Positions 1 to 55,556 of a DNA stretch of 55,556 nucleotides are shown here, one piece after another. The DNA is from Promethearchaeota archaeon (GTDB taxonomy: Archaea > Asgardarchaeota > Lokiarchaeia > Sigyniarchaeales > SOKP01): positions 10,952 through 66,507 of the forward strand of contig JBHLMP010000003.1 in assembly GCA_048938025.1 (NCBI GenBank), written 5' to 3'. The notes beneath the pieces are model-generated. The model was not told the DNA's origin, ran no database searches, and saw nothing but the letters and a program-made list of their open reading frames with translations. The position numbers and the translations under genes were made by a program. Each line of letters opens with the position of its first letter. The first letter of the stretch is position 1.

Positions 1-103
1 ATTCAATTCTGATATTTCTCATATCCCCTAATAATACCTAATTTTAGGGAACTTTTTCAATCTGAAAAGTTTATAAAAATTTCTAAATAATTAAAGTATA
101 GAT

Positions 104-706
104 ATGTTATATATGATTTTTAAAAATGTATTTATGGATTGGATTTCAGAACCACCAGGTTCAATGGTCTTTGTTTTATTATTAGCTTTAGTAACTGGAT
201 TAATTAGTTCACTTTTAACAAAATGGCTAGTAGATACTGAAGAGGTTGAAAGGAAACAAAAACAAATTAAAGCACACGAAGAAGAAAAGGAAAAAATTAT
301 TGATATGGCAGAAAAAGACCCAGTGCGATATAGAAAAAATCGTAAGCGGTGGGAACGCAAAGAAATGATGTTAAAAAAAACGCAACAATCTATGGCTCTT
401 CAGAGATTAAAGCCCACTTGTATAACTTTTGTCCCTATGATTGTTATATTTACAGTTGTGAGAATGATTTTCACAAATAATCCAGTTGCTCTAAGCCCTA
501 TGAACGCGAACGATGTTCCTCTCATAGGCACCTTCATAGCAGCAGATGCTCTCTGGATTAATTTCACAGCATGGTATTTCCTCTGTTCGCTTGGTATAAG
601 CACTCTACTTCAAAGATTTTTCAAGCTTCAAACCCAGGCTTCTGGCGGAATGGGAAAGGCATTTGGAGCTACAAAAGGTAAAGGATTAGAATTTCCAGAT
701 GTATAA
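104..706 (+). CDS. DUF106 / EMC3-TMCO1-like (Oxa1/YidC superfamily) membrane insertase; real start may be the ATG at 134
   Basis: TM1, then a charged coiled coil, then LKPTCITFVPMIVIF and C-terminal WYFLCS motif typical of DUF106/EMC3; lies beside the rpl34e-cmk-rpl14e block. Confidence 0.85.
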   Translation: MLYMIFKNVFMDWISEPPGSMVFVLLLALVTGLISSLLTKWLVDTEEVERKQKQIKAHEEEKEKIIDMAEKDPVRYRKNRKRWERKEMMLKKTQQSMALQRLKPTCITFVPMIVIFTVVRMIFTNNPVALSPMNANDVPLIGTFIAADALWINFTAWYFLCSLGISTLLQRFFKLQTQASGGMGKAFGATKGKGLEFPDV

Positions 707-711
707 GTTCA

Positions 712-812
712 TGGCGCAGACAGAGGGATTCGAACCCTCGAGTGCAAAGCACACTGGCTTTATGGTATAAGCTTCTCCAAGCCAGCGCCGTACCAGGCTT
801 GGCTATGTCTGC
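712..812 (-). tRNA. tRNA-Ser(GGA) with 15-nt intron at 37/38 (760-774), CCA encoded
   Basis: Acceptor GCAGACA/TGTCTGC, G73, anticodon arm CTGGC-TTGGAG[intron]A-GCCAG, long variable arm GTGC/GCAC, T arm GAGGG-TTCGAAT-CCCTC. Confidence 0.93.
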
Positions 813-885
813 ATAGTTTTTTTCAAAAAAAATTGATGTAAGTTTGATTTATATTTTAAGATTTGAAATTAATTGAGATTTTTAA

Positions 886-1158
886 TTATCTTATCGGGAT
901 AGAGACAACTTCATTCATTTTTTTTTGTAATTTTGCTTGTTTAATAGCAGTCTCAATTTCTTCATGCGAAGCTCCTTTTTTAATGTTTATTGCGTCTGTA
1001 ATCGGTTCAATGTGTTTATAATTAACTCTTCTTCTTCGAATTTTCAATCCATCTATTATTAGATAATTTTTATCTATGATATCAACAATAACACAATAAT
1101 GTCCTGCTTCTCTTCCCGTTGTTTTTATACATATTCTTCCAATATCATAAACACTCAT
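886..1158 (-). CDS. rpl14e: 50S ribosomal protein L14e
   Basis: IGRICIKTTGREAG..CVIVDIID KOW motif and RRRVNYKHIEP; follows cmk. Confidence 0.96.
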   Translation of the reverse strand: MSVYDIGRICIKTTGREAGHYCVIVDIIDKNYLIIDGLKIRRRRVNYKHIEPITDAINIKKGASHEEIETAIKQAKLQKKMNEVVSIPIR

Positions 1159-1299
1159 TTATAATTCGTCACCAAATTATTTTTAGTTCATTTTCCTTTA
1201 CTGAATTTTTAATATTCCAGTAAAGATAAATTATCTATTGTAAATTAAAAAATATGTATCAAAATAAAATTTTTATGATTTTCAAAAGTTAAAGATAAG

Positions 1300-1833
1300 T
1301 TATAATTTATTTAGAGAGGAGAGAATTCTATTTAAAACTTCTTCAATAGTTAAATTTTGTGTATCAATTATTAGGTCATATATTTTTTTAATTTTATCAT
1401 TATCGCTTAAATCAATATTGTATAATTCTTTGAATCTTTTTAATTCTGATTTTTCTCTCAATAGAGTTTCTTTTAGATTATCTTCATATGATGTCAGATC
1501 TCTTTCAGCCATTCGTTTAACACGAGTTTCTAAAGGACAGGTTAATAGTATTTTAAAATCTGCGAATGATTCAAGGATATAGCCACTTAATTGACTATCA
1601 ACTATTATATTTCCTTTTTTAGCGATATCTATTATCTTTTTGTCTAATTGTTTATCGATCTCAGGATTTTCTTCCACATAATGAGTAAATTCTTTTAAAG
1701 ACATATTCATATCTTTTGCTAAATCTCGAAATGCTTCACCAGTTGAATAATATTTAATTCCAAGATACTTAGCTAACTTTTTACCTATTACTGATTTCCC
1801 AGTGCCATGTAAACCTGAAATCGTTAAAATCAT
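1300..1833 (-). CDS. cmk: Cytidylate kinase (archaeal)
   Basis: P-loop ISGLHGTGKS, YSTGEAFR, position between rpl34e and rpl14e. Confidence 0.93.
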   Translation of the reverse strand: MILTISGLHGTGKSVIGKKLAKYLGIKYYSTGEAFRDLAKDMNMSLKEFTHYVEENPEIDKQLDKKIIDIAKKGNIIVDSQLSGYILESFADFKILLTCPLETRVKRMAERDLTSYEDNLKETLLREKSELKRFKELYNIDLSDNDKIKKIYDLIIDTQNLTIEEVLNRILSSLNKL

Positions 1834-1934
1834 TGTTATAACTAAAATTTCTAAATAATTTAATAATTAAATTATTGATTCTTAATTTTTAGAATTTTAT
1901 TATGCATTATTAAGAATTATAAAATTAAAATTCA

Positions 1935-2204
1935 TTATTGCGTCCATACTGTCTCTTTAATTAGAGTTTGAAGACATTTTGCACAATATCGCCCACTTTC
2001 TAATCGGTTTGCCCTTCTAGCAGTCTTATTTGTTTTTTTCATTTTTACAGGTCGTAATCTTGGAATAGACTGAATTGGTTTCTTACAAATGGTACATCGA
2101 GCTCTATGGGGTTTTTTTCTCCAATAATGTGACACATTTTGATTGCCTGGTGTCCTTACTTTCTTTCTAGCTTGAGCTTTAGATCTAAGACCTGGACGAG
2201 GAAT
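1935..2204 (-). CDS. rpl34e: 50S ribosomal protein L34e (89 aa), apparently starting at ATT (2204)
   Basis: In-frame upstream extension of the ORF gives (M)PRPGLRSKAQARKKVRTPGNQNVSHY, the conserved L34e N-terminus; two CxxC motifs. Confidence 0.92.
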   Translation of the reverse strand: MPRPGLRSKAQARKKVRTPGNQNVSHYWRKKPHRARCTICKKPIQSIPRLRPVKMKKTNKTARRANRLESGRYCAKCLQTLIKETVWTQ

Positions 2205-2294
2205 AGTGATTACCTTAATTTTGTTTTTATAGAAATAATACTTAAACTAATAAAATTTAATATAATAGAAGAAATATTAACTTTATTATTTTAC

Positions 2295-2951
2295 TTAGGT
2301 CTTGAGATTTAATTTATTTTGAAATTCTTTAAAAACTTGATAGATATCATCTACTATTCTCTCACTAAATCTTCTATTTTCAGAGAGTTTAGTAGAATTA
2401 TTTAAAACTCTTTTATTTATTTTATCAATATTTGTTTGAATTTCCTCCATCCCAGGGAATTTTTCTATATTTTTTTTTAAATCTTCAAATAACTTATTTA
2501 TTAATTCGATCTCTTTAAATTCCCTTAACTTTATAGCATCCATAAGTGTTATAAATGATGACGTTATCTCTAAAGTTATCCCAGGCAATTCCAATACTGA
2601 TGCTCTCATCTTTTTTGAAAATTGGGATCCTTGTCTATCTTTACTTCCTAATCCTTCATTAGAAAGATCTAATGAAGAAATTTCATTAATAATATCAATA
2701 GCTCTATAGTAATCTTGAGTAAGTTTCATTTTTTTTAAAAGTTTAGAAAGAATTATTTTTTTATCATTCAAAGAAAAATTAAATTTAAGTAACTCATTGG
2801 TAGAATTCTTAATAGTTTTTAGAAAGAAATTTTCTTTAATAACTCCATTCTGGTACTTCTCATATAAGTTAAATATAGTATTTAATAGTGCAAATAACTC
2901 AGATTCAATTTCAGGTTCGATTGTAAGAGATTTATCGTTATCTGGTGTCAT
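2295..2951 (-). CDS. vps28: Vps28-like ESCRT-I subunit
   Basis: ELFALLNTI..L..KY..G.I N-terminal pattern and EITSSFITLMDAIKL, matching the Vps28 FIT.MD.L+L motif. Confidence 0.75.
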   Translation of the reverse strand: MTPDNDKSLTIEPEIESELFALLNTIFNLYEKYQNGVIKENFFLKTIKNSTNELLKFNFSLNDKKIILSKLLKKMKLTQDYYRAIDIINEISSLDLSNEGLGSKDRQGSQFSKKMRASVLELPGITLEITSSFITLMDAIKLREFKEIELINKLFEDLKKNIEKFPGMEEIQTNIDKINKRVLNNSTKLSENRRFSERIVDDIYQVFKEFQNKLNLKT

Positions 2952-3012
2952 TTTAGTTATTATAATTAGTAGATTAAATTATATAAAAATAAGATTTTGT
3001 ATTATTAAATTT

Positions 3013-3924
3013 TTAACCAAATATAGTTGGCCTTAAAAAATAGAAAATTATAGCAACCAGAATACCTATAATAAAAGTAGGTATTAAAACACGATAAGTA
3101 GAAGAATTGCTTAATTCTCTAATAGCCAATGTCATCAAGATAGGAACCCATATTGCTATCGTTAAGGCATCAATAACATCTAAAACAGCCCAGCTTTTAG
3201 ATCTAAAGATTTGATTAAATATAACTTCATTAAATATCAAGATATCAGGAACATCTACCGTAGGAAAAGCAACTAATACAATTAATATTTTAATGGCATT
3301 TATTAGTAAAAAGGGAGTAAATGCACATAACATCATTCTAAATTTATATGAACCTTCTAAGTGTAACATTGTTCCACCTTTATAAATGCTAAATGGACTA
3401 ATCTCTTCTTCTTTATATCTTTCTCTTACTTCTCCTATTGCTCCGAAGCGATCTTCCAATCTTTCAGTAAATCCTACAGCGTAATTGGCTCCTTTAGTAA
3501 CCAACCAAATTAATATTGAAAAAAAGATTAATTGAAAACAAAGTCCAAATATGAAAAAAGCACCAAAAAAGCTAAAGGTAAAGAAAGCTTTTGTAAGTGA
3601 AGAAATACTAGTGAAATTAAAGTGTGAGAACAAAGCTAAACCCATTAGTCCATAAAGTAAGGAGCTCAATAGCAAAATTAACCACCCTGGAGCTTTACTG
3701 CGTTTATGGTTAATATCCCAAAATCCTCGATTGGGCTGAATGAACAGATAATAAATTTTCATATACCATGGATACGGATTTGCCCATTCTGCCTCATATC
3801 TTCTAAAAAAAGAAATTGTTTCAATTTTTTCGATTTTTAATCGTACACCACAGAAACTACAAGCAAAACTATCAGCACGATTCTCATTTCCACATCTAGG
3901 ACATCTTTGAATAGCAATACTCAT
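3013..3924 (-). CDS. Zinc-ribbon + Yip1-domain membrane protein
   Basis: CPRC..CSFC ribbon; LFIQPNRGFWDI followed by about 5 TM helices with YIP1-like spacing. Confidence 0.65.
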   Translation of the reverse strand: MSIAIQRCPRCGNENRADSFACSFCGVRLKIEKIETISFFRRYEAEWANPYPWYMKIYYLFIQPNRGFWDINHKRSKAPGWLILLLSSLLYGLMGLALFSHFNFTSISSLTKAFFTFSFFGAFFIFGLCFQLIFFSILIWLVTKGANYAVGFTERLEDRFGAIGEVRERYKEEEISPFSIYKGGTMLHLEGSYKFRMMLCAFTPFLLINAIKILIVLVAFPTVDVPDILIFNEVIFNQIFRSKSWAVLDVIDALTIAIWVPILMTLAIRELSNSSTYRVLIPTFIIGILVAIIFYFLRPTIFG

Positions 3925-4047
3925 TTTTTGATTACTCCTTAAAATTCATTATAATAATCATATAATAAAATAATCTTATAAAAATTTCTTTTAATTTTCT
4001 TATTTAAATAAATTACAATTGTTAAATTAAAAATTATTATCTTTTCA

Positions 4048-5136
4048 TTAACTTATTTCTTGAAATTCTATAATAAAATAATTTTCTTCTTTTAAAATGT
4101 CATATTTGCGATGAGAGAAGGATTGAATTAGTTCTAGATTAGTTTTTGTATGGTTTGTAATTTCAAGTACTTTTATTTTTGATGCCCCACTACAATAGGC
4201 CATTAATGGTATTAATTGGTCACTTAGAAAATTGTCAACAGGGATCTCATTTTTGATATATTTAAGAATTTCATTAGCAGCTATCGTTCCAAGTTTTTCA
4301 GAAGTAATTTGTTTTTCACCTAAAATTGTACCCGTGGATATAATGGCTCCTGTATCAGAATGTGCCCATAAAAAAAGCCCTACACCAGGACTATATGAAT
4401 TTACAAACTTATATTTTATGTTTGTTTCTAATTTTATACTTTTTCTAACTTGTTGTTCAATGGTTCTTTTTATTCTTTCATTTATATTACTTTTTTTCAA
4501 TTGATTAGTTAAAATGATTTCTCCATTAATATTTTCTAAATTCCCTAAATCTATTAAATTTATTGGCTTTATTTTGTTGGTTGGTGGATATATTACGCAT
4601 TTTACTTTAGCACCTCCCTTAGGATAAAATCCATGTTGATCTATATCAATATCAATTTTCAATCCAGAATTGTTAAAAATTTGATATGTCACTTCTTGAA
4701 GGTAGGTAAGACTTGGAGCCCATTTACCAAATGTACCTCCACCATTCAATATTAACTCAATTTTTTCTGGTTTATTAAGAGCTAAACATGATATTTGTAT
4801 TGGTTGAAGTAGTAATCCTAAACTTGCTGCTGTGTTAATATTAACTTGAATTTTATCTTTTATTTTTTTATTTGGAATTAAAGTTACTTTTTTCGTACCA
4901 ACATGACATTCAGATAAGGTACTACTTGTTAATTCTGATAAAGTTTTAAGACCTAACATATGTTGAGTTCTTAAGCCAGGTTTTGGTCTATTAGCACGAA
5001 TATTTTTAATTCTGATCGGTTGATTAAATAGAATAGAAAATCCTGCACCTAACCGGAGTATAGCACCTCCCCCTTCTCCCATCGCACCATTAATCTCTAA
5101 AAAATCTAAATTAGTCAACCAATTCACTGTTTTCAT
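4048..5136 (-). CDS. rtcA: RNA 3'-terminal phosphate cyclase
   Basis: GEGGGAILR, IRANRPKPGLRTQH, GFYPKGG, VD.FLSDQL, catalytic ITNHTKTN. Confidence 0.95.
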   Translation of the reverse strand: MKTVNWLTNLDFLEINGAMGEGGGAILRLGAGFSILFNQPIRIKNIRANRPKPGLRTQHMLGLKTLSELTSSTLSECHVGTKKVTLIPNKKIKDKIQVNINTAASLGLLLQPIQISCLALNKPEKIELILNGGGTFGKWAPSLTYLQEVTYQIFNNSGLKIDIDIDQHGFYPKGGAKVKCVIYPPTNKIKPINLIDLGNLENINGEIILTNQLKKSNINERIKRTIEQQVRKSIKLETNIKYKFVNSYSPGVGLFLWAHSDTGAIISTGTILGEKQITSEKLGTIAANEILKYIKNEIPVDNFLSDQLIPLMAYCSGASKIKVLEITNHTKTNLELIQSFSHRKYDILKEENYFIIEFQEIS

Positions 5137-6271
5137 ATAACATTTTTATTCTCTCAATCCCATTAAAATCTTCAATCAAATCAATAACTTCTTTAGGTAC
5201 TAAGTGCCTCCAGTTATTATTTTCTTCTTTTATTAATATTCTTATGTTGTTACCATTGAATTTTTTGTTAAATATTGTTATTTTTCTTCCTAATTTAAAA
5301 CCTTCATTCTGAAATAATTCTCGAACCCAATCGCTATTAGAAAAAACAACATTGAAGTCTCCAACTATAGAGACAACGTGATTAACCCACTTTTTTGCAT
5401 TAAAAATATCTGGAATCTCATATATATTATATCGTTTATTTACTATTTTCCTTTTCTTTAAGGTTGCTTTGATAAATTTTATTCTTTCTTCACTTGTGAA
5501 TGGATCATTTGGCAAATGAGATAACTGAGAGCTTCCTATTCCTATTTTTACTATATTATATAAATTAAATATTGTATTGAGCACATAAATGTGACCATGA
5601 TGTAATGGTTGAAATCTTCCTATAAATAATGCTACATTTTCTTTTTTATTCTTATTATCCAATCCTTGCTTAAAATGAGATATTATATCCATATTTAAGA
5701 TTTTTCTCCAGATTTTATGTGAATAATCGATGAGTTTCTCATTTTTTAGCAAAACTTCTAATTCTTCCCTCGTGTAAAATTGGCTTCCATCAGTTTCCAC
5801 CTCATTTGGATTAGGTTTTAATTTAACGTCATAATCAACTAATCCAATAAATATATAAGAGATCTCTTTTGTTAAATTATCTTTTTCTGTACTTAAGTCA
5901 AAAAATTTAACTTTTCTAATCTTACTTGATGGAATTCCAAATTCTTCTTCAAGTTCTCTCATTGCATTTTGCTTAACTTCTTTGAGATCTAAAGTTTTTG
6001 TCCAAATTACATGCCCAGAAGCAGAATCTGTATAATATTCAGGATAAGATTTCTTACTTTTACCACGTTTTTGTACAAGATAAAGAAGTTTATTATCGGA
6101 ACTTATTGAGACTATGAAAAATCTAACAATAAGATGTGTTACTTTTTGTCGATGCGCTTTTTTCCGTTCCATAGGAAAGACATATTTAGAAATTTGCCCT
6201 GATTGCAAATATTTTATATTCTTATCCTCAATGCAAGCTAAAAATTCTTTTTCCATAGACTTTTCCTTCAT
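5111..6271 (-). CDS. Nudix (IDI-like) domain fused to C-terminal NMN adenylyltransferase
   Basis: N-half QKRG..K..YP..SASGHV..AMRELEEEFG; C-half FIGRFQPLHHGH and NDPFTSEER. Confidence 0.85.
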   Translation of the reverse strand: MKEKSMEKEFLACIEDKNIKYLQSGQISKYVFPMERKKAHRQKVTHLIVRFFIVSISSDNKLLYLVQKRGKSKKSYPEYYTDSASGHVIWTKTLDLKEVKQNAMRELEEEFGIPSSKIRKVKFFDLSTEKDNLTKEISYIFIGLVDYDVKLKPNPNEVETDGSQFYTREELEVLLKNEKLIDYSHKIWRKILNMDIISHFKQGLDNKNKKENVALFIGRFQPLHHGHIYVLNTIFNLYNIVKIGIGSSQLSHLPNDPFTSEERIKFIKATLKKRKIVNKRYNIYEIPDIFNAKKWVNHVVSIVGDFNVVFSNSDWVRELFQNEGFKLGRKITIFNKKFNGNNIRILIKEENNNWRHLVPKEVIDLIEDFNGIERIKMLYENSELVD

Positions 6272-7101
6272 AAATTAACTTTTATAACGTCTCCTACTTC
6301 AACTCCTAACTCTTTTGCTGCATTTCCTCGATTAATAGAAATTTCAAGATATCCACTTGATCCTCTTAGAAATAATAATGATGTTATTGGTACAACTGAG
6401 AAATGGGATGTATATTTACCTTTCCAAAACTGATTTTTAATCTGTACTCTAATTATATCATCAATATTTAATGAAAATGAAGTTCCCTTAATATTATTAT
6501 CATCTATTTTAATATTAGTAGTTATATTCCCAAAAGAATCTATATATTGAATAGTACATAAGATCTCTTTTTTTTCCAATATAACTTCATACTTAATTGG
6601 AATTCCTACTAGATTGTTTAAACTAACCTTTGGTCCAAAATTTTTAAGTGTTATTCCATTTGAAATATATGCTCCAACAGGAGCCATAATATCCCTACCA
6701 TGAAATGTATTCGATATGGGATGAAGGAAAAAATCCTCATTTTGAAGTTTAACACATTCAGAGATTTTATCATTTTCAGGTAAAACTGAAAAAACCCCAT
6801 TGTTAGGACCTACAAAAAAATAATTTGATTCAGTCTTTAGAGCTAATATTTCCCTATAACTCCCGACCCCTGGGTCAACAACAATTATGAATACTGTATA
6901 TTGAGGGAAATGTTTATACGTGGTTTTAATTATATAAGAAGCTTCAATTATAGAAAATGAAGAAATATTATGCGAGATATCAATAATTTTTGCGATCGGA
7001 TTGATTTTTAAAATGACTCCTTTCATACTTGATATATAATGAGAACTTTTAGACCCGAAATCTGTTAATAAACCGATTATATTACAATTAGGATCTGCCA
7101 T
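6268..7101 (-). CDS. SAM hydroxide adenosyltransferase (DUF62, chlorinase/fluorinase family)
   Basis: LLTDFG, VVDPGVGS.R, SNTFHGRDIMAP, YIDSFGN, LEISINRGNAA. Confidence 0.93.
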   Translation of the reverse strand: MADPNCNIIGLLTDFGSKSSHYISSMKGVILKINPIAKIIDISHNISSFSIIEASYIIKTTYKHFPQYTVFIIVVDPGVGSYREILALKTESNYFFVGPNNGVFSVLPENDKISECVKLQNEDFFLHPISNTFHGRDIMAPVGAYISNGITLKNFGPKVSLNNLVGIPIKYEVILEKKEILCTIQYIDSFGNITTNIKIDDNNIKGTSFSLNIDDIIRVQIKNQFWKGKYTSHFSVVPITSLLFLRGSSGYLEISINRGNAAKELGVEVGDVIKVNL

Positions 7102-7158
7102 TTTAATAATACTTAAAATTTGATAAATGTTTTAAAAAGTAAGAATTTGAAAAGACTA

Positions 7159-8064
7159 TTACTTTTTATGATATTTTTGATCAACATTATAAAAATCTTC
7201 TAATGCTTTGGATTTCAACCTATATTCCTCTTCTTTATCAAATTCAACTAACTTTTTAGATAATTCACTTGCTTTTCTATAATGCATATAAGCTGAATGA
7301 AATTCCTCATTTCTAAGAGCATTACGCGCTTCTTGTACAACACTTTCCCTCTCTTTTGAAAATTCAGGAATTTGTTGAGAAAAAGATCCTTTCTCTTTTA
7401 AAGAAGTAGAAATATCCATTAAATAGAGTTTTTCAGCGAGTTCCGCTGCTTTAATGTAAAATTTTGCTGCTTTTTCATAGTCCAAGGATTTTAATGAAGT
7501 TTCAGCTGTATTATAATAATCAGAAATTTTTGTATGTTCTCCATCTTCAATTTTTTGTAGTAATTCTTGAGCGATACTCCTTTCTTTCTTTCCACCACTT
7601 ATCATGAATTTTGTGATATTCTTGATACTTGCTCTTAATGCATCTGGTTGTAAAATATCAATTAAAGGTTCTAAATATTCAAGATATAAATCCTTTAATA
7701 TAATCTCAAATTCATCTTTTGAAATCTTTAAGATGTTAAGATTTGGCATTTCAAAAGTTTCAGCAGCTTCTTTAAGAGCGGAACGGAACTTCTCTGGTTT
7801 ATCATCTTCATTTAATAATAAGCCTATGATAATTCCAATAGCATTTCTAGATAATTTACCTTTAAATTTATAAAAATAAGAAAAAATCCTATGAATTTCC
7901 TTTAATTTTAATAGATTAAACTCATTTTTTGAATGATCAAGGTTTAATCTAAGGAATAAATCGTTAGTGACTTCGAAATCTGATTTATGCTCTTTAAAAT
8001 AATATCCTAAAATTTTATAATCTGAATCTGTTGGTAATAATATTGCAAAACAGCCTATTGGCAT
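7159..8064 (-). CDS. Hypothetical protein: alpha/beta N-domain plus TPR/SNAP-like helical repeats
   Basis: 301-aa ORF; repeats YEKAAKFYIKAAELA and FHSAYMHYRKASELS. Confidence 0.6.
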   Translation of the reverse strand: MPIGCFAILLPTDSDYKILGYYFKEHKSDFEVTNDLFLRLNLDHSKNEFNLLKLKEIHRIFSYFYKFKGKLSRNAIGIIIGLLLNEDDKPEKFRSALKEAAETFEMPNLNILKISKDEFEIILKDLYLEYLEPLIDILQPDALRASIKNITKFMISGGKKERSIAQELLQKIEDGEHTKISDYYNTAETSLKSLDYEKAAKFYIKAAELAEKLYLMDISTSLKEKGSFSQQIPEFSKERESVVQEARNALRNEEFHSAYMHYRKASELSKKLVEFDKEEEYRLKSKALEDFYNVDQKYHKK

Positions 8065-8132
8065 AGAGAGAATTACACCTTTAATTTTACTTATATTAAT
8101 CTTAATATCAAATTTAATAATGAAAAATAAAT

Positions 8133-8555
8133 TTAAATTGGTTTAGCGCCAATTAATCTATTGGTCTCTTCTCTTATAGACTGAATTATTGCTAATAGCT
8201 GAGTATAATAAAGATTATCCGATACTGCCTTTGATACCTGTTTTAGAGTTTCAATTGCTTTCTTTTCTTCATCTGTAATTGCCTCAATGGATTTTTTATC
8301 CCACAAATCCTTAACTTTTTTATTAAAATCTTCAGCAAGCTCCTGAATACTCTTACTGGACTGCACTCTGAATTGTTTTAATACTTCAACAATTAATCTA
8401 ATATTTTCTGTTAATGCAACGTTCTGTTCAGAGAAGCTTTGGCTCATTTGATCAATTGATGCTCTCATTTGCCCAATTTGTGCTATAGTTCCATCTAAAG
8501 ATTGAGTAATTTCATTAATTTTTTGAATCATATGCTCTAGGAGAGCTTCTGCCAT
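8133..8555 (-). CDS. Coiled-coil hypothetical protein
   Basis: 140-aa heptad-patterned ORF with SD-like GGAGTG upstream. Confidence 0.65.
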   Translation of the reverse strand: MAEALLEHMIQKINEITQSLDGTIAQIGQMRASIDQMSQSFSEQNVALTENIRLIVEVLKQFRVQSSKSIQELAEDFNKKVKDLWDKKSIEAITDEEKKAIETLKQVSKAVSDNLYYTQLLAIIQSIREETNRLIGAKPI

Positions 8556-8604
8556 TTTTCACTCCCTTTTCTTTTTTTCATTAATTCTAATATTTTATTA
8601 CTTT

Positions 8605-9009
8605 TTAGCCTTCTTTTTCTACTGATTTCTTTAGAACTTTTGCAGAATCAATTGCCTCTGATAAAAGTAAATTAACCGTATCTTGATTAAGAACACCTTC
8701 AGAAATTTTAACAATATCTTCAAGTTTATTAATTAGATTAGTAATAGCATCCAATCCTAACCCTTCTTGAATCTTTATTAACTCTTTTGTCGTTACTGCT
8801 CCAATTTCTTTTACAGTATCTATGTGTTTAGTTTGAGTAATATTAATTTCTGTTGAAAACTCCTGTAATTTTACTGTTAAGTTAGTAACTTTTTGTTCAA
8901 TATTTTTATTAAGTGCATCTAAGGAATTCTTTAATTCTTGTATCGCTTTACCCAATTGGGCTATTCTACCATATATATTTTGTAGAAGATCAGTTAACAT
9001 TTCCGCCAA
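8605..9009 (-). CDS. Coiled-coil hypothetical protein (probable distant paralog of 8133-8555), TTG start
   Basis: 134 aa, heptads, shared MAE.L and IAQ(I/L)G motifs. Confidence 0.65.
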   Translation of the reverse strand: MAEMLTDLLQNIYGRIAQLGKAIQELKNSLDALNKNIEQKVTNLTVKLQEFSTEINITQTKHIDTVKEIGAVTTKELIKIQEGLGLDAITNLINKLEDIVKISEGVLNQDTVNLLLSEAIDSAKVLKKSVEKEG

Positions 9010-9155
9010 GATAATCCACCAATCTGTAATTTTTGAAGTTTGAATTTAATTTCTTTTTATTAATTTATTTACTATTATAACAGAGTACAACAATAAAAAA
9101 ATTTTTATGTTTTTATGCTTTTTGACTTTATAATAGAGAGAAAAAAATATTCTCA

Positions 9156-9337
9156 GGGCCATTAGCTCAGACTCTATATGAGAACATCTCTCTTTAACTG
9201 AAATGGTTAGCAAGGTTTTATATCCGCTTGGCCAACAAGCGCAGGTCTTATAATTGACCCGTGGACATACATTAAAATAAATTTTTGTCCATGTCAGTAA
9301 AAACCTGAGATCCGGGGTTCGAATCCCCGATGGCCCA
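9156..9337 (+). tRNA. tRNA-Ile(UAU) with three introns (9173-9203, about 9210-9236, 9254-9302)
   Basis: Acceptor GGGCCAT/ATGGCCC-A; anticodon arm CAGGT-CTTATAA-ACCTG after intron removal; T arm CGGGG-TTCGAAT-CCCCG; removing 31+27+49 nt leaves a 75-nt cloverleaf; each insert has a BHB-like 4-bp helix. Confidence 0.88.
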
Positions 9338-9477
9338 TATTTTTTTATTGTTTGATATTTTTTAATTTAATCATTATAGTTCGTGAAACACCAATTTCAC
9401 GCTTGTTCATATATATCTATGTATTATTTAGAGATATCACTAAATAATATAAAAAAAGTACTTGGTTTGGATTAATT

Positions 9478-10173
9478 TCATTTATCTAAATGAGAAGATA
9501 TTAAATTAAGAAGCCATTTCTTTATTTGAGTTAAATTCTTTAATATTCCAGGCATAAGATTTTCAGGAAATGTATGCTCTTGTTCTAATCTTTGAGTTGA
9601 CTCCATCCATTTATTTAAGGCTAATTGGACCAAATTTGAACCTTCAGCTTCCATAAATAAAGGGATAACAGCAGCATTTTCTCTTGCATCACCGATGGTA
9701 AAATAAATCTTTCGATTGATATCCTTTAACATTACAAGATTAACACACTCATCTATTTTTCGTTCTACCAAAATGGCTTTAAGTATTTGTGCTTGAAGAT
9801 CCTTATCTTTAGATCTAAAAATATCTTTTCTTCTTAAAAGAGCTGGCTGAACTTCTGTAATAACTTTTTCACCAGTACTTCCTGTGCTAAAATATTTAGC
9901 GATTCTTACATTATCATCTAAAGCTTGGATAGATGTAAATTTTTTACTATTTGAATATAAAATTGCTTTAGAACCACCTGAGATTTCACTTGATAATAAT
10001 TTAATATAAATATTTCTCATAGTAACGGAATTACAGGTATGATAGGCTAATTCGAATAACTCTCGGGAACTTAAAGGTTTGTAAGGTATTTCAATATGTT
10101 TGAAAAGCCATTGAGAAGAAATAACGTCATTAAATTGAATAAGAAGTCGATTTTCCATAATTAAAATAAACAC
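9478..10173 (-). CDS. Hypothetical protein
   Basis: 231-aa ORF downstream of SepSecS, no recognised motif. Confidence 0.6.
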   Translation of the reverse strand: MFILIMENRLLIQFNDVISSQWLFKHIEIPYKPLSSRELFELAYHTCNSVTMRNIYIKLLSSEISGGSKAILYSNSKKFTSIQALDDNVRIAKYFSTGSTGEKVITEVQPALLRRKDIFRSKDKDLQAQILKAILVERKIDECVNLVMLKDINRKIYFTIGDARENAAVIPLFMEAEGSNLVQLALNKWMESTQRLEQEHTFPENLMPGILKNLTQIKKWLLNLISSHLDK

Positions 10174-10290
10174 TCAATTATGAATTTATTCTTATAGTGT
10201 TGATTAAAATATAGAACTTCTTATTTTTAACTTTTCCCCCATATGAATATTTCTATTTGATTAGAAATTTTGATTTCTGAGTGTAAACAA

Positions 10291-11655
10291 TTATTGTTTT
10301 ATTTGATTGTAAGCTTTTACAAATCTCTCAACAGCTAATTCGATATCTCTTGTAGTTGCACCAATGGCAGCATTCATAACAATATAAGGAGTCGTATAAT
10401 TTTCACAACATGTTCCAAATGCTGTTTCTTTTGGATTGTAGACTCTTGGACCAGTCACCCGCAAATTGTATAAAGCACCTCCAAGGTTATATAGTTGTTC
10501 TTCTTTTAAGTTTTTTAAAGATAATGCTACTGCTATTGGATTATAAATATCAAGAATTCTTTCATTTATTTTATCTGCTACTATCTTTAGTTTTTTTTCT
10601 AATATTTTACGATTCTGCTGCTGTTCTTCAATTAATTTTTGATATCTATTGATTCCTAATGAAAGAATTGAGATTAAAAAGTTAACAACTGGAGTGGCTG
10701 ATGCACGTCCAGCATAAGTTTGACTAATTTTAATTATCATTTCTTTGCTAGGTGATGCTATTATTGCACCCCCAACTGGAGTTAGAAAATTTTTGTCAGT
10801 TGATTGAATTATCGCATCTACTCTACCAGCATCTATAGCAGCTCTAATTATTTTCATCCATTCAGGGCTTTGAGCTCCATATGCATTTATAATAATATGT
10901 ACTAGGTCATTTTCTTGAGCAAATTTACTAATTTCTTTGATATCATCAGATTCTCTAGGAGGAAAAAAACTGGTGGTTGAAACAATAGCAAAGCAATCAA
11001 TATCTAAATTTTTTTTAATATCTTCAACAGGTATTCTCACAGCATCTCTAAAAATTTTACCTTTAACGATTTTTGCCCTAAAACCCATTAATTCAATTGA
11101 TTTTAATAATGATTTATGATCAATTTGTGGCAACAACACCTTTCTCTTATGAAATAGTGTAGAATCATCCCAATCAGGTCTTAATGCTCCTAAACATAAA
11201 GATAATGACATTCCAGTACATAAAGGCACTACAATTGCTTCATTTATATTTGGTAATCCAATATTTTTCAATAAATTTCGCGCTAAATAATTGGTAATTT
11301 CATACATTATTGATCCTCCAGGTGCTTTAGGTTGTGGAGCTGTTAAAAATCCACTTCTACCTACACCATGACAAAATCCAGCCGAAGTTTTCAAATGAAG
11401 TTTTGATGCAATTCTAGCCTCTCTTTCACCTACCCTAGCAGCGTTATCATCCTTGTCTGTATCCATATTTGAAAGTGTTTCAAGTAAGAATTCTATTTGT
11501 TCATCACTCCATGGTTTTTTTGGAACACTTTTCTGTTCAAATAAGATCTTTATTGGATTTAAGAAATTATTTAATACAACCTGTCCTCGATTCAGCATAT
11601 TTTGAGGAATAGATGAACTTTTAAAATATTTTATAATCTCGTGAAAATTTACCAT
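10291..11655 (-). CDS. spcS: O-phosphoseryl-tRNA(Sec) selenium transferase (SepSecS)
   Basis: MDTD..VGEREAR, HGVGRSG.L.APQPKAPG, QIDHKS, QSTDKNFLTPVGG (PLP Lys), YAGRAS; start reassigned to ATG 11655 because the longer ORF overlaps tRNA-Sec. Confidence 0.95.
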   Translation of the reverse strand: MVNFHEIIKYFKSSSIPQNMLNRGQVVLNNFLNPIKILFEQKSVPKKPWSDEQIEFLLETLSNMDTDKDDNAARVGEREARIASKLHLKTSAGFCHGVGRSGFLTAPQPKAPGGSIMYEITNYLARNLLKNIGLPNINEAIVVPLCTGMSLSLCLGALRPDWDDSTLFHKRKVLLPQIDHKSLLKSIELMGFRAKIVKGKIFRDAVRIPVEDIKKNLDIDCFAIVSTTSFFPPRESDDIKEISKFAQENDLVHIIINAYGAQSPEWMKIIRAAIDAGRVDAIIQSTDKNFLTPVGGAIIASPSKEMIIKISQTYAGRASATPVVNFLISILSLGINRYQKLIEEQQQNRKILEKKLKIVADKINERILDIYNPIAVALSLKNLKEEQLYNLGGALYNLRVTGPRVYNPKETAFGTCCENYTTPYIVMNAAIGATTRDIELAVERFVKAYNQIKQ

Positions 11656-11681
11656 AAAATTCACATCAAAAATGTTAAAAA

Positions 11682-11833
11682 TGGCGGCCCCCAGGGGGAT
11701 ATTCTTAAAAAGAGTAAATCTCTTTTCATATCGAACCCCTATCCCTCCGCAGGATAACTGGGTTTGAAGCCCAGCGTCAAAGACCACTTATCGTCGAGGA
11801 TCGGAATGATCATCAATTCGACCGCTAGGGGCC
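11682..11833 (-). tRNA. selC: tRNA-Sec(UCA), 9/4 fold, two introns (D arm 11788-11816; T loop 11700-11729)
   Basis: 9-bp acceptor GGCCCCTAG/CTGGGGGCC-G-CCA, 7-bp D stem with TGGT loop after splicing, GCTGGG-CTTCAAA-CCCAGT anticodon arm, long variable arm, 4-bp T stem; directly upstream of SepSecS. Confidence 0.93.
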
Positions 11834-11898
11834 ACAAAAATTTATTTTTTAATTTAATTTATCAGTTAATTTAAATGAATTTTATGTTTTTGTTTTAT

Positions 11899-12567
11899 TT
11901 ATTTGATTATTCGATCTTTTATATCTTCACAATTTATACGTCTACAGCCAGGGGTCATCAGCCTGATATTGTAAATATTATCTATGAAATTAACTATAAT
12001 ATGTGAAGTTGCACCGAAGACAACATATTTTTTTCCATTAGGAGCTCTATAATTAAATTTTCCAACACCGATAAGATCTCCTTTAAGCAGGTATGTTCTC
12101 TCTCTATAATTTTTTTTCTCCGCGAAAAAAGATATCGGGATTTTCACTATTTCCTCTACTTCTTCATCTTGTTTTATCATTGTTTGATCTTCATTAATAT
12201 AAGCAACAAATGCAGTAATTATAAAACCTTTTGGCGTTAAATGATCATCAATACAACCTAATAATTTTGGTTTTGATTTTGGAATTCCCAGCTCTTCTTC
12301 TAATTCTCGTAATGCGGTATCCAAAAATGTTTTATCTAACTTAGAGTCAAATTTTCCACCAGGAAAAGACATTTCTCCAGAATGCTTATCTCCTTCTCTC
12401 TTAGTACGCCTAATCATTACCAAGTTAAAAGGTTTATCTTGATAAGGAATTATTAAGAATGTAATAGCGGAATTTATAAAATGTTCATGGTGCATGGAAA
12501 GTCTATCTGAGGAATTGAAGTCTTTTAATTTGCTTTTGATTAAATTTTCATCAAAAATAAGATTCAA
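11899..12567 (-). CDS. Nudix CoA pyrophosphatase-like hydrolase
   Basis: HSGEMSFPGG, TALRELEEELG, VFGATS. Confidence 0.88.
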   Translation of the reverse strand: MNLIFDENLIKSKLKDFNSSDRLSMHHEHFINSAITFLIIPYQDKPFNLVMIRRTKREGDKHSGEMSFPGGKFDSKLDKTFLDTALRELEEELGIPKSKPKLLGCIDDHLTPKGFIITAFVAYINEDQTMIKQDEEVEEIVKIPISFFAEKKNYRERTYLLKGDLIGVGKFNYRAPNGKKYVVFGATSHIIVNFIDNIYNIRLMTPGCRRINCEDIKDRIIK

Positions 12568-12593
12568 TATTTCACACCAATTTATTGAAAATC

Positions 12594-13304
12594 TTAAAAT
12601 TCTTTATTAATGTGATTTCTATGTTTGATATATTCTTTGACATATTTCATTTTATCAATTTTAAATCTTTTTAATCCGAGTTCTGATAAATCAAATTCAT
12701 ATACTCTTTCGATGAAATTAGCAATCATATATGCGGTTGCGCCCCATACGGTATATTTATTTCCATTTTCTTTATCTACATAATTAAAATAAAAAACTGG
12801 GAACATATTTCCATTGATATCAACGGCTTGTTCTCGAAAGTTTGTTTTGTTTATAAAAAAATCAATAGGGATCTTAACAATTTTCTGAACTTCTCTTGGA
12901 TCTTTTATTAATTTCTGATTCTTATCAATAATTCCAATAAATGGTGTAATTATAAATTTGGTCATGGTAGGAAAGTCATCTAGACAACCAATAATTCTAA
13001 TATTTTCTCTAGGAACTCCAATTTCCTCTTCTGCTTCTCTTAAAGCAGTATCTTCTAAGGATTTGTCAAATTGAGATTCATATTTTCCACCTGGAAATGA
13101 CATTTCACCTTTATGTCTGGTCCCTTTATTTGTTCGATGAATTAGAATTAGATCGTATGGTTTATTTTTATAAGGTATAATGGAGAATAGAACTGCTGAA
13201 CTTGTAAAAAAATCATCATTTAAAGAGATTCTTAAAGATGATTTACATGGAATTAATTTATTTTTTACTAAGTTTTCATCAAAGGTTAAATCTAAATCAT
13301 CCAT
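12594..13304 (-). CDS. Nudix CoA pyrophosphatase-like hydrolase (tandem paralog)
   Basis: HKGEMSFPGG, TALREAEEEIG, VWGATA. Confidence 0.88.
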   Translation of the reverse strand: MDDLDLTFDENLVKNKLIPCKSSLRISLNDDFFTSSAVLFSIIPYKNKPYDLILIHRTNKGTRHKGEMSFPGGKYESQFDKSLEDTALREAEEEIGVPRENIRIIGCLDDFPTMTKFIITPFIGIIDKNQKLIKDPREVQKIVKIPIDFFINKTNFREQAVDINGNMFPVFYFNYVDKENGNKYTVWGATAYMIANFIERVYEFDLSELGLKRFKIDKMKYVKEYIKHRNHINKEF

Positions 13305-13390
13305 ATTAGAATTAGCAAAAATTTTAATATATCAAATGTTTAAAAAACATAATCTTTTATCCTAATAAAGTTTTTAGAAAGTGTATAACT

Positions 13391-13684
13391 GTGAAACTTC
13401 CGAAAGAATTGAGAGATAAGAATGATTTAACTAGAGTAGGTAAGGTGAAAACATGTTCTGTAAAAGGATGTAGTGAGAACGCAATTCGTTCACTATCAGA
13501 AAATGCGTGGAAAAAGTATCTTGAAACAGCCCATCTTAAATTTGAAGAAAATCGATTTCATAAAATTTACTTATGTAAAGCCCATTATAATCAATCAAAT
13601 AAGGTTAGAAAATCTCAGGAGAAGATCTATCAGAAAAAGGGTTTTTTGGAAAATGCTACCAAAAAAGGGATAAGGGAGTATTAG
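13391..13684 (+). CDS. Small basic zinc-finger hypothetical protein
   Basis: CSVKGC...IYLCKAHY pattern, 97 aa. Confidence 0.65.
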   Translation: MKLPKELRDKNDLTRVGKVKTCSVKGCSENAIRSLSENAWKKYLETAHLKFEENRFHKIYLCKAHYNQSNKVRKSQEKIYQKKGFLENATKKGIREY

Positions 13685-13806
13685 GGAATTACTGCCATCT
13701 GGTCATAGATTTGATTTATTAAGCCAAATTGACTTTCTATAATTCCTAGGGTAAATAGTGACAATCCTAATAAGAGTATTATAAGTGCAATTAATTTATT
13801 CCTCAT
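13681..13806 (-). CDS. Small membrane peptide (41 aa), absent from the ORF track
   Basis: MRNKLIALIILLLGLSLFTLGIIESQFGLINQIYDQMAVIP*; fills the intergenic gap. Confidence 0.5.
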   Translation of the reverse strand: MRNKLIALIILLLGLSLFTLGIIESQFGLINQIYDQMAVIP

Positions 13807-13856
13807 TTTTATCAAATTTTGAAATTATTCTTAATTATAAAGATTTACTTTATAAC

Positions 13857-14741
13857 TTATTTTGTTAATTCTTCTAATTTATCAACCTTAGCTGTTATTT
13901 TTTTTAATTTTAAGTTAAAATTTTTATCATTCTCTTTGTATTCTTCTTCAGAGATCTCCTTAGCAGAGAATCGACCTTTATTAAGTTTTCGCTCACTTGC
14001 TAATTCTGCTTTTTCCAATTTCAATTCTTGAATCCATAGTTTCATTCCAATAACTAACTCTTCTTTCTCAGTTTCTAAATCTGTTTTTTCTTGCTTGTAT
14101 TTTTCTCTTAGTTTTTCAAAAGTTTCTCGATCAATTTTATGTAATTTGTGTTCTCTTGTTAAATTCTCAAGCTGAAAAATTTTAGATTCAATATTACTAT
14201 TGAGCTTCTGAACTATGAATGGTTCTTCCATTTTTTGCTTAATAACTGTTTCATTTTGTTTAAGCTCCTCAATAAGTGCTTTAACAGCTTCTAATTTTAT
14301 ATTTACCTCTTTTTTAAAGTTGTTATCCCATTCATACCTTGAATCTTTTGTAGATTTTAGAATTTCATCTAATTTTTCAGTTAGTAATTTCTTATTTAAT
14401 TGGATGTCATTATATTCAATGTAAAACACGATTTGCTCTTTTACTTCTTCAGGTAGAGGTTTTACTTCTTCCTTTTCTTTTCCTTTTTTCCCCTTTTTCT
14501 TCTCTTTTTCTACGCTTTTCTCTTCTAATCGTTCCTCTTTTTCTATTTTTTCATCCGATATTAATTCGTCTAGTTTCTCCTTAGTTTCTTTCTTTTCTTT
14601 CTCTTTTTTAGTATCTTTTATTTCAGGAGCTTTTTCTGGCTTTGGGATGCCAATAAGCATAGGTTTACCGCATATGATACAAAATTTATCTGTTTGTTTT
14701 ACAGGGTTTCCACAATACGGACAAAATTTATTTGGACTCAA
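13857..14741 (-). CDS. Zinc-ribbon protein with Lys/Glu linker and CdvA-like coiled-coil C-terminus
   Basis: CPYC..CIIC; repeats KIDRETFEKLREKY and KEISEEEY resembling the CdvA coiled-coil domain. Confidence 0.55.
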   Translation of the reverse strand: MSPNKFCPYCGNPVKQTDKFCIICGKPMLIGIPKPEKAPEIKDTKKEKEKKETKEKLDELISDEKIEKEERLEEKSVEKEKKKGKKGKEKEEVKPLPEEVKEQIVFYIEYNDIQLNKKLLTEKLDEILKSTKDSRYEWDNNFKKEVNIKLEAVKALIEELKQNETVIKQKMEEPFIVQKLNSNIESKIFQLENLTREHKLHKIDRETFEKLREKYKQEKTDLETEKEELVIGMKLWIQELKLEKAELASERKLNKGRFSAKEISEEEYKENDKNFNLKLKKITAKVDKLEELTK

Positions 14742-14931
14742 AATTTCATCATCTAAAAATAGTAAATAGATTATATGATAATTTAAAGTAAACTTATAAT
14801 TAAAATTAATCGAGACCGATTTTTAATTTTTAAAATTAGGATAATCTGTTTTTTCTTTAAAGTTATTAAAATTCTAACAATACATCTAATAACAATTTAT
14901 TTATTTTGTTTATCTTTTTTTGTAATTAGAA

Positions 14932-16350
14932 ATGGATATCGAAAAGAAAATCCCTATTCATATTGGATTATTTGGTCATATTGACTGTGGTAAAACAGCA
15001 ATAGCTAAAGTACTAAGTGAGATAATTTCTACTGCTGGTATTGATGCTCATCCGCAAAGTAAAGAAAGAGGAATTACAATTGATTTAGGCTTTACTAGTT
15101 TTATACTAGATAAATATTTGATTACTTTAGTAGATGGCCCTGGTCATGCTGATTTAATAAAAATTAGTGCCTCATCAGTAGAAATTATCGATTGCGCTCT
15201 AGTGGTTATTGATATAAATAAAGGTCCTCAAGTTCAAACTGGTGAGCATTTAATCATCATTCAATCGCTTAAAATTAAAAAAATTATTGTTTTACTTAAT
15301 AAAATTGATCTTTTTACTGGAAATGTTGTAGAAGAAGTTGAAAAAACCAGGAAGTTCTTTAGATCTACCTCATTTAGTTCAGATGTACCCATTTTTGCTG
15401 TATCTGCGAAAAATGAGATTGGTTTTAATGAATTAAAAGTAGGAATCCTAGAAATGATTAATTCATTAGAAATTAAAAGAGAAATCGGAGGAGATGTTAT
15501 TATTCCAATTGATCACCATTTTCCAATCAAAGGAATGGGTGCAATTTTAACAGGTACAATAATGAGAGGGATAATAAAATTGAATGATATTTTAGAAATT
15601 TTACCAATAAAATCTTCAGGAAGGGTTAAAAGCATTCAGATTTTTCATCAAAACGTTAATTCTGCAAAAGCTGGTGATCGTATCGGGATTAATATAAAAG
15701 GATTAGATTTTAGAAAAGTATTTAGAGGTTGTTATGCTACTAATAATCCAGAATTATTCGATTTTTGTGATACTATTGAGGTAACTGTAAATAGTAATGA
15801 ATTATTCAAACCTAAAACTGGATTTGGTACTCAAATCCACATCACAATTGGAATGGTAACTGTTGTTGGAAATATTTATCCCTTTTATGAAAGAGAAGGA
15901 AAAAGAATTCAAATTGCTATTTCAAATAATGAAGCAGAGTTTAAAGCAATAATAATACTAAAAGAAAGAATTTTAATACCAAAAGAAAGAACTATAATGC
16001 TTTTAAGTCGTTTGGATTTACCCCCAACTACTCTTAGGATAATGGGATCAGCTGAAATAATAAAAATACATACAGTTCCTCCTGTATTTTATAAATATAA
16101 AATTAAGAAAGGGTATATTAAGAATCCCGAACATCCTCAAGGAATTATATGTACTGGATTAGCACAAAGTGGATTTGGTGCGAAAAAGATTATTGGTAGA
16201 AAATTAGAATCCCCTTTCACACAAATTTTAAATACTTTTGGCACCAAAGGTGCTGTAATCGTGGGAATTGAAAATAAAAATTTGCCCATTAAGAAAGGAG
16301 AGCGAGTTCTACTAAAGGAGTTGAGAAGTTTTCAACTAAAAAACATTTAA
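14932..16350 (+). CDS. selB: Selenocysteine-specific elongation factor (archaeal/eukaryote type)
   Basis: GHIDCGKT, PQSKERGITIDLGF, DGPGHADLI, QTGEH, NKID, DHHFPIKG.G; C-terminal FGTKG domain IV; near tRNA-Sec. Confidence 0.93.
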   Translation: MDIEKKIPIHIGLFGHIDCGKTAIAKVLSEIISTAGIDAHPQSKERGITIDLGFTSFILDKYLITLVDGPGHADLIKISASSVEIIDCALVVIDINKGPQVQTGEHLIIIQSLKIKKIIVLLNKIDLFTGNVVEEVEKTRKFFRSTSFSSDVPIFAVSAKNEIGFNELKVGILEMINSLEIKREIGGDVIIPIDHHFPIKGMGAILTGTIMRGIIKLNDILEILPIKSSGRVKSIQIFHQNVNSAKAGDRIGINIKGLDFRKVFRGCYATNNPELFDFCDTIEVTVNSNELFKPKTGFGTQIHITIGMVTVVGNIYPFYEREGKRIQIAISNNEAEFKAIIILKERILIPKERTIMLLSRLDLPPTTLRIMGSAEIIKIHTVPPVFYKYKIKKGYIKNPEHPQGIICTGLAQSGFGAKKIIGRKLESPFTQILNTFGTKGAVIVGIENKNLPIKKGERVLLKELRSFQLKNI

Positions 16351-16390
16351 ATTTTCATAAATTATAATATTAATAATAAAGGTGATAAGG

Positions 16391-16816
16391 ATGGAAAAAG
16401 CTGAAATTGAAATAAACCAAGAAATTCTGGATGAATTAATGCGTAATTTAGAAAAGCTGGAAGCCTCAACAGATTTAGAAGGGACTGCAGTTGTTTCAAA
16501 AACGGGATTAAGAATCGCAAGTTCTGAAACTGCTGATGTAGTATGGGATATCTATAGTGCAAGCCCAGCAACTTTAATTTCACTTGGTGAAAAAATTAGT
16601 CAAGGATTAGAACAGGGTGAATTGAGGGATATTGTTATTAGAGGAACTAAAGGATATACGATTATTTTAGTTGGTGCAGCTGACAATAATTTTATGCTTT
16701 TTACAAATTGTAAAAAAGGTTATAAACTAGGATATTATTTTCATAAAATTAGGAAAGCTTTTAGAGAAATGGAACCTGTTTTAAAGAAAATTGAAACTAA
16801 AGATATGCTATATTGA
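16391..16816 (+). CDS. Roadblock/LC7 domain protein
   Basis: LEGTAVVSKTGLRIAS...GELRDIVIRGTKGYTI; SD GGTGA before ATG 16391. Confidence 0.85.
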   Translation: MEKAEIEINQEILDELMRNLEKLEASTDLEGTAVVSKTGLRIASSETADVVWDIYSASPATLISLGEKISQGLEQGELRDIVIRGTKGYTIILVGAADNNFMLFTNCKKGYKLGYYFHKIRKAFREMEPVLKKIETKDMLY

Positions 16817-16890
16817 GATTTCTCCTTTTTCTTATATGAAGTACTCTTTGAAGATTTATAAATAAAAAAAGATTTATTTTTAGCTAAGTT

Positions 16891-18687
16891 CTAACCATAA
16901 ATCCATTTAACTGTATCTCCATCTTTTAAGTTATATTTATTACAAGAAACTCCTGGAAATTCATCGTTAACCGTATATCGCCAATTTCCTTTTACCCCAT
17001 CCACTTCCTCGACTAGAATCCCCATTTCTCCATAATCATGATATTTGACTTTACACCATGTAATTAATGCATCAAAGGCTGTTGTATTATAATCTGTCAA
17101 ATCAAAATTTTCTATGACTTTTATTGTTCCATTTCCATAATCTACAATTAATGTAATATCTTCAACTTCTCTTTGTGGTTTATTTACTTCACCAACCTCT
17201 ATACTCGAGGAAAACACAAAGAAAGACGTAAAACTAGCTATTGCTATAATTGCTACTAAAATATATTTATTAAATTCCTTAATTTTGCTATTTACTTTCG
17301 AAGCAATTAGAGTAGTTATAGCTGATATAAGACTTATTGATATAATAATCAAATAAGGTAAAAAATCTAATAAGAAATTAGTTTTATGAGGTGATTCTAC
17401 TTTAAGTTCCCAAGGAATATATCCATCAATTGCCATCTCAAGCAAATAACTACCAACAGAAGTTTTAGTCCATAATAGAAGCCCTGTCCACTTCTCATAA
17501 ATCAAAGAAGTTTCTTGACCTCCGCCTTCTTGAATAAAAATTATCTTTATCGTTAGATCAGACTCTTCTATATTAACTACTCCGCTTACAAAACCTTCTG
17601 CTTCTTGTAAAGCTAATTTCTTCACCCTAGTAATATTTTCCATAATTTGTATAAGAAGTCCCGGTTGAAAATTGTTATACCCAAGTGTGAGAGCCCATGC
17701 TATTTCACTATTTGAACGATTAGTCAATGTAAAATTAGTTTGTAAAATGTCAGAAATGTTCTCAAATATCGCGATATCGAACCAAGCAATTGGATCATCA
17801 AAAACATTACCCCAATCATTCGGATCCTTATTATAGAAACCAGTAAAGTTTACAACTATTTCCCCACCAATGTTAGACTTCCAATCTCCTTCATACGAAT
17901 CTCCTGGCCATGGAGTAAAGTTGTACCAACCTACTGCTCCACCAAATTGAAGAACGTTATAACTTAAACCTGAAGAATAATCTAATGTAAAATTTACGCA
18001 TCTAAATTCAAGAAGATACCCAAAGACACTAGTTTTGGCCCATACCAATACTCCCGACTTTTTATCATAAATCAAATGTGTTTTTTGATCTCCACCAATT
18101 TGATCAAAACCAACATAAAAAAAATTATAAGTTTCTTCAATCTTTACATCTCCTTTGATATCATATAATCCTCCTGGATCAGCTTGATTTAAAGCTAATT
18201 TTTCAATATATGTCAAGTTACTGATAGGTATTAAAAAACCTGGTTGAAACATGTTAAATCCAAAAGTTAAAGCTCTCGCAACTTCGCTATTAGACCTATT
18301 GTTTAAAGTAAGGTTAGCTTTTAATAGACCAAGATTATATTCATAGATTTCAATGTCAAGCCAAGGAATAGGATCCTCAAATACATTACCCCAATCATTA
18401 GGATCCTTGGCATAAAATCCTGTAAAATTGATCTTAATCTGGCCTCCAGTATTCGTTCTCCAATTACCTTCAAAAGAGTCTTCTGGCCATGGAGTAAAAT
18501 TGTACCAACCAACGGCATCACCAAATTGAGATACATTGTAAACATATGTCTTATCTAAATCAAGGTCTTGGTAATATTTGGATGGAATTTCTGGATTTGT
18601 TTTCACATTTGGAGTAAAACTTAGAAATAATAATTGAATTAATATCAAAACAGTAAAGAAGTATGCTATATTCTTTATACTTTTCAT
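16891..18687 (-). CDS. Membrane-anchored surface protein with two ~190-aa repeats and a C-terminal DUF4430 (transcobalamin C-terminal-like) domain
   Basis: Signal-like N-terminus; duplicated AVGWYNFTPWP..FTGFY.KDPNDWGNVF; two TM helices; TAFDAL..GILVEEVDGV..WRYTVN..YNLKDGDTVKW. Confidence 0.75.
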   Translation of the reverse strand: MKSIKNIAYFFTVLILIQLLFLSFTPNVKTNPEIPSKYYQDLDLDKTYVYNVSQFGDAVGWYNFTPWPEDSFEGNWRTNTGGQIKINFTGFYAKDPNDWGNVFEDPIPWLDIEIYEYNLGLLKANLTLNNRSNSEVARALTFGFNMFQPGFLIPISNLTYIEKLALNQADPGGLYDIKGDVKIEETYNFFYVGFDQIGGDQKTHLIYDKKSGVLVWAKTSVFGYLLEFRCVNFTLDYSSGLSYNVLQFGGAVGWYNFTPWPGDSYEGDWKSNIGGEIVVNFTGFYNKDPNDWGNVFDDPIAWFDIAIFENISDILQTNFTLTNRSNSEIAWALTLGYNNFQPGLLIQIMENITRVKKLALQEAEGFVSGVVNIEESDLTIKIIFIQEGGGQETSLIYEKWTGLLLWTKTSVGSYLLEMAIDGYIPWELKVESPHKTNFLLDFLPYLIIISISLISAITTLIASKVNSKIKEFNKYILVAIIAIASFTSFFVFSSSIEVGEVNKPQREVEDITLIVDYGNGTIKVIENFDLTDYNTTAFDALITWCKVKYHDYGEMGILVEEVDGVKGNWRYTVNDEFPGVSCNKYNLKDGDTVKWIYG

Positions 18688-18948
18688 AATTTTAACTCGT
18701 TCTATTTTGTGGGCTTTAGATCTTTTGTTCAAATGTTTATTTAATTGACCAACTTAGCCTATATTTTATAAATTAAACAAGTATTTAAAATTTTTTAGAG
18801 AACGCAATTTAATAAATAACGAATGGCTAATAATCTATATTTTTTTGATTTTACATCTCTATAACCCTTCAGGCGGTTCTGAATCCAAATACAATCCTCT
18901 TAAATTTTTTAGATGTTCAAAGCATAAAATCCACACGTAAAATCTATT

Positions 18949-19686
18949 TTATTTCTTATCTGAGATGATTTTATTAAGAGGTGGAGGCTCTTTTTTACTT
19001 AAAAGAACGATAATCCAAGTAATTAAAACAAATACAAAAACAATCCCAATTACAATAATACCCATCAGATTAAATAATTCAAGCTTCTTAGAAAATACTA
19101 GTAAATCAACAATGAAGTAAGAGAGAACAAGACCCAAAGTAAGAATCATAAATGGAATTGACTTTGCAATAAAATTTATTAGCATTGTGCGTCTTATTGT
19201 CGCATCAACTATATCTTTTTTTACTTCACAATCTTCAAAACTGTTATTTCGGCTAAAAATGAATGTACTGATATTATTGATCACACAATTTTTTATATGA
19301 TTACGATTTGAATTATCAATGCTAAAATCATCAACCGAGCACCCCATAATTTCAAAATGCTTGCAAGAGCTTAACATAAGTGTCTTAAAATTACATTTTT
19401 CTAAAATAAAACTATTACAATTCTCAAACATAACATATTGGAAATCGAGATTCTTAATGTATAGAAATAATTTTGGTTTTTTAATCCGAATTTCTTTATC
19501 AAATCCTTCAGTTGATTCAACTATATAAGGCTCTTCTTTAGTACCCTTACCTTTCCATTTGTTTTCATTTGCTAGTTGCATTATTTCTCGTTCAGTATAT
19601 AATGTTAAATGTTTAAATTTCTCTTCATACATGTTTGTTATTGCTTTATAAATACCTACTCTTTTAGTCATTAAAATTTCACCCAA
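18949..19686 (-). CDS. Beta-helix/pentapeptide-like repeat protein with two C-terminal TM helices
   Basis: WKGKGTKEEPYIVE motif followed by Cys/Asn ladder repeats. Confidence 0.6.
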   Translation of the reverse strand: MGEILMTKRVGIYKAITNMYEEKFKHLTLYTEREIMQLANENKWKGKGTKEEPYIVESTEGFDKEIRIKKPKLFLYIKNLDFQYVMFENCNSFILEKCNFKTLMLSSCKHFEIMGCSVDDFSIDNSNRNHIKNCVINNISTFIFSRNNSFEDCEVKKDIVDATIRRTMLINFIAKSIPFMILTLGLVLSYFIVDLLVFSKKLELFNLMGIIVIGIVFVFVLITWIIVLLSKKEPPPLNKIISDKK

Positions 19687-19755
19687 ACATGCGATCTCTA
19701 AATTTATAATATAATTTTTTAGTATTTATCTTTTTTACAGATATAAAAATGATTA

Positions 19756-20217
19756 TTAAAATAATTTATTCTTGACTTTTTCCTTTAATTCTTGTAGTGC
19801 CTTTATCCATGCTTTTTCAAAAAAGTGACGCGCTTCTTGCCATCCTTCATCATTTCTCCAACCTGTATGGAAGAGATGAATTGTTGTTTTATTTTTATCT
19901 TTGGGATCAGGTGAAAAAAATACAATTACATGCGTAAGAGGATTAGCAACATTCATGAATGATTTGAATTGAACAGGTCCTTTCCAATCAAAAGAAATAA
20001 AACGATTATCTTCAATTCCAGTAACTTTACATCCAATTGTGCTATTATCTTCTCTCTGTTCTGGGACCCAAAAAAGTTCATATTTACCCCCAATTTTAGG
20101 TTCTACTTCTGCCTTTTCAGTTAACCAAGCTTCCAAGAATTTATTGACAGTGAACATTTTAAAAGCATTGTAAATATCACATTCAATTTCTACATTAATT
20201 TGAATTATGTTTTCCAT
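19756..20217 (-). CDS. SRPBCC / AHSA1-like START-fold protein
   Basis: VEPKIGGKYEL, ISFDW, TTIHLFHTGW, final W..AL.ELK helix. Confidence 0.85.
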   Translation of the reverse strand: MENIIQINVEIECDIYNAFKMFTVNKFLEAWLTEKAEVEPKIGGKYELFWVPEQREDNSTIGCKVTGIEDNRFISFDWKGPVQFKSFMNVANPLTHVIVFFSPDPKDKNKTTIHLFHTGWRNDEGWQEARHFFEKAWIKALQELKEKVKNKLF

Positions 20218-20356
20218 TAAGGATGACCATTAGTATGATTATTATATATTTTCACAATATATTGAATGATATTATTAGTTATCTTTCTATTTTTAAATAT
20301 TCTTATAAATCTATATACTGTTTTGATTTAAGATTAAATATCTTTTCTTATACTAC

Positions 20357-20587
20357 ATGAATTCCAATTTTATAATAAAAGATCAAGATTCTTATCAACC
20401 AGAAAGTATTGTAAAAGGTTATTATGTAAGAGAAACACCAAGAGCAGTATATATAAAATTGCCTAATGGGAAGTTCATATGTTTCCCTAGACACAGCATT
20501 AATTCTGTGTATTCTAAAGATTCTAATGTTCTTCAAGATTTTATCATCGATGATTGGATTCTAAGGAAGTTAGGGTTAATTCCTTGA
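20357..20587 (+). CDS. Small hypothetical beta-barrel-like protein
   Basis: VRETPRAVYI...FPRHSI...IDDWILRKLG. Confidence 0.6.
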   Translation: MNSNFIIKDQDSYQPESIVKGYYVRETPRAVYIKLPNGKFICFPRHSINSVYSKDSNVLQDFIIDDWILRKLGLIP

Positions 20588-20749
20588 ATATTGCTATAAA
20601 AGTGAATAAAGAAGCTTTTAAAATCCATTGTTTCTACTCATATTCTGTTGGAGATAGAAAGCTTCTACTCATTGGATAAGTTGACCTATAAATTTTTAAA
20701 ACTTCATTTATTAATATTCTTAACTATAAAAAAAGAAGTAGAGATTTAA

Positions 20750-21367
20750 TTGGAATTAGAATCTGAATTGGGGGGACGTGATCAAGAAAAAGCAAATCAT
20801 TCAGCTTGGCTTGAGAGAAAAACTTTTCGGATTGTATTAGTAAGTACATTTTCTGCGTTAGCTATAGTTTTAGGATATATGCTTGCATATATTCCTAATA
20901 TTGAATTATTTACCTTAACTATATTCTTGTCAGGCTTTATTTTAGGAAAGAGAGATGGGATTATTGTTGGATTTTTTAGTTCTTTAATTTTTTGTTTTTT
21001 TAATCCTATAGGTGCTTCTCCTTTGCCACTCTTAACTTTCCAATTGTTTCATTATTCTCTGACAGGTTTTTTAGGAGCCTTGACTAGAGATTATTTAAAA
21101 AGAACGACTTTTTTTAAACCAGATGAAGATATGTATTTAGTTCCTGTAATGGTGATATTTGGTCTTATAGGGGCTCTAATTACGATAAATTTTCAAGTCT
21201 TTTCTTCATTAGTGGATGTATTATCGTTTTTTGGCACTATTGATGAATTCGTACCATATTTTCTTACTGGAATAGTGTTTACAGTTATCCATATTATTGG
21301 AAATACACTTGGTTTTATTTTTATATTGCCTGGATTAATTCAATTAACTTACAAAATGCTCGATTAA
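20750..21367 (+). CDS. ECF transporter S component (possibly cobalamin, CbrT-like)
   Basis: About 6 TM helices, FSALAIV..YIPNIELFTL..G..LG..G, HIIGN. Confidence 0.8.
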   Translation: MELESELGGRDQEKANHSAWLERKTFRIVLVSTFSALAIVLGYMLAYIPNIELFTLTIFLSGFILGKRDGIIVGFFSSLIFCFFNPIGASPLPLLTFQLFHYSLTGFLGALTRDYLKRTTFFKPDEDMYLVPVMVIFGLIGALITINFQVFSSLVDVLSFFGTIDEFVPYFLTGIVFTVIHIIGNTLGFIFILPGLIQLTYKMLD

Positions 21368-21382
21368 ATTAAATGAAGTAAT

Positions 21383-21523
21383 TTAAAAAATAGCGAGTAA
21401 AGCTATTGTAGAGGGTAACATCATGACTAAGATAACAATAAGACAAATTATTAAGCAGGTCTTTCTTTTTTTTGGTTCTTCATTATTAGATTCAATTTCA
21501 TTCTCATCGAAGTAATCTTCCAG
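21383..21523 (-). CDS. Small tail-anchored membrane peptide (46 aa), CTG start
   Basis: SD GAGGT upstream; (M)EDYFDENEIESNNEEPKKRKTCLIICLIVILVMMLPSTIALLAIF*. Confidence 0.5.
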   Translation of the reverse strand: MEDYFDENEIESNNEEPKKRKTCLIICLIVILVMMLPSTIALLAIF

Positions 21524-21591
21524 ATTTAATTACCTCATAAAATCAAATATTGACAATTAATAGTATTTATTATAAATATAGAAAGAGTTTT

Positions 21592-22080
21592 TTATTTTGT
21601 ACTAGAAAGAAGAGTTACCTTACCACCAGCAGCCTCTACTTTTTCAATCGCACTTTTTGAGGCTTTATTAACTGTAACATTTATTGATTTTTTAATTTGA
21701 CCTCGTCCTAATATTTTTTGGATATTTATATCGTTTAAATTAATAGCATATTTGTTTCCAGTTTTTGATGCTTTTTTATTTAAAACAAGGTTTTCGATCT
21801 GATTATCAAGATCTCTAATATTTAGAGTATTTACTTGATAGATACGAACTAAATCTTGTGGTCTTTTAAATCCTTTTTTCCCCATATCCCAATCAGGATC
21901 CGGAAATCCTAATTCTTTTTGTTTTAAGTAATAACTTTTTTTACTTTTTTTCCATTGAGTTGTTTTACCTCTTCCAGCGCGTTGTCCTGTTTTCCTGTGT
22001 TGCCCTACTCTACCATAACCCTGAGTGCGGGTTCCTCTTTTCTTACGTATTTTTTTTGGAAACTTTCTCATATGTATCAT
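21592..22080 (-). CDS. rpl15: 50S ribosomal protein L15
   Basis: RGTRTQGYGRVGQHRKTG, KILGRG, AIEKVEAAGG. Confidence 0.96.
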   Translation of the reverse strand: MIHMRKFPKKIRKKRGTRTQGYGRVGQHRKTGQRAGRGKTTQWKKSKKSYYLKQKELGFPDPDWDMGKKGFKRPQDLVRIYQVNTLNIRDLDNQIENLVLNKKASKTGNKYAINLNDINIQKILGRGQIKKSINVTVNKASKSAIEKVEAAGGKVTLLSSTK

Positions 22081-22087
22081 TCACCAT

Positions 22088-22612
22088 CTATAACATCTTA
22101 TGGATTAATTCATTAATATATATACCCACATTTCCGAGAGTTCCTCCTTCCTTATAATGTTTTTTAATAGATCCGCGATATCCTTTTCTTGGAGGGTGTA
22201 AACGGAATACAGGTTTAATTCTATATATATCTTTCTCTCTATATTTTATCTCTCCATTTAGTAATGCTTTTGCTAATTCTCTAATAGTCTTGTATTTTGT
22301 TAAATTTTTAATATGTTCATCTGTGAGTGGTTCATTTCCAATTACTCTTCCCCTAACTCTTAACAATCGAATTAGGGTTTTTTCATCAATTTCTCCATAA
22401 GCAATATAATCTTTACATTTAACAAGCATACCCTTATAGGAAGGATTACCCCAAACTAATACTCCATGATTTACTTTATGCATTCTTAGCATTTTTAACG
22501 TATCTAAAATCTTACTCCGCATTCCAGGGCTTCCTCTAATCCTAATAGCAAAAAATAATTTCGGGGTCTCTTCTGTTTCTTTAGATTTTACTTTCTTTTT
22601 AGCCATAGCCAT
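22088..22612 (-). CDS. rpl30: 50S ribosomal protein L30 (uL30)
   Basis: AIRIRG..DTLKMLRMHKVN, FRLHPPRKG. Confidence 0.96.
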   Translation of the reverse strand: MAMAKKKVKSKETEETPKLFFAIRIRGSPGMRSKILDTLKMLRMHKVNHGVLVWGNPSYKGMLVKCKDYIAYGEIDEKTLIRLLRVRGRVIGNEPLTDEHIKNLTKYKTIRELAKALLNGEIKYREKDIYRIKPVFRLHPPRKGYRGSIKKHYKEGGTLGNVGIYINELIHKML

Positions 22613-22630
22613 TTTCACACCACCCAAAAT

Positions 22631-23245
22631 TTATAAATTGAAGTTAAGCTTATGAGCATTTTTAAGGGCTTCAAATGTTGCTTTAACAAGATTTTCACTT
22701 GTTCTAGTATCACCATAAGTTTTACTCCAAATATCTTCAATTCCAGCTAATCTTAATACTTGTTTGACCTTATCAGCACATGCTAATCCTACTCCTACTG
22801 GAGCTGGCATTAGTCGCATCCTCACTGAACCACATTTTCCTTCAATTCTAAAAGGGACGCTATGAGTCCCCCCACATCCGCATTCTTTACTTCCACAACC
22901 TCTAAGTACAGGTACGACAGCGAGTTTCGCTTTATCTATTGCTTTTCTAATAGCTGGACCTACTTCTTTACTTTTAGACGCACCAACACCTAGAAATCCA
23001 TCAGCTCCTACAATTACAACTGCTTTAAATCTACTACGCTGACCACTAGCAGTCATTTTTTGTATCATACGGATAGTTATTACATCTTCTTTGAGTTGTG
23101 GGAGTAAAATATCAATAATTTCTTTTTCTTTTACCACAAGATTATTTTGATATATTTTATCTAACGTAATTAACCCTTGTACCACTAATTCTCCAAGGCG
23201 AGTTTTAGGAGTCCATTCTTCATCAATATTTCTTAAACGACTCAT
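22631..23245 (-). CDS. rps5: 30S ribosomal protein S5
   Basis: WTPKTRLGELV, GKCGSVR..PAPVGVGL. Confidence 0.97.
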   Translation of the reverse strand: MSRLRNIDEEWTPKTRLGELVVQGLITLDKIYQNNLVVKEKEIIDILLPQLKEDVITIRMIQKMTASGQRSRFKAVVIVGADGFLGVGASKSKEVGPAIRKAIDKAKLAVVPVLRGCGSKECGCGGTHSVPFRIEGKCGSVRMRLMPAPVGVGLACADKVKQVLRLAGIEDIWSKTYGDTRTSENLVKATFEALKNAHKLNFNL

Positions 23246-23259
23246 TTCTATTCACTTTG

Positions 23260-23853
23260 TTAAGCTTTACTTTCAATAGTTTTTAATGCATTTGAAAACA
23301 ATTGATTAATCTTTTGAGGATCAATTCCTTGTTTCTTTATATATCCTGAGAAGATTTGTTCATACTTTTCTGGGTCTTCTCTTTTTAATAGCTTTGCGTA
23401 ATTCTCAATATGAGAACCTTTAATTCTTTCTTCTAGATTTTCTGGAAAAAATTCCTCCCGATATGGAATCCCAATACCAGCATCAATAATCCCCTTACAA
23501 GCAGCAAGCACTCGGTTTCTATGATAAAAAATACCTAAATCAAATATACCTTCATTAATTTTTTTAGTTTTTGCTCTAAATCCTGCTAAATAACCAGTTA
23601 AGTAAGATGCTGGGAGGTTTCCTGTATTAGCATTCCATGCATATTTTGAAATCAATTCTTTAGAAAATGCGGAAACTAGAACTTTATCTCCACTCAATTT
23701 AGATTGTACAATTTGAACCATAAGATGATTATTTGAGGCTCTTATAACTACTCTTAACTTTCTTGATTTTAATAATTTTAATCTTTTATGATAATCTGTT
23801 TTTCCTTGAACCCTTCGTTGAAATCCTTTTCTATATCGCGGACCTTTTGCCAT
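23260..23853 (-). CDS. rpl18: 50S ribosomal protein L18
   Basis: MAKGPRY, GKTDYHKRLKLL, NLPASYLTG. Confidence 0.97.
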   Translation of the reverse strand: MAKGPRYRKGFQRRVQGKTDYHKRLKLLKSRKLRVVIRASNNHLMVQIVQSKLSGDKVLVSAFSKELISKYAWNANTGNLPASYLTGYLAGFRAKTKKINEGIFDLGIFYHRNRVLAACKGIIDAGIGIPYREEFFPENLEERIKGSHIENYAKLLKREDPEKYEQIFSGYIKKQGIDPQKINQLFSNALKTIESKA

Positions 23854-23855
23854 TT

Positions 23856-24317
23856 TTATCTACCTCTCCCCCTTCTTATTAATTCTCTTTCTTTAATATA
23901 TCGATTTAATTGAGCAACACTAGTGAACATTCCACCTTTAGCATTTTTATATAATTTTCGATAGGTAGCGGTAGTGATTAGTTTACGATCTCTTAATTTT
24001 TTCAATTCTCGTCTAAGTGGACGAATTCGTTTAATCCAAGCTCTTTTTCTAGGAGTTCTGGCGTTTTTAGATCCTTTTCTTTTTCCTAATCCTCTTGCTC
24101 TACCTTTTTTTTTTCTCTCATGTCGTAAATTTTTTCGGTATTTAGAAATTCCTTTTTTATATTGCTTCTGTATGGCTCCTTCCTTTATTAGGTTTCGAAT
24201 ATCCTCCCTAGTAATAGCTAATTTGATGTCCTCAATGAAATACGGATCAAAATAAACTTTATTAATTCCACATTTAAGGATTTCTGCTGCGATTCTTTTC
24301 TGAGCACTTAAACTCAA
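23856..24317 (-). CDS. rpl19e: 50S ribosomal protein L19e
   Basis: QKRIAAEILKCG, AITREDIR, YRKLY..AKGG. Confidence 0.97.
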   Translation of the reverse strand: MSLSAQKRIAAEILKCGINKVYFDPYFIEDIKLAITREDIRNLIKEGAIQKQYKKGISKYRKNLRHERKKKGRARGLGKRKGSKNARTPRKRAWIKRIRPLRRELKKLRDRKLITTATYRKLYKNAKGGMFTSVAQLNRYIKERELIRRGRGR

Positions 24318-24354
24318 TTTAATTCACCTTAACTTTAATTTTTTTCCTTTTAAT

Positions 24355-24849
24355 CTATTCATCCATATCAAGAGCATCTTCTAATTCATCTACATCAATA
24401 AATTCTTCATCATCTATTTCAGATATTGGACTTCTAACCATCGATTCTAAGGCTTCAATTTCTTTTTGAGAAATTCCAAGATTTAAAATTTTAAAACCCC
24501 TTTTTTGACAATAATCAATGAGAGAAATCCTTTTTTTTGCTCCTAATTTCCCTGAAATTTTAACAGCATGCTTTTTTCTACTTAAATTTTTAAGATCATT
24601 TAATGAAGCAATTCTTACCTCTTCATATCCCGATGGGTGTAAACCTCTAACTTTTTTTGGGCCTCTATAACCAATTGTTGGTGATTTAACACCTGATTTT
24701 GTCTTTTTACGCGTTCGTGAATCTATTCCTCTCGCTTTTCTCCAAGATTTTTTTACTCTTTTGTATCGCCAAGATTCTACTCGGTTAAAGGTTGGTCTTT
24801 TCTTACTAATTTTTTCCCGAAGTTCCATTAATCTCTTATCTTCTACCAT
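24355..24849 (-). CDS. rpl32e: 50S ribosomal protein L32e with acidic C-terminal tail
   Basis: SWRKARGIDS, VRGLHPSGY. Confidence 0.96.
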   Translation of the reverse strand: MVEDKRLMELREKISKKRPTFNRVESWRYKRVKKSWRKARGIDSRTRKKTKSGVKSPTIGYRGPKKVRGLHPSGYEEVRIASLNDLKNLSRKKHAVKISGKLGAKKRISLIDYCQKRGFKILNLGISQKEIEALESMVRSPISEIDDEEFIDVDELEDALDMDE

Positions 24850-24859
24850 AAATAACACC

Positions 24860-25438
24860 TTATTTTATTTGCCATAAGATTTCTTCTCCATGCATTTTTT
24901 TATATAAGTAAACTCCATCTTGAAAAACACGTGGATCTTTCTTTCGTATTCGACAGGCTCTTTTAATATTTGCAGCCACTTGACCTAAACTTTCCTTATC
25001 TGGCCCAATAAGATATACATCATCTCCTTCAACTTCTACTTTAACGTTATCGAGATAATTTGTAACTCTCGGAGCTCTTTCTCCTAAAAAGTTTACAATA
25101 TGCACCTCTTTTTTATCAGTTTTTACCTCTACTGTACAAGGAAAATGGGAATAAGCTACTTTGCATACATATTTGTAGTTGGTTTGTACTCCCATAATTA
25201 AATTATTAATAATGCTTACAATCGTTTTAATTAATGCTAGCGTTTCACGTTTAGGAAAATTTGTGGAAAATATTACTTTATTATCCTTTATTGCAACTTT
25301 AATACCTCTAACATGAGAAAAATCTTTTGTAATATCTCCATTAGGTCCTCTTACTCTAATTTGGTGACCACCTTCTAATGTGACTTTTACTCCCTTGTGA
25401 ATCTCCACTTCTTCTGTAAAGTATGCTAATTTAACCAT
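24860..25438 (-). CDS. rpl6: 50S ribosomal protein L6
   Basis: YSHFP, NFLGERAPR, KDPRVFQDGVY. Confidence 0.97.
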   Translation of the reverse strand: MVKLAYFTEEVEIHKGVKVTLEGGHQIRVRGPNGDITKDFSHVRGIKVAIKDNKVIFSTNFPKRETLALIKTIVSIINNLIMGVQTNYKYVCKVAYSHFPCTVEVKTDKKEVHIVNFLGERAPRVTNYLDNVKVEVEGDDVYLIGPDKESLGQVAANIKRACRIRKKDPRVFQDGVYLYKKMHGEEILWQIK

Positions 25439-25461
25439 TTTTTAGTAACCTCTTAATTGAT

Positions 25462-25845
25462 TTAATAAATATAGCATAAAGTGTGACCACCAATATTTTT
25501 TTCTTCTGCTTCTCTCATTGTCATAATACCTTGATTCGTTGTAAGAATAATTAATCCAAATCCCGGAGAAGGTAATAGCTTTCTCTCTAATGCTTCAAAT
25601 TGAGAAGTTTTATAATTTAGACGTATTAACCCAGCACAATAATTAATTTTTCCTAATAATGCAATTTTAAATTTTCCTTGTCGTCCATCCTCATATCTCT
25701 CAAATTCTCCGATATATGCATATTTCTGGAATATTCTTAGAACTTGTTGTAGAATCTTAGAAGCAGGGCTAATTACAACTACATTTTTCCGCGCTCTTTC
25801 CGCATTTTTGATTATATTCATCGAATCTGCTAATGTATTTACCAT
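25462..25845 (-). CDS. rps8: 30S ribosomal protein S8
   Basis: YIGEFERYEDGRQG, ILTTNQGIMT; start moved to ATG 25845 (SD GAGGT) to avoid overlap with rps14. Confidence 0.96.
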   Translation of the reverse strand: MVNTLADSMNIIKNAERARKNVVVISPASKILQQVLRIFQKYAYIGEFERYEDGRQGKFKIALLGKINYCAGLIRLNYKTSQFEALERKLLPSPGFGLIILTTNQGIMTMREAEEKNIGGHTLCYIY

Positions 25846-25861
25846 TTTTTTTTTACCTCTT

Positions 25862-26011
25862 CTATTCATACCGCTTGAATCCAATTTCCTTTCCTATTTC
25901 AAAAAAACACCTACGACAAATGTATAATCCATACCTTCGAATCACTCCTCTATGAGTGTGGCATCTTCTACACTCTCGCTGACCCTTACCATAGCTTTTG
26001 CCCTGTGGAAT
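25862..26011 (-). CDS. rps14: 30S ribosomal protein S14 (uS14, zinc type, 49 aa), ATT start; absent from the ORF track
   Basis: (M)PQGKSYGKGQRECRRCHTHRGVIRRYGLYICRRCFFEIGKEIGFKRYE*; expected position between rpl5 and rps8. Confidence 0.95.
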   Translation of the reverse strand: MPQGKSYGKGQRECRRCHTHRGVIRRYGLYICRRCFFEIGKEIGFKRYE

Positions 26012-26030
26012 ACCTCTTCACCTTCACTTA

Positions 26031-26624
26031 TTATATAAATTCAAGATCTAATACTTTAACAACGTTCACTCCAAAATTTTTTTCTAGAAAAAATTGAGCC
26101 TCCTCACGTGAAACATAATGATATTTTGGGATTTTCGCACGACTTTTCCTTCTATACTTTACACGAATTCCTGGTCTTACTATTCTACCGCAAACATCAA
26201 GACCCCAAATACCTAAAGTACTTTCATATTCTATTCCTGGAATGGAGATATGTTCCTTTATTCCAAAACCAAAATTTCCAAAATTATCAAAACTTTTCCT
26301 TAGAATTTTATTATTATTAACTATTAGTAGTCTCTGTAATAATTTCTCTGCCTCTTTACGCCTTATTGTTATTTTCGTTCCTATAGGACGACCTTTTCTT
26401 AAATTAAATTCTTTTACATTTTTTTTAGATATAGTTTTTATTGCTTTTTTACCTGTAATTGATTCTAATATGGTTACTGCTCGTTCTAATTCCTCACCTC
26501 CAGCACCAACTCCTATATTAAGAACTATCTTTTCCAAATAGGGATATTTCATAGGGTTTTCCCACATTTTTTCATATTCTTTCAGTTGAGCTTTTTGTAT
26601 GTTTTTTTTGGTACTGGTTGACAT
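26031..26624 (-). CDS. rpl5: 50S ribosomal protein L5
   Basis: NPM..PYLEKIVLNIGVG, FDNFGNFGFGIKEHI. Confidence 0.97.
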   Translation of the reverse strand: MSTSTKKNIQKAQLKEYEKMWENPMKYPYLEKIVLNIGVGAGGEELERAVTILESITGKKAIKTISKKNVKEFNLRKGRPIGTKITIRRKEAEKLLQRLLIVNNNKILRKSFDNFGNFGFGIKEHISIPGIEYESTLGIWGLDVCGRIVRPGIRVKYRRKSRAKIPKYHYVSREEAQFFLEKNFGVNVVKVLDLEFI

Positions 26625-26645
26625 TTAAAATCTCCCATTTTTATG

Positions 26646-27401
26646 TTAATTTGATATATTTGGTAATTTAATTTCGGGTTGATCTTCACCAATAATAAAT
26701 GTATAATCGTATAACGTCTCTGTAATTTGTGAATTATGCTGAATTGAAACTGTACTTGCTTTGGGACCAAACCTTTTAGTAATATTTAAAATTTTTCCAA
26801 TTTGTCCGATATTTTTTCCAGACATAATAATTGCTAAATTATTCTCTTTAAATTTTAAAATTTTCAAAATTTCTTGCTCGGGGATGGAAATCTTTAAGAC
26901 ATCCATTCTTTTATAAATATCTTCTTTAGGATTTTTCGGATCATTAACCTTTATTAAAATATTTCTTCCATCATGAAGATTTAATTGAATATGACCGCCT
27001 TTAATAGTTGTTTTTTGGATTATTCTACACAATTTAAATAGACTTTCCTCTTTTTTAATTTCATGTAATATTAAACCATAATGAGAATCTGGTAATACAC
27101 GAAAATATTTATTCATTTTTTCGATAGAAAGAACATCCATTAATCCAACCGGAAATGCTTTATCTTTGACAACTTTTCCATCTACTTTAAAATATCCTAA
27201 TCCAATAATTTTTTTCGCTTCTCTATAGTTATCTACAATCTTAAGAAGATCTCTTATTATATGGAGAATTGGTAAACAAAATTTACTAGGATGAGGTCCT
27301 AGGGATGATTTTATGAAAAATTTACCATGTTTTCTTTTAATTTGTAAGAATGCTGGAGTATTTAATCTCTTTAATGTCTTCTGTTCTCCATGACGAGTCA
27401 T
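26646..27401 (-). CDS. rps4e: 30S ribosomal protein S4e
   Basis: LKRLNTP, GPHP, FPVGLMDV, QLNLHDGRN; start at MTRHG. Confidence 0.96.
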   Translation of the reverse strand: MTRHGEQKTLKRLNTPAFLQIKRKHGKFFIKSSLGPHPSKFCLPILHIIRDLLKIVDNYREAKKIIGLGYFKVDGKVVKDKAFPVGLMDVLSIEKMNKYFRVLPDSHYGLILHEIKKEESLFKLCRIIQKTTIKGGHIQLNLHDGRNILIKVNDPKNPKEDIYKRMDVLKISIPEQEILKILKFKENNLAIIMSGKNIGQIGKILNITKRFGPKASTVSIQHNSQITETLYDYTFIIGEDQPEIKLPNISN

Positions 27402-27841
27402 ATTTCTTTTTCTACCTCCTTCTCTTTTTTCGGAGCAGTTAATTCTTCCTCCCAAAATCCATATAATGCTTTTCTCTCAATCATTTTAGCACGCCATGGA
27501 TCCATTTTCTTTTCTTTTGTTAATTTTGTAATAACTAAATTTGAAATATGAATAGGAGGATTGAATGCAGTTCCATCTGTTTTCTCCAACTGGGCTTCTT
27601 TGATTTTTACCCCCTGATCTTTTGTAATTTCAAGTACTTCACCTTCAAAATCTTTAAACTCACCTCGACACACTTTTACTTGGTCACCGACTCTAAGAGG
27701 GAGCCGTTTAATTCCATACTCCTCCCGCAGAAAATCAGCAATTCTTGTACTAATTAATTTTGATCTTTGATGATTTTTGTAATTGTATAAAGCTTTTCTT
27801 TGCTTACTTGGTTTTTTTGATTCAATTTTCACTTTTACCAC
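27398..27841 (-). CDS. rpl24: 50S ribosomal protein L24 (uL24)
   Basis: SKKPSKQRK, LRVGDQVKVCRG, PIHISNLVITKL. Confidence 0.96.
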   Translation of the reverse strand: MVKVKIESKKPSKQRKALYNYKNHQRSKLISTRIADFLREEYGIKRLPLRVGDQVKVCRGEFKDFEGEVLEITKDQGVKIKEAQLEKTDGTAFNPPIHISNLVITKLTKEKKMDPWRAKMIERKALYGFWEEELTAPKKEKEVEKEI

Positions 27842-27854
27842 TCTAATACTGATA

Positions 27855-28280
27855 TTAAATAATTAATGATGATATTGATGCTAATCTCGGAAACATTTCA
27901 GCAGCTTCTCTTGCAATTGGTCCTCTAATCTCTGTACCTCTTGGATCACCTTCCTTAGATATTAAAACACCTGCATTATCTTCAAAACACAATCGTGTTC
28001 CATCTAAGCGCCTATAAATCATTCTTTGTCGTACGATAACAGCTTTTAAAATATTTCCGCGCATTTCAGGTTTTCCTTTCTTAATTGTAACCGTACATAC
28101 ACTTCCAACGGTTGCTTTAGGTAATCTTGTTAATCTTGTTTTACTATGGTCAACATTAATAATTTGAGCAATCTTTGCTCCAGAATTATCCGTAATGAGA
28201 ATTTTGGAGCCATTGCATAACCCATAACTCGTTCTTGGTTTAACGACTCTTTTATGACCTAATTTTCTTCTTGTTCCCAT
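27855..28280 (-). CDS. rpl14: 50S ribosomal protein L14 (uL14)
   Basis: DNSGAK, FEDNAGV, GPIAREAA. Confidence 0.97.
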   Translation of the reverse strand: MGTRRKLGHKRVVKPRTSYGLCNGSKILITDNSGAKIAQIINVDHSKTRLTRLPKATVGSVCTVTIKKGKPEMRGNILKAVIVRQRMIYRRLDGTRLCFEDNAGVLISKEGDPRGTEIRGPIAREAAEMFPRLASISSLII

Positions 28281-28631
28281 TTACATCGCCGTACTTGAAA
28301 GTTTTTCTAATACAATAAATGCTTTGGTTTTTGATATTTTACGAGATTCACCTACTCTTACCATATCGCCAATTTGAACCTCATGATTTAAACATGCTGG
28401 TAAATGACATGCAAGTCGTGAATTACGACGTTCATATCGTTGATATTTTCTTACAAATTGAAGATAATCCTGTCTTATAATTACGGTATTTCTTGATCTT
28501 TTACTTACTATAACTCCTTTGGTAACTTTTCCTCTTATACGAGTAGTACCATGAAATGGACAACATTTGTCATTGCATTCGCTTACTTTGGGAGGATTTA
28601 CTCCAGGAATACCAATATTTCGTGCACTCAT
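28281..28631 (-). CDS. rps17: 30S ribosomal protein S17
   Basis: CPFHG, KYQRYERR, RKISKTK. Confidence 0.97.
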   Translation of the reverse strand: MSARNIGIPGVNPPKVSECNDKCCPFHGTTRIRGKVTKGVIVSKRSRNTVIIRQDYLQFVRKYQRYERRNSRLACHLPACLNHEVQIGDMVRVGESRKISKTKAFIVLEKLSSTAM

Positions 28632-28632
28632 T

Positions 28633-28929
28633 TTATTTCTTCAACCATTTTTTCTTTTTTAAACTTCTTAATCTATTTACGGGAATTCCAACAATATTAG
28701 ATCCGTTCACTTCCAAAATTCCATCTACTATTTTAAACCTAAATATATGATCTTTTTTAATATATTTTTTAATCACATTATTTTTTTGTGTTATTAACAT
28801 ATTTCTTGTTTCATCAATTACAACCTCAACATCAGAAAAATCTGCGTCATTTGGTTTTGATTTGGGTTTTATATTTACCGATAAACCAATTAAATCATGA
28901 TATATTAGATATTTTGGATTAATAGTCAT
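28633..28929 (-). CDS. rnp1: RNase P protein subunit Rpp29/Pop4
   Basis: HDLIGL, VIDETRNML, VNGSNIVGIP; position between rpl29 and rps17. Confidence 0.92.
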   Translation of the reverse strand: MTINPKYLIYHDLIGLSVNIKPKSKPNDADFSDVEVVIDETRNMLITQKNNVIKKYIKKDHIFRFKIVDGILEVNGSNIVGIPVNRLRSLKKKKWLKK

Positions 28930-29123
28930 TTTTCTTCATTTATTACTGTTAGTATTCTAGCTATTTGCTTTCTTAACATTTTTGCTTTTGCAGGGTTATC
29001 AGTAACTCCGCCACCAGTTTGGGAGGAGAATAACATCATTAATTGCTCTCTTAAATCATTTAATGCCCTTTCTCTTTCCCTTTCATCCATCTCTCGAACC
29101 TTCTTGGCAGTTATGATATCCAT
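28926..29123 (-). CDS. rpl29: 50S ribosomal protein L29
   Basis: VREM, NPAK...RKQIARILTV. Confidence 0.95.
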   Translation of the reverse strand: MDIITAKKVREMDERERERALNDLREQLMMLFSSQTGGGVTDNPAKAKMLRKQIARILTVINEEK

Positions 29124-29154
29124 ATCTTACCACATTTTTGTATTTTTATTTTAA

Positions 29155-29980
29155 TTATTTTTCTTTTTCAACCTTTTTATTTGGCTCTAATGAAATCTCA
29201 GAAATATCTTCTTCATCCACTTCATCGAGCAATGCTTTATCTTCCTCACTTAGAACTCCCTCTTCTTCCACCATTTCATAGTCTTTTTTCAATTTTTTCT
29301 CTACTCTTGTTTTGGTTAACTCTGCTGCTTTTTTTGCCTGAGCTTGTGCTAGGAGTTCCTCTTTAATTGTAATATCATCCCCCATTTTAGTATCGGCTCT
29401 CATTACTTTTACTATTACTCCTAAAACTCCTGATTTTTGAATACATTGAGCAACTCCTTTATCTACCCCTTCTTGAGCGGGTTGTCCCGATTTTGACATC
29501 GTTCCAGCACGAAATATTTGCGTACGTGCGCGTTGTGAAGTCACTTTACCGGATATAATTATTTCCACACCTTTCGCACCAGCATCCATTACTTTACGAA
29601 GGATGTAGTAACCTGCTCTTCGATAATGCCTTCCTCTATCGAGACTGTATGCAAGCCTTTCAGCCATAATTTGTGCATCTAAATCAGGCTGTTCTACTTC
29701 CTCTACTTCTATTTGTGGCATTTCTAATCCAAATTTATCTTGAAGAACATCTGTAATTTCTTGGATTCGTTTTCCTCCCTTACCAATTACTAATCCCGGT
29801 CTTGATGTCTTTAACGTAATACGAACTCCAAGGGGAGTTTTTTGGATGTCAACGCCTGCAAATCCAGCACGAACCAGTTCAGAACGTAAATATTCGTTTA
29901 TTTGCATTAATTTGATACCTTGCTCGATTTCACTTTAGGAAAGTCTTACTTTACCTAATGAAGTGTTTAGCAAGCGGCAT
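29155..29980 (-). CDS. rps3: 30S ribosomal protein S3, split gene: exon 1 29960-29980, exon 2 29155-29928 (264 aa spliced)
   Basis: KH motif RPGLVIGKGG and GAKGVEIIISGK; SD GGTGA before ATG 29980; spliced N-terminus MPLAKHF|IEQGIKLMQINEYL aligns without gaps to the uS3 N-terminal helix. Confidence 0.93.
29929..29959 (-). other. Candidate 31-nt bulge-helix-bulge (tRNA-type) intron in rps3 pre-mRNA
   Basis: Central helix CACU/AGUG, bulges UC^A and AA^A, inner hairpin UUAGG-U-AAAGU-AAG-ACUUU-CCUAA, outer helix CUUGCU/AGCAAG; in-frame TAA if unspliced. Confidence 0.85.
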
Positions 29981-30062
29981 CAATATTCACCAACCATCTT
30001 GTAATTTATCACCAGTTATATTTTTTTTATTCATATTTCAATTAAATTTTAAAAATTCATAC

Positions 30063-30542
30063 CTAACTTGGAAATTCATAGATTACGATTTCAACATGAC
30101 TTAAATTTTTAAATTTAGCAGTTGATCGACCCTGAGCTCGTGGCATATACCTTTTTATTATTCTTCCCCTATGTGTTGCCGCATGGATTATTCTGCATAA
30201 TTCTGTATCTAAACCTTTATATTCAGCATTTGATTCAACAGAGGCAAGAATCTCATAAATCCTAGATGCCGCTTTCTGAGGATATCTTCCAGCATACCAT
30301 TTAAATTGTTTCAGATCTTTTTTATGAGCAAGTTTTTTCTTGTGTCTTCTGAAAGGGACTGATTGTTTTAATTGAATTACATTTTCTAAAAAAGTCTTAG
30401 CTTGATCGATTTTCATCCCTTTTATTGTGGCACAGATTTCTCTGGCATGTTTAGGTTTGATTCTTAGATCTCTACCTGCTGCTTTTGCCAGTCTTTCGGC
30501 ATCATATTTCTGTTCTATGAAAGAATAACCCCAGTTAGGCAT
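30063..30542 (-). CDS. rpl22: 50S ribosomal protein L22
   Basis: KHAREIC, GRYPQKA, NAEYKGLD, PRAQGR. Confidence 0.97.
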   Translation of the reverse strand: MPNWGYSFIEQKYDAERLAKAAGRDLRIKPKHAREICATIKGMKIDQAKTFLENVIQLKQSVPFRRHKKKLAHKKDLKQFKWYAGRYPQKAASRIYEILASVESNAEYKGLDTELCRIIHAATHRGRIIKRYMPRAQGRSTAKFKNLSHVEIVIYEFPS

Positions 30543-30584
30543 TTAATCTCATCTTTCTTATTTAATGTTTGATTATAATAATTT

Positions 30585-31106
30585 TTATTTCAAAGGAACG
30601 AATTTACTTGAACGTGTGGCTCCTATTCCAGGACTTCCATGCTGAACTCGCCTTCTTGTTAATGAAAATTCTCCAAGATAATGTCCAATCATATCTGGTA
30701 GGACTTCTACGATTTCAAAATCTTTTCCATTATAGACACCAATCTTAAGTCCACACATTTCAGGAAAAACAATCATATCGCGTACATGTGTTCTTGTAAT
30801 TAAATCTTTACCTCTTTTCTTAGCACGATAAGCCCTTCTTAATCTCTCGAGTAATTTTTTTTGTCTAGGAGGTAGTCCTCTACGCAATGATCGTCGTGCT
30901 CTTGCTGGTAATAATTGAATAAATTGGTCCATGTTCATCTTCTTTAATTCATCTAGCGTATAACCTCGATATTGAAATTGCAATTTCCTTCTTTCTTCTT
31001 CCAAATCTAACTCTTCCTCTAACTCTTCCTCAATTTCTTCATCAGAGATATCTTCTTTTTCATTTTTTTCCAATTCTTCTTCATTAAATTGTTCATCCGG
31101 AGCCAT
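30585..31106 (-). CDS. rps19: 30S ribosomal protein S19 with acidic N-terminal extension
   Basis: [36 protein letters not shown]. Confidence 0.97.
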
Positions 31107-31350
31107 TTTTAAACCAATCTGCTTGTTCCATTTATTATATTATGTAATTTTTTTTATAATTTTATTCATTACGGTGAGGTTTTAAGTAATATATCAAATT
31201 TTAATTTTATTAAAAAGAGATATAAATCTAAGAAAAAACATAAAACTTAAAAGTCTTAGATACACATTTGAAAGATTTTTTGTTTATCTTCAAATCTTAA
31301 ATTTTATCGAATATTTCAATTGTTCTCTTTTAAAATAGGTAAAATGATTA

Positions 31351-32016
31351 TTAATAATTATTTGGGTTGAACACTCTTGAAATGTCTTCCTCATTGAAAA
31401 TTCCACTCCATTGCTCTTTTAAAAAGACGAATTTTTCTTTACTTGGATTAATAACTGTATGAAATGTGTTTATAGGAATTTTAAATTTAGTACCACTTTT
31501 TACCTGATAATAGACCGTATTTCCATTTATGATAATTGGATTACCATCCAATATTTCCCATAACTCATTTCTATACTTATGTATTTGAATTGAAAGCCCA
31601 TATTCGGGTCGAATAAAAATTAAATTATGATCTAGATACGTAAATTTAAAACTGTACCACTTAGGAAGTGTGTTAATATATCCTTTAGGGATTCTATATT
31701 TTCTTTTAAAAAATTCAGCTTCAAAATATATTTTTTCTGAATCCTCATACTTATAAGGATCATAAATAACTTGATGATAAGAATTATCCCTACTATATGT
31801 GATCTCAATAGGATATTCTTCTTTATTTATGATCATATAGTGATTTTCTGGTTTTATAATTAAAATAGAACTCAAATTATTTTCAGTAATAAAAGATGAC
31901 CCATTAATAATGTACACTTTTTTAGTGTTGTTATTTTTAAAGGAGATTCTTAATTCTTGAGAACTATTTTTTCTCAATGATGTACTTCTTCCAGGAAAAA
32001 TTATTCTTTTTATCAC
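31351..32016 (-). CDS. Cupin-domain protein (mannose-6-phosphate isomerase type II-like C-terminus)
   Basis: LSIQIHKYRNELW, IPINTFHTVIN, EEDISR. Confidence 0.7.
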   Translation of the reverse strand: MIKRIIFPGRSTSLRKNSSQELRISFKNNNTKKVYIINGSSFITENNLSSILIIKPENHYMIINKEEYPIEITYSRDNSYHQVIYDPYKYEDSEKIYFEAEFFKRKYRIPKGYINTLPKWYSFKFTYLDHNLIFIRPEYGLSIQIHKYRNELWEILDGNPIIINGNTVYYQVKSGTKFKIPINTFHTVINPSKEKFVFLKEQWSGIFNEEDISRVFNPNNY

Positions 32017-32029
32017 ATTTATTCTCTTT

Positions 32030-32998
32030 TTATTTAAGATTCATTTTCAATTCTTTTATACTATCTTCAATTTCATTTAAATAGGGCATTGATTCTTGAG
32101 CTCCTTTTCTAGTAACAGCAATAGATGCTGCTACTGTTGCATATTTAACTGCTTTAACAATTGTTTCACCTTTACTCAATTTACTTGCTAAAACTCCAAT
32201 GAAACAATCTCCAGCTCCCACTGTATCTACTGCCTTAACTTTAGGCGCTGGTATTTCAATAATATCCTCTTTTTCTTTATTATAAATTATAGAACCTTTA
32301 TTACCAAGTGTAGTAATGATAAAATTTAGACCTAAATCGCAAATCTTTTTTGAAGCTTGAAGAATTTTTTGTTTTCCTTTATCAGATAGAACTCCTAATT
32401 CTAAAAGTGAACAGAGCCGAAACAATTCTCCTTCATTAGGGATAATTATATCTATATTCTCAAAAATATTAAGAGGGATAGGTTTTAATGGTGCAGGATT
32501 TAAAATCTTTATTACATCTCCTTCTGAAGCAATATTAAATATTTCATTGATGGTTTCAATTGGAATTTCCATTTGAACCACTAAAGAATTAGCATTCTTA
32601 ATTATATCTGCTTTTGATTTAATTTCCCCTGGAGATAGTTTGAGATTTGCTCCTGGAGCTACACTTATCATATTTTCTCCATTAGAATCAATCAATATGA
32701 ACGCTACACCGCTATGCTCTTGTGAATCTCTAAAAACATGTTCTGTATTAATGCCCTCTTCAGTTAATCGCGAAATCATTTGTTCACCAAATGGATCAAA
32801 TCCAATTTTTCCTATGAAAATTGTACTTGCCCCGGATCTAACGGAAGCAACTGACTGATTAGCACCCTTACCACCTAAAAATTGCCTAAATGTCCCTCCG
32901 GTAACGGTTTCACCAGGATGTGGAAATCGTTTAGAATAAATGTTTAAATCCATATTACTAGATCCAATTATAAGTACATAACCATTTTTTTTGGACAT
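32030..32998 (-). CDS. rbsK: Ribokinase (PfkB family)
   Basis: GSSNMDL, GGKGANQ, NPAP, PNEGE, VDTVGAGDCF. Confidence 0.92.
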   Translation of the reverse strand: MSKKNGYVLIIGSSNMDLNIYSKRFPHPGETVTGGTFRQFLGGKGANQSVASVRSGASTIFIGKIGFDPFGEQMISRLTEEGINTEHVFRDSQEHSGVAFILIDSNGENMISVAPGANLKLSPGEIKSKADIIKNANSLVVQMEIPIETINEIFNIASEGDVIKILNPAPLKPIPLNIFENIDIIIPNEGELFRLCSLLELGVLSDKGKQKILQASKKICDLGLNFIITTLGNKGSIIYNKEKEDIIEIPAPKVKAVDTVGAGDCFIGVLASKLSKGETIVKAVKYATVAASIAVTRKGAQESMPYLNEIEDSIKELKMNLK

Positions 32999-33222
32999 AG
33001 CATTTATACTATATTCAGATTCTATTAAGATTTTTATTATTTCTATATAATCTAATTATGGATCCATCATATTATTTTAGTTATGATCAAATAGTTAGGA
33101 TCGAATGGTTTTAATTAAATAAATTTTTAAAATATAATAATAAGCAAATTAATCTGCTTAAAATAATAAAGTTTAAAGCAATTAAATAAAAAATACAAAA
33201 CCATTTCCTAAAGGTTATTAAT

Positions 33223-33561
33223 ATGGCTAAAGATAAAGTGATTGGAGCTATTGTGATGATTATCGGGATTCTAATCGCTATCGTCTACACAATGGGTTCT
33301 ATCTTAGATCTTTTATTTACAACAGTTTGGGCGCCTTCCAGTGGTGAGTGGGATGATTGGACTCACCTTTTTCCTGGTACTAGAAATGAACTTGATTGGC
33401 TTGATTGGAGACTATTCGTTGTCGCTCCAATGTGGCTCCTAATTATGCTAATCGCAATTATCGCAATCTGGATTGGATATTCAATGCTTACAACCCCGGC
33501 GCCGGTCCCATTGGAGGAATTGGAAGAGGAATTGGCAGCAGAAGAAGAGAGCGAAGAATAA
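33223..33561 (+). CDS. Two-TM small membrane protein, DPM2-like archaeal family
   Basis: DKVIGA.. TM1, TM2 ending WIGYSMLTTPAP, acidic tail. Confidence 0.6.
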   Translation: MAKDKVIGAIVMIIGILIAIVYTMGSILDLLFTTVWAPSSGEWDDWTHLFPGTRNELDWLDWRLFVVAPMWLLIMLIAIIAIWIGYSMLTTPAPVPLEELEEELAAEEESEE

Positions 33562-33938
33562 AACATAACAAAATTTTATTTTTTTTTATTTTTCAAATTT
33601 AAATCTTTAAGATTTAATATTGTTTATTATTTATTTGAGAACAACTAAAGGAAAAAGGATTTAGAATAGGCAATAATCTCTTTTTGTAGATTATTATTAA
33701 TATCACCAACATCAATTCCTAGAATTGATTCACTATACTTATATCTCCAGAGTTCTCGTACTTTCAAGATTGTTTTACATTTAAGTATTAAAATGGTTGT
33801 ATTAAGTTCAAAAAATAATAATTAATTGATAATTGTTCTAAATAACAACGAAATTTAAATTTTTTATATTATTATCAAATATAAAATTGTTATAAATCAA
33901 TTTAAAATTAGAAAAAATAAGAAAGGAGTTATAATTTT

Positions 33939-34136
33939 ATGTCATTTAGTATCGATATAGATCTCGATGCCTGTACTGGTTGTGGTACCTGTTACGAAGT
34001 ATGCCCAAGTGAATGCTTCGGTGAACCAGAGGGTGGCAAGGTAAATGTAATTGAAGAAAATAGAGAAGATTGCGTGGGATGTCGTGCATGCGAAACTCAA
34101 TGTCCTGAAGAAGCTATTACTATAACTGAAGATTAA
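33939..34136 (+). CDS. 2[4Fe-4S] ferredoxin
   Basis: CTGCGTCYEVCP and CVGCRACETQCP; SD AGGAG. Confidence 0.95.
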   Translation: MSFSIDIDLDACTGCGTCYEVCPSECFGEPEGGKVNVIEENREDCVGCRACETQCPEEAITITED

Positions 34137-34256
34137 AATTAGAATTCAATAAATTATTATTTTTTTTTATTCTTTTTCACTTGTTTCTATTATTTTTTAA
34201 AAAATAGATAATTAATTATAAATCAGCTAAGAGTATTTAAATTTCAAGACCTTTAC

Positions 34257-35375
34257 TTACCACAATAAAATTCGACTACAATTTTTACAAGTTCCTTCGT
34301 TTATCTGCATATTTATACAATTTTCATGATAAGGAATTCCACATGCTTTACACATATAAATTTTCCCCGTATAATCTATAAAATCATATCCACAATATAT
34401 ACATTTAGATGTAAAAGAAAAGCTTTTACCATTAACATCTGCTTCTATAATTTGAGAAGTTTCTGTTAGTCCTCCTCCAATAGTATTAGGCATTATATAA
34501 TTTTCTTGTTGGGGGACCGAAACCCATTGATCTTCTAAAGGTTGTTGAGGTTGAGATTTTATACTTTCCCAATCAGAAACATATCCAGAAGTAGGTTTCT
34601 TTGTTAGCCCCATTTTTTTAGATATTTTTTCATCTAGGATATTTGTTAAAATTAATGCGGAAGCATACTTTCCTTTAGCTCCTCCTTTTTGCAAATGTGT
34701 ATGGCTAATCATATGAATAATTTTTCCACCAGTTTTACCATAATCGAATTCAACTAACACAGGTGCTTCTCCCCATTTATTTTGAATCTCCCATGAGCCA
34801 ATTAATACCTTAACCGCTTGATGGTTTATAATTTGTATAGGAAAGGAGCGAGTTTCAAGCCACCATCTAAACTCTTTCTGCTTTGTATTTTTTGATGCTT
34901 GTTTCTCCCACTTACTCTGTTGAATTTCATTTATCACTCCTTCTAGAAAAGGATGATTTGGTTCAAGAATTTGACAAGCAACAACAGCATCAGCAGTTTT
35001 AGCGCCATTCCATCTGATATAACCTGGAAAAATATTTTCAATAATACTTCGAATGGCCCAATCAGTTGTAATTAACCATCCACCATTTACAACAAAATTT
35101 TTAACTTTGGGATGAGCAGAATAAGGAATATCACTTCCTGGACATCCTATAAGTAAGACATCATATTGAGATAAATCGACTTTCATAATTTCGTTTTCTT
35201 TTATCACTTCCTTTTGAGAGGCATACATATATTCAATCACTTTTTTAGGTTTCTCATATTTTCCATTTACAGCAAGAATTTTTCCGTGTTTTTCCACCGC
35301 TTCTACTACGTCTTTTTTATTCAATGCCTCCATTTTTCGTTTTTTTACTTCTGAATACAAATCTTTCCAGCTCAT
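34257..35375 (-). CDS. GATase-like fold protein with C-terminal C4HC3 PHD/RING-like finger
   Basis: LSQYDVLLIGCPG, FVVNGGWLITTDWA; CIYC..CKAC..HENC..CKNC. Confidence 0.65.
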   Translation of the reverse strand: MSWKDLYSEVKKRKMEALNKKDVVEAVEKHGKILAVNGKYEKPKKVIEYMYASQKEVIKENEIMKVDLSQYDVLLIGCPGSDIPYSAHPKVKNFVVNGGWLITTDWAIRSIIENIFPGYIRWNGAKTADAVVACQILEPNHPFLEGVINEIQQSKWEKQASKNTKQKEFRWWLETRSFPIQIINHQAVKVLIGSWEIQNKWGEAPVLVEFDYGKTGGKIIHMISHTHLQKGGAKGKYASALILTNILDEKISKKMGLTKKPTSGYVSDWESIKSQPQQPLEDQWVSVPQQENYIMPNTIGGGLTETSQIIEADVNGKSFSFTSKCIYCGYDFIDYTGKIYMCKACGIPYHENCINMQINEGTCKNCSRILLW

Positions 35376-35462
35376 TTTTCTTGCCTTTAAATAAAGTTAA
35401 AAGGAATCTAGTGTTATTTTATAATTAATATAAATAAGTTAATATATATTTTTGTATAGGAA

Positions 35463-36968
35463 GTGAATAAATTGTCAATACTAAAAGAGTTAGGTTCACC
35501 ATATGAATTTTGGGATTATTTTGAAGAAATTTCTAAAATTCCTCGGTGTTCGGGTAATGAAGATGGGGTAAGAGATTATATTAAAAATCAAGCAGAGAAA
35601 TTAGGTTTCAATACAAAGGTTGATAAAACAGGAAATCTAGTAGTTAGAATTCCATCAATATCTAATGAAAAACAACGAATTATTTTGCAATGTCATATGG
35701 ATATGGTTTGTGAAAAAAATGAAGCCATTTCCCATGATTTTACAAAAGATCCATTAAAGTTAAAAACAATAAATATTGAGGATGAAATATGGGTTACAGC
35801 TGAAGGAACCACTTTAGGTGCCGACAATGGTGTTGGAATTTCTTATTTATTAACTCTAATGAAAAAGATTCACAATAAAGAATTAGAGTTTGATTCGTTA
35901 AGTTTTGAATTGTTATTTACGGTTGATGAAGAAGTAGGTCTAAAGGGTGCTTTCGAGATGGAAACAGATTTAATAAAGGGAGATTATCTGGTAAATATCG
36001 ATTCAGAAGAAGATAATGCTTTTACGGTCGGATGTGCAGGAGGTATAGTTACTATCTTTGATATTAAGAAAGAGATATCTAATATAAATCAGAGTGAAGA
36101 TCGACTAATACCTATAAAAATTTTTATAACTGGCTTATTAGGAGGACATTCAGGGGCCGATATTCATTTAGGGCGAGCTAATGCTCTAAAAATAATGAGT
36201 CAACTTCTCTGGAAGTTAAATGATAAATTTTTAATTCATATCATTTCTGTAAATGGAGGAAATAGGAATAATGCTATACCTAGAGAAGCTAATGCTATTT
36301 TATTAGTAAAGAGGGAGAAATTTTCAGAGATAAATATTTTTATTGAGGATCTTATTAAAGATATAAAAATTGCTTTTAATGGTATTGAGCCAAAGATGGA
36401 AGTTATTATAAAAAAAATAGAACACTTTGCTGACAACAAGGTTTTATCAAATGACTTTCAGGAAAAACTCTTGAATATCTTATATTTACTCCCTTGCGGT
36501 CCTCATTTCATGCATCCAAAAATTAAAGACTTGGTATTTACTTCAACAAATTTTGCAATAATAAATACTAAAAATAATCGTATTAAAATCATATTTCATC
36601 AAAGAAGCATGAGTGAATACTTCAAATACGTAATTTGGGAAAGATTGAAGACCTTATTCAAACTATCTAATTTAGAAACTGAAATTATAATAGACAGTGA
36701 TTATCCGGGGTGGACACCTGATTTTGATTCCAAGCTATTGGCATTATCCAAGGATGCTTATAAAAAAGTATTTAAAAAAGATGTCCACATTAAAGCAATT
36801 CATGCTGGTTTAGAATGTGGCATTCTAAAGAAACATTTTCCTAAAATGGAAATGATTTCATTAGGACCTAACAATGAAGGAGCTCATTCTCCCAATGAGC
36901 GATTACAAGTAAAATCTGTTGAAAGGATCTGGAATCTTCTAGTTAATTTATTCGAGAAATTAGATTAA
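35463..36968 (+). CDS. pepD: Aminoacyl-histidine dipeptidase (M20C)
   Basis: HMDMVCEK, TTLGADNG, DEEVG, GGHSG, IHAGLECG, HSPNE. Confidence 0.95.
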   Translation: MNKLSILKELGSPYEFWDYFEEISKIPRCSGNEDGVRDYIKNQAEKLGFNTKVDKTGNLVVRIPSISNEKQRIILQCHMDMVCEKNEAISHDFTKDPLKLKTINIEDEIWVTAEGTTLGADNGVGISYLLTLMKKIHNKELEFDSLSFELLFTVDEEVGLKGAFEMETDLIKGDYLVNIDSEEDNAFTVGCAGGIVTIFDIKKEISNINQSEDRLIPIKIFITGLLGGHSGADIHLGRANALKIMSQLLWKLNDKFLIHIISVNGGNRNNAIPREANAILLVKREKFSEINIFIEDLIKDIKIAFNGIEPKMEVIIKKIEHFADNKVLSNDFQEKLLNILYLLPCGPHFMHPKIKDLVFTSTNFAIINTKNNRIKIIFHQRSMSEYFKYVIWERLKTLFKLSNLETEIIIDSDYPGWTPDFDSKLLALSKDAYKKVFKKDVHIKAIHAGLECGILKKHFPKMEMISLGPNNEGAHSPNERLQVKSVERIWNLLVNLFEKLD

Positions 36969-37040
36969 GATATTAAGACTTTTTTTATATCATTTGAAAA
37001 AATTAATAAATTTAAATAAATAATCTATCTATAGTTCATT

Positions 37041-37559
37041 ATGCAAAAGCAATCAGTCGCAAAAAAAAAAGAAGAAGTTATAGGCTCCGAAACAATATTA
37101 GAAAGAATAAAAAGAAAAACTCCTTGGATTCCAGGAAAATTGTTGAGAAAACCTAAAATCAATTTTCCTAAATTTAGAACTCCAAGAGTTTCTTTACCTA
37201 TGCCATCAAAATATTTGAGTATAGTGTTAGTATACATAATACTATTTATTCTTCAGACAGGAGTAATTTATTTAATGATCAGAAACACTCCAGCATTAGG
37301 GAGTGAACCAGGTACCGGTGATCCGATGTTTCTTTATCCAGATCTTTATGAAAGTTTTATAATAGAGGGTATAGTAGCTTCTATGTTGATATTTTTTTGC
37401 TCAATAGGATTTATCTTTTTATATCAAGCGTCCAAACACTTTTATAATAAAAGTTTAGCTCTACGAATGCTGGCAATTGGTATATTAATGATAATTATTA
37501 CATTTATCATACTCCAATACATGATAGGAGTGAAAATGGGTACGTTGGATGAACCATAA
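37041..37559 (+). CDS. Oligosaccharyltransferase subunit OSTC/DC2-like (OST3/6 family TM part)
   Basis: MPS..TGVIY.MI..TPALGS..FIIEGIVASMLIFFCSIGFIFL, collinear with the OSTC pattern; 3 TM helices. Confidence 0.75.
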   Translation: MQKQSVAKKKEEVIGSETILERIKRKTPWIPGKLLRKPKINFPKFRTPRVSLPMPSKYLSIVLVYIILFILQTGVIYLMIRNTPALGSEPGTGDPMFLYPDLYESFIIEGIVASMLIFFCSIGFIFLYQASKHFYNKSLALRMLAIGILMIIITFIILQYMIGVKMGTLDEP

Positions 37560-37876
37560 ACAAATTATTAAATTAGATATTAAACTCTTTTAAATTTAAC
37601 CATTAATTAATTTTTGTTAGTTGGATCTAAAATAGTATTGAATTTGAAGCACACAAAAAAATAAAAAAAGAAAATACTAATATTTATCCTTTATTCTCTT
37701 TTAAGAGGCTCTATACATTTTAGAAAAATTGGAATTTATAATAAAAAATATGTGCAATATATTCTCTAGACATTAATTTGAAAATATATAGGCTGATAGA
37801 TTTTTAATTCTAATAAAGGAGTATGATAAATTGCTTAGTTTTCATTAAAGGGATTATATTTCAATTTGAATTTATA

Positions 37877-39022
37877 TTATTCCACTTTACAGATTTTTAT
37901 CTCGTCATAATCTACAAATACTTTATATAATCCTTTCATTTCTTCATCTAATTCAGAATCGCGTGTATCTAATCTTAATATTTGATTAGGAATGGTTTGA
38001 AGTTTATATTTCGCACATAAAATAATTATATTTTTAGAGCTTATTTTACGTAAGATTCTTGGCGAAATCTGTAAATTGCCACGTCCAAAGAGAAAGCCTT
38101 GTCTTCCAATAGGTGAAACAATGATCTTAACTTTTTTATCCTCAGTATATTCGAGAATCTGTTGTTCATTTAAATCCATTGCAATAATTTTACCATTTCT
38201 AAGCAAATCCACACCTAAAATTGATTTTTTTTCGTTTAATCTGTCTGTTATTGCCTTAGTTGTGGATCCAGGTCCAATTAAATAATATATATCTTTTTCT
38301 AGGTTTTCCACAACTCTTTTAGCAATTCTTTCTTGATGAATTAAATCCGAATCAATAGAACCCATCTTAGATAATTGAGAAAAATCTGGACTAAAAGGTG
38401 TCAATAAGTAACCATATAATCTTGAGATTAATTTACCTTTTCTATATTCAGTTTCATCAATATCTAAAACTTCTGATTCCTTTAATGGTAATTCATCCCA
38501 TAAAAATTGTATTATTAAATAACTCGCAATTCTAGGAGTTAAAGAAAAAACACTTGAATAAATTTTTACTCCTGCTGGAATCCCAAGGCATGGGATATTT
38601 GATTTAACAACACTAAAGATGTCGCGTGCTGTTCCATCACCTCCAACAAATAATAATAATTTTAGATCTTCAATGTTTTTCATCATCTTCGCTGCGATTT
38701 TCGTGTGGTTAGCATTAGTATCTAAAATATCCTTAATGTTATTAAAAATCGAGTGATTAATAATCTCATAATCAAAATTCAGATATTTCAAAACATTTTG
38801 ACCCATGATTCCTGGGCAAGTAATGAATTTTAATTTAGTTTTAATTGATTCTAATTCTGTTAGAAATTCTTTTGTTCTCTTTAAAGCATTAGGTTTAGCA
38901 CCTAATCTAATTGCCTTTTTTAATATTTCCCTGCCGTCTGTACCTTTTAATCCTACAGAACCACCCATTCCTGAGATGGGATTTATGATTAAACCTAATT
39001 TGAATTTAGTAAGATTTTTCAT
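37877..39022 (-). CDS. ATP-NAD kinase family protein
   Basis: NPISGMGG..GLKGTDG, GGDGTARD, GIPAGVK.YS, FGRGNLQ. Confidence 0.9.
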   Translation of the reverse strand: MKNLTKFKLGLIINPISGMGGSVGLKGTDGREILKKAIRLGAKPNALKRTKEFLTELESIKTKLKFITCPGIMGQNVLKYLNFDYEIINHSIFNNIKDILDTNANHTKIAAKMMKNIEDLKLLLFVGGDGTARDIFSVVKSNIPCLGIPAGVKIYSSVFSLTPRIASYLIIQFLWDELPLKESEVLDIDETEYRKGKLISRLYGYLLTPFSPDFSQLSKMGSIDSDLIHQERIAKRVVENLEKDIYYLIGPGSTTKAITDRLNEKKSILGVDLLRNGKIIAMDLNEQQILEYTEDKKVKIIVSPIGRQGFLFGRGNLQISPRILRKISSKNIIILCAKYKLQTIPNQILRLDTRDSELDEEMKGLYKVFVDYDEIKICKVE

Positions 39023-39089
39023 TTGCCATCAAGATAATTAAAAAAAAAGAAAAAATTTTTGAAGTTACGTACCAAAAATCCCAGATGTA

Positions 39090-39503
39090 TTATTCTGCTG
39101 TAAATGATTTGTAATCTGCTGCCGAAAGTAAGTTACCTTTTTCTCCATCCCAATTTGATGGTTCAATTTCATACAACCAACCTGCTCCATAAGGATCTTC
39201 ATTTATTTTTTCAGGCTCATCCATTAAGTCACTATTAATACTTGTAACTTTTCCACTAACGGGAGAATATATATCGCCTACTGCTTTAGAGCTTTCAACT
39301 GTAGCATCAATAGGATCTGAGGTTGGTTCATCCCCGGACATTTCCACTTGAGTCAATTCTGCTCCCTCAAGGCCCTCAACATCTACAAAACTAATTTCTC
39401 CAAGTTGTTCAGCTGCGAATGCGGTAATACCTACTTTTTTAGATCCCGGATCGAACCATTGATGAGTTTTAGTGTAAAAAAATCCCTCTTTAACATCAGC
39501 CAT
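39090..39503 (-). CDS. gcvH: Glycine cleavage system H / lipoyl carrier protein
   Basis: VGITAFAAEQLGE, VESSKAV (lipoyl Lys), INEDPYGAGW. Confidence 0.93.
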   Translation of the reverse strand: MADVKEGFFYTKTHQWFDPGSKKVGITAFAAEQLGEISFVDVEGLEGAELTQVEMSGDEPTSDPIDATVESSKAVGDIYSPVSGKVTSINSDLMDEPEKINEDPYGAGWLYEIEPSNWDGEKGNLLSAADYKSFTAE

Positions 39504-39636
39504 TTTTTAATCACAATTTTTTTATTTTTAATTTATAAATAAAAATTATTAAAAGATATTGAATTTAATGATATTTTAATTTAATTATAGTAAAGATTTA
39601 AAATTTTTTTATTCAGTAATATTAGAAAAAATAACA

Positions 39637-40464
39637 TTGACTCTTAAAGAACAAATTGATTTTTATATAGAATTTAAAGATTGGTACTTTAAAATTATAG
39701 AGGATTTTAAGTTTAATCATAAAAAAGATTACAAAGCACGTAATTATTTATCTCAAATTTTAGAAACAAAAGGAAAGAATTGGGATCTGGAATTAAATTT
39801 AGTTACTTTTAAAAATCTTCTTAATACTAAAAATATCATTTTAATCTATGGGTGTGGGCCATCACTAGAAGTTACTGTTAAAATTTTATTAAAAGACCTT
39901 GGACCAAAGTTTTTTGCTAATTGTATAAATTTAGCTGCTGATGGAGCTTCGATTTTACTAAAAAATAAAGGCTTACATATCAATGGAATCTTTACTGACT
40001 TAGATGGAATAACTAAAGAAGAGTTTTTCTATTCAGAGTTTTTATTTATTCATGCTCATGGAGATAATATTGAAAAATTGAAGAGTTTTAAGGATGAAAT
40101 ACTTATTTTTAAAAATATAATTGGAACTACTCAAGTAGAACCATCAAAGAACTTGATTAATCCAGGAGGTTTTACAGATGGAGATAGGATTCTTTATTTT
40201 TTACGAACACTTTTAGAACCTAAACACCAAATATTTTTAATTGGTATGGATTTTCAAAATATTATTGGCAAATACTCAAAATTGGATATAAATGAAAATC
40301 AAGAAGGAAATGCAATTAAAATAAAAAAACTAAAATTTGCTATAGAATTAATAGAATGGATTATGCATTTAATAAAAAACGAGATATATTTTGTAAATTC
40401 GAAATTTATCTCAGATAAATTCAACTACCTTTCAATAGAGGAATTTAAAAAAATAATTTCATAA
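39637..40464 (+). CDS. mptE: 6-hydroxymethyl-7,8-dihydropterin pyrophosphokinase MptE-like (DUF115)
   Basis: GCGPSL, AADGA, TDLDG, HAHGDN, GGFTDGDR, GMDF. Confidence 0.88.
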   Translation: MTLKEQIDFYIEFKDWYFKIIEDFKFNHKKDYKARNYLSQILETKGKNWDLELNLVTFKNLLNTKNIILIYGCGPSLEVTVKILLKDLGPKFFANCINLAADGASILLKNKGLHINGIFTDLDGITKEEFFYSEFLFIHAHGDNIEKLKSFKDEILIFKNIIGTTQVEPSKNLINPGGFTDGDRILYFLRTLLEPKHQIFLIGMDFQNIIGKYSKLDINENQEGNAIKIKKLKFAIELIEWIMHLIKNEIYFVNSKFISDKFNYLSIEEFKKIIS

Positions 40465-40471
40465 ATAAAAT

Positions 40472-41299
40472 CTATATCTTATAATCTTGGATACCAGCAG
40501 AAGTAATTTTATATAATAATCTTTTCTCAGGATTTGCGCTTGAATTGACATTATGAATATAATATTTCCCTTCTTCTTTGGGATTTAGATATAAATATTC
40601 TGAGAAATAATTATTTATGAAATGGTTACCAACAGGTAATGCTCGAATAAATGCCTTTTCAAATAGGTTCGGAGTAACTTGTGCTGTTGCTATAGTTATT
40701 AGATTATATGTTTTGGTAAGTAAATTTATCTTCTTTATAATTTCTATAAACCTATCTTTTGATCTTTTATATGAAATTCTCTTTTCACCCTGTTCTAATC
40801 TAAAATGATTATTTAGAGTATCAATAATCAATACTCCATAAGGTTTTTTTTCTATTAAGTTTTCTAGATCATTTAAAGTAAGTAAAAAAGCAGAATTACT
40901 TAGAATTTTAGTAACTAGTATACTTTTTAATACTTTTTTATAATCATATTTAAATTCATTTGCTATATCCATTATTCTTTCTGGACGAAAGGTATTTTCT
41001 GTATCAAAATAATAAACAAATCTTACGTTTTTTAATTTTTCATAAATTCTTGAAAATTTTTTGTATGCTTGAACACATATTTGATGACAGATCTGAGTTT
41101 TACCTGTTTTATTAGCTCCAAAAATCAAATATTTTTTACCTGTATAAAGCCCTCCGCCAAAAATTTCATCACAATTTTTTGAACCAGAAGATAATACTAA
41201 CTTTTCACTTCTTTTTTTACTAAAATCATTTAAAGCATATGGTATGTTGATCAATTGATTTTGTTTAATATTTAGGCTGTTGCAGAGATCCATTTTCAT
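40472..41299 (-). CDS. RadA/Rad51 paralog lacking the N-terminal HhH domain
   Basis: DEIFGGG, GANKTGKTQICHQ, DTENTFRPERI, IIDT. Confidence 0.85.
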   Translation of the reverse strand: MKMDLCNSLNIKQNQLINIPYALNDFSKKRSEKLVLSSGSKNCDEIFGGGLYTGKKYLIFGANKTGKTQICHQICVQAYKKFSRIYEKLKNVRFVYYFDTENTFRPERIMDIANEFKYDYKKVLKSILVTKILSNSAFLLTLNDLENLIEKKPYGVLIIDTLNNHFRLEQGEKRISYKRSKDRFIEIIKKINLLTKTYNLITIATAQVTPNLFEKAFIRALPVGNHFINNYFSEYLYLNPKEEGKYYIHNVNSSANPEKRLLYKITSAGIQDYKI

Positions 41300-41466
41300 T
41301 TAATAATTAATTAAGGGTTTTAATATAATTTAATGTATTTATCTAAAAATTTTTAATGTATTCTCCAATATAAAATCGAAAAATTAATTTTTAGGTAATC
41401 ATAAATATGACCTATCCCTAGATTTGTGAATTTTTTTATAAACTACCACTTATTTATTTTATAAAA

Positions 41467-42078
41467 ATGGCAAAACGAAAAAAAGAAATTTGTCAGTATT
41501 GTGGAAAGAGTTTCGTTTATTTATCTCGTCATAAATGCAGAATTAAAGAACGAGTTGAAGGATCTTCAGATGAGAAATCGGAAATGGATAGAAGAGTTGA
41601 AAGAATGGAAGAAAAGAAGAAAGTATTTAACCGAACATTACGAAAAGATGAGGCAATGATCTTAAGCATTATAAATAGAAAAAAAGAATTATTTTTTAAC
41701 GATCTTTTAGAGTTGAGTAAAAAGAAACGAGATGAATTGGATCAAATCCTAGATGTGTTAGCAATGCAATCAAAAATAAAACTTAGACGAGAATTAGTGG
41801 ATGCATCCTGGACAAAACATATAACTTCAATTGAAGAAATTGATATTAAAACTAAAGAACTTAAAATTAACAAGAAACAGAAGTCTTTCATTTGGAATAT
41901 GTTTTCAAGACAACCGTGCTTCATTTGTCCTTTCCGTGAAAAGTGTAATGAAACTAATTCAGATCAGTTTAATCCCTATCATTGTCAATGGTTAACAGAT
42001 TGGATTGAGGTATCACTAGAAGGAAAAAAATATAATGTCAATTTTGACGAAATTGAAGCAAGATTACGAGAAAGTTAA
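41467..42078 (+). CDS. TFEbeta / RPC39(C34)-like protein: Zn finger, winged helix, C-terminal Fe-S domain
   Basis: C-terminal PCFICP....C.......PYHCQWLTDWI matches the RPC39/TFEbeta Fe-S motif; N-terminal CQYC..H.C. Confidence 0.7.
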   Translation: MAKRKKEICQYCGKSFVYLSRHKCRIKERVEGSSDEKSEMDRRVERMEEKKKVFNRTLRKDEAMILSIINRKKELFFNDLLELSKKKRDELDQILDVLAMQSKIKLRRELVDASWTKHITSIEEIDIKTKELKINKKQKSFIWNMFSRQPCFICPFREKCNETNSDQFNPYHCQWLTDWIEVSLEGKKYNVNFDEIEARLRES

Positions 42079-42714
42079 TCAAACTTTCTGTAACCCAATA
42101 AGATAAATTTCGTTACTTGTTTTTTTAGATGATTTTGGTTTATAAGATTTTATATATTTAAATTCTTGCTTTACCTTTTTATAAAAATTATTAAAATCAG
42201 TTCCTTGAAAAACTTTAATAACTAAACTTCCATTAATTTTTAGATTTTTTTTTGTTAAATCAATGATTTTAAGACAAAGGTTAATCTGTCTTATTTGATC
42301 ACTGAATTTATTACCAGATTTATTAATTGAAGCATCAGATAAGATTAAATCTAATTTCTCTGGAAAAAATGCATTTAATTCATCAATGAATTTTGGTTTA
42401 GTAAAATCTTCTTGGACTAGTTTAATTTTTTCAATTGGTGTTGTTTTTTTTATATCAACTCCCATAATTTTATAATGATCTCGATGATAATACTGATCAA
42501 TGTATTTCTCTAAATTTTCTTCAGAGAATTTCTTTGCTACTTGCAACCATGAACCAGGAGCACATCCTAAATCTAAAATATAAAATGCTCGTTTAAAAAT
42601 GTTAAATCTTTTTTGAATTTCTAATAATTTAAAAGCAGATCTCGCTCTATACCCCTCTTGTTTAGCACTTTTATAATATGGATCTCTCCTATGCTCTTTT
42701 GAATTTCTAACCAT
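42079..42714 (-). CDS. rlmE: 23S rRNA 2'-O-methyltransferase RlmE/FtsJ
   Basis: GYRARSAFKLLEI, LDLGCAPGSW, KVFQG, SNEIY. Confidence 0.93.
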   Translation of the reverse strand: MVRNSKEHRRDPYYKSAKQEGYRARSAFKLLEIQKRFNIFKRAFYILDLGCAPGSWLQVAKKFSEENLEKYIDQYYHRDHYKIMGVDIKKTTPIEKIKLVQEDFTKPKFIDELNAFFPEKLDLILSDASINKSGNKFSDQIRQINLCLKIIDLTKKNLKINGSLVIKVFQGTDFNNFYKKVKQEFKYIKSYKPKSSKKTSNEIYLIGLQKV

Positions 42715-42731
42715 CTTTTTTCAATAAAGAA

Positions 42732-43961
42732 TTAAATTTTTAAATCTAATAGACTATCCTTTATAAGATTTAAACCCATCTCTGTTTTAATTGAGAGAAA
42801 ATCAAAATGTGTTCTTGAAACCTTGTATCCTTTTTCCTTAATTTTGTTTTGAATTACAGCCATCTTTGGAACGTAGGGCAACTTTAAATTTTGACTCAAT
42901 TTATGTATATTGTAATAAGAAACAGGCATATTAATTTCCTCTAATGCAAAATTTAAGAGTTTATCTATTCTATTCTTACATTTATATCCAATTTTTTGGT
43001 TTAAAATTATAATTTCTTTGATAAACTGATTATCATGAATTTCCTCAAGCCACAATGGTCCTGCATAATCTAATGTATCCTTGGTATTACATAAGGGACA
43101 CTTTTCAAATATATGTAGTGGTTGATTTTTTAGAGTAGTTCTATATCCACAGTATTGGCAATGGATTATATATCCATAATTTTTAATGAATTTAGTTATT
43201 ATTTTTTTATTTTTAAAAGTTAGAGCAAAAATACGGATGAAATGTTTGTAAGAAAAAGTTAAAAGAGGAATGATGCCTAGGTTATTGATATTTGCCATTC
43301 TTGAAATAAAACAAATCAAAATTCTTGCTCCAATTTCCTTACAATACTCACTATGAAGTGGCTTAGATAAATATTTTCTTACGCAAGCATTTTGTTTAAT
43401 TCCAAACAATACAGGTGTATCTGTAGCAGTTACACATAATAAGCCATTTACTTTTTGTATAGCTTTAAAAGCTGAATCTAGGTAGCGATTTGGGGTACCA
43501 AAGGGATCAATGGAGATTATATTTGGCTTAATTTTTTCTTGTTCTGATGTAAAGCAGTCATCTTGAGCAATTTCAGACAAAAGGAAACTAGCATCTTTTC
43601 TTGAAATTTCAATTTTATGTTTTGGTTTGTCCAACTTATTTAAAGTGATATTTTTCTTAATTAACTTAATAGCAATAGGATTAAGATCATTAATATATAT
43701 TTTTTTAACATTTCTACACTCTTTTAGAATTCTAATAGAGCTTACTCCCGATGCTGCCATAGAATCGACTATAATAAGACTTTTTTGATTGTAAATTTTT
43801 TTATATGCTGTTATTGCTAGATTAGTTATATCACGATTTATCATCATTTTTTTATTATAAAATACAACCATAGATTTTGAAGGAACTGTGTTTTCATCAA
43901 TAGCAAGAGCATAAAAATCTGCTAATCCTTCCCTGTTTATTATTAAATCTTTTACTTCCAT
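42732..43961 (-). CDS. trm1: tRNA (guanine-26-N2)-dimethyltransferase
   Basis: VFYNKKM..NRD, IDPFGTP, VTATD, EIGARIL, GPLW. Confidence 0.93.
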   Translation of the reverse strand: MEVKDLIINREGLADFYALAIDENTVPSKSMVVFYNKKMMINRDITNLAITAYKKIYNQKSLIIVDSMAASGVSSIRILKECRNVKKIYINDLNPIAIKLIKKNITLNKLDKPKHKIEISRKDASFLLSEIAQDDCFTSEQEKIKPNIISIDPFGTPNRYLDSAFKAIQKVNGLLCVTATDTPVLFGIKQNACVRKYLSKPLHSEYCKEIGARILICFISRMANINNLGIIPLLTFSYKHFIRIFALTFKNKKIITKFIKNYGYIIHCQYCGYRTTLKNQPLHIFEKCPLCNTKDTLDYAGPLWLEEIHDNQFIKEIIILNQKIGYKCKNRIDKLLNFALEEINMPVSYYNIHKLSQNLKLPYVPKMAVIQNKIKEKGYKVSRTHFDFLSIKTEMGLNLIKDSLLDLKI

Positions 43962-43991
43962 TTTTTTATATTTAAAAACATTATAATAAAT

Positions 43992-44681
43992 TTATTCAAA
44001 TCCATTTTCTGTTAAAATCGATTTAAAGCTATTTAACTCAATTTCAGAGCCTTTAGTTAAAATAAATTTTCTTTCATTCAATTTTTCTGTTCTTGTTATT
44101 TTTATACTAAAATCCACCCAATATTTCATAACTTTACCACCACTCTGAACTTCAATGATTTGATCATTAAAATTTTTCCTACTAATTTCATTAATTATCA
44201 TAATTTCGATATCATAGGTTTCATTTATATAGAATAAATTTGCTAAGATCTGATCTAATTGGTAATTCAAATTATAATTCTTTTCTTTTCTATCTTTATT
44301 TAATTCTATTCGATATAAATTTGTTAAAGAATCTATAACTATTAAGTTAAAATTGATATTACTCTCTTGCAGATATTGCAGAATCAAGAATTCAAAATTA
44401 AAAACAATACTATTCAATTCATCAAAATTAGTAGTTTGAATAAATATTATCTTATCTAATATTTTAAAGGAATCTTTTTGAATCATACTAATTTTCTCAT
44501 AAGGAAAATTAGGTTTAGTGTAAATATATAGAACTTGTTTTCCAATTTTTAGACTGTTAATTGCTGTCTGAAGAGCAAATGTGGTTTTTCCAACACCGAA
44601 ATCCCCCCAAACAGAAAAAATTCCTTTTAAAGGATCGGTATTTTTGAAATATGCGTTTAGTTTCTGGGTTGGAAATTTCAT
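43992..44681 (-). CDS. RadB-like RecA-family ATPase
   Basis: GDFGVGKTT, IVIDSLTNLYR, SGGKVMKYW. Confidence 0.8.
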   Translation of the reverse strand: MKFPTQKLNAYFKNTDPLKGIFSVWGDFGVGKTTFALQTAINSLKIGKQVLYIYTKPNFPYEKISMIQKDSFKILDKIIFIQTTNFDELNSIVFNFEFLILQYLQESNINFNLIVIDSLTNLYRIELNKDRKEKNYNLNYQLDQILANLFYINETYDIEIMIINEISRKNFNDQIIEVQSGGKVMKYWVDFSIKITRTEKLNERKFILTKGSEIELNSFKSILTENGFE

Positions 44682-44725
44682 TTAATTAAAAATTTTTAAT
44701 TTTATTTAATATTTATAATTATAAT

Positions 44726-45565
44726 TTGAGAAATAAAATTTTATATGTATATACAGAAAATTTAAATTTTTTTTATAGAATAAATAATGAACTTAACCGT
44801 CTAAATATTAAGTTTAAAATTTTAAATAGAGAAGCTAAACTAGCATTTCAATCTTCCCTTATCCTTACTACTTCAGAAGATCTCCAACAATTTAAGAACT
44901 CAAATAAAAATCAAAAATTCCTCATATATTCTAAAGAAGATAATTTCAACCATTATATTCTAAAAGTAATCGCAGCTTATCGAATAGAATATAAAAATTT
45001 TTATTCAGAGCTGACATTTTCTATTGATCCTGGAACTAAATATATTGGTATGGTCGTTTTTTTAGATGATTATTACTTAACTTCTCAAACGATTTATGAC
45101 AAAAAAGTTTTTATAATGGTGATTAGAGACTACGTTGACTGTTTCCAAAAAAATAATCCGAAATTATTAAGATTAAACTTCAAATTTGGAAGAGGAATTC
45201 TGCAAATAACTATAAATTTGATAAAAGAAATATATCGTGTTTTTAAAAATAGAATTCATTTGAATCTTTATTTAATTGATGAATCTAAATCCTCAAAAAT
45301 TAAAATTCAGGATATTAAAAAGAGAATAATGACAAAACATGAAGTTTCTGCATTAATCTTAGCATTTAGGAATGGAATTGAAATAAATTATGCCAATAAT
45401 TTTGAAAATATTGGAAAGAATAATTTTCAAAAGTTAAATACCATGGATAATAAAGAAAGAAGCGTTGAAGAAGTCAATGATTTAGTGATCAATTTAAAAA
45501 ATATAATTGGGAAAGTATTAAACAATGAGATTTCTCTTAGTAAATCAATAGAAATGTTAAAATAA
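44726..45565 (+). CDS. RNase H-fold (YqgF/RuvC-like) hypothetical protein
   Basis: FSIDPGTKYIGMVVF, LIDESKSS, H..SA..LA. Confidence 0.6.
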   Translation: MRNKILYVYTENLNFFYRINNELNRLNIKFKILNREAKLAFQSSLILTTSEDLQQFKNSNKNQKFLIYSKEDNFNHYILKVIAAYRIEYKNFYSELTFSIDPGTKYIGMVVFLDDYYLTSQTIYDKKVFIMVIRDYVDCFQKNNPKLLRLNFKFGRGILQITINLIKEIYRVFKNRIHLNLYLIDESKSSKIKIQDIKKRIMTKHEVSALILAFRNGIEINYANNFENIGKNNFQKLNTMDNKERSVEEVNDLVINLKNIIGKVLNNEISLSKSIEMLK

Positions 45566-45595
45566 TTAATTAAACAACAATTCTTTGAAATTTTT

Positions 45596-46108
45596 ATGAA
45601 AAGATTAAAGAGTATCGATATTTTTCGAGGAATGGGAATGATTTATATTATGGTAGGTCACATGATTGACTGGTGGACAACGCCTAAAGATAGTTGGTTA
45701 TTTTATATATATGTATCCCTTTTCTCAGCTATTCTTACAATAAATACAAACATTTGGTGGTTAATCTATTCGTTAGGAATAGAATTACTTTTATTTCTTA
45801 TTTTATTAGGTATTGAAGAATTTGAATTCATTAAAACTGAAAGAAGTTATAGATTTTTATATTATTTTTCTTATTATTCTCTAACCCTTTTTCTTATACA
45901 AAATATTAATTTCTTTCTTTTTTATGGTATATTAAATAGGTATAATATCTGGTTTTTTATTATAGGGACGGTTATATTATACAGTTTATTATTAAGATTT
46001 TTGTTTAAAAAATTAGGTCCCCAATATTCTTTGAAATCTGAAGTTAGAGGATTAGCTGTATCTCTTGCAGGAAGGTTTGAAATAAAAAGAAAAAATAGAA
46101 TAACATAA
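45596..46108 (+). pseudogene. Internally deleted paralog of the downstream DUF1624/HGSNAT-like gene (frame intact)
   Basis: First ~46 aa and last ~120 aa match the two ends of 46153-47289; about 200 aa missing. Confidence 0.6.
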
Positions 46109-46152
46109 TTAACTGAGAATTTTAAAAAAAAATTAATTAGAATTTGTTTTAA

Positions 46153-47289
46153 ATGAAGGTTCAAAGACTAAAAAGCATTGATATATTTCGTGGTTTATGC
46201 ATGTCTTGGATGGTTTTAACACATTTGATTGATTGGTGGTTAAAAAGTGAGTATAATTGGCTTCATTCTGTAACTATAGCGATATTAGATCCAATTGGAG
46301 CTTCTGGGTTTTTATTTATTTCAGGAGTCAGTATTTCTATATCTTATAGAAAAAGAATTATCAAGGTTAAAAGTTCAGAAGATTATAATTATAGAATGGT
46401 TAGAAATTCATATTTGTTTCGGGCAGCGTTTATTTTAATTATAGCTTTAATTTATAATTCAACAATAGCTATTAGGTTAATTAATCCTACGATGATTTGG
46501 ACATGGTTTGTTTTGCAAACAGCAGCGATATCACTTTTGATAACATGGCCTCTTTTAAGAACTTCAAAACTCTTTAGAATTATAGTTGGAGTCTTAGTTA
46601 TAATATTGAATCAAGTTGTAATCTTCTTTTTATTACCTTATGAAGGAGACTTTAACTTATATGGGGTTTTATTCCATATTTTATATAATAGTATTAATCA
46701 AGACCCTATTTTAATATTTTTTCCATTCTTTTTATTTGGAACAGTTATAGGAGATATGATTTTTGATTCTTTTTATGAAAAAGATGAAAATTTTAAAAGA
46801 AAGATTTTTAAGAAGAATTTGTTTATTCCATCATTTGTTATCGGAGTTATTCTTATAATTTTTGGGATTTTAATTAAATTTCCTAATTATTTGATAAGAG
46901 AAAGTTTTTCATGGATAATATATGCTTTAGGAATTGAAATAATTTTACTTTCAATATTATTATTTTTTGAAAGATTTGAGGTAATTAAAACAAAAAAGAG
47001 TTATAAGTTTTTATTTTACTACTCTTATTATTCTCTAACAATTTATTTAGCTCATAATATATTATACCTTCTATTTTATAATCAATTAAATGTGTTTAAC
47101 ATTTGGATCTTTGCTGCAGCAGCATTTATTATTATAGGTATCATCCTTAGGGCTGTTTATAATATATGGGAAAGTACAGCATCGATAAAAGTGCAAGTAG
47201 GAAAATTAAGTTCAAGTTTAACTGAAAAAATTGAACAGAGAATAAAGAGAAACTTAAAAATAGCGAATCTAAATGAAAGAAAGAATTGA
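46153..47289 (+). CDS. DUF1624 / heparan-alpha-glucosaminide N-acetyltransferase-like membrane acyltransferase
   Basis: RLKSIDIFRG..MVLTH, FLFISGVS, YSLTIYLAH, about 10 TM helices. Confidence 0.8.
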   Translation: MKVQRLKSIDIFRGLCMSWMVLTHLIDWWLKSEYNWLHSVTIAILDPIGASGFLFISGVSISISYRKRIIKVKSSEDYNYRMVRNSYLFRAAFILIIALIYNSTIAIRLINPTMIWTWFVLQTAAISLLITWPLLRTSKLFRIIVGVLVIILNQVVIFFLLPYEGDFNLYGVLFHILYNSINQDPILIFFPFFLFGTVIGDMIFDSFYEKDENFKRKIFKKNLFIPSFVIGVILIIFGILIKFPNYLIRESFSWIIYALGIEIILLSILLFFERFEVIKTKKSYKFLFYYSYYSLTIYLAHNILYLLFYNQLNVFNIWIFAAAAFIIIGIILRAVYNIWESTASIKVQVGKLSSSLTEKIEQRIKRNLKIANLNERKN

Positions 47290-48055
47290 TATTTTATTAG
47301 TAGAACGACGATTAGTAGAAAGTCGAACTAAAGCACATTGGTTAATAGAGAACGGTTATGTGCTTGTTAATGGTAAAAAAGTGTTGAAACCTGGAAAGAG
47401 AATAGATAATTCCCTTACAGTAAGATTAGAAAAAAACTTTCCTTATGTAGGTCGTGGAGGTATAAAATTAGAAGCAGCCCTAAGAGAATTTTCAATTTCT
47501 GTTAAAGGGAAAATATGTGTTGATATAGGAGCCTCAATAGGAGGATTTACGGATTGTTTGATGAAACATGGAGCATTAAAAGTTTATGCCATTGATACTG
47601 CTACTGATCTACTTCATCCATCATTAATATGTGAGAAGATGAAGAATAAAGTAATCCCAATGTTAGGATTAGATGCCCGTGATTTAATAAGTATTGAAGA
47701 TGAGGTTGAGATTTGTACTATAGATGTTACCTTTGCCTCCTTAAGAACAATTCTTCCAAATGTAAAAAGAATCCTATCAAATAAAGGTAATATCATAGCA
47801 CTAGTAAAACCAATTTTTGAGACAGCCTTTCAAAATGAGATTAGATTTAAAATAATTAAAGATTCTAAAAAACTCTACCAAATTCTTTTAAATTTAATTC
47901 AATGGAATCTTGAAAATCAAGTATTTCCTTATGGAATAATTAAGTCACCCATATTAGGGAAAGAAGGATCGATAGAATTTTTTATTCATTTAAGAATGGA
48001 AAAGTCCCGCTCGAATTTCAATTATGAAGAGCTCTTAAGGGAGCTCTTGTTTTGA
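47273..48055 (+). CDS. tlyA: TlyA family rRNA 2'-O-methyltransferase
   Basis: S4 domain RIDILLV, YVGRGGIKL, DIGASIGGFTDC, DVTFASL, LVKPIFE. Confidence 0.92.
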   Translation: MKERIDILLVERRLVESRTKAHWLIENGYVLVNGKKVLKPGKRIDNSLTVRLEKNFPYVGRGGIKLEAALREFSISVKGKICVDIGASIGGFTDCLMKHGALKVYAIDTATDLLHPSLICEKMKNKVIPMLGLDARDLISIEDEVEICTIDVTFASLRTILPNVKRILSNKGNIIALVKPIFETAFQNEIRFKIIKDSKKLYQILLNLIQWNLENQVFPYGIIKSPILGKEGSIEFFIHLRMEKSRSNFNYEELLRELLF

Positions 48056-48080
48056 ATTTCAAAATTTTTAATTTTTACTC

Positions 48081-49256
48081 TTACTTTTCTGGATAACTAG
48101 CAAACATTTTACCCCAACCTGTTTTTAGGAAGTTCTTTATTAATTTTTTCCCTTTTATTGGATACCAAAACATATCATGATATATTTTAGATGCATAAGT
48201 AGGACCTAAGAAGAAAAGTTCACTTCGAAAAAGGGGGTAAATAAATTGTAGAGGACCTTTTCGTACCATTTGATCACCCCAAATAACCACACTTCGCTTA
48301 ACTTTAAAGTTCCAATTAATATCAGACACATTTTCTCCAATAAATTCAATTTGATCGAAATCTCCACAGCCTAATCCTTCCTCATGAGCCATTTTTATAG
48401 CGGGTAATTTTAATGGTTCAAAGCCTAGCATATGAGCCACAGCTGCATCAACTGCTACTTGATCATATCCTGCAAGCAAATAATTTTTAATACGGGGAAT
48501 CATAGTTCTGGGACCTGCACCGTCTCCACAAACAGTACCATCTACCACAGCAAATATGCTAGGGTGGATCTGCTTTTGAATAATTAATAGATCCACTAAT
48601 ACTTCAGACATATACTGGTGACTAAAATGCCTTCTTTTTGTTAATAATCCTCCAAACGCATTTTTCATCGCACATGTTATTCCACCATGTTTCATTACTC
48701 CTTTTGTTTTTTTTAAACTACCTCCTTGTGCACCAGTATGGCCATGAGTCTTCATTGTTGGAAGATGAATTATCGACTTCCCTACATAAAACTTTGGGAT
48801 TTTGAAACCTTCTGGAAATATTTTAGAATTTAAAGCGTGCAATTCTTTATTTTTTAACCTTAAAAAATGAGGTTTTAATGATTCATATGGAATAAAGGGA
48901 ATTCGAGTTAAAGGTATAAACCAAACACCATATTTTTTAATAATTGGGTTCCATTTATTTCCATCTAAACCTTTTTCAATGTTAGTAACAACAGTTCTAT
49001 TCTCAGCGGTAAAAAGTTTTTTTGGATCATATCCATCTTCTATCATTGTTTTAATTAATCCTTCTAATTGCCATGGAGGGCTAGAGCAAGCTGGAAAAAA
49101 TTTTGACCAACTTAAGTTTAGTTTAATAATGATTCTTTCATCCTTATCGAAATATTTTTCATAGTTTGCCATATGCAATAATTTATTATAGTCTTCAAAG
49201 ATTGTTTTTGGAGAAGTTTTAACTACAAATATCTGTGGATTTTCTGATTTCATCAT
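48081..49256 (-). CDS. DUF362 family protein
   Basis: IKLNLSW, LPTMKTH, AMKNAFGG, DGT..G.GP, D.VAVDA. Confidence 0.85.
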   Translation of the reverse strand: MMKSENPQIFVVKTSPKTIFEDYNKLLHMANYEKYFDKDERIIIKLNLSWSKFFPACSSPPWQLEGLIKTMIEDGYDPKKLFTAENRTVVTNIEKGLDGNKWNPIIKKYGVWFIPLTRIPFIPYESLKPHFLRLKNKELHALNSKIFPEGFKIPKFYVGKSIIHLPTMKTHGHTGAQGGSLKKTKGVMKHGGITCAMKNAFGGLLTKRRHFSHQYMSEVLVDLLIIQKQIHPSIFAVVDGTVCGDGAGPRTMIPRIKNYLLAGYDQVAVDAAVAHMLGFEPLKLPAIKMAHEEGLGCGDFDQIEFIGENVSDINWNFKVKRSVVIWGDQMVRKGPLQFIYPLFRSELFFLGPTYASKIYHDMFWYPIKGKKLIKNFLKTGWGKMFASYPEK

Positions 49257-49422
49257 TCAATACAACTATAATATATTGTTAGTTTATAGAGCTTTTTATA
49301 GGATAATTCCTTTAAATCTAATTGTTAAATAATTAAGTATAAAATAACAAGTTATAAGTAAATTAATAATTAATTAAAAAAAAAATTAATTGAAATTACA
49401 ACTAAATTTAATCTATCTTTTT

Positions 49423-49749
49423 TTACCATCTCTCAAGGACTTCAATTGTCAAGAAAATATTGTAAACAGTATAGAGTATAGCAATTAGAACAATTATTTT
49501 AACATATAACGCAACAGTTTTTTTGTAAGTTAAATCTCTCATAGCATATTGAAAACTTCTAATCATTGAATAAATAGATACCAAAACGACAATTACTTCA
49601 AAGTAATAGAAAAGGAATTCCCATATTTTAAACAATTCTATAAATGTAAAAATCTCTAAAAAAACCAAAAATTTCCAAGTAGATATAAATAAGATAAATA
49701 TAGATGCAAATAAAAAAAAGAAACCCCATAAGTATTCCCTATACAGCAT
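49423..49749 (-). CDS. Hypothetical membrane protein
   Basis: 108 aa, three hydrophobic segments. Confidence 0.45.
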   Translation of the reverse strand: MLYREYLWGFFFLFASIFILFISTWKFLVFLEIFTFIELFKIWEFLFYYFEVIVVLVSIYSMIRSFQYAMRDLTYKKTVALYVKIIVLIAILYTVYNIFLTIEVLERW

Positions 49750-49985
49750 ATTCTATCAATATATAATTTGTTCCTAATTTAGAAAATATAACAACAGTAA
49801 TAAATATAAATTAATTTCTCATTAATCTTGGAATTTTCCATATAATTTATTAATAATTAATCTGAAATATATATTCTATATTTTTTTGGTAAGAATAAGT
49901 AGAATGTACTAAGGCAAATCTAGTTATCTTTTGTTTAAGATAAAATACTTTTTAGAATAAATTATAAAAAAATTAAGAAAAATGA

Positions 49986-51290
49986 TTATGTAGTCCAGGT
50001 GTCTGAGATATTAGCGATTCCTTCATAAGATTTGCTTTCTTTCCTATAAGGAAGGCAATACATATAATGTTCCCCAGTCTCTCCGCCAAGTAAAATCTTT
50101 TGAGGATTTTCAATACCACATCCAATATGTTTATCTTTATCAGGGCACCTAGGATGAAATGCACATCCTTTTGGTGGATTTATTGGACTTGGAACGTCAC
50201 CTTCTAATATAATTCTGTTTATTCTGTAAGTAGGATCAAAAGTAGGTCGAGCAGATAATAACGCTCTAGAATATGGATGGGATGGATTATTAAAAACATC
50301 TTTAACTGTTCCAACCTCTACAAATTTGCCTAAATACATTACTGCAATTCTATCAGCTATATGCTGCACAACAGTTAAATCGTGAGTAATGAAAAGATAA
50401 GATAAATTAAATTGTTTTTGAAGGTCTTTTAACAAGTTTAATATTTGAGCTTGAACAGACACATCAAGAGCGGAAGTAGGTTCATCTAAAATAATTATTT
50501 CAGGATTGCAAGCAAGAGCTCTAGCAATTACAATTCTTTGCTTTTGACCTCCTGAGAATTCATGGGGGTATCTATCTAAATGTTCCCTTTTCATTGAAAC
50601 TACTTCTAAAAGTTCAAAAACACGCCTTCGAAGTATTCTTCTTTTTGATACCCCTTCAAGGAGCTTTAAAGGCTCTCCGATTATATCGACTATTTTCATC
50701 CGAGGATTTAATGACGAATCAGGATCTTGGAATACAATTTGAATCTTTTTCCGAACATCTTTGCTATAAACTTTGAATAAACTATTATAGTATTTTATTA
50801 AAATGGAGCTAACTTTTTTGAAATTTTTTTCGAAATTTTTTGGAAAGTTATTAAGCATATTTAGTATCTTTTTATATATTCTCTTCATAGTTGGTTCAAT
50901 ACGTTTAATAATTCCCCCAAATAGTTTTACAGGAAGAAGAATTAAGGGCCCTCCAAAAATGTTAATTAAAGCTTCCTTCAACTTTTTTGGTTTTTTTTCC
51001 AGGATCCCCTCTCGTTTTGTTTTTCCCTTAACAATTCTTTCACCATGAAAAAGAACATCTCCAGCTGTAGCGTCAACAAGGTGTAATACTGTATTCCCAA
51101 TAGTAGTTTTACCACATCCACTTTCTCCTACTAATCCTAATGTTTCTCCCTTATAAAGATCAAAGGACACCCCATCTACAGCTAAAACTTCTCCAATTTT
51201 CCGCTTAAAAAAACCCCCTACAATAGGGTAATAGGTTTTAAGATCTTGAACTTTAAGAATTACCTCTCTTCTTTTCTCTGATTTTGACAT
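49986..51290 (-). CDS. oppF: Oligopeptide ABC transporter ATPase (OppF/DppF) with a large insertion
   Basis: GESGCGKT, FSGGQKQR, LDEPT, CAFHPRC. Confidence 0.92.
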   Translation of the reverse strand: MSKSEKRREVILKVQDLKTYYPIVGGFFKRKIGEVLAVDGVSFDLYKGETLGLVGESGCGKTTIGNTVLHLVDATAGDVLFHGERIVKGKTKREGILEKKPKKLKEALINIFGGPLILLPVKLFGGIIKRIEPTMKRIYKKILNMLNNFPKNFEKNFKKVSSILIKYYNSLFKVYSKDVRKKIQIVFQDPDSSLNPRMKIVDIIGEPLKLLEGVSKRRILRRRVFELLEVVSMKREHLDRYPHEFSGGQKQRIVIARALACNPEIIILDEPTSALDVSVQAQILNLLKDLQKQFNLSYLFITHDLTVVQHIADRIAVMYLGKFVEVGTVKDVFNNPSHPYSRALLSARPTFDPTYRINRIILEGDVPSPINPPKGCAFHPRCPDKDKHIGCGIENPQKILLGGETGEHYMYCLPYRKESKSYEGIANISDTWTT

Positions 51291-51343
51291 CTTTCTCTTG
51301 CCTAAATTTCTTATTTTTTAATTTGAATTTATTCTTTTGACTT

Positions 51344-52609
51344 TTATACTAAATAAGAAGCCTTTTCCTCTTTCTTCTCCCATTGATATTCAGGTGAATC
51401 TTTATATTTAGGATCAAATAAATGACATGCTATAAAATATTTATCACCGATTTCTATGAACCTAGGTTTTACTTTATCACAAATTTCCAACCGACTATCA
51501 CATCTTGGGTGAAACCTGCAGCCTGATGGAGGATAAATTAAATTTGGAACCATTCCTCGAATAACAGCTAATTTTTGATTTTTTTTCTCAAGGCTTGGAA
51601 TGGCACTAATCAATCCTTTAGTATATGGATGACGTGGTTTTTTGAATAAATCTACAACAGAGGCATATTCAACGATATTACCACTATACATAACAGCCAC
51701 TCTATCGCATAAATCAGCAATAATTCCTAAATCATGTGTAATCATAAGGATAGACGTTTTAAACTTTTTTTTTAATTGTTTCATAAGTTCGAGAATTTGA
51801 GCTTGAATTGTTACATCCAAGGCAGTTGTAGGTTCATCAGCAATTAATAAATGGGGATTACATGATAACGCCATAGAAACCATTACACGTTGTCTCATAC
51901 CACCACTAAGTTCATGTGGATACCTCTTTAGAATACCTAAAGCATCTGCTATTCCCACTTCTTTAATAGTATTCGCTGATTTTTCTCTAATAATATCCTT
52001 TATTAATGGTAAATGTTTGGTTTTTTCTTGAAGTTCTTCAATTTTATTTTTAAGGTCCTTTTTATCTTCTTTCTTTAAGTTAACTTTTTCTTTTAATTCA
52101 TTCTTTAATTCCTTCAATTTTTCCTTATTTTTCTTTCTCTCTAAAATCCGTTTATCTAAAATTTTTCGAAGCTTATCCTTTTGATGTAATAAAAAAACTT
52201 CCGCTAACTGATTTCCTACTGAAATAACTGGATTAAGTGAATTAAGAGGATCTTGAAATATCATAGTAATATCTCTACCTCTAATATTTCTCATATCCTC
52301 TTCTGATAAATCCAGCAGATTGATTTCATTAAATTTTATTACTCCATCTATAATTTTCCCCGGAGATCTCACTAGACGTAAAATTGAAAGAGCTGTCACG
52401 GATTTTCCGCACCCTGTTTCACCTACAAGTCCAAGCACTTCATCTTCGTAAATATCAAATGAAACACCATCAACGGCTTTAACTACTCCTTCTTCAGTGT
52501 AAAAATATGTTCTAAGGCTTTTAACCGAAAGCAATTTTTTTAAATCTTTTTCTGTTTCTATTTGATTCGTATTTTCAATACTCTCTTTATTATTTTTTAT
52601 TATAGTCAT
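51344..52609 (-). CDS. oppD: Oligopeptide ABC transporter ATPase (OppD/DppD) with coiled-coil insertion
   Basis: GETGCGKS, LSGGMRQR, ADEPTTALD, CRFHPRC. Confidence 0.92.
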   Translation of the reverse strand: MTIIKNNKESIENTNQIETEKDLKKLLSVKSLRTYFYTEEGVVKAVDGVSFDIYEDEVLGLVGETGCGKSVTALSILRLVRSPGKIIDGVIKFNEINLLDLSEEDMRNIRGRDITMIFQDPLNSLNPVISVGNQLAEVFLLHQKDKLRKILDKRILERKKNKEKLKELKNELKEKVNLKKEDKKDLKNKIEELQEKTKHLPLIKDIIREKSANTIKEVGIADALGILKRYPHELSGGMRQRVMVSMALSCNPHLLIADEPTTALDVTIQAQILELMKQLKKKFKTSILMITHDLGIIADLCDRVAVMYSGNIVEYASVVDLFKKPRHPYTKGLISAIPSLEKKNQKLAVIRGMVPNLIYPPSGCRFHPRCDSRLEICDKVKPRFIEIGDKYFIACHLFDPKYKDSPEYQWEKKEEKASYLV

Positions 52610-52646
52610 TTTTAATTGTCCTATTGTCCTATTTATTTAAACGAAA

Positions 52647-53660
52647 TTATATGTTTCTTAATCTCGGATCCAAGGCATCTCTTAACCCATCACCAACTAA
52701 CATAAACCCTAATACGGTCAGTATTATCATAAACCCAGGCCAGAAAACCGCCATTGGAGCTCCACCAAATAATTGAGCTCTTGCTTCAACAATATAATAC
52801 CCCCATTCAACTAAGTCCTCGGTACTAATACCTAAAAAGCTAAGACCTGCGAAACTTAAAATTATTCCGCCAATGTCAAACGTAAAGGCAATTAAAACTG
52901 GTTGAATGCAATTTGGAAGTAGGTGTTTAAACATAATTCGTCCATTTCCTGCACCTGCTACTCTTGCTGCTTCTATGTAGGGTAATTCTCGGGCTTGTAA
53001 TACTGACCCTCTAATTAAACGAGCGTATCCCGCAATACCCAGAATCCCATAAGCCAATATCATAAGGTGTAAATATGGACCCCATATTGCAATAAAAACT
53101 AAAATCAGAATCAAACCTGGAAATGCTAGGAATATATCCATAATCCTCATTATTATTGTATCTAGCACTCCTCCAAAATAAGCAGCAACCACACCAAAAA
53201 AAACACCACCTAAAACAGCCATAATTATTGCCGGTAGAGCAATTGTTAAAGAAGATCTTGCCCCCCATATCAAAACGGATAAGAGATCACGTCCGAATTT
53301 AGTCGTTCCTAGAAGATGACCTGGAGATGGATCTTGCCACGGAAGTTGCTGTGGATGTTCCGGATTTGGGTAAAAATCATTTACTTCTGCAAATGAATAG
53401 GGTGCTATCCATGGACAAAATACGGCAAAAGATACAATTATGAAAATAAGTACTATCCCCAAAATGGTTAACACTGACTTCAATCTTCGAATAAATTTTC
53501 TTTTGCTAATAGTCTTTTCATATTCAAATTGTCTTATTGCTAAATCTTCCATTACATACCCTGGAATAAAAAGAAACTTAAGATGGGTGATAATATTTTT
53601 TCTAATCTTTCCTTTTTCCCGAATTTCAATCGGTTCTTCTAATTGTTCAATTTGTCCCAT
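52647..53660 (-). CDS. oppC: Oligopeptide ABC transporter permease (OppC/DppC)
   Basis: HLLGTTKFGRD, EAARVAG loop, GDGLRDALDPR. Confidence 0.93.
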   Translation of the reverse strand: MGQIEQLEEPIEIREKGKIRKNIITHLKFLFIPGYVMEDLAIRQFEYEKTISKRKFIRRLKSVLTILGIVLIFIIVSFAVFCPWIAPYSFAEVNDFYPNPEHPQQLPWQDPSPGHLLGTTKFGRDLLSVLIWGARSSLTIALPAIIMAVLGGVFFGVVAAYFGGVLDTIIMRIMDIFLAFPGLILILVFIAIWGPYLHLMILAYGILGIAGYARLIRGSVLQARELPYIEAARVAGAGNGRIMFKHLLPNCIQPVLIAFTFDIGGIILSFAGLSFLGISTEDLVEWGYYIVEARAQLFGGAPMAVFWPGFMIILTVLGFMLVGDGLRDALDPRLRNI

Positions 53661-53685
53661 AATTTTTTTCCCATTTTTTATTTTT

Positions 53686-54702
53686 TTAATATCTTATTCT
53701 AGGATCTATAACCCCGTAGAGAACATCAATCGATAAATTTATAAGAACAAACAATGTAGCAGAAAAAAACACTAGAGCGTTTATAAGAAAGATATCTCTT
53801 TCTCGTATAGCATCCAATAACATTCTTCCAACTCCAGCTAAACTAAAAGTAGTTTCAGTTAGAATGGCTCCTCCTAATAAACCACCAAAATTTAATCCAA
53901 TAATGGTTATCGTTGGGATTAAAGCATTTTTCAGAGCATGCGTATGTAAAACCTTTTTTTCTTTAGCTCCTTTTGCCCTTGCTGTTCTTATATAATCTTG
54001 TTGTAAAACCTCCAACATACTTGAACGGGTTTGTCTTGTAATTGATGCGAGGGTAATAAAAGCTAAACACGATACGGGTAATATTAAATGAGTAAGATAA
54101 TCTATTGTCAAATAAAATTCGCCAGATATTATAGTGTCAATTAATCTGAAACCGGTAACATACGTGGCAGCAGGATAATTTGGATCTTTAAATCCACTTG
54201 AAGGTAACCAATCATTTTGAATAGTAAATACATATTGAAACATCATCCCTAACCAAAACACAGGAATCGATACTCCTATGAGGGCAAGACCCCTAAAGGT
54301 GGTATCTTGCCACTTATTTCTGTGTTTCGCAGCAATTATACCTGTTTTAATTCCGAGAAAAGAAGCAATTAATACTGATATAAAAGAAAGCTCAATGGTC
54401 CTTGGATATCTCTCCCATATAAGGTCCCAAACATCTGCTCCGGGTTCAATAGAAATAGAAGTACCCCAATTTCCTGTAAATAAATCCCCAATATATCTAA
54501 AATATTGAACAATTATCGGTTGATCAAATCCTAACGAATGTCTCAATGCTTCATACGCTCCAGGAGGTGCATTTCGTGGTAATAGTAGCCTTACTGGATC
54601 ACCGGGCATTAATTTGGAAAGAATAAATGTTAAAGTCAAAACACCAAATAATACAGGGACTAAAGTAACTAATCTTTTCGCTATATAAGAAAGCATACTC
54701 AT
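53686..54702 (-). CDS. oppB: Oligopeptide ABC transporter permease (OppB/DppB)
   Basis: MPGDP, DYIRTARAKG, HALKNA, DPRIRY. Confidence 0.93.
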   Translation of the reverse strand: MSMLSYIAKRLVTLVPVLFGVLTLTFILSKLMPGDPVRLLLPRNAPPGAYEALRHSLGFDQPIIVQYFRYIGDLFTGNWGTSISIEPGADVWDLIWERYPRTIELSFISVLIASFLGIKTGIIAAKHRNKWQDTTFRGLALIGVSIPVFWLGMMFQYVFTIQNDWLPSSGFKDPNYPAATYVTGFRLIDTIISGEFYLTIDYLTHLILPVSCLAFITLASITRQTRSSMLEVLQQDYIRTARAKGAKEKKVLHTHALKNALIPTITIIGLNFGGLLGGAILTETTFSLAGVGRMLLDAIRERDIFLINALVFFSATLFVLINLSIDVLYGVIDPRIRY

Positions 54703-54753
54703 ATCTCATAACCTCTTCTAACTTTAATTTTTTATAGCACTTTTTTATTATTA

Positions 54754-55197
54754 TTAATCATATTTTTTAGCTTCATCACGTTTCTTTCTAAATAAACCAG
54801 CTAATATTGCTGTGAACATGTTAATACTTAATAAAGAAAAAATTGTAAGATATCCTTCATAACTTGTAAAAAATTTGCCAATGATCATTATATCAAAACT
54901 GTATATTATCCAATACCATATAAAAGATAATCCGATTATAATAAAACTTAACCAAAAACTATTTCTTATTCCATATTCCTTAAATTTTTCTCTATAAGCC
55001 ATAATAAACACAATTACTATAAGAAGGATTAAAGCTAAAATAGATCTTGGAGAAAAAAGAACTTGATATATAAATAATAATCTTTCCCCAATACTTTTTT
55101 TATATTCATTACAAATATACCCAAAAAAGAAAAAATAACTCATCAAAATTGCAAATATTAAATTTCCCTGTCTCCCTAATTCAATTTTAAGTACCAT
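54754..55197 (-). CDS. Hypothetical 4-TM membrane protein at the head of the opp cluster
   Basis: 147-aa ORF, four hydrophobic segments, co-oriented with oppB. Confidence 0.6.
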   Translation of the reverse strand: MVLKIELGRQGNLIFAILMSYFFFFGYICNEYKKSIGERLLFIYQVLFSPRSILALILLIVIVFIMAYREKFKEYGIRNSFWLSFIIIGLSFIWYWIIYSFDIMIIGKFFTSYEGYLTIFSLLSINMFTAILAGLFRKKRDEAKKYD

Positions 55198-55556
55198 AAT
55201 ATATAATCCAAATTATTATATTTTAATTTACAATTCTTGTTATTTTTGCTAATAATCGATCTTTTTTTAAGTATCCTATTAAGTTAATGAAGGAATATTT
55301 CATCTTTCTAATCGTATTCTATTTCAAATCTTTATCTTCAATAGAAAATATTTCTTGAAAAAAAACTTTATTTTTTTTTTATATTATTGAATAATTTTAT
55401 TTAAATTTTTGTTCTCAATTTGGAATCTGTTTTGTTATATCCTTTAATTAAAATGATTGATTGAATCCTTAACATTTTTGATTGGATTCTACCAAATATT
55501 TTTCGTGCTTTAGATTAATCCGATTTTTTCCAGTAATTGAATCTAATACTAAAAAT

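Follow-up and report, generated by a model that had tools for sequence, protein, structure and literature searches.

The window, by which we mean the entire 55,556-nt stretch of a Promethearchaeota archaeon genome analyzed here, contains a selC gene on the reverse strand (positions 11,682–11,833). The gene specifies a 152-nt precursor of tRNA-Sec with the anticodon UCA and an encoded 3′ CCA, and its three exons are separated by two introns. Exon 1 (17 nt; 11,817–11,833, reverse strand) comprises the 9-nt 5′ acceptor strand, two linker nucleotides and six nucleotides of the D stem 5′ strand, and it ends at the same junction as in intronless orthologues. It is followed by a 29-nt D-arm intron with a GUCG/CGAU central helix (11,788–11,816, reverse strand; precursor nt 18–46), which is placed at the boundary of nt 6 and 7 of the D stem 5′ strand, at about 15/16 in standard numbering. 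Exon 2 (58 nt; 11,730–11,787, reverse strand) begins with the last D-stem base and extends over the D loop, the D stem 3′ strand, the anticodon arm, the variable arm and the T stem 5′ strand to nt 54–59 of the T loop; the anticodon UCA (11,765–11,767, reverse strand) reads UGA. A 30-nt T-loop intron at position 59/60 (11,700–11,729, reverse strand; precursor nt 105–134) separates exon 2 from exon 3 (18 nt; 11,682–11,699, reverse strand), which contributes nt 60 of the T loop, the T stem 3′ strand, the 3′ acceptor strand, the discriminator G and CCA.

Genes of Sec synthesis and decoding flank selC. The gene for SepSecS, the O-phosphoseryl-tRNA(Sec) selenium transferase (10,291–11,655, reverse strand; Pfam PF05889, E 3e-115), has its ATG 26 nt downstream of the selC CCA on the same strand, and SepSecS is found downstream of selC on the same contig and strand wherever coordinates were compared across the genus. 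The gene for archaeal SelB/EFsec (aSelB; 14,932–16,350, forward strand; Pfam GTP_EFTU, GTP_EFTU_D2, and aSelB_III) is divergent from selC and lies 3.1 kb upstream of its 5′ end. Three NUDIX-domain genes are located near the Sec locus (11,899–12,567, 12,594–13,304, and 5,111–6,271, all on the reverse strand), one of which is a fusion with a cytidylyltransferase-like domain. A gene for RtcA, the RNA 3′-terminal phosphate cyclase (4,048–5,136, reverse strand; Pfam RTC and RTC_insert), is encoded about 5.2 kb downstream of SepSecS on the same strand, and a tie of RtcA to tRNA splicing or repair is possible. The DNA upstream of selC is so rich in A and T that a TATA box call there would carry no meaning.

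Removal of both inserts in silico yields a 93-nt RNA, CCA included, that adopts the 9/4 cloverleaf of archaeal tRNA-Sec when it is folded with no constraints imposed (−48.2 kcal/mol). In this product, all nine acceptor pairs are formed and position 73 is a G, the 4-bp T stem GGGG/CCCC closes the loop UUCGAUU, the anticodon sits in a 7-nt loop (CUUCAAA) on a stem of 6 bp, one of them G-U, and the variable arm has a 6-bp stem. The D stem of 7 bp, with its 4-nt loop UGGU, forms only once the D-arm insert has been taken out. ARAGORN reports the spliced product as tRNA-SeC(tca) and makes no call on the precursor. The 152-nt precursor itself adopts a more stable fold than each of 200 shuffled sequences (z = −3.2), and in its minimum-energy fold the GUCG/CGAU helix is already formed, as are the acceptor and T stems, the arms of the anticodon and the variable region, and the 9 bp within the T insert. 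No other UCA-containing candidate for a tRNA-Sec of the 9/4 type was detected in the 96.7%-complete assembly; two genomic matches to the Rfam tRNA-Sec model RF01852 that score higher than selC (37.9 and 36.7 bits) are an intron-containing tRNA-His and a tRNA-Gly. We therefore consider it very probable, on the basis of sequence, that selC is the single functional tRNA-Sec gene of this genome and is expressed as a 152-nt precursor with two archaeal BHB introns. An earlier note on this DNA, which gave no strand, had already read the locus as a tRNA-Sec gene with two non-canonical introns, which agrees with the 9/4 fold, the ARAGORN call and the existence of intronless orthologues that share the junction sequence.

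These orthologues provide natural controls. A selC gene was matched in 53 of the 54 genomes of the window's genus, the unmatched genome being 62% complete. The gene is an uninterrupted 93-nt sequence in 31 of the 53 genomes, carries only the D-arm insert in seven and only the T-loop insert in one, and contains both inserts in 13, among them the window's genome; in the one ambiguous case, the gene is split across two contig ends. Because intronless, D-only, T-only and two-intron selC genes coexist within one genus, the splice junctions are fixed. The middle exon is 95–98% identical in all 24 same-genus genomes of the first draw. The spliced product of the window's gene matches an intronless orthologue at 85 of 93 positions, and all eight differences fall into four compensatory pairs (6:84, 8:82, 9:81, and 16:25). 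Pair 16:25 spans the D-arm junction and covaries with the intronless orthologue, and only a single junction register restores the orthologue's sequence. The earlier note had proposed a comparison of selC across Asgard genomes; within the genus, such a comparison shows D-arm and T-loop introns next to intronless orthologues with the same junction sequence.

In archaeal introns of this type, the rule is that the four exon nucleotides directly preceding the 5′ bulge are paired with the four intron nucleotides directly preceding the 3′ bulge, and that cleavage takes place after the second bulge base (PMC4090602, as given in its available text). The geometry of the selC inserts follows this rule, in relaxed form for the window's D-arm insert. 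In the T-loop motif, the 4-bp T stem serves as the outer helix, AUA and UAU form the bulges, the inner stem is 9 bp long and the central helix UUCG/AGAA consists of three pairs and one G-A non-pair. The bulges, the 9-bp inner stem and the G-A mismatch had been described in the earlier note for the 30-nt insert at 59/60, as had the loop UUCGAUU that its removal leaves, and all of them are present. Most relatives have a perfect central helix (UUCG/CGAA, four of four pairs), and the G-A form is common to the window's clade and a clade of another genus. T-loop introns in the window's genus are all exactly 30 nt long. Across 11 distinct sequences, 92% of the cells of the T-loop motif are paired, compared to 47–60% in slid controls; both sides have changed in 9 of 17 pairs, and the observed covariation score was reached by none of 500 shuffles.

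The D-arm motif of the window has a fully paired central helix (4/4), a 3-nt 3′ bulge (AAG) and a 2-bp outer helix. The central helix is paired in all 15 distinct D-arm sequences, including one exon/intron double change from C-G to U-A, and 90.7% of the cells of the motif are paired in this set, compared to 23–48% in slid controls. Relatives with D-arm introns of 30–34 nt have a strict 3-nt 5′ bulge (GAA or GAU). In the window's four-genome clade, the third 5′ bulge base and a 4-nt internal loop have been lost from the motif, and therefore in the best register a bulge of only 2 nt (AA) precedes 4+4 inner pairs, a register that is also favored by the three closest relatives. The earlier description of the 29-nt insert holds for the GUCG/CGAU helix, the triplets AAU and AAG and the restored 7-bp D stem; its strict 3-nt 5′ bulge, however, leaves only one contiguous inner pair. 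The window's D-arm motif fits the relaxed BHB motifs whose acceptance by lenient two-subunit endonucleases has been reported (PMC4090602; PMC5829648; both as far as their available text goes). With a 2-nt 5′ bulge in one motif and a G-A in the central helix of the other, the selC locus would provide a natural relaxed substrate for Asgard EndA.

The insert motifs are beyond chance. When junction pairs were drawn at random within the window, the strict BHB test (central pairs 4/4, at least three inner and at least two outer pairs) was passed by 103 of 400,000 pairs, the D-insert pattern occurred in 40 of 400,000 and the T-insert pattern in none of 400,000. A blastn-short search for copies of the D intron elsewhere in the genome returned, among the matches listed, only the locus itself and matches of 11–16 nt with E values of at least 0.25. 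The D intron was also considered as a C/D-box guide RNA, with an Rfam match to snoZ103 (16.2 bits, E 1.9) and the hexamer UGAUGA present; this reading was rejected because the closest relatives have not retained the hexamer, 29 nt are too short and a CUGA box is absent.

The same data bear on the question of whether the inserts could be kept in the mature tRNA as expansions of the D arm and the T loop. The departure of the window's D-arm motif from a strict BHB would be in line with retention. Against this, the BHB geometry around both inserts is conserved and shows covariation, the cut sites are at the places expected from the rule, and orthologues that lack the inserts do so exactly to the nucleotide. 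Moreover, the central helices tie up nucleotides of the D stem and the T loop that are needed for the mature fold, and the insert sequences drift freely, whereas the exons remain 95–98% identical. Retention of the inserts is thus very unlikely, and excision of both as introns is the reading that we follow below.

Detection of the gene by common tools is compromised. ARAGORN with default settings finds no tRNA in the window, and at the gathering score Rfam leaves selC unmatched, the sole match in the window being another tRNA at 715–812. In E-value mode, RF01852 matches positions 11,686–11,802 with 34.6 bits, short of the 47 bits of the gathering score, and the alignment of the genomic selC displays a 31-nt T-loop insertion and a 5′ half misaligned into the D-arm insert. 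Intronless orthologues score 51–62 bits with the same model, and all five that were tested exceed the gathering score of 47. For four further intron-bearing selC genes, at a cut-off of E 0.001 or better, two matched with 37.6 and 37.9 bits and the other two gave no match, so that all five intron-bearing genes tested, the window's included, are below the Rfam gathering score or unmatched. The expectation in the earlier note that standard finders would miss the gene is borne out by ARAGORN and by Rfam at its gathering score. Calls of the selenocysteine trait depend on the detection of tRNA-Sec. At least one intron is present in 56 of the 112 selC genes of the window's family and intron-bearing genes remain sub-threshold or unmatched; therefore, surveys can score Asgard genomes that use Sec as lacking the tRNA.

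The score below the Rfam gathering score, the one non-pair in the helix of the T intron and the shortened 5′ bulge of the D intron might also be taken as signs of decay, that is, of a pseudogene whose tRNA the organism no longer uses. Decay is difficult to reconcile with the differences from the intronless orthologue, all eight of which are compensatory and lie in stems, or with the retention of the same allele type in the four genomes of the window's clade. Furthermore, the gene is the sole Sec candidate in a 96.7%-complete assembly, an in-frame TGA is present in each of the two selD genes, and no damage is seen in SepSecS, aSelB, RtcB or EndA, all of which are intact. A pseudogene is accordingly highly improbable, and we continue to regard selC as a functional gene with two introns.

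The distribution of the introns was followed through the class with a 30-nt pattern spanning the stretch from the D loop to the anticodon, which matched 126 of 161 genomes (reversed control: 0) and is blind to selC genes that are interrupted or diverged within this stretch. Most genes were classified by a script that required at least eight of nine acceptor pairs and at least five of six D-stem pairs, and seven rows at contig ends were judged by eye. Among the 112 selC genes of the window's family, 35 have both introns (in 7 of 13 genera), 15 only the D intron, four only the T intron and 56 none, and two are ambiguous. The 14 selC genes of three other families include none with both introns or only the D intron, one with only the T intron, 13 without introns and no ambiguous case. 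A match to the T intron in L029 was discarded as a spurious AT-rich match. The D-arm intron is certain in 50 of the 112 genes of the window's family, and the window's copy is homologous to introns of 29–34 nt at the same site in relatives. The 3′ end and the stem core of the D-arm introns are conserved across genera, so that this intron is old within the family. That the inserts are artefacts introduced when the metagenome-assembled genome was assembled or binned is hardly conceivable: the draft consists of 88 contigs, its contamination is 5.1% and selC is split at contig ends in several relatives (G046, G088, and G159), but 35 genomes from seven genera, each assembled separately, contain two-intron selC genes whose introns are homologous and occupy the same sites, the divergence of the intron sequences tracks the pairing of the motifs, and the window's selC lies within a 55-kb stretch with conserved neighbors.

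Several further features of selC were noted in the relatives. Some genomes have two copies of the gene, for instance the single-contig genome G006 with two D-intron copies (L014 and L038) about 370 kb apart. G099 contains a two-intron and an intronless selC on different contigs (L166 and L216), which could reflect contamination. Nearly all selC genes of the window's family that were read encode the 3′ CCA, which is absent from a few genes of another family (e.g., L144 and L146); archaeal tRNA-Sec genes are said not to encode CCA in a 2022 review (PMC9499178). In the selC gene L155 (G085), the anticodon loop reads CUUCAGA, with a G in place of A at position 37.

Not all D-arm introns occupy the same register. 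A 32-nt D-arm intron with a central helix of GGUU/AACC (or AACU, GACU) is present in five genomes of the genus (G006, G009, G014, G016, and G052). It cuts one nucleotide upstream of the other D-arm introns, its BHB is well formed and the mature sequence is unchanged. All D-arm introns examined outside the window's genus use the first register.

On a quick maximum-likelihood tree of SepSecS (53 rows; 50 inner branches, of which 18 are starred and 15 weak), at least 10 changes are needed for the D intron and at least seven for the T intron, counts in which related genomes are not independent and gain is indistinguishable from loss. The sister (99) of the window's four-genome two-intron clade (support 99) is an intronless genome, and G045, with both introns, clusters with G005 (D only) and two intronless genomes at support values of 97 to 99. 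Such a distribution is compatible with introns having been lost or gained repeatedly, or with an exchange of selC alleles by recombination. G050 (L075, both introns) is sister to G051 (L084, T only) with a support of 96 and near-identical SepSecS. The selC alleles of the two genomes differ in D-stem bases, in the presence of the D intron and in the sequence of the T intron, and the T intron of G051 is one base away from that of G045. The contrast between G050 and G051 suggests recombination within or beside selC. We tentatively propose, as one possibility that is still some way from being the probable one, that selC is a site of live intron turnover, at which introns are removed and reintroduced via allele recombination and slide by one nucleotide, and that vertical inheritance alone does not account for their distribution. 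With four intron states in one genus and matched alleles of an essential single-copy tRNA, selC offers a compact test bed for the gain, loss and movement of introns.

Components required for splicing and for Sec synthesis are encoded in the window's genome. Two EndA paralogues of about 200 aa, encoded on contigs C66 and C33, are above the Pfam cut-off, and RtcB is found with 566 bits. One EndA is closest to the PDB chains 3p1z_B, 3ajv_B, 2cv8, and 2zyz_B and has a His aligned with their active-site His, while the second has a Ser at the position where the active-site His aligns. We take these PDB entries to be crenarchaeal enzymes, some of them heterotetramers. The catalytic triad of EndA is Tyr-His-Lys, and the assignment of roles to the two subunits is based on the one aligned residue and on this triad as generally known. 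A PSTK-like gene is present and scores 139 bits, under the NCBIfam cut-off of 290.5. Two adjacent genes for selenophosphate synthetase (selD) are located on contig C35 of the window's genome G000 (31,639–32,436 and 32,973–33,734; L037 and L036), each with one in-frame TGA, and are likely Sec-containing paralogues.

We infer cleavage, the subunit architecture of EndA and all steps at the RNA level from the gene, its junctions and motifs and the presence of the enzymes. EndA, probably a two-subunit (αβ)2 enzyme of lenient specificity, would cut in the bulges of each of the two selC BHB motifs, after precursor nt 17, 46, 104 and 134. Cutting would free exons of 17, 58, and 18 nt, which would be held together by the 9-bp acceptor stem and the D and T stems. 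RtcB would then ligate the exons to the 93-nt tRNA with the 9/4 fold, the 7-bp D stem, the anticodon UCA, G73 and the encoded CCA. Finally, the spliced tRNA would be serylated; PSTK would phosphorylate it, SepSecS, encoded next to selC, would convert it, and aSelB, encoded nearby, would bring it to UGA codons.

Interrupted tRNA genes are presumably not confined to selC in this organism. The tRNA gene at 715–812 (reverse strand; Rfam tRNA, 48 bits) is missed by ARAGORN with default settings and is reported in intron mode as tRNA-Ser(GGA) with a 15-nt intron (C48:11,663–11,763). In the whole genome (G000; 3.5 Mb, 96.7% complete), ARAGORN detects 14 uninterrupted tRNA genes, and its anticodon-loop intron mode gives 32 calls, some of them doubtful. 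The low number of uninterrupted genes fits an intron-rich tRNA set, and most tRNA genes of G000 are probably interrupted at non-canonical sites.

An intron in tRNA-Sec has been described for Lokiarchaeota, in which the T loop contains a 31-nt intron (Mariotti et al., 2016, PMC4989117; Santesmasses et al., 2017, PMC5330540). The earlier note had mentioned such a T-arm intron as reported, correctly according to the available text of PMC4989117. As presented in the available parts of these papers, the lokiarchaeal tRNA-Sec and the window's selC have in common the 9/4 fold, the 7-bp D stem with a 4-nt loop, UCA, G73, a T-loop intron of about 30 nt and an EFsec gene on the opposite strand at a distance of a few kb. 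In contrast to the published gene as described there, the window's selC has a further intron, which interrupts the D stem in its 5′ strand. Furthermore, SepSecS lies directly downstream of selC in the window, whereas the lokiarchaeal machinery genes of 2016 were on separate contigs, EFsec being excepted (PMC4989117, available text). The T-arm intron is given as the only archaeal tRNA-Sec case in a 2022 review (PMC9499178), and "unusual insertions and deletions," not termed introns, have been reported for some tRNA-Sec genes of Lokiarchaeia (Sun et al., 2021, PMC9723677). A search of the full-text literature retrieved no published description of a D-arm intron or of two introns in tRNA-Sec; the supplements of PMC11291895 and 10.64898/2026.10.13.758758 may hold one. 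The suggestion in the earlier note that the D-arm intron may be new is thus tenable with respect to published descriptions, but in genomes the intron is common (50 of the 112 selC genes of the family).

Genes with several introns are familiar from the tRNAs of Crenarchaeota, an example being tRNA-Pro(UGG) of Pyrobaculum islandicum with introns at 25/26, 37/38, and 56/57 (Yoshihisa, 2014, PMC4090602, available text). Like the window's selC, each of these genes contains more than one BHB or relaxed-BHB intron outside the canonical site, and the association with a lenient two-subunit EndA in Crenarchaeota likewise matches the window's genome (PMC4090602, available text). Position 59/60 is a listed intron site, whereas the available text of the same source does not name the D-stem site. 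The window's case differs in its Asgard host and in the tRNA affected, tRNA-Sec. Within the Asgard archaea, multi-intron tRNAs and overlooked D-arm introns have been reported for other classes, again as far as the available text goes (PMC11291895; Goswami et al., 2026 preprint, 10.64898/2026.10.13.758758), along with repeated intron gains and two EndA paralogues in most genomes. Both studies center on Atabeyarchaeia, Freyarchaeia, and Jordiarchaeia, and in their available text Sec tRNAs appear only in a methods sentence. The tRNA-Sec of Daphnia pulex also contains an intron, but it is eukaryotic and has a single anticodon-loop intron at the canonical site (PMC5330540, available text).

Taken together, the two-intron selC is real and, as judged from the gene and its relatives, almost certainly functional. 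It is common in its family and thus not a surprise, and with both introns present in 35 of the 112 selC genes of the family it constitutes a modest extension of known biology, leaving the understanding of Sec decoding and of tRNA splicing unchanged. Its value lies in the annotation of the Sec trait and in a compact system for intron turnover and relaxed-motif splicing. Multi-intron archaeal tRNA genes were already known, and the two-intron selC extends the published one-intron tRNA-Sec.

What the first reader, a model, noticed from the sequence alone, without database searches (positions are those of the whole stretch)
29929..29959. tRNA-type (bulge-helix-bulge) intron inside the mRNA of ribosomal protein S3
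Seen (minus strand): SD GGTGA, then ATG CCG CTT GCT AAA CAC TTC [ATTAGGTAAAGTAAGACTTTCCTAAAGTGAA] ATC GAG CAA GGT ATC AAA TTA ATG CAA. Read unspliced, this stops at TAA after 9 codons. The junctions fold into a BHB: 4-bp helix CACU/AGUG, 3-nt bulges UCA and AAA, inner stem UUAGG/CCUAA plus AAAGU/ACUUU, outer A-U pair plus CUUGCU/AGCAAG. Known: the archaeal splicing endonuclease EndA cuts after the second nucleotide of each bulge and RtcB ligates; the established archaeal mRNA example is cbf5 in crenarchaeotes. Applying that rule removes exactly 31 nt and gives MPLAKHF-IEQGIKLMQINEYL, collinear with uS3 (eukaryotic KRKFVADGIFKAELNEFL). Inference: EndA-dependent splicing of an essential mRNA in an Asgard-like archaeon, possibly coupling ribosome synthesis to tRNA-splicing capacity. 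Gene callers hide it by starting at the internal Met (29907). I know of no described rps3 case but cannot check the literature.
Basis: partly seen in the sequence, partly recalled or inferred. Interest (0 to 1): 0.95.

Follow-up and report, generated by a model that had tools for sequence, protein, structure and literature searches.

The report
tRNA-type intron splitting ribosomal protein uS3 gene
A 31-base insert that folds like a tRNA intron interrupts the start of the only ribosomal protein uS3 gene of an Asgard archaeon, and at least five other genes of the same genome carry similar inserts, so this lineage most likely splices many messenger RNAs with its tRNA-splicing enzymes.

Summary
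On the minus strand, a 7-codon first exon (29980-29960) is followed by a 31-nt insert (29959-29929) and then the rest of uS3.

The insert fits a bulge-helix-bulge (BHB): a 4-bp helix CACU/AGUG, 3-nt bulges UCA and AAA, and inner and outer stems. The fold has z = -5.1.

Comparison supports the predicted junction:
- Of 54 genomes of the genus, 3 carry the insert. In 43 others the DNA match begins exactly at the predicted 3' junction.
- Close relatives (90-97% identical) encode MPLAKHF directly followed by IEQGIK.
- uS3 is single-copy here.
- The genome has two EndA paralogs and RtcB.

The case is not isolated:
- rps3 of relatives carries 30-31-nt BHB inserts at two other sites.
- A structure-blind comparison with one relative found five more inserts in this genome, in aIF2-gamma, DnaG, a JAB/MPN protein, a thioredoxin and a 4Fe-4S protein. 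All five have a fully paired central helix and an AAA 3' bulge.
- Two of the sister inserts show compensatory base changes across genomes.

No RNA data cover the junction, so splicing is inferred, not shown. My literature searches found archaeal mRNA splicing confirmed only for crenarchaeal cbf5, and no Asgard mRNA case.

Verdict: a real feature and a new member of a known kind, of high interest.

The parts
29987..29991 (-). Shine-Dalgarno-like GGTGA, 6 nt upstream of the exon-1 ATG
   Evidence: Read directly. It is kept in the two other insert-bearing genomes.
29960..29980 (-). Exon 1 of rps3: ATG plus 6 codons (MPLAKHF)
   Evidence: The same peptide is encoded directly in front of IEQGIK in intron-less relatives (L150 and others; P0002, P0004, P0006).
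29929..29959 (-). 31-nt BHB-type intron; it is not a multiple of 3 and has an in-frame TAA after two codons
   Evidence: It is absent at exactly this place in 27 of 29 loci and 78 of 80 loci. In 43 of 54 genus genomes the match starts at the first base after it.
29962..29965 (-). Central 4-bp helix, 5' strand (CACU, in exon 1); pairs with 29931-29934
   Evidence: 4 of 4 pairs.
29959..29961 (-). 5' bulge UCA; predicted cut between 29960 and 29959
   Evidence: Geometry. The cut place agrees with the homology-defined junction.
29935..29958 (-). Inner hairpin: UUAGG/CCUAA and AAAGU/ACUUU with an AAG loop and one unpaired U
29931..29934 (-). Central helix, 3' strand (AGUG, at the 3' end of the intron)
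29928..29930 (-). 3' bulge AAA; predicted cut between 29929 and 29928
   Evidence: The DNA matches of 43 intron-less genomes begin at 29928, which is query position 68.
29966..29974 (-). Outer helix, 5' strand: CUUGCU (29974-29969) plus A29966; pairs with 29919-29924 and U29927
   Evidence: pairing pattern |..||||||; minimum-energy fold.
29155..29928 (-). Exon 2 of rps3 (257 codons plus stop), IEQGIKLMQINEYL...
   Evidence: P0001. NF003219 263.8 bits and TIGR01008 247.4 bits. It is the only uS3 match in the genome.
27398..31106 (-). Surrounding ribosomal-protein operon: uS19, uL22, uS3, uL29, RNase P p29, uS17, uL14, uL24
   Evidence: Pfam matches; ORFs.

Best explanation
The 31 nt at 29959-29929 are an archaeal bulge-helix-bulge intron inside the coding sequence of the single uS3 gene.

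Proposed mechanism:
1. The operon is transcribed with the insert.
2. In the pre-mRNA, the last bases of exon 1 (CACU) pair with the 3' end of the insert (AGUG). This sets two 3-nt bulges four base pairs apart.
3. The splicing endonuclease, here most likely a heteromer of the two EndA paralogs, cuts after the second base of each bulge.
4. RtcB joins the exons and probably circularises the 31-mer.
5. The joined mRNA reads MPLAKHF directly followed by IEQGIK... and gives a full-length 264-aa uS3.
6. Unspliced RNA gives only a 9-residue peptide from this start.

Shown here: the insert in DNA, its fold, the exact junction by comparison, the enzymes in the genome, sister inserts with the same geometry in five more genes of this genome, and compensatory changes in two sister inserts.

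Inferred: cleavage, ligation and their timing relative to translation.
For: (1) Geometry: H2 4 of 4 pairs, 3-nt bulges, inner and outer helices; fold z = -5.11.

(2) Junction:
- 27 of 29 relatives' loci (L022 was left out because its contig ends inside the gene) and 78 of 80 named loci encode ...F|I... contiguously at the predicted cut.
- In the genus, 3 of 54 genomes (G000, G012, G043) match the 111-nt probe end to end. 43 match only from probe base 68, the first base of exon 2. 8 give no match.

(3) The spliced N-terminus exists as an ordinary gene in close kin: P0002 (97% identical, 264 aa), P0004 and P0006 (94%) begin MPLAKHFIEQGIK.

(4) The uS3 profiles and solved archaeal uS3 leave 5-7 residues ahead of exon 2.

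(5) Single copy in a 96.7%-complete genome.

(6) The insert is present in three assemblies. It is also in an 800-nt contig of DNA run X1 that spans 29381-30180 with no difference.

(7) Enzymes: two EndA paralogs of 201 and 200 aa, each with N- and C-terminal domains, and RtcB. [quoted passage not shown]

(8) Structure-blind support. 5905 ORFs of relative G023 were compared with this genome by tblastn. This gave 9 split matches, of which 2 were the two strands of one place. Of the 8 places, 5 are short inserts and 3 are gene boundaries. All 5 inserts have H2 4 of 4 pairs and an AAA 3' bulge at the cut places that restore the relative's protein. The background for that combination is 0.15%.

(9) Covariation:
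- JAB/MPN-site insert, 9 genomes: 88.9% of cells paired, 7 of 12 pairs with changes on both sides, the exon-intron helix 100% paired with GC>AU and CG>UA changes, 0 of 500 shuffles as high.
- rps3 site 3, 6 loci: 85.4% paired, 8 of 16 pairs compensatory, 0 of 500 shuffles reach the covariation score.
Against: - No RNA evidence. The three metatranscriptome runs laid (X18-X20) have zero depth over 29905-29991, so neither a spliced junction nor a circular intron has been seen.
- At this site only three nearly identical copies exist. They differ at one base inside the insert, which opens the loop-closing pair, so there is no covariation for this intron itself.
- The outer helix is interrupted by a 2x2 loop.
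- The rule 'cut after the second bulge base' is recalled from the literature, not read here. It is only corroborated by the comparative junctions.
- Run X1 may be the sample the genome was assembled from, so it is not independent proof of the DNA state.
- An in-frame ATG at 29907 could in principle give a shortened protein.
Confidence: 0.85

Rival explanations
1. The insert is not removed. Translation starts at the internal Met (29907) and gives a uS3 lacking its first 14 residues. Exon 1 would be a decaying remnant whose 9-codon ORF is noise or a leader peptide.
For: The only plain ORF starts at 29907. Gene callers made the same 250-aa call in all three insert-bearing lineages. No RNA data contradict it.
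Against: - Exon 1, its ATG and the GGTGA are intact in all three genomes.
- The 14 residues are conserved in the 27 of 29 loci and the 78 of 80 loci that lack the insert (107 of 109 loci read; the two sets may share genomes).
- Those residues fall within the uS3 profiles and within solved uS3 chains.
- Decay would not keep a BHB with exact frame-restoring cut places.
- The same kind of insert sits in the middle of aIF2-gamma (P-loop), DnaG and a JAB/MPN protein, where no internal restart could rescue the protein.
Confidence: 0.05
2. The ribosome skips the 31 nt, by translational bypassing as in phage T4 gene 60, or by another recoding event.
For: There is a stable hairpin just after a short coding stretch, with a stop codon close behind it.
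Against: - I see no matched take-off and landing codons at the junction: TTC before the insert, ATC after it.
- The stop lies two codons into the insert, not directly at the take-off site.
- Sister inserts range from 25 to 40 nt with different flanks, yet all share BHB geometry rather than a hop signal.
- The pairing that covaries is between exon and intron in the BHB register.
- The criteria for bypassing are recalled, not read here.
Confidence: 0.03
3. Assembly or sequencing artefact, or a pseudogene in a genome whose working rps3 was not assembled.
For: The genome is a draft of 88 contigs, 96.7% complete, with 5.1% contamination.
Against: - The same insert is in three genomes of the genus.
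- It is also in two named assemblies. These are probably the same as two of the three genus genomes, an inference I did not check.
- A DNA contig at depth 56 bridges it without a difference.
- There is only one uS3 match in the genome.
- The rest of the gene is intact and 97% identical to an intron-less allele.
Confidence: 0.02
4. The insert is removed at the RNA level, but by something other than EndA/RtcB, such as another nuclease and ligase or a self-cleaving element.
For: No enzymology was done here. The 3' bulge is AAA in all six mRNA inserts of this genome. It was not AAA in the six tRNA introns for which I could fit a BHB. That hints at a constraint beyond the generic BHB.
Against: - 31 nt is far too short for a group I or group II core.
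- No Rfam family matches 29700-30200 at E up to 1.
- The geometry is the defining EndA substrate (PMC6379350, passages read).
- The tRNA comparison rests on unreliable ARAGORN intron calls.
Confidence: 0.05

Closest known systems
cbf5 pre-mRNA intron of Crenarchaeota (Desulfurococcales, Sulfolobales)
   Same: It is a short BHB or relaxed-BHB intron inside a protein-coding gene. It occurs in a lineage with a hetero-oligomeric splicing endonuclease and is patchy among relatives, with gain and loss (PMC2738675, abstract and passages read; PMC5829648 reference list).
   Different: - Different phylum (Asgard/Promethearchaeota) and different gene (uS3).
- The insert lies 21 nt after the start codon.
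- It is not a lone case: at least six genes in this genome, and three sites in rps3 across the genus.
- cbf5 splicing was shown experimentally, according to that paper. This one was not.
[quoted passage not shown]
   Same: Same motif: two 3-nt bulges separated by a 4-bp helix (PMC6379350). The same enzymes are expected. Asgard tRNA genes are reported to carry many, repeatedly gained introns sitting at BHB motifs (bioRxiv 10.64898/2026.10.13.758758, abstract read). ARAGORN calls introns in 18 of the 32 tRNA genes it finds here.
   Different: - The host RNA is an mRNA, so the cut places must also restore a reading frame, and translation can compete with splicing.
- That preprint has no occurrence of 'mRNA' or 'ribosomal protein'.
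- The AAA 3' bulge shared by the six mRNA inserts was not seen in the tRNA introns I could fit (weak data).
HAC1/XBP1 unconventional mRNA splicing in eukaryotes (recalled, not read here)
   Same: A short intron (26 nt in XBP1) is cut out of an mRNA by a non-spliceosomal endonuclease and the exons are joined by an RNA ligase (RtcB in animals). Removal changes the reading frame.
   Different: IRE1 recognises paired stem-loops, not a BHB. The event is a regulated stress switch. Nothing here shows regulation.
Translational bypassing, phage T4 gene 60 (recalled)
   Same: A short untranslated gap in a coding sequence, with a hairpin and a nearby stop.
   Different: There are no matched take-off and landing codons here. 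The conserved feature across the sister inserts is BHB pairing.

Membership tests
Archaeal BHB intron (EndA substrate) | Two 3-nt bulges on opposite strands separated by a 4-bp helix | tested here: met
   CACU/AGUG 4 of 4 pairs, bulges UCA and AAA. Definition read in PMC6379350.
Archaeal BHB intron (EndA substrate) | Flanking helices: inner (intron-intron) and outer (exon-exon) | tested here: met
   Inner helix 5 + 5 pairs with one unpaired U. Outer helix 1 pair, a 2x2 loop, then 6 pairs. The outer helix is imperfect, so the motif is slightly relaxed.
Archaeal BHB intron (EndA substrate) | Cuts in the bulges give a functional joined RNA | tested here: met
   Cutting after the second base of each bulge (rule recalled) removes 31 nt and gives the N-terminus that intron-less relatives encode.
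Archaeal BHB intron (EndA substrate) | Genome encodes a splicing endonuclease able to handle non-tRNA and relaxed substrates, and an RNA ligase | tested here: met
   Two EndA paralogs (TIGR00324 117.7 and 87.5 bits) and RtcB (566 bits). I did not check their loop insert or catalytic residues.
Archaeal BHB intron (EndA substrate) | Structure kept by compensatory change | tested here: inconclusive
   For this intron there are only 3 near-identical copies. The feature is met for the sister inserts at the JAB/MPN site and at rps3 site 3.
Archaeal BHB intron (EndA substrate) | Spliced RNA and excised (circular) intron exist in the cell | not testable with these tools
   RNA runs X18-X20 have no depth at 29905-29991.
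Group I / group II self-splicing introns | Ribozyme core of a hundred to several hundred nt | tested here: not met
   The insert is 31 nt. No Rfam match at E up to 1 in 29700-30200.
Programmed translational bypass or frameshift | Matched take-off and landing codons, or a slippery site at the gap | tested here: not met
   TTC precedes and ATC follows the insert, and the in-frame TAA lies two codons inside it. The criteria are recalled.

The most novel reading that the evidence does not exclude
This Promethearchaeota genus hosts a whole population of tRNA-type mini-introns (25-40 nt) in protein-coding genes.
- At least six genes in this genome carry one: uS3, aIF2-gamma, DnaG, a JAB/MPN protein, a thioredoxin and a 4Fe-4S protein.
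- rps3 alone has three insert sites across the genus.
- Single sites are occupied in 3 to about 16 of 54 genomes, sometimes by unrelated insert sequences. This points to ongoing gain and loss.
- Expression of core translation and replication genes would then depend on EndA and RtcB in the closest archaeal relatives of eukaryotes. That would be a living example of introns spreading into mRNAs without a spliceosome.
Probability: 0.7. Interest if true: 0.9.

Novelty: new member of a known kind. Interest (0 to 1): 0.8.

Why it matters
According to the papers I could read, archaeal mRNA splicing has been confirmed for one gene, cbf5, in one phylum (PMC2738675).

If these inserts are spliced, three things follow:
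- An Asgard archaeon needs its tRNA-splicing machinery to make an essential ribosomal protein, an initiation factor and its primase.
- Gene callers systematically truncate or split such genes. The database entries on record for insert-bearing uS3 genes are 250 aa instead of 264.
- Intron gain and loss in protein-coding genes can be studied among 54 closely related genomes of the lineage nearest to eukaryotes. It would also give defined substrates for testing what the (alpha-beta)2 EndA accepts outside a tRNA body.

Tried and rejected
1. RNA evidence. The look-up of sequencing runs listed three RNA runs holding 5-7% of the sampled words. Laid on 28600-31200, none covers 29905-29991, so nothing can be said about splicing.

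2. Genome-wide BHB plus open-frame scan. About 1.1 million and 446,289 structural hits were found. The number that join two open frames was no higher at the BHB cut than with the 3' cut shifted by 1-4 nt (for example 71 against 60-85 for AAA bulges with at least 100 codons on each side). Gene boundaries swamp the signal, so this scan cannot list introns.

3. Reciprocal comparison (this genome's 6310 ORFs against G023). It gave three weak split matches that I did not follow. G023 seems poor in such inserts among the shared genes.

4. The comparative scan has blind spots. It cannot see first exons as short as that of rps3, genes missing from G023 (2.27 Mb, 81% complete), or inserts shared by both genomes. 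Six is therefore a lower bound.

5. tRNA introns as a comparison for the AAA bulge. I could fit a BHB to only 6 of ARAGORN's 18 intron calls, and none has AAA. ARAGORN's calls look unreliable here, so the result is inconclusive.

6. Repeated-element idea. Each of the six inserts is unique in the genome, and they share at most 8-9 nt with each other. One 20-nt match of the 4Fe-4S insert lies antisense within the RtcB locus at E = 0.011. I took it as chance.

7. Rfam: no match.

9. Literature. Seven searches found no report of BHB introns in Asgard protein-coding genes or in rps3. Only the held library was searched. Supplements are closed, and I did not ask for them. The supplementary tables of PMC5829648 and of the 2026 preprint could hold relevant lists.

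10. Distribution of the thioredoxin and 4Fe-4S inserts across the genus was not searched.
Full report
**1. What is there**

On the minus strand the window reads GGTGA (29991-29987), six bases, then ATG CCG CTT GCT AAA CAC TTC (29980-29960). The 31 nt ATTAGGTAAAGTAAGACTTTCCTAAAGTGAA follow (29959-29929), then ATC GAG CAA GGT ATC AAA TTA ATG CAA... running to a stop at 29157-29155.

Read straight through, the first frame ends after MPLAKHFIR. The mechanical ORF list gives only the 250-aa frame from the ATG at 29907.

The frame from 29928 (P0001, 257 aa) is uS3: NF003219 263.8 bits and TIGR01008 247.4 bits. The match starts at residue 1 of P0001 but at profile position 8 of 229 and 6 of 195. In solved Thermococcus/Pyrococcus 30S structures it starts at residue 8 or 9 of the chain. 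So about seven residues are missing upstream, which is what exon 1 encodes.

The gene sits in the usual operon uS19-uL22-uS3-uL29-RNase P p29-uS17-uL14-uL24. It is the only uS3 match in the 3.52-Mb, 96.7%-complete genome.

**2. The fold**

In BHB register the last exon-1 bases CACU pair with AGUG at the 3' end of the insert (4 of 4). The bulges are UCA and AAA. The inner hairpin is UUAGG/CCUAA plus AAAGU/ACUUU. The outer helix is one A-U pair, a 2x2 loop and CUUGCU/AGCAAG.

The unconstrained fold of 29912-29982 gives -23.7 kcal/mol against -10.66 +/- 2.55 for 200 shuffles (z = -5.11; none as low) and draws these helices.

A fully paired central helix in this geometry occurs at 2.56% of random places in this genome, and with an AAA 3' bulge at 0.15%.

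**3. The junction, by comparison**

A protein search of 41 genomes (own, genus, order) found uS3 in 39. I read the 5' ends of 29 of the 30 loci returned; L022 was dropped because its contig ends in the gene. Two carry the insert, the genome's own locus and G012. The other 27 read ...F|I/V... without interruption, mostly ATG AGT CCT CTA GTG AAA AAT TTT|ATT GAA CAA GG.

Of 80 named loci from GTDB species genomes, all titled as Promethearchaeota or Promethearchaeia or other Asgard names, 2 carry the insert (L148 97% and L149 95% identical). The other 78 are contiguous. Three of these were flagged by my regex only because R replaces K.

The nearest intron-less locus in that set, L150 (90%), encodes exactly MPLAKHF|IEQGIK.

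A 111-nt DNA probe across the insert matched end to end in 3 of the 54 genomes of the genus (G000, G012, G043). It matched from probe base 68 onward in 43, and base 68 is 29928, the first base of exon 2. It gave no match in 8.

The large protein collection holds 264- and 262-aa uS3 proteins, 97% and 94% identical, that begin MPLAKHFIEQGIK (P0002, P0004, P0006). It also holds 250-aa calls beginning MQINEY on contigs of 69,730 and 230,464 nt. Those lengths match the contigs of L148 and L149. So the predicted spliced product is an ordinary protein in the closest kin, and gene callers do hide the first exon.

**4. Is the insert in the DNA?**

It is in three genomes of the genus and in two named assemblies. 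The two named assemblies are probably the same as G012 and G043; I did not check this.

A DNA-run contig of 800 nt (29381-30180, depth 56, no difference) bridges it. That run may be the source sample.

**5. The enzymes**

PF01974 finds two loci (105.1 and 70.3 bits). The ORFs are 201 and 200 aa, each with the N- and C-terminal endonuclease domains. RtcB is present (566 bits).

[quoted passage not shown] I did not check the loop or the catalytic residues in these two ORFs.

**6. It is not alone in rps3**

Relatives carry short inserts at two other places in the gene.

- Site 2, inside the KH-domain I-G|K-G-G motif: 30-31 nt, 3' bulge AAA, in L023, L024 and L189.
- Site 3, at L-E|M-P-Q: 30 nt, in frame but with a stop, in L017 (identical to L180), L023, L024, L150, L189 and L218.

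At site 3 the six inner stems are all different in sequence yet complementary. 85.4% of cells are paired. 8 of 16 pairs change on both sides (7 of 8 in the inner helix). 0 of 500 shuffles reach the covariation score, and slid partners give 26-66% pairing. The central helix is relaxed there (62.5% paired, one position never pairs). Even so, exon CTG/CTA varies together with intron GCCT/GCTA.

**7. It is not alone in the genome**

I fetched the one-contig relative G023 (2,265,924 nt) and took its 5905 ORFs of at least 60 aa. I looked by tblastn for matches split by 8-400 extra bases in this genome. This step uses no structure.

There were nine split matches, two of which were the two strands of one place, leaving eight places. 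Three of the eight are gene boundaries. Five are short inserts where G023 is contiguous:

| Gene | Place in G000 | Length | Where in the protein |
|---|---|---|---|
| aIF2-gamma | C39:14890-14918 | 29 nt | P-loop GHVDHG\|KTT |
| DnaG | C14:21819-21858 | 40 nt | AIFGQ\|TEG |
| JAB/MPN protein | C9:20655-20685 | 31 nt | HSHPGF\|K |
| thioredoxin | C48:85756-85780 | 25 nt | not named |
| 4Fe-4S protein | C4:12494-12522 | 29 nt | not named |

The thioredoxin hit is below NCBIfam's cut-off but above Pfam's.

At the cut places that restore the relative's protein, all five have a central helix of 4 of 4 pairs and an AAA 3' bulge. Inner helices range from strong (JAB/MPN, 6 pairs) to weak (aIF2-gamma, 2 pairs, a mismatch, then 1 pair).

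**8. Spread in the genus (54 genomes)**

- The aIF2-gamma site is interrupted in 6. G000 and G043 have 29 nt. G001, G003, G054 and G062 have an unrelated 30-nt sequence, in frame but with stops.
- The JAB/MPN site is interrupted in 12: nine split and three in frame with stops.
- The DnaG site is interrupted in about 16, judged from split matches and stops in the table and not inspected base by base.
- G012 shares the rps3 and DnaG inserts with this genome but not the aIF2-gamma or JAB/MPN ones. G043 shares rps3, DnaG and aIF2-gamma.

For the nine split JAB/MPN copies, 88.9% of cells pair and 7 of 12 pairs change on both sides. The exon-intron helix is paired in 9 of 9, with GC>AU once and CG>UA twice. 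0 of 500 shuffles are as high, and slid partners give 18-59%. These genomes are kin, so the shuffle counts overstate independence. The slid controls and the double changes in an exon-intron helix are the stronger points.

**9. What it most likely is, and what is not shown**

The simplest reading is that these are EndA/RtcB-spliced introns of mRNAs, of the kind known from crenarchaeal cbf5.

Not shown: any spliced RNA, any cleavage, or any regulation.

The rivals are internal start, ribosomal bypass, artefact and another removal route. They are weighed in their sections, and together I give them about 15%.

The shared AAA 3' bulge is unexplained. It was not seen in the few tRNA introns I could fit.

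**10. Known or new**

The review PMC6379350 defines the BHB and says it occurs 'in some cases' in pre-mRNA. Yokobori et al. state that no archaeal pre-mRNA splicing was confirmed for genes other than cbf5, though others were predicted (PMC2738675). A 2026 preprint describes heavy, repeatedly gained interruption of Asgard tRNA genes but never mentions mRNA.

Seven searches of the held library found no report of such introns in Asgard protein-coding genes or in rps3. Subscription journals and supplements were not searchable.

I file it as a new member of a known kind. Its broader context, many genes and many sites that are polymorphic among close relatives, looks new.

Noticed in passing
G000 contigs outside the window: C39:14890-14918 (+), C14:21819-21858 (-), C9:20655-20685 (-), C48:85756-85780 (-), C4:12494-12522 (+): Five more BHB-type inserts (25-40 nt) in aIF2-gamma, DnaG, a JAB/MPN protein, a thioredoxin and a 4Fe-4S protein. 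All have a 4-of-4 central helix and an AAA 3' bulge. Several sit inside highly conserved motifs (P-loop, HSHPGF).
   Followed up: yes
L024:1464-1632, L023:2005-2173 (-), L189:730-897, L150:367-444, L017:2014-2091 (-), L218:790-867: rps3 of relatives has BHB-type inserts at two other sites (I-G|K-G-G and L-E|M-P-Q). Some genes carry both.
   Followed up: yes
L023 (G022:C12), about 2700-2803 on the minus strand, upstream of rps3: A partial second copy of rps3 codons 16-50, with a stop, is joined directly to the end of uL22. It is followed by about 500 nt holding a small Cys-rich ORF before the full rps3. It looks like a local duplication or insertion.
   Followed up: no
window 30585-31106 (-): uS19 carries an acidic N-terminal extension of about 70 residues. 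The Pfam match covers only residues 72-156 of 173.
   Followed up: no
L228:1501-3045 (G023) and G000:C39: aIF2-gamma of this genus has an N-terminal extension of about 100 residues with a helix-hairpin-helix domain (PF14520, residues 4-58).
   Followed up: no
whole genome G000: ARAGORN finds only 32 tRNA genes. 18 have predicted introns, often at odd positions and with odd anticodons. This fits the reported heavy interruption of Asgard tRNA genes and suggests that many tRNA genes are missed.
   Followed up: partly
G000:C68:33844-33863: A 20-nt, 95% match to the 3' two-thirds of the 4Fe-4S gene's insert lies antisense within the RtcB locus (E = 0.011). It is probably chance.
   Followed up: no
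aIF2-gamma P-loop site, L298/L303 against L255/L299/L300/L301: The same site holds two unrelated insert sequences in different genomes (29 nt against 30 nt). This means either independent gains at one site or very fast turnover of the inner stem.
   Followed up: partly
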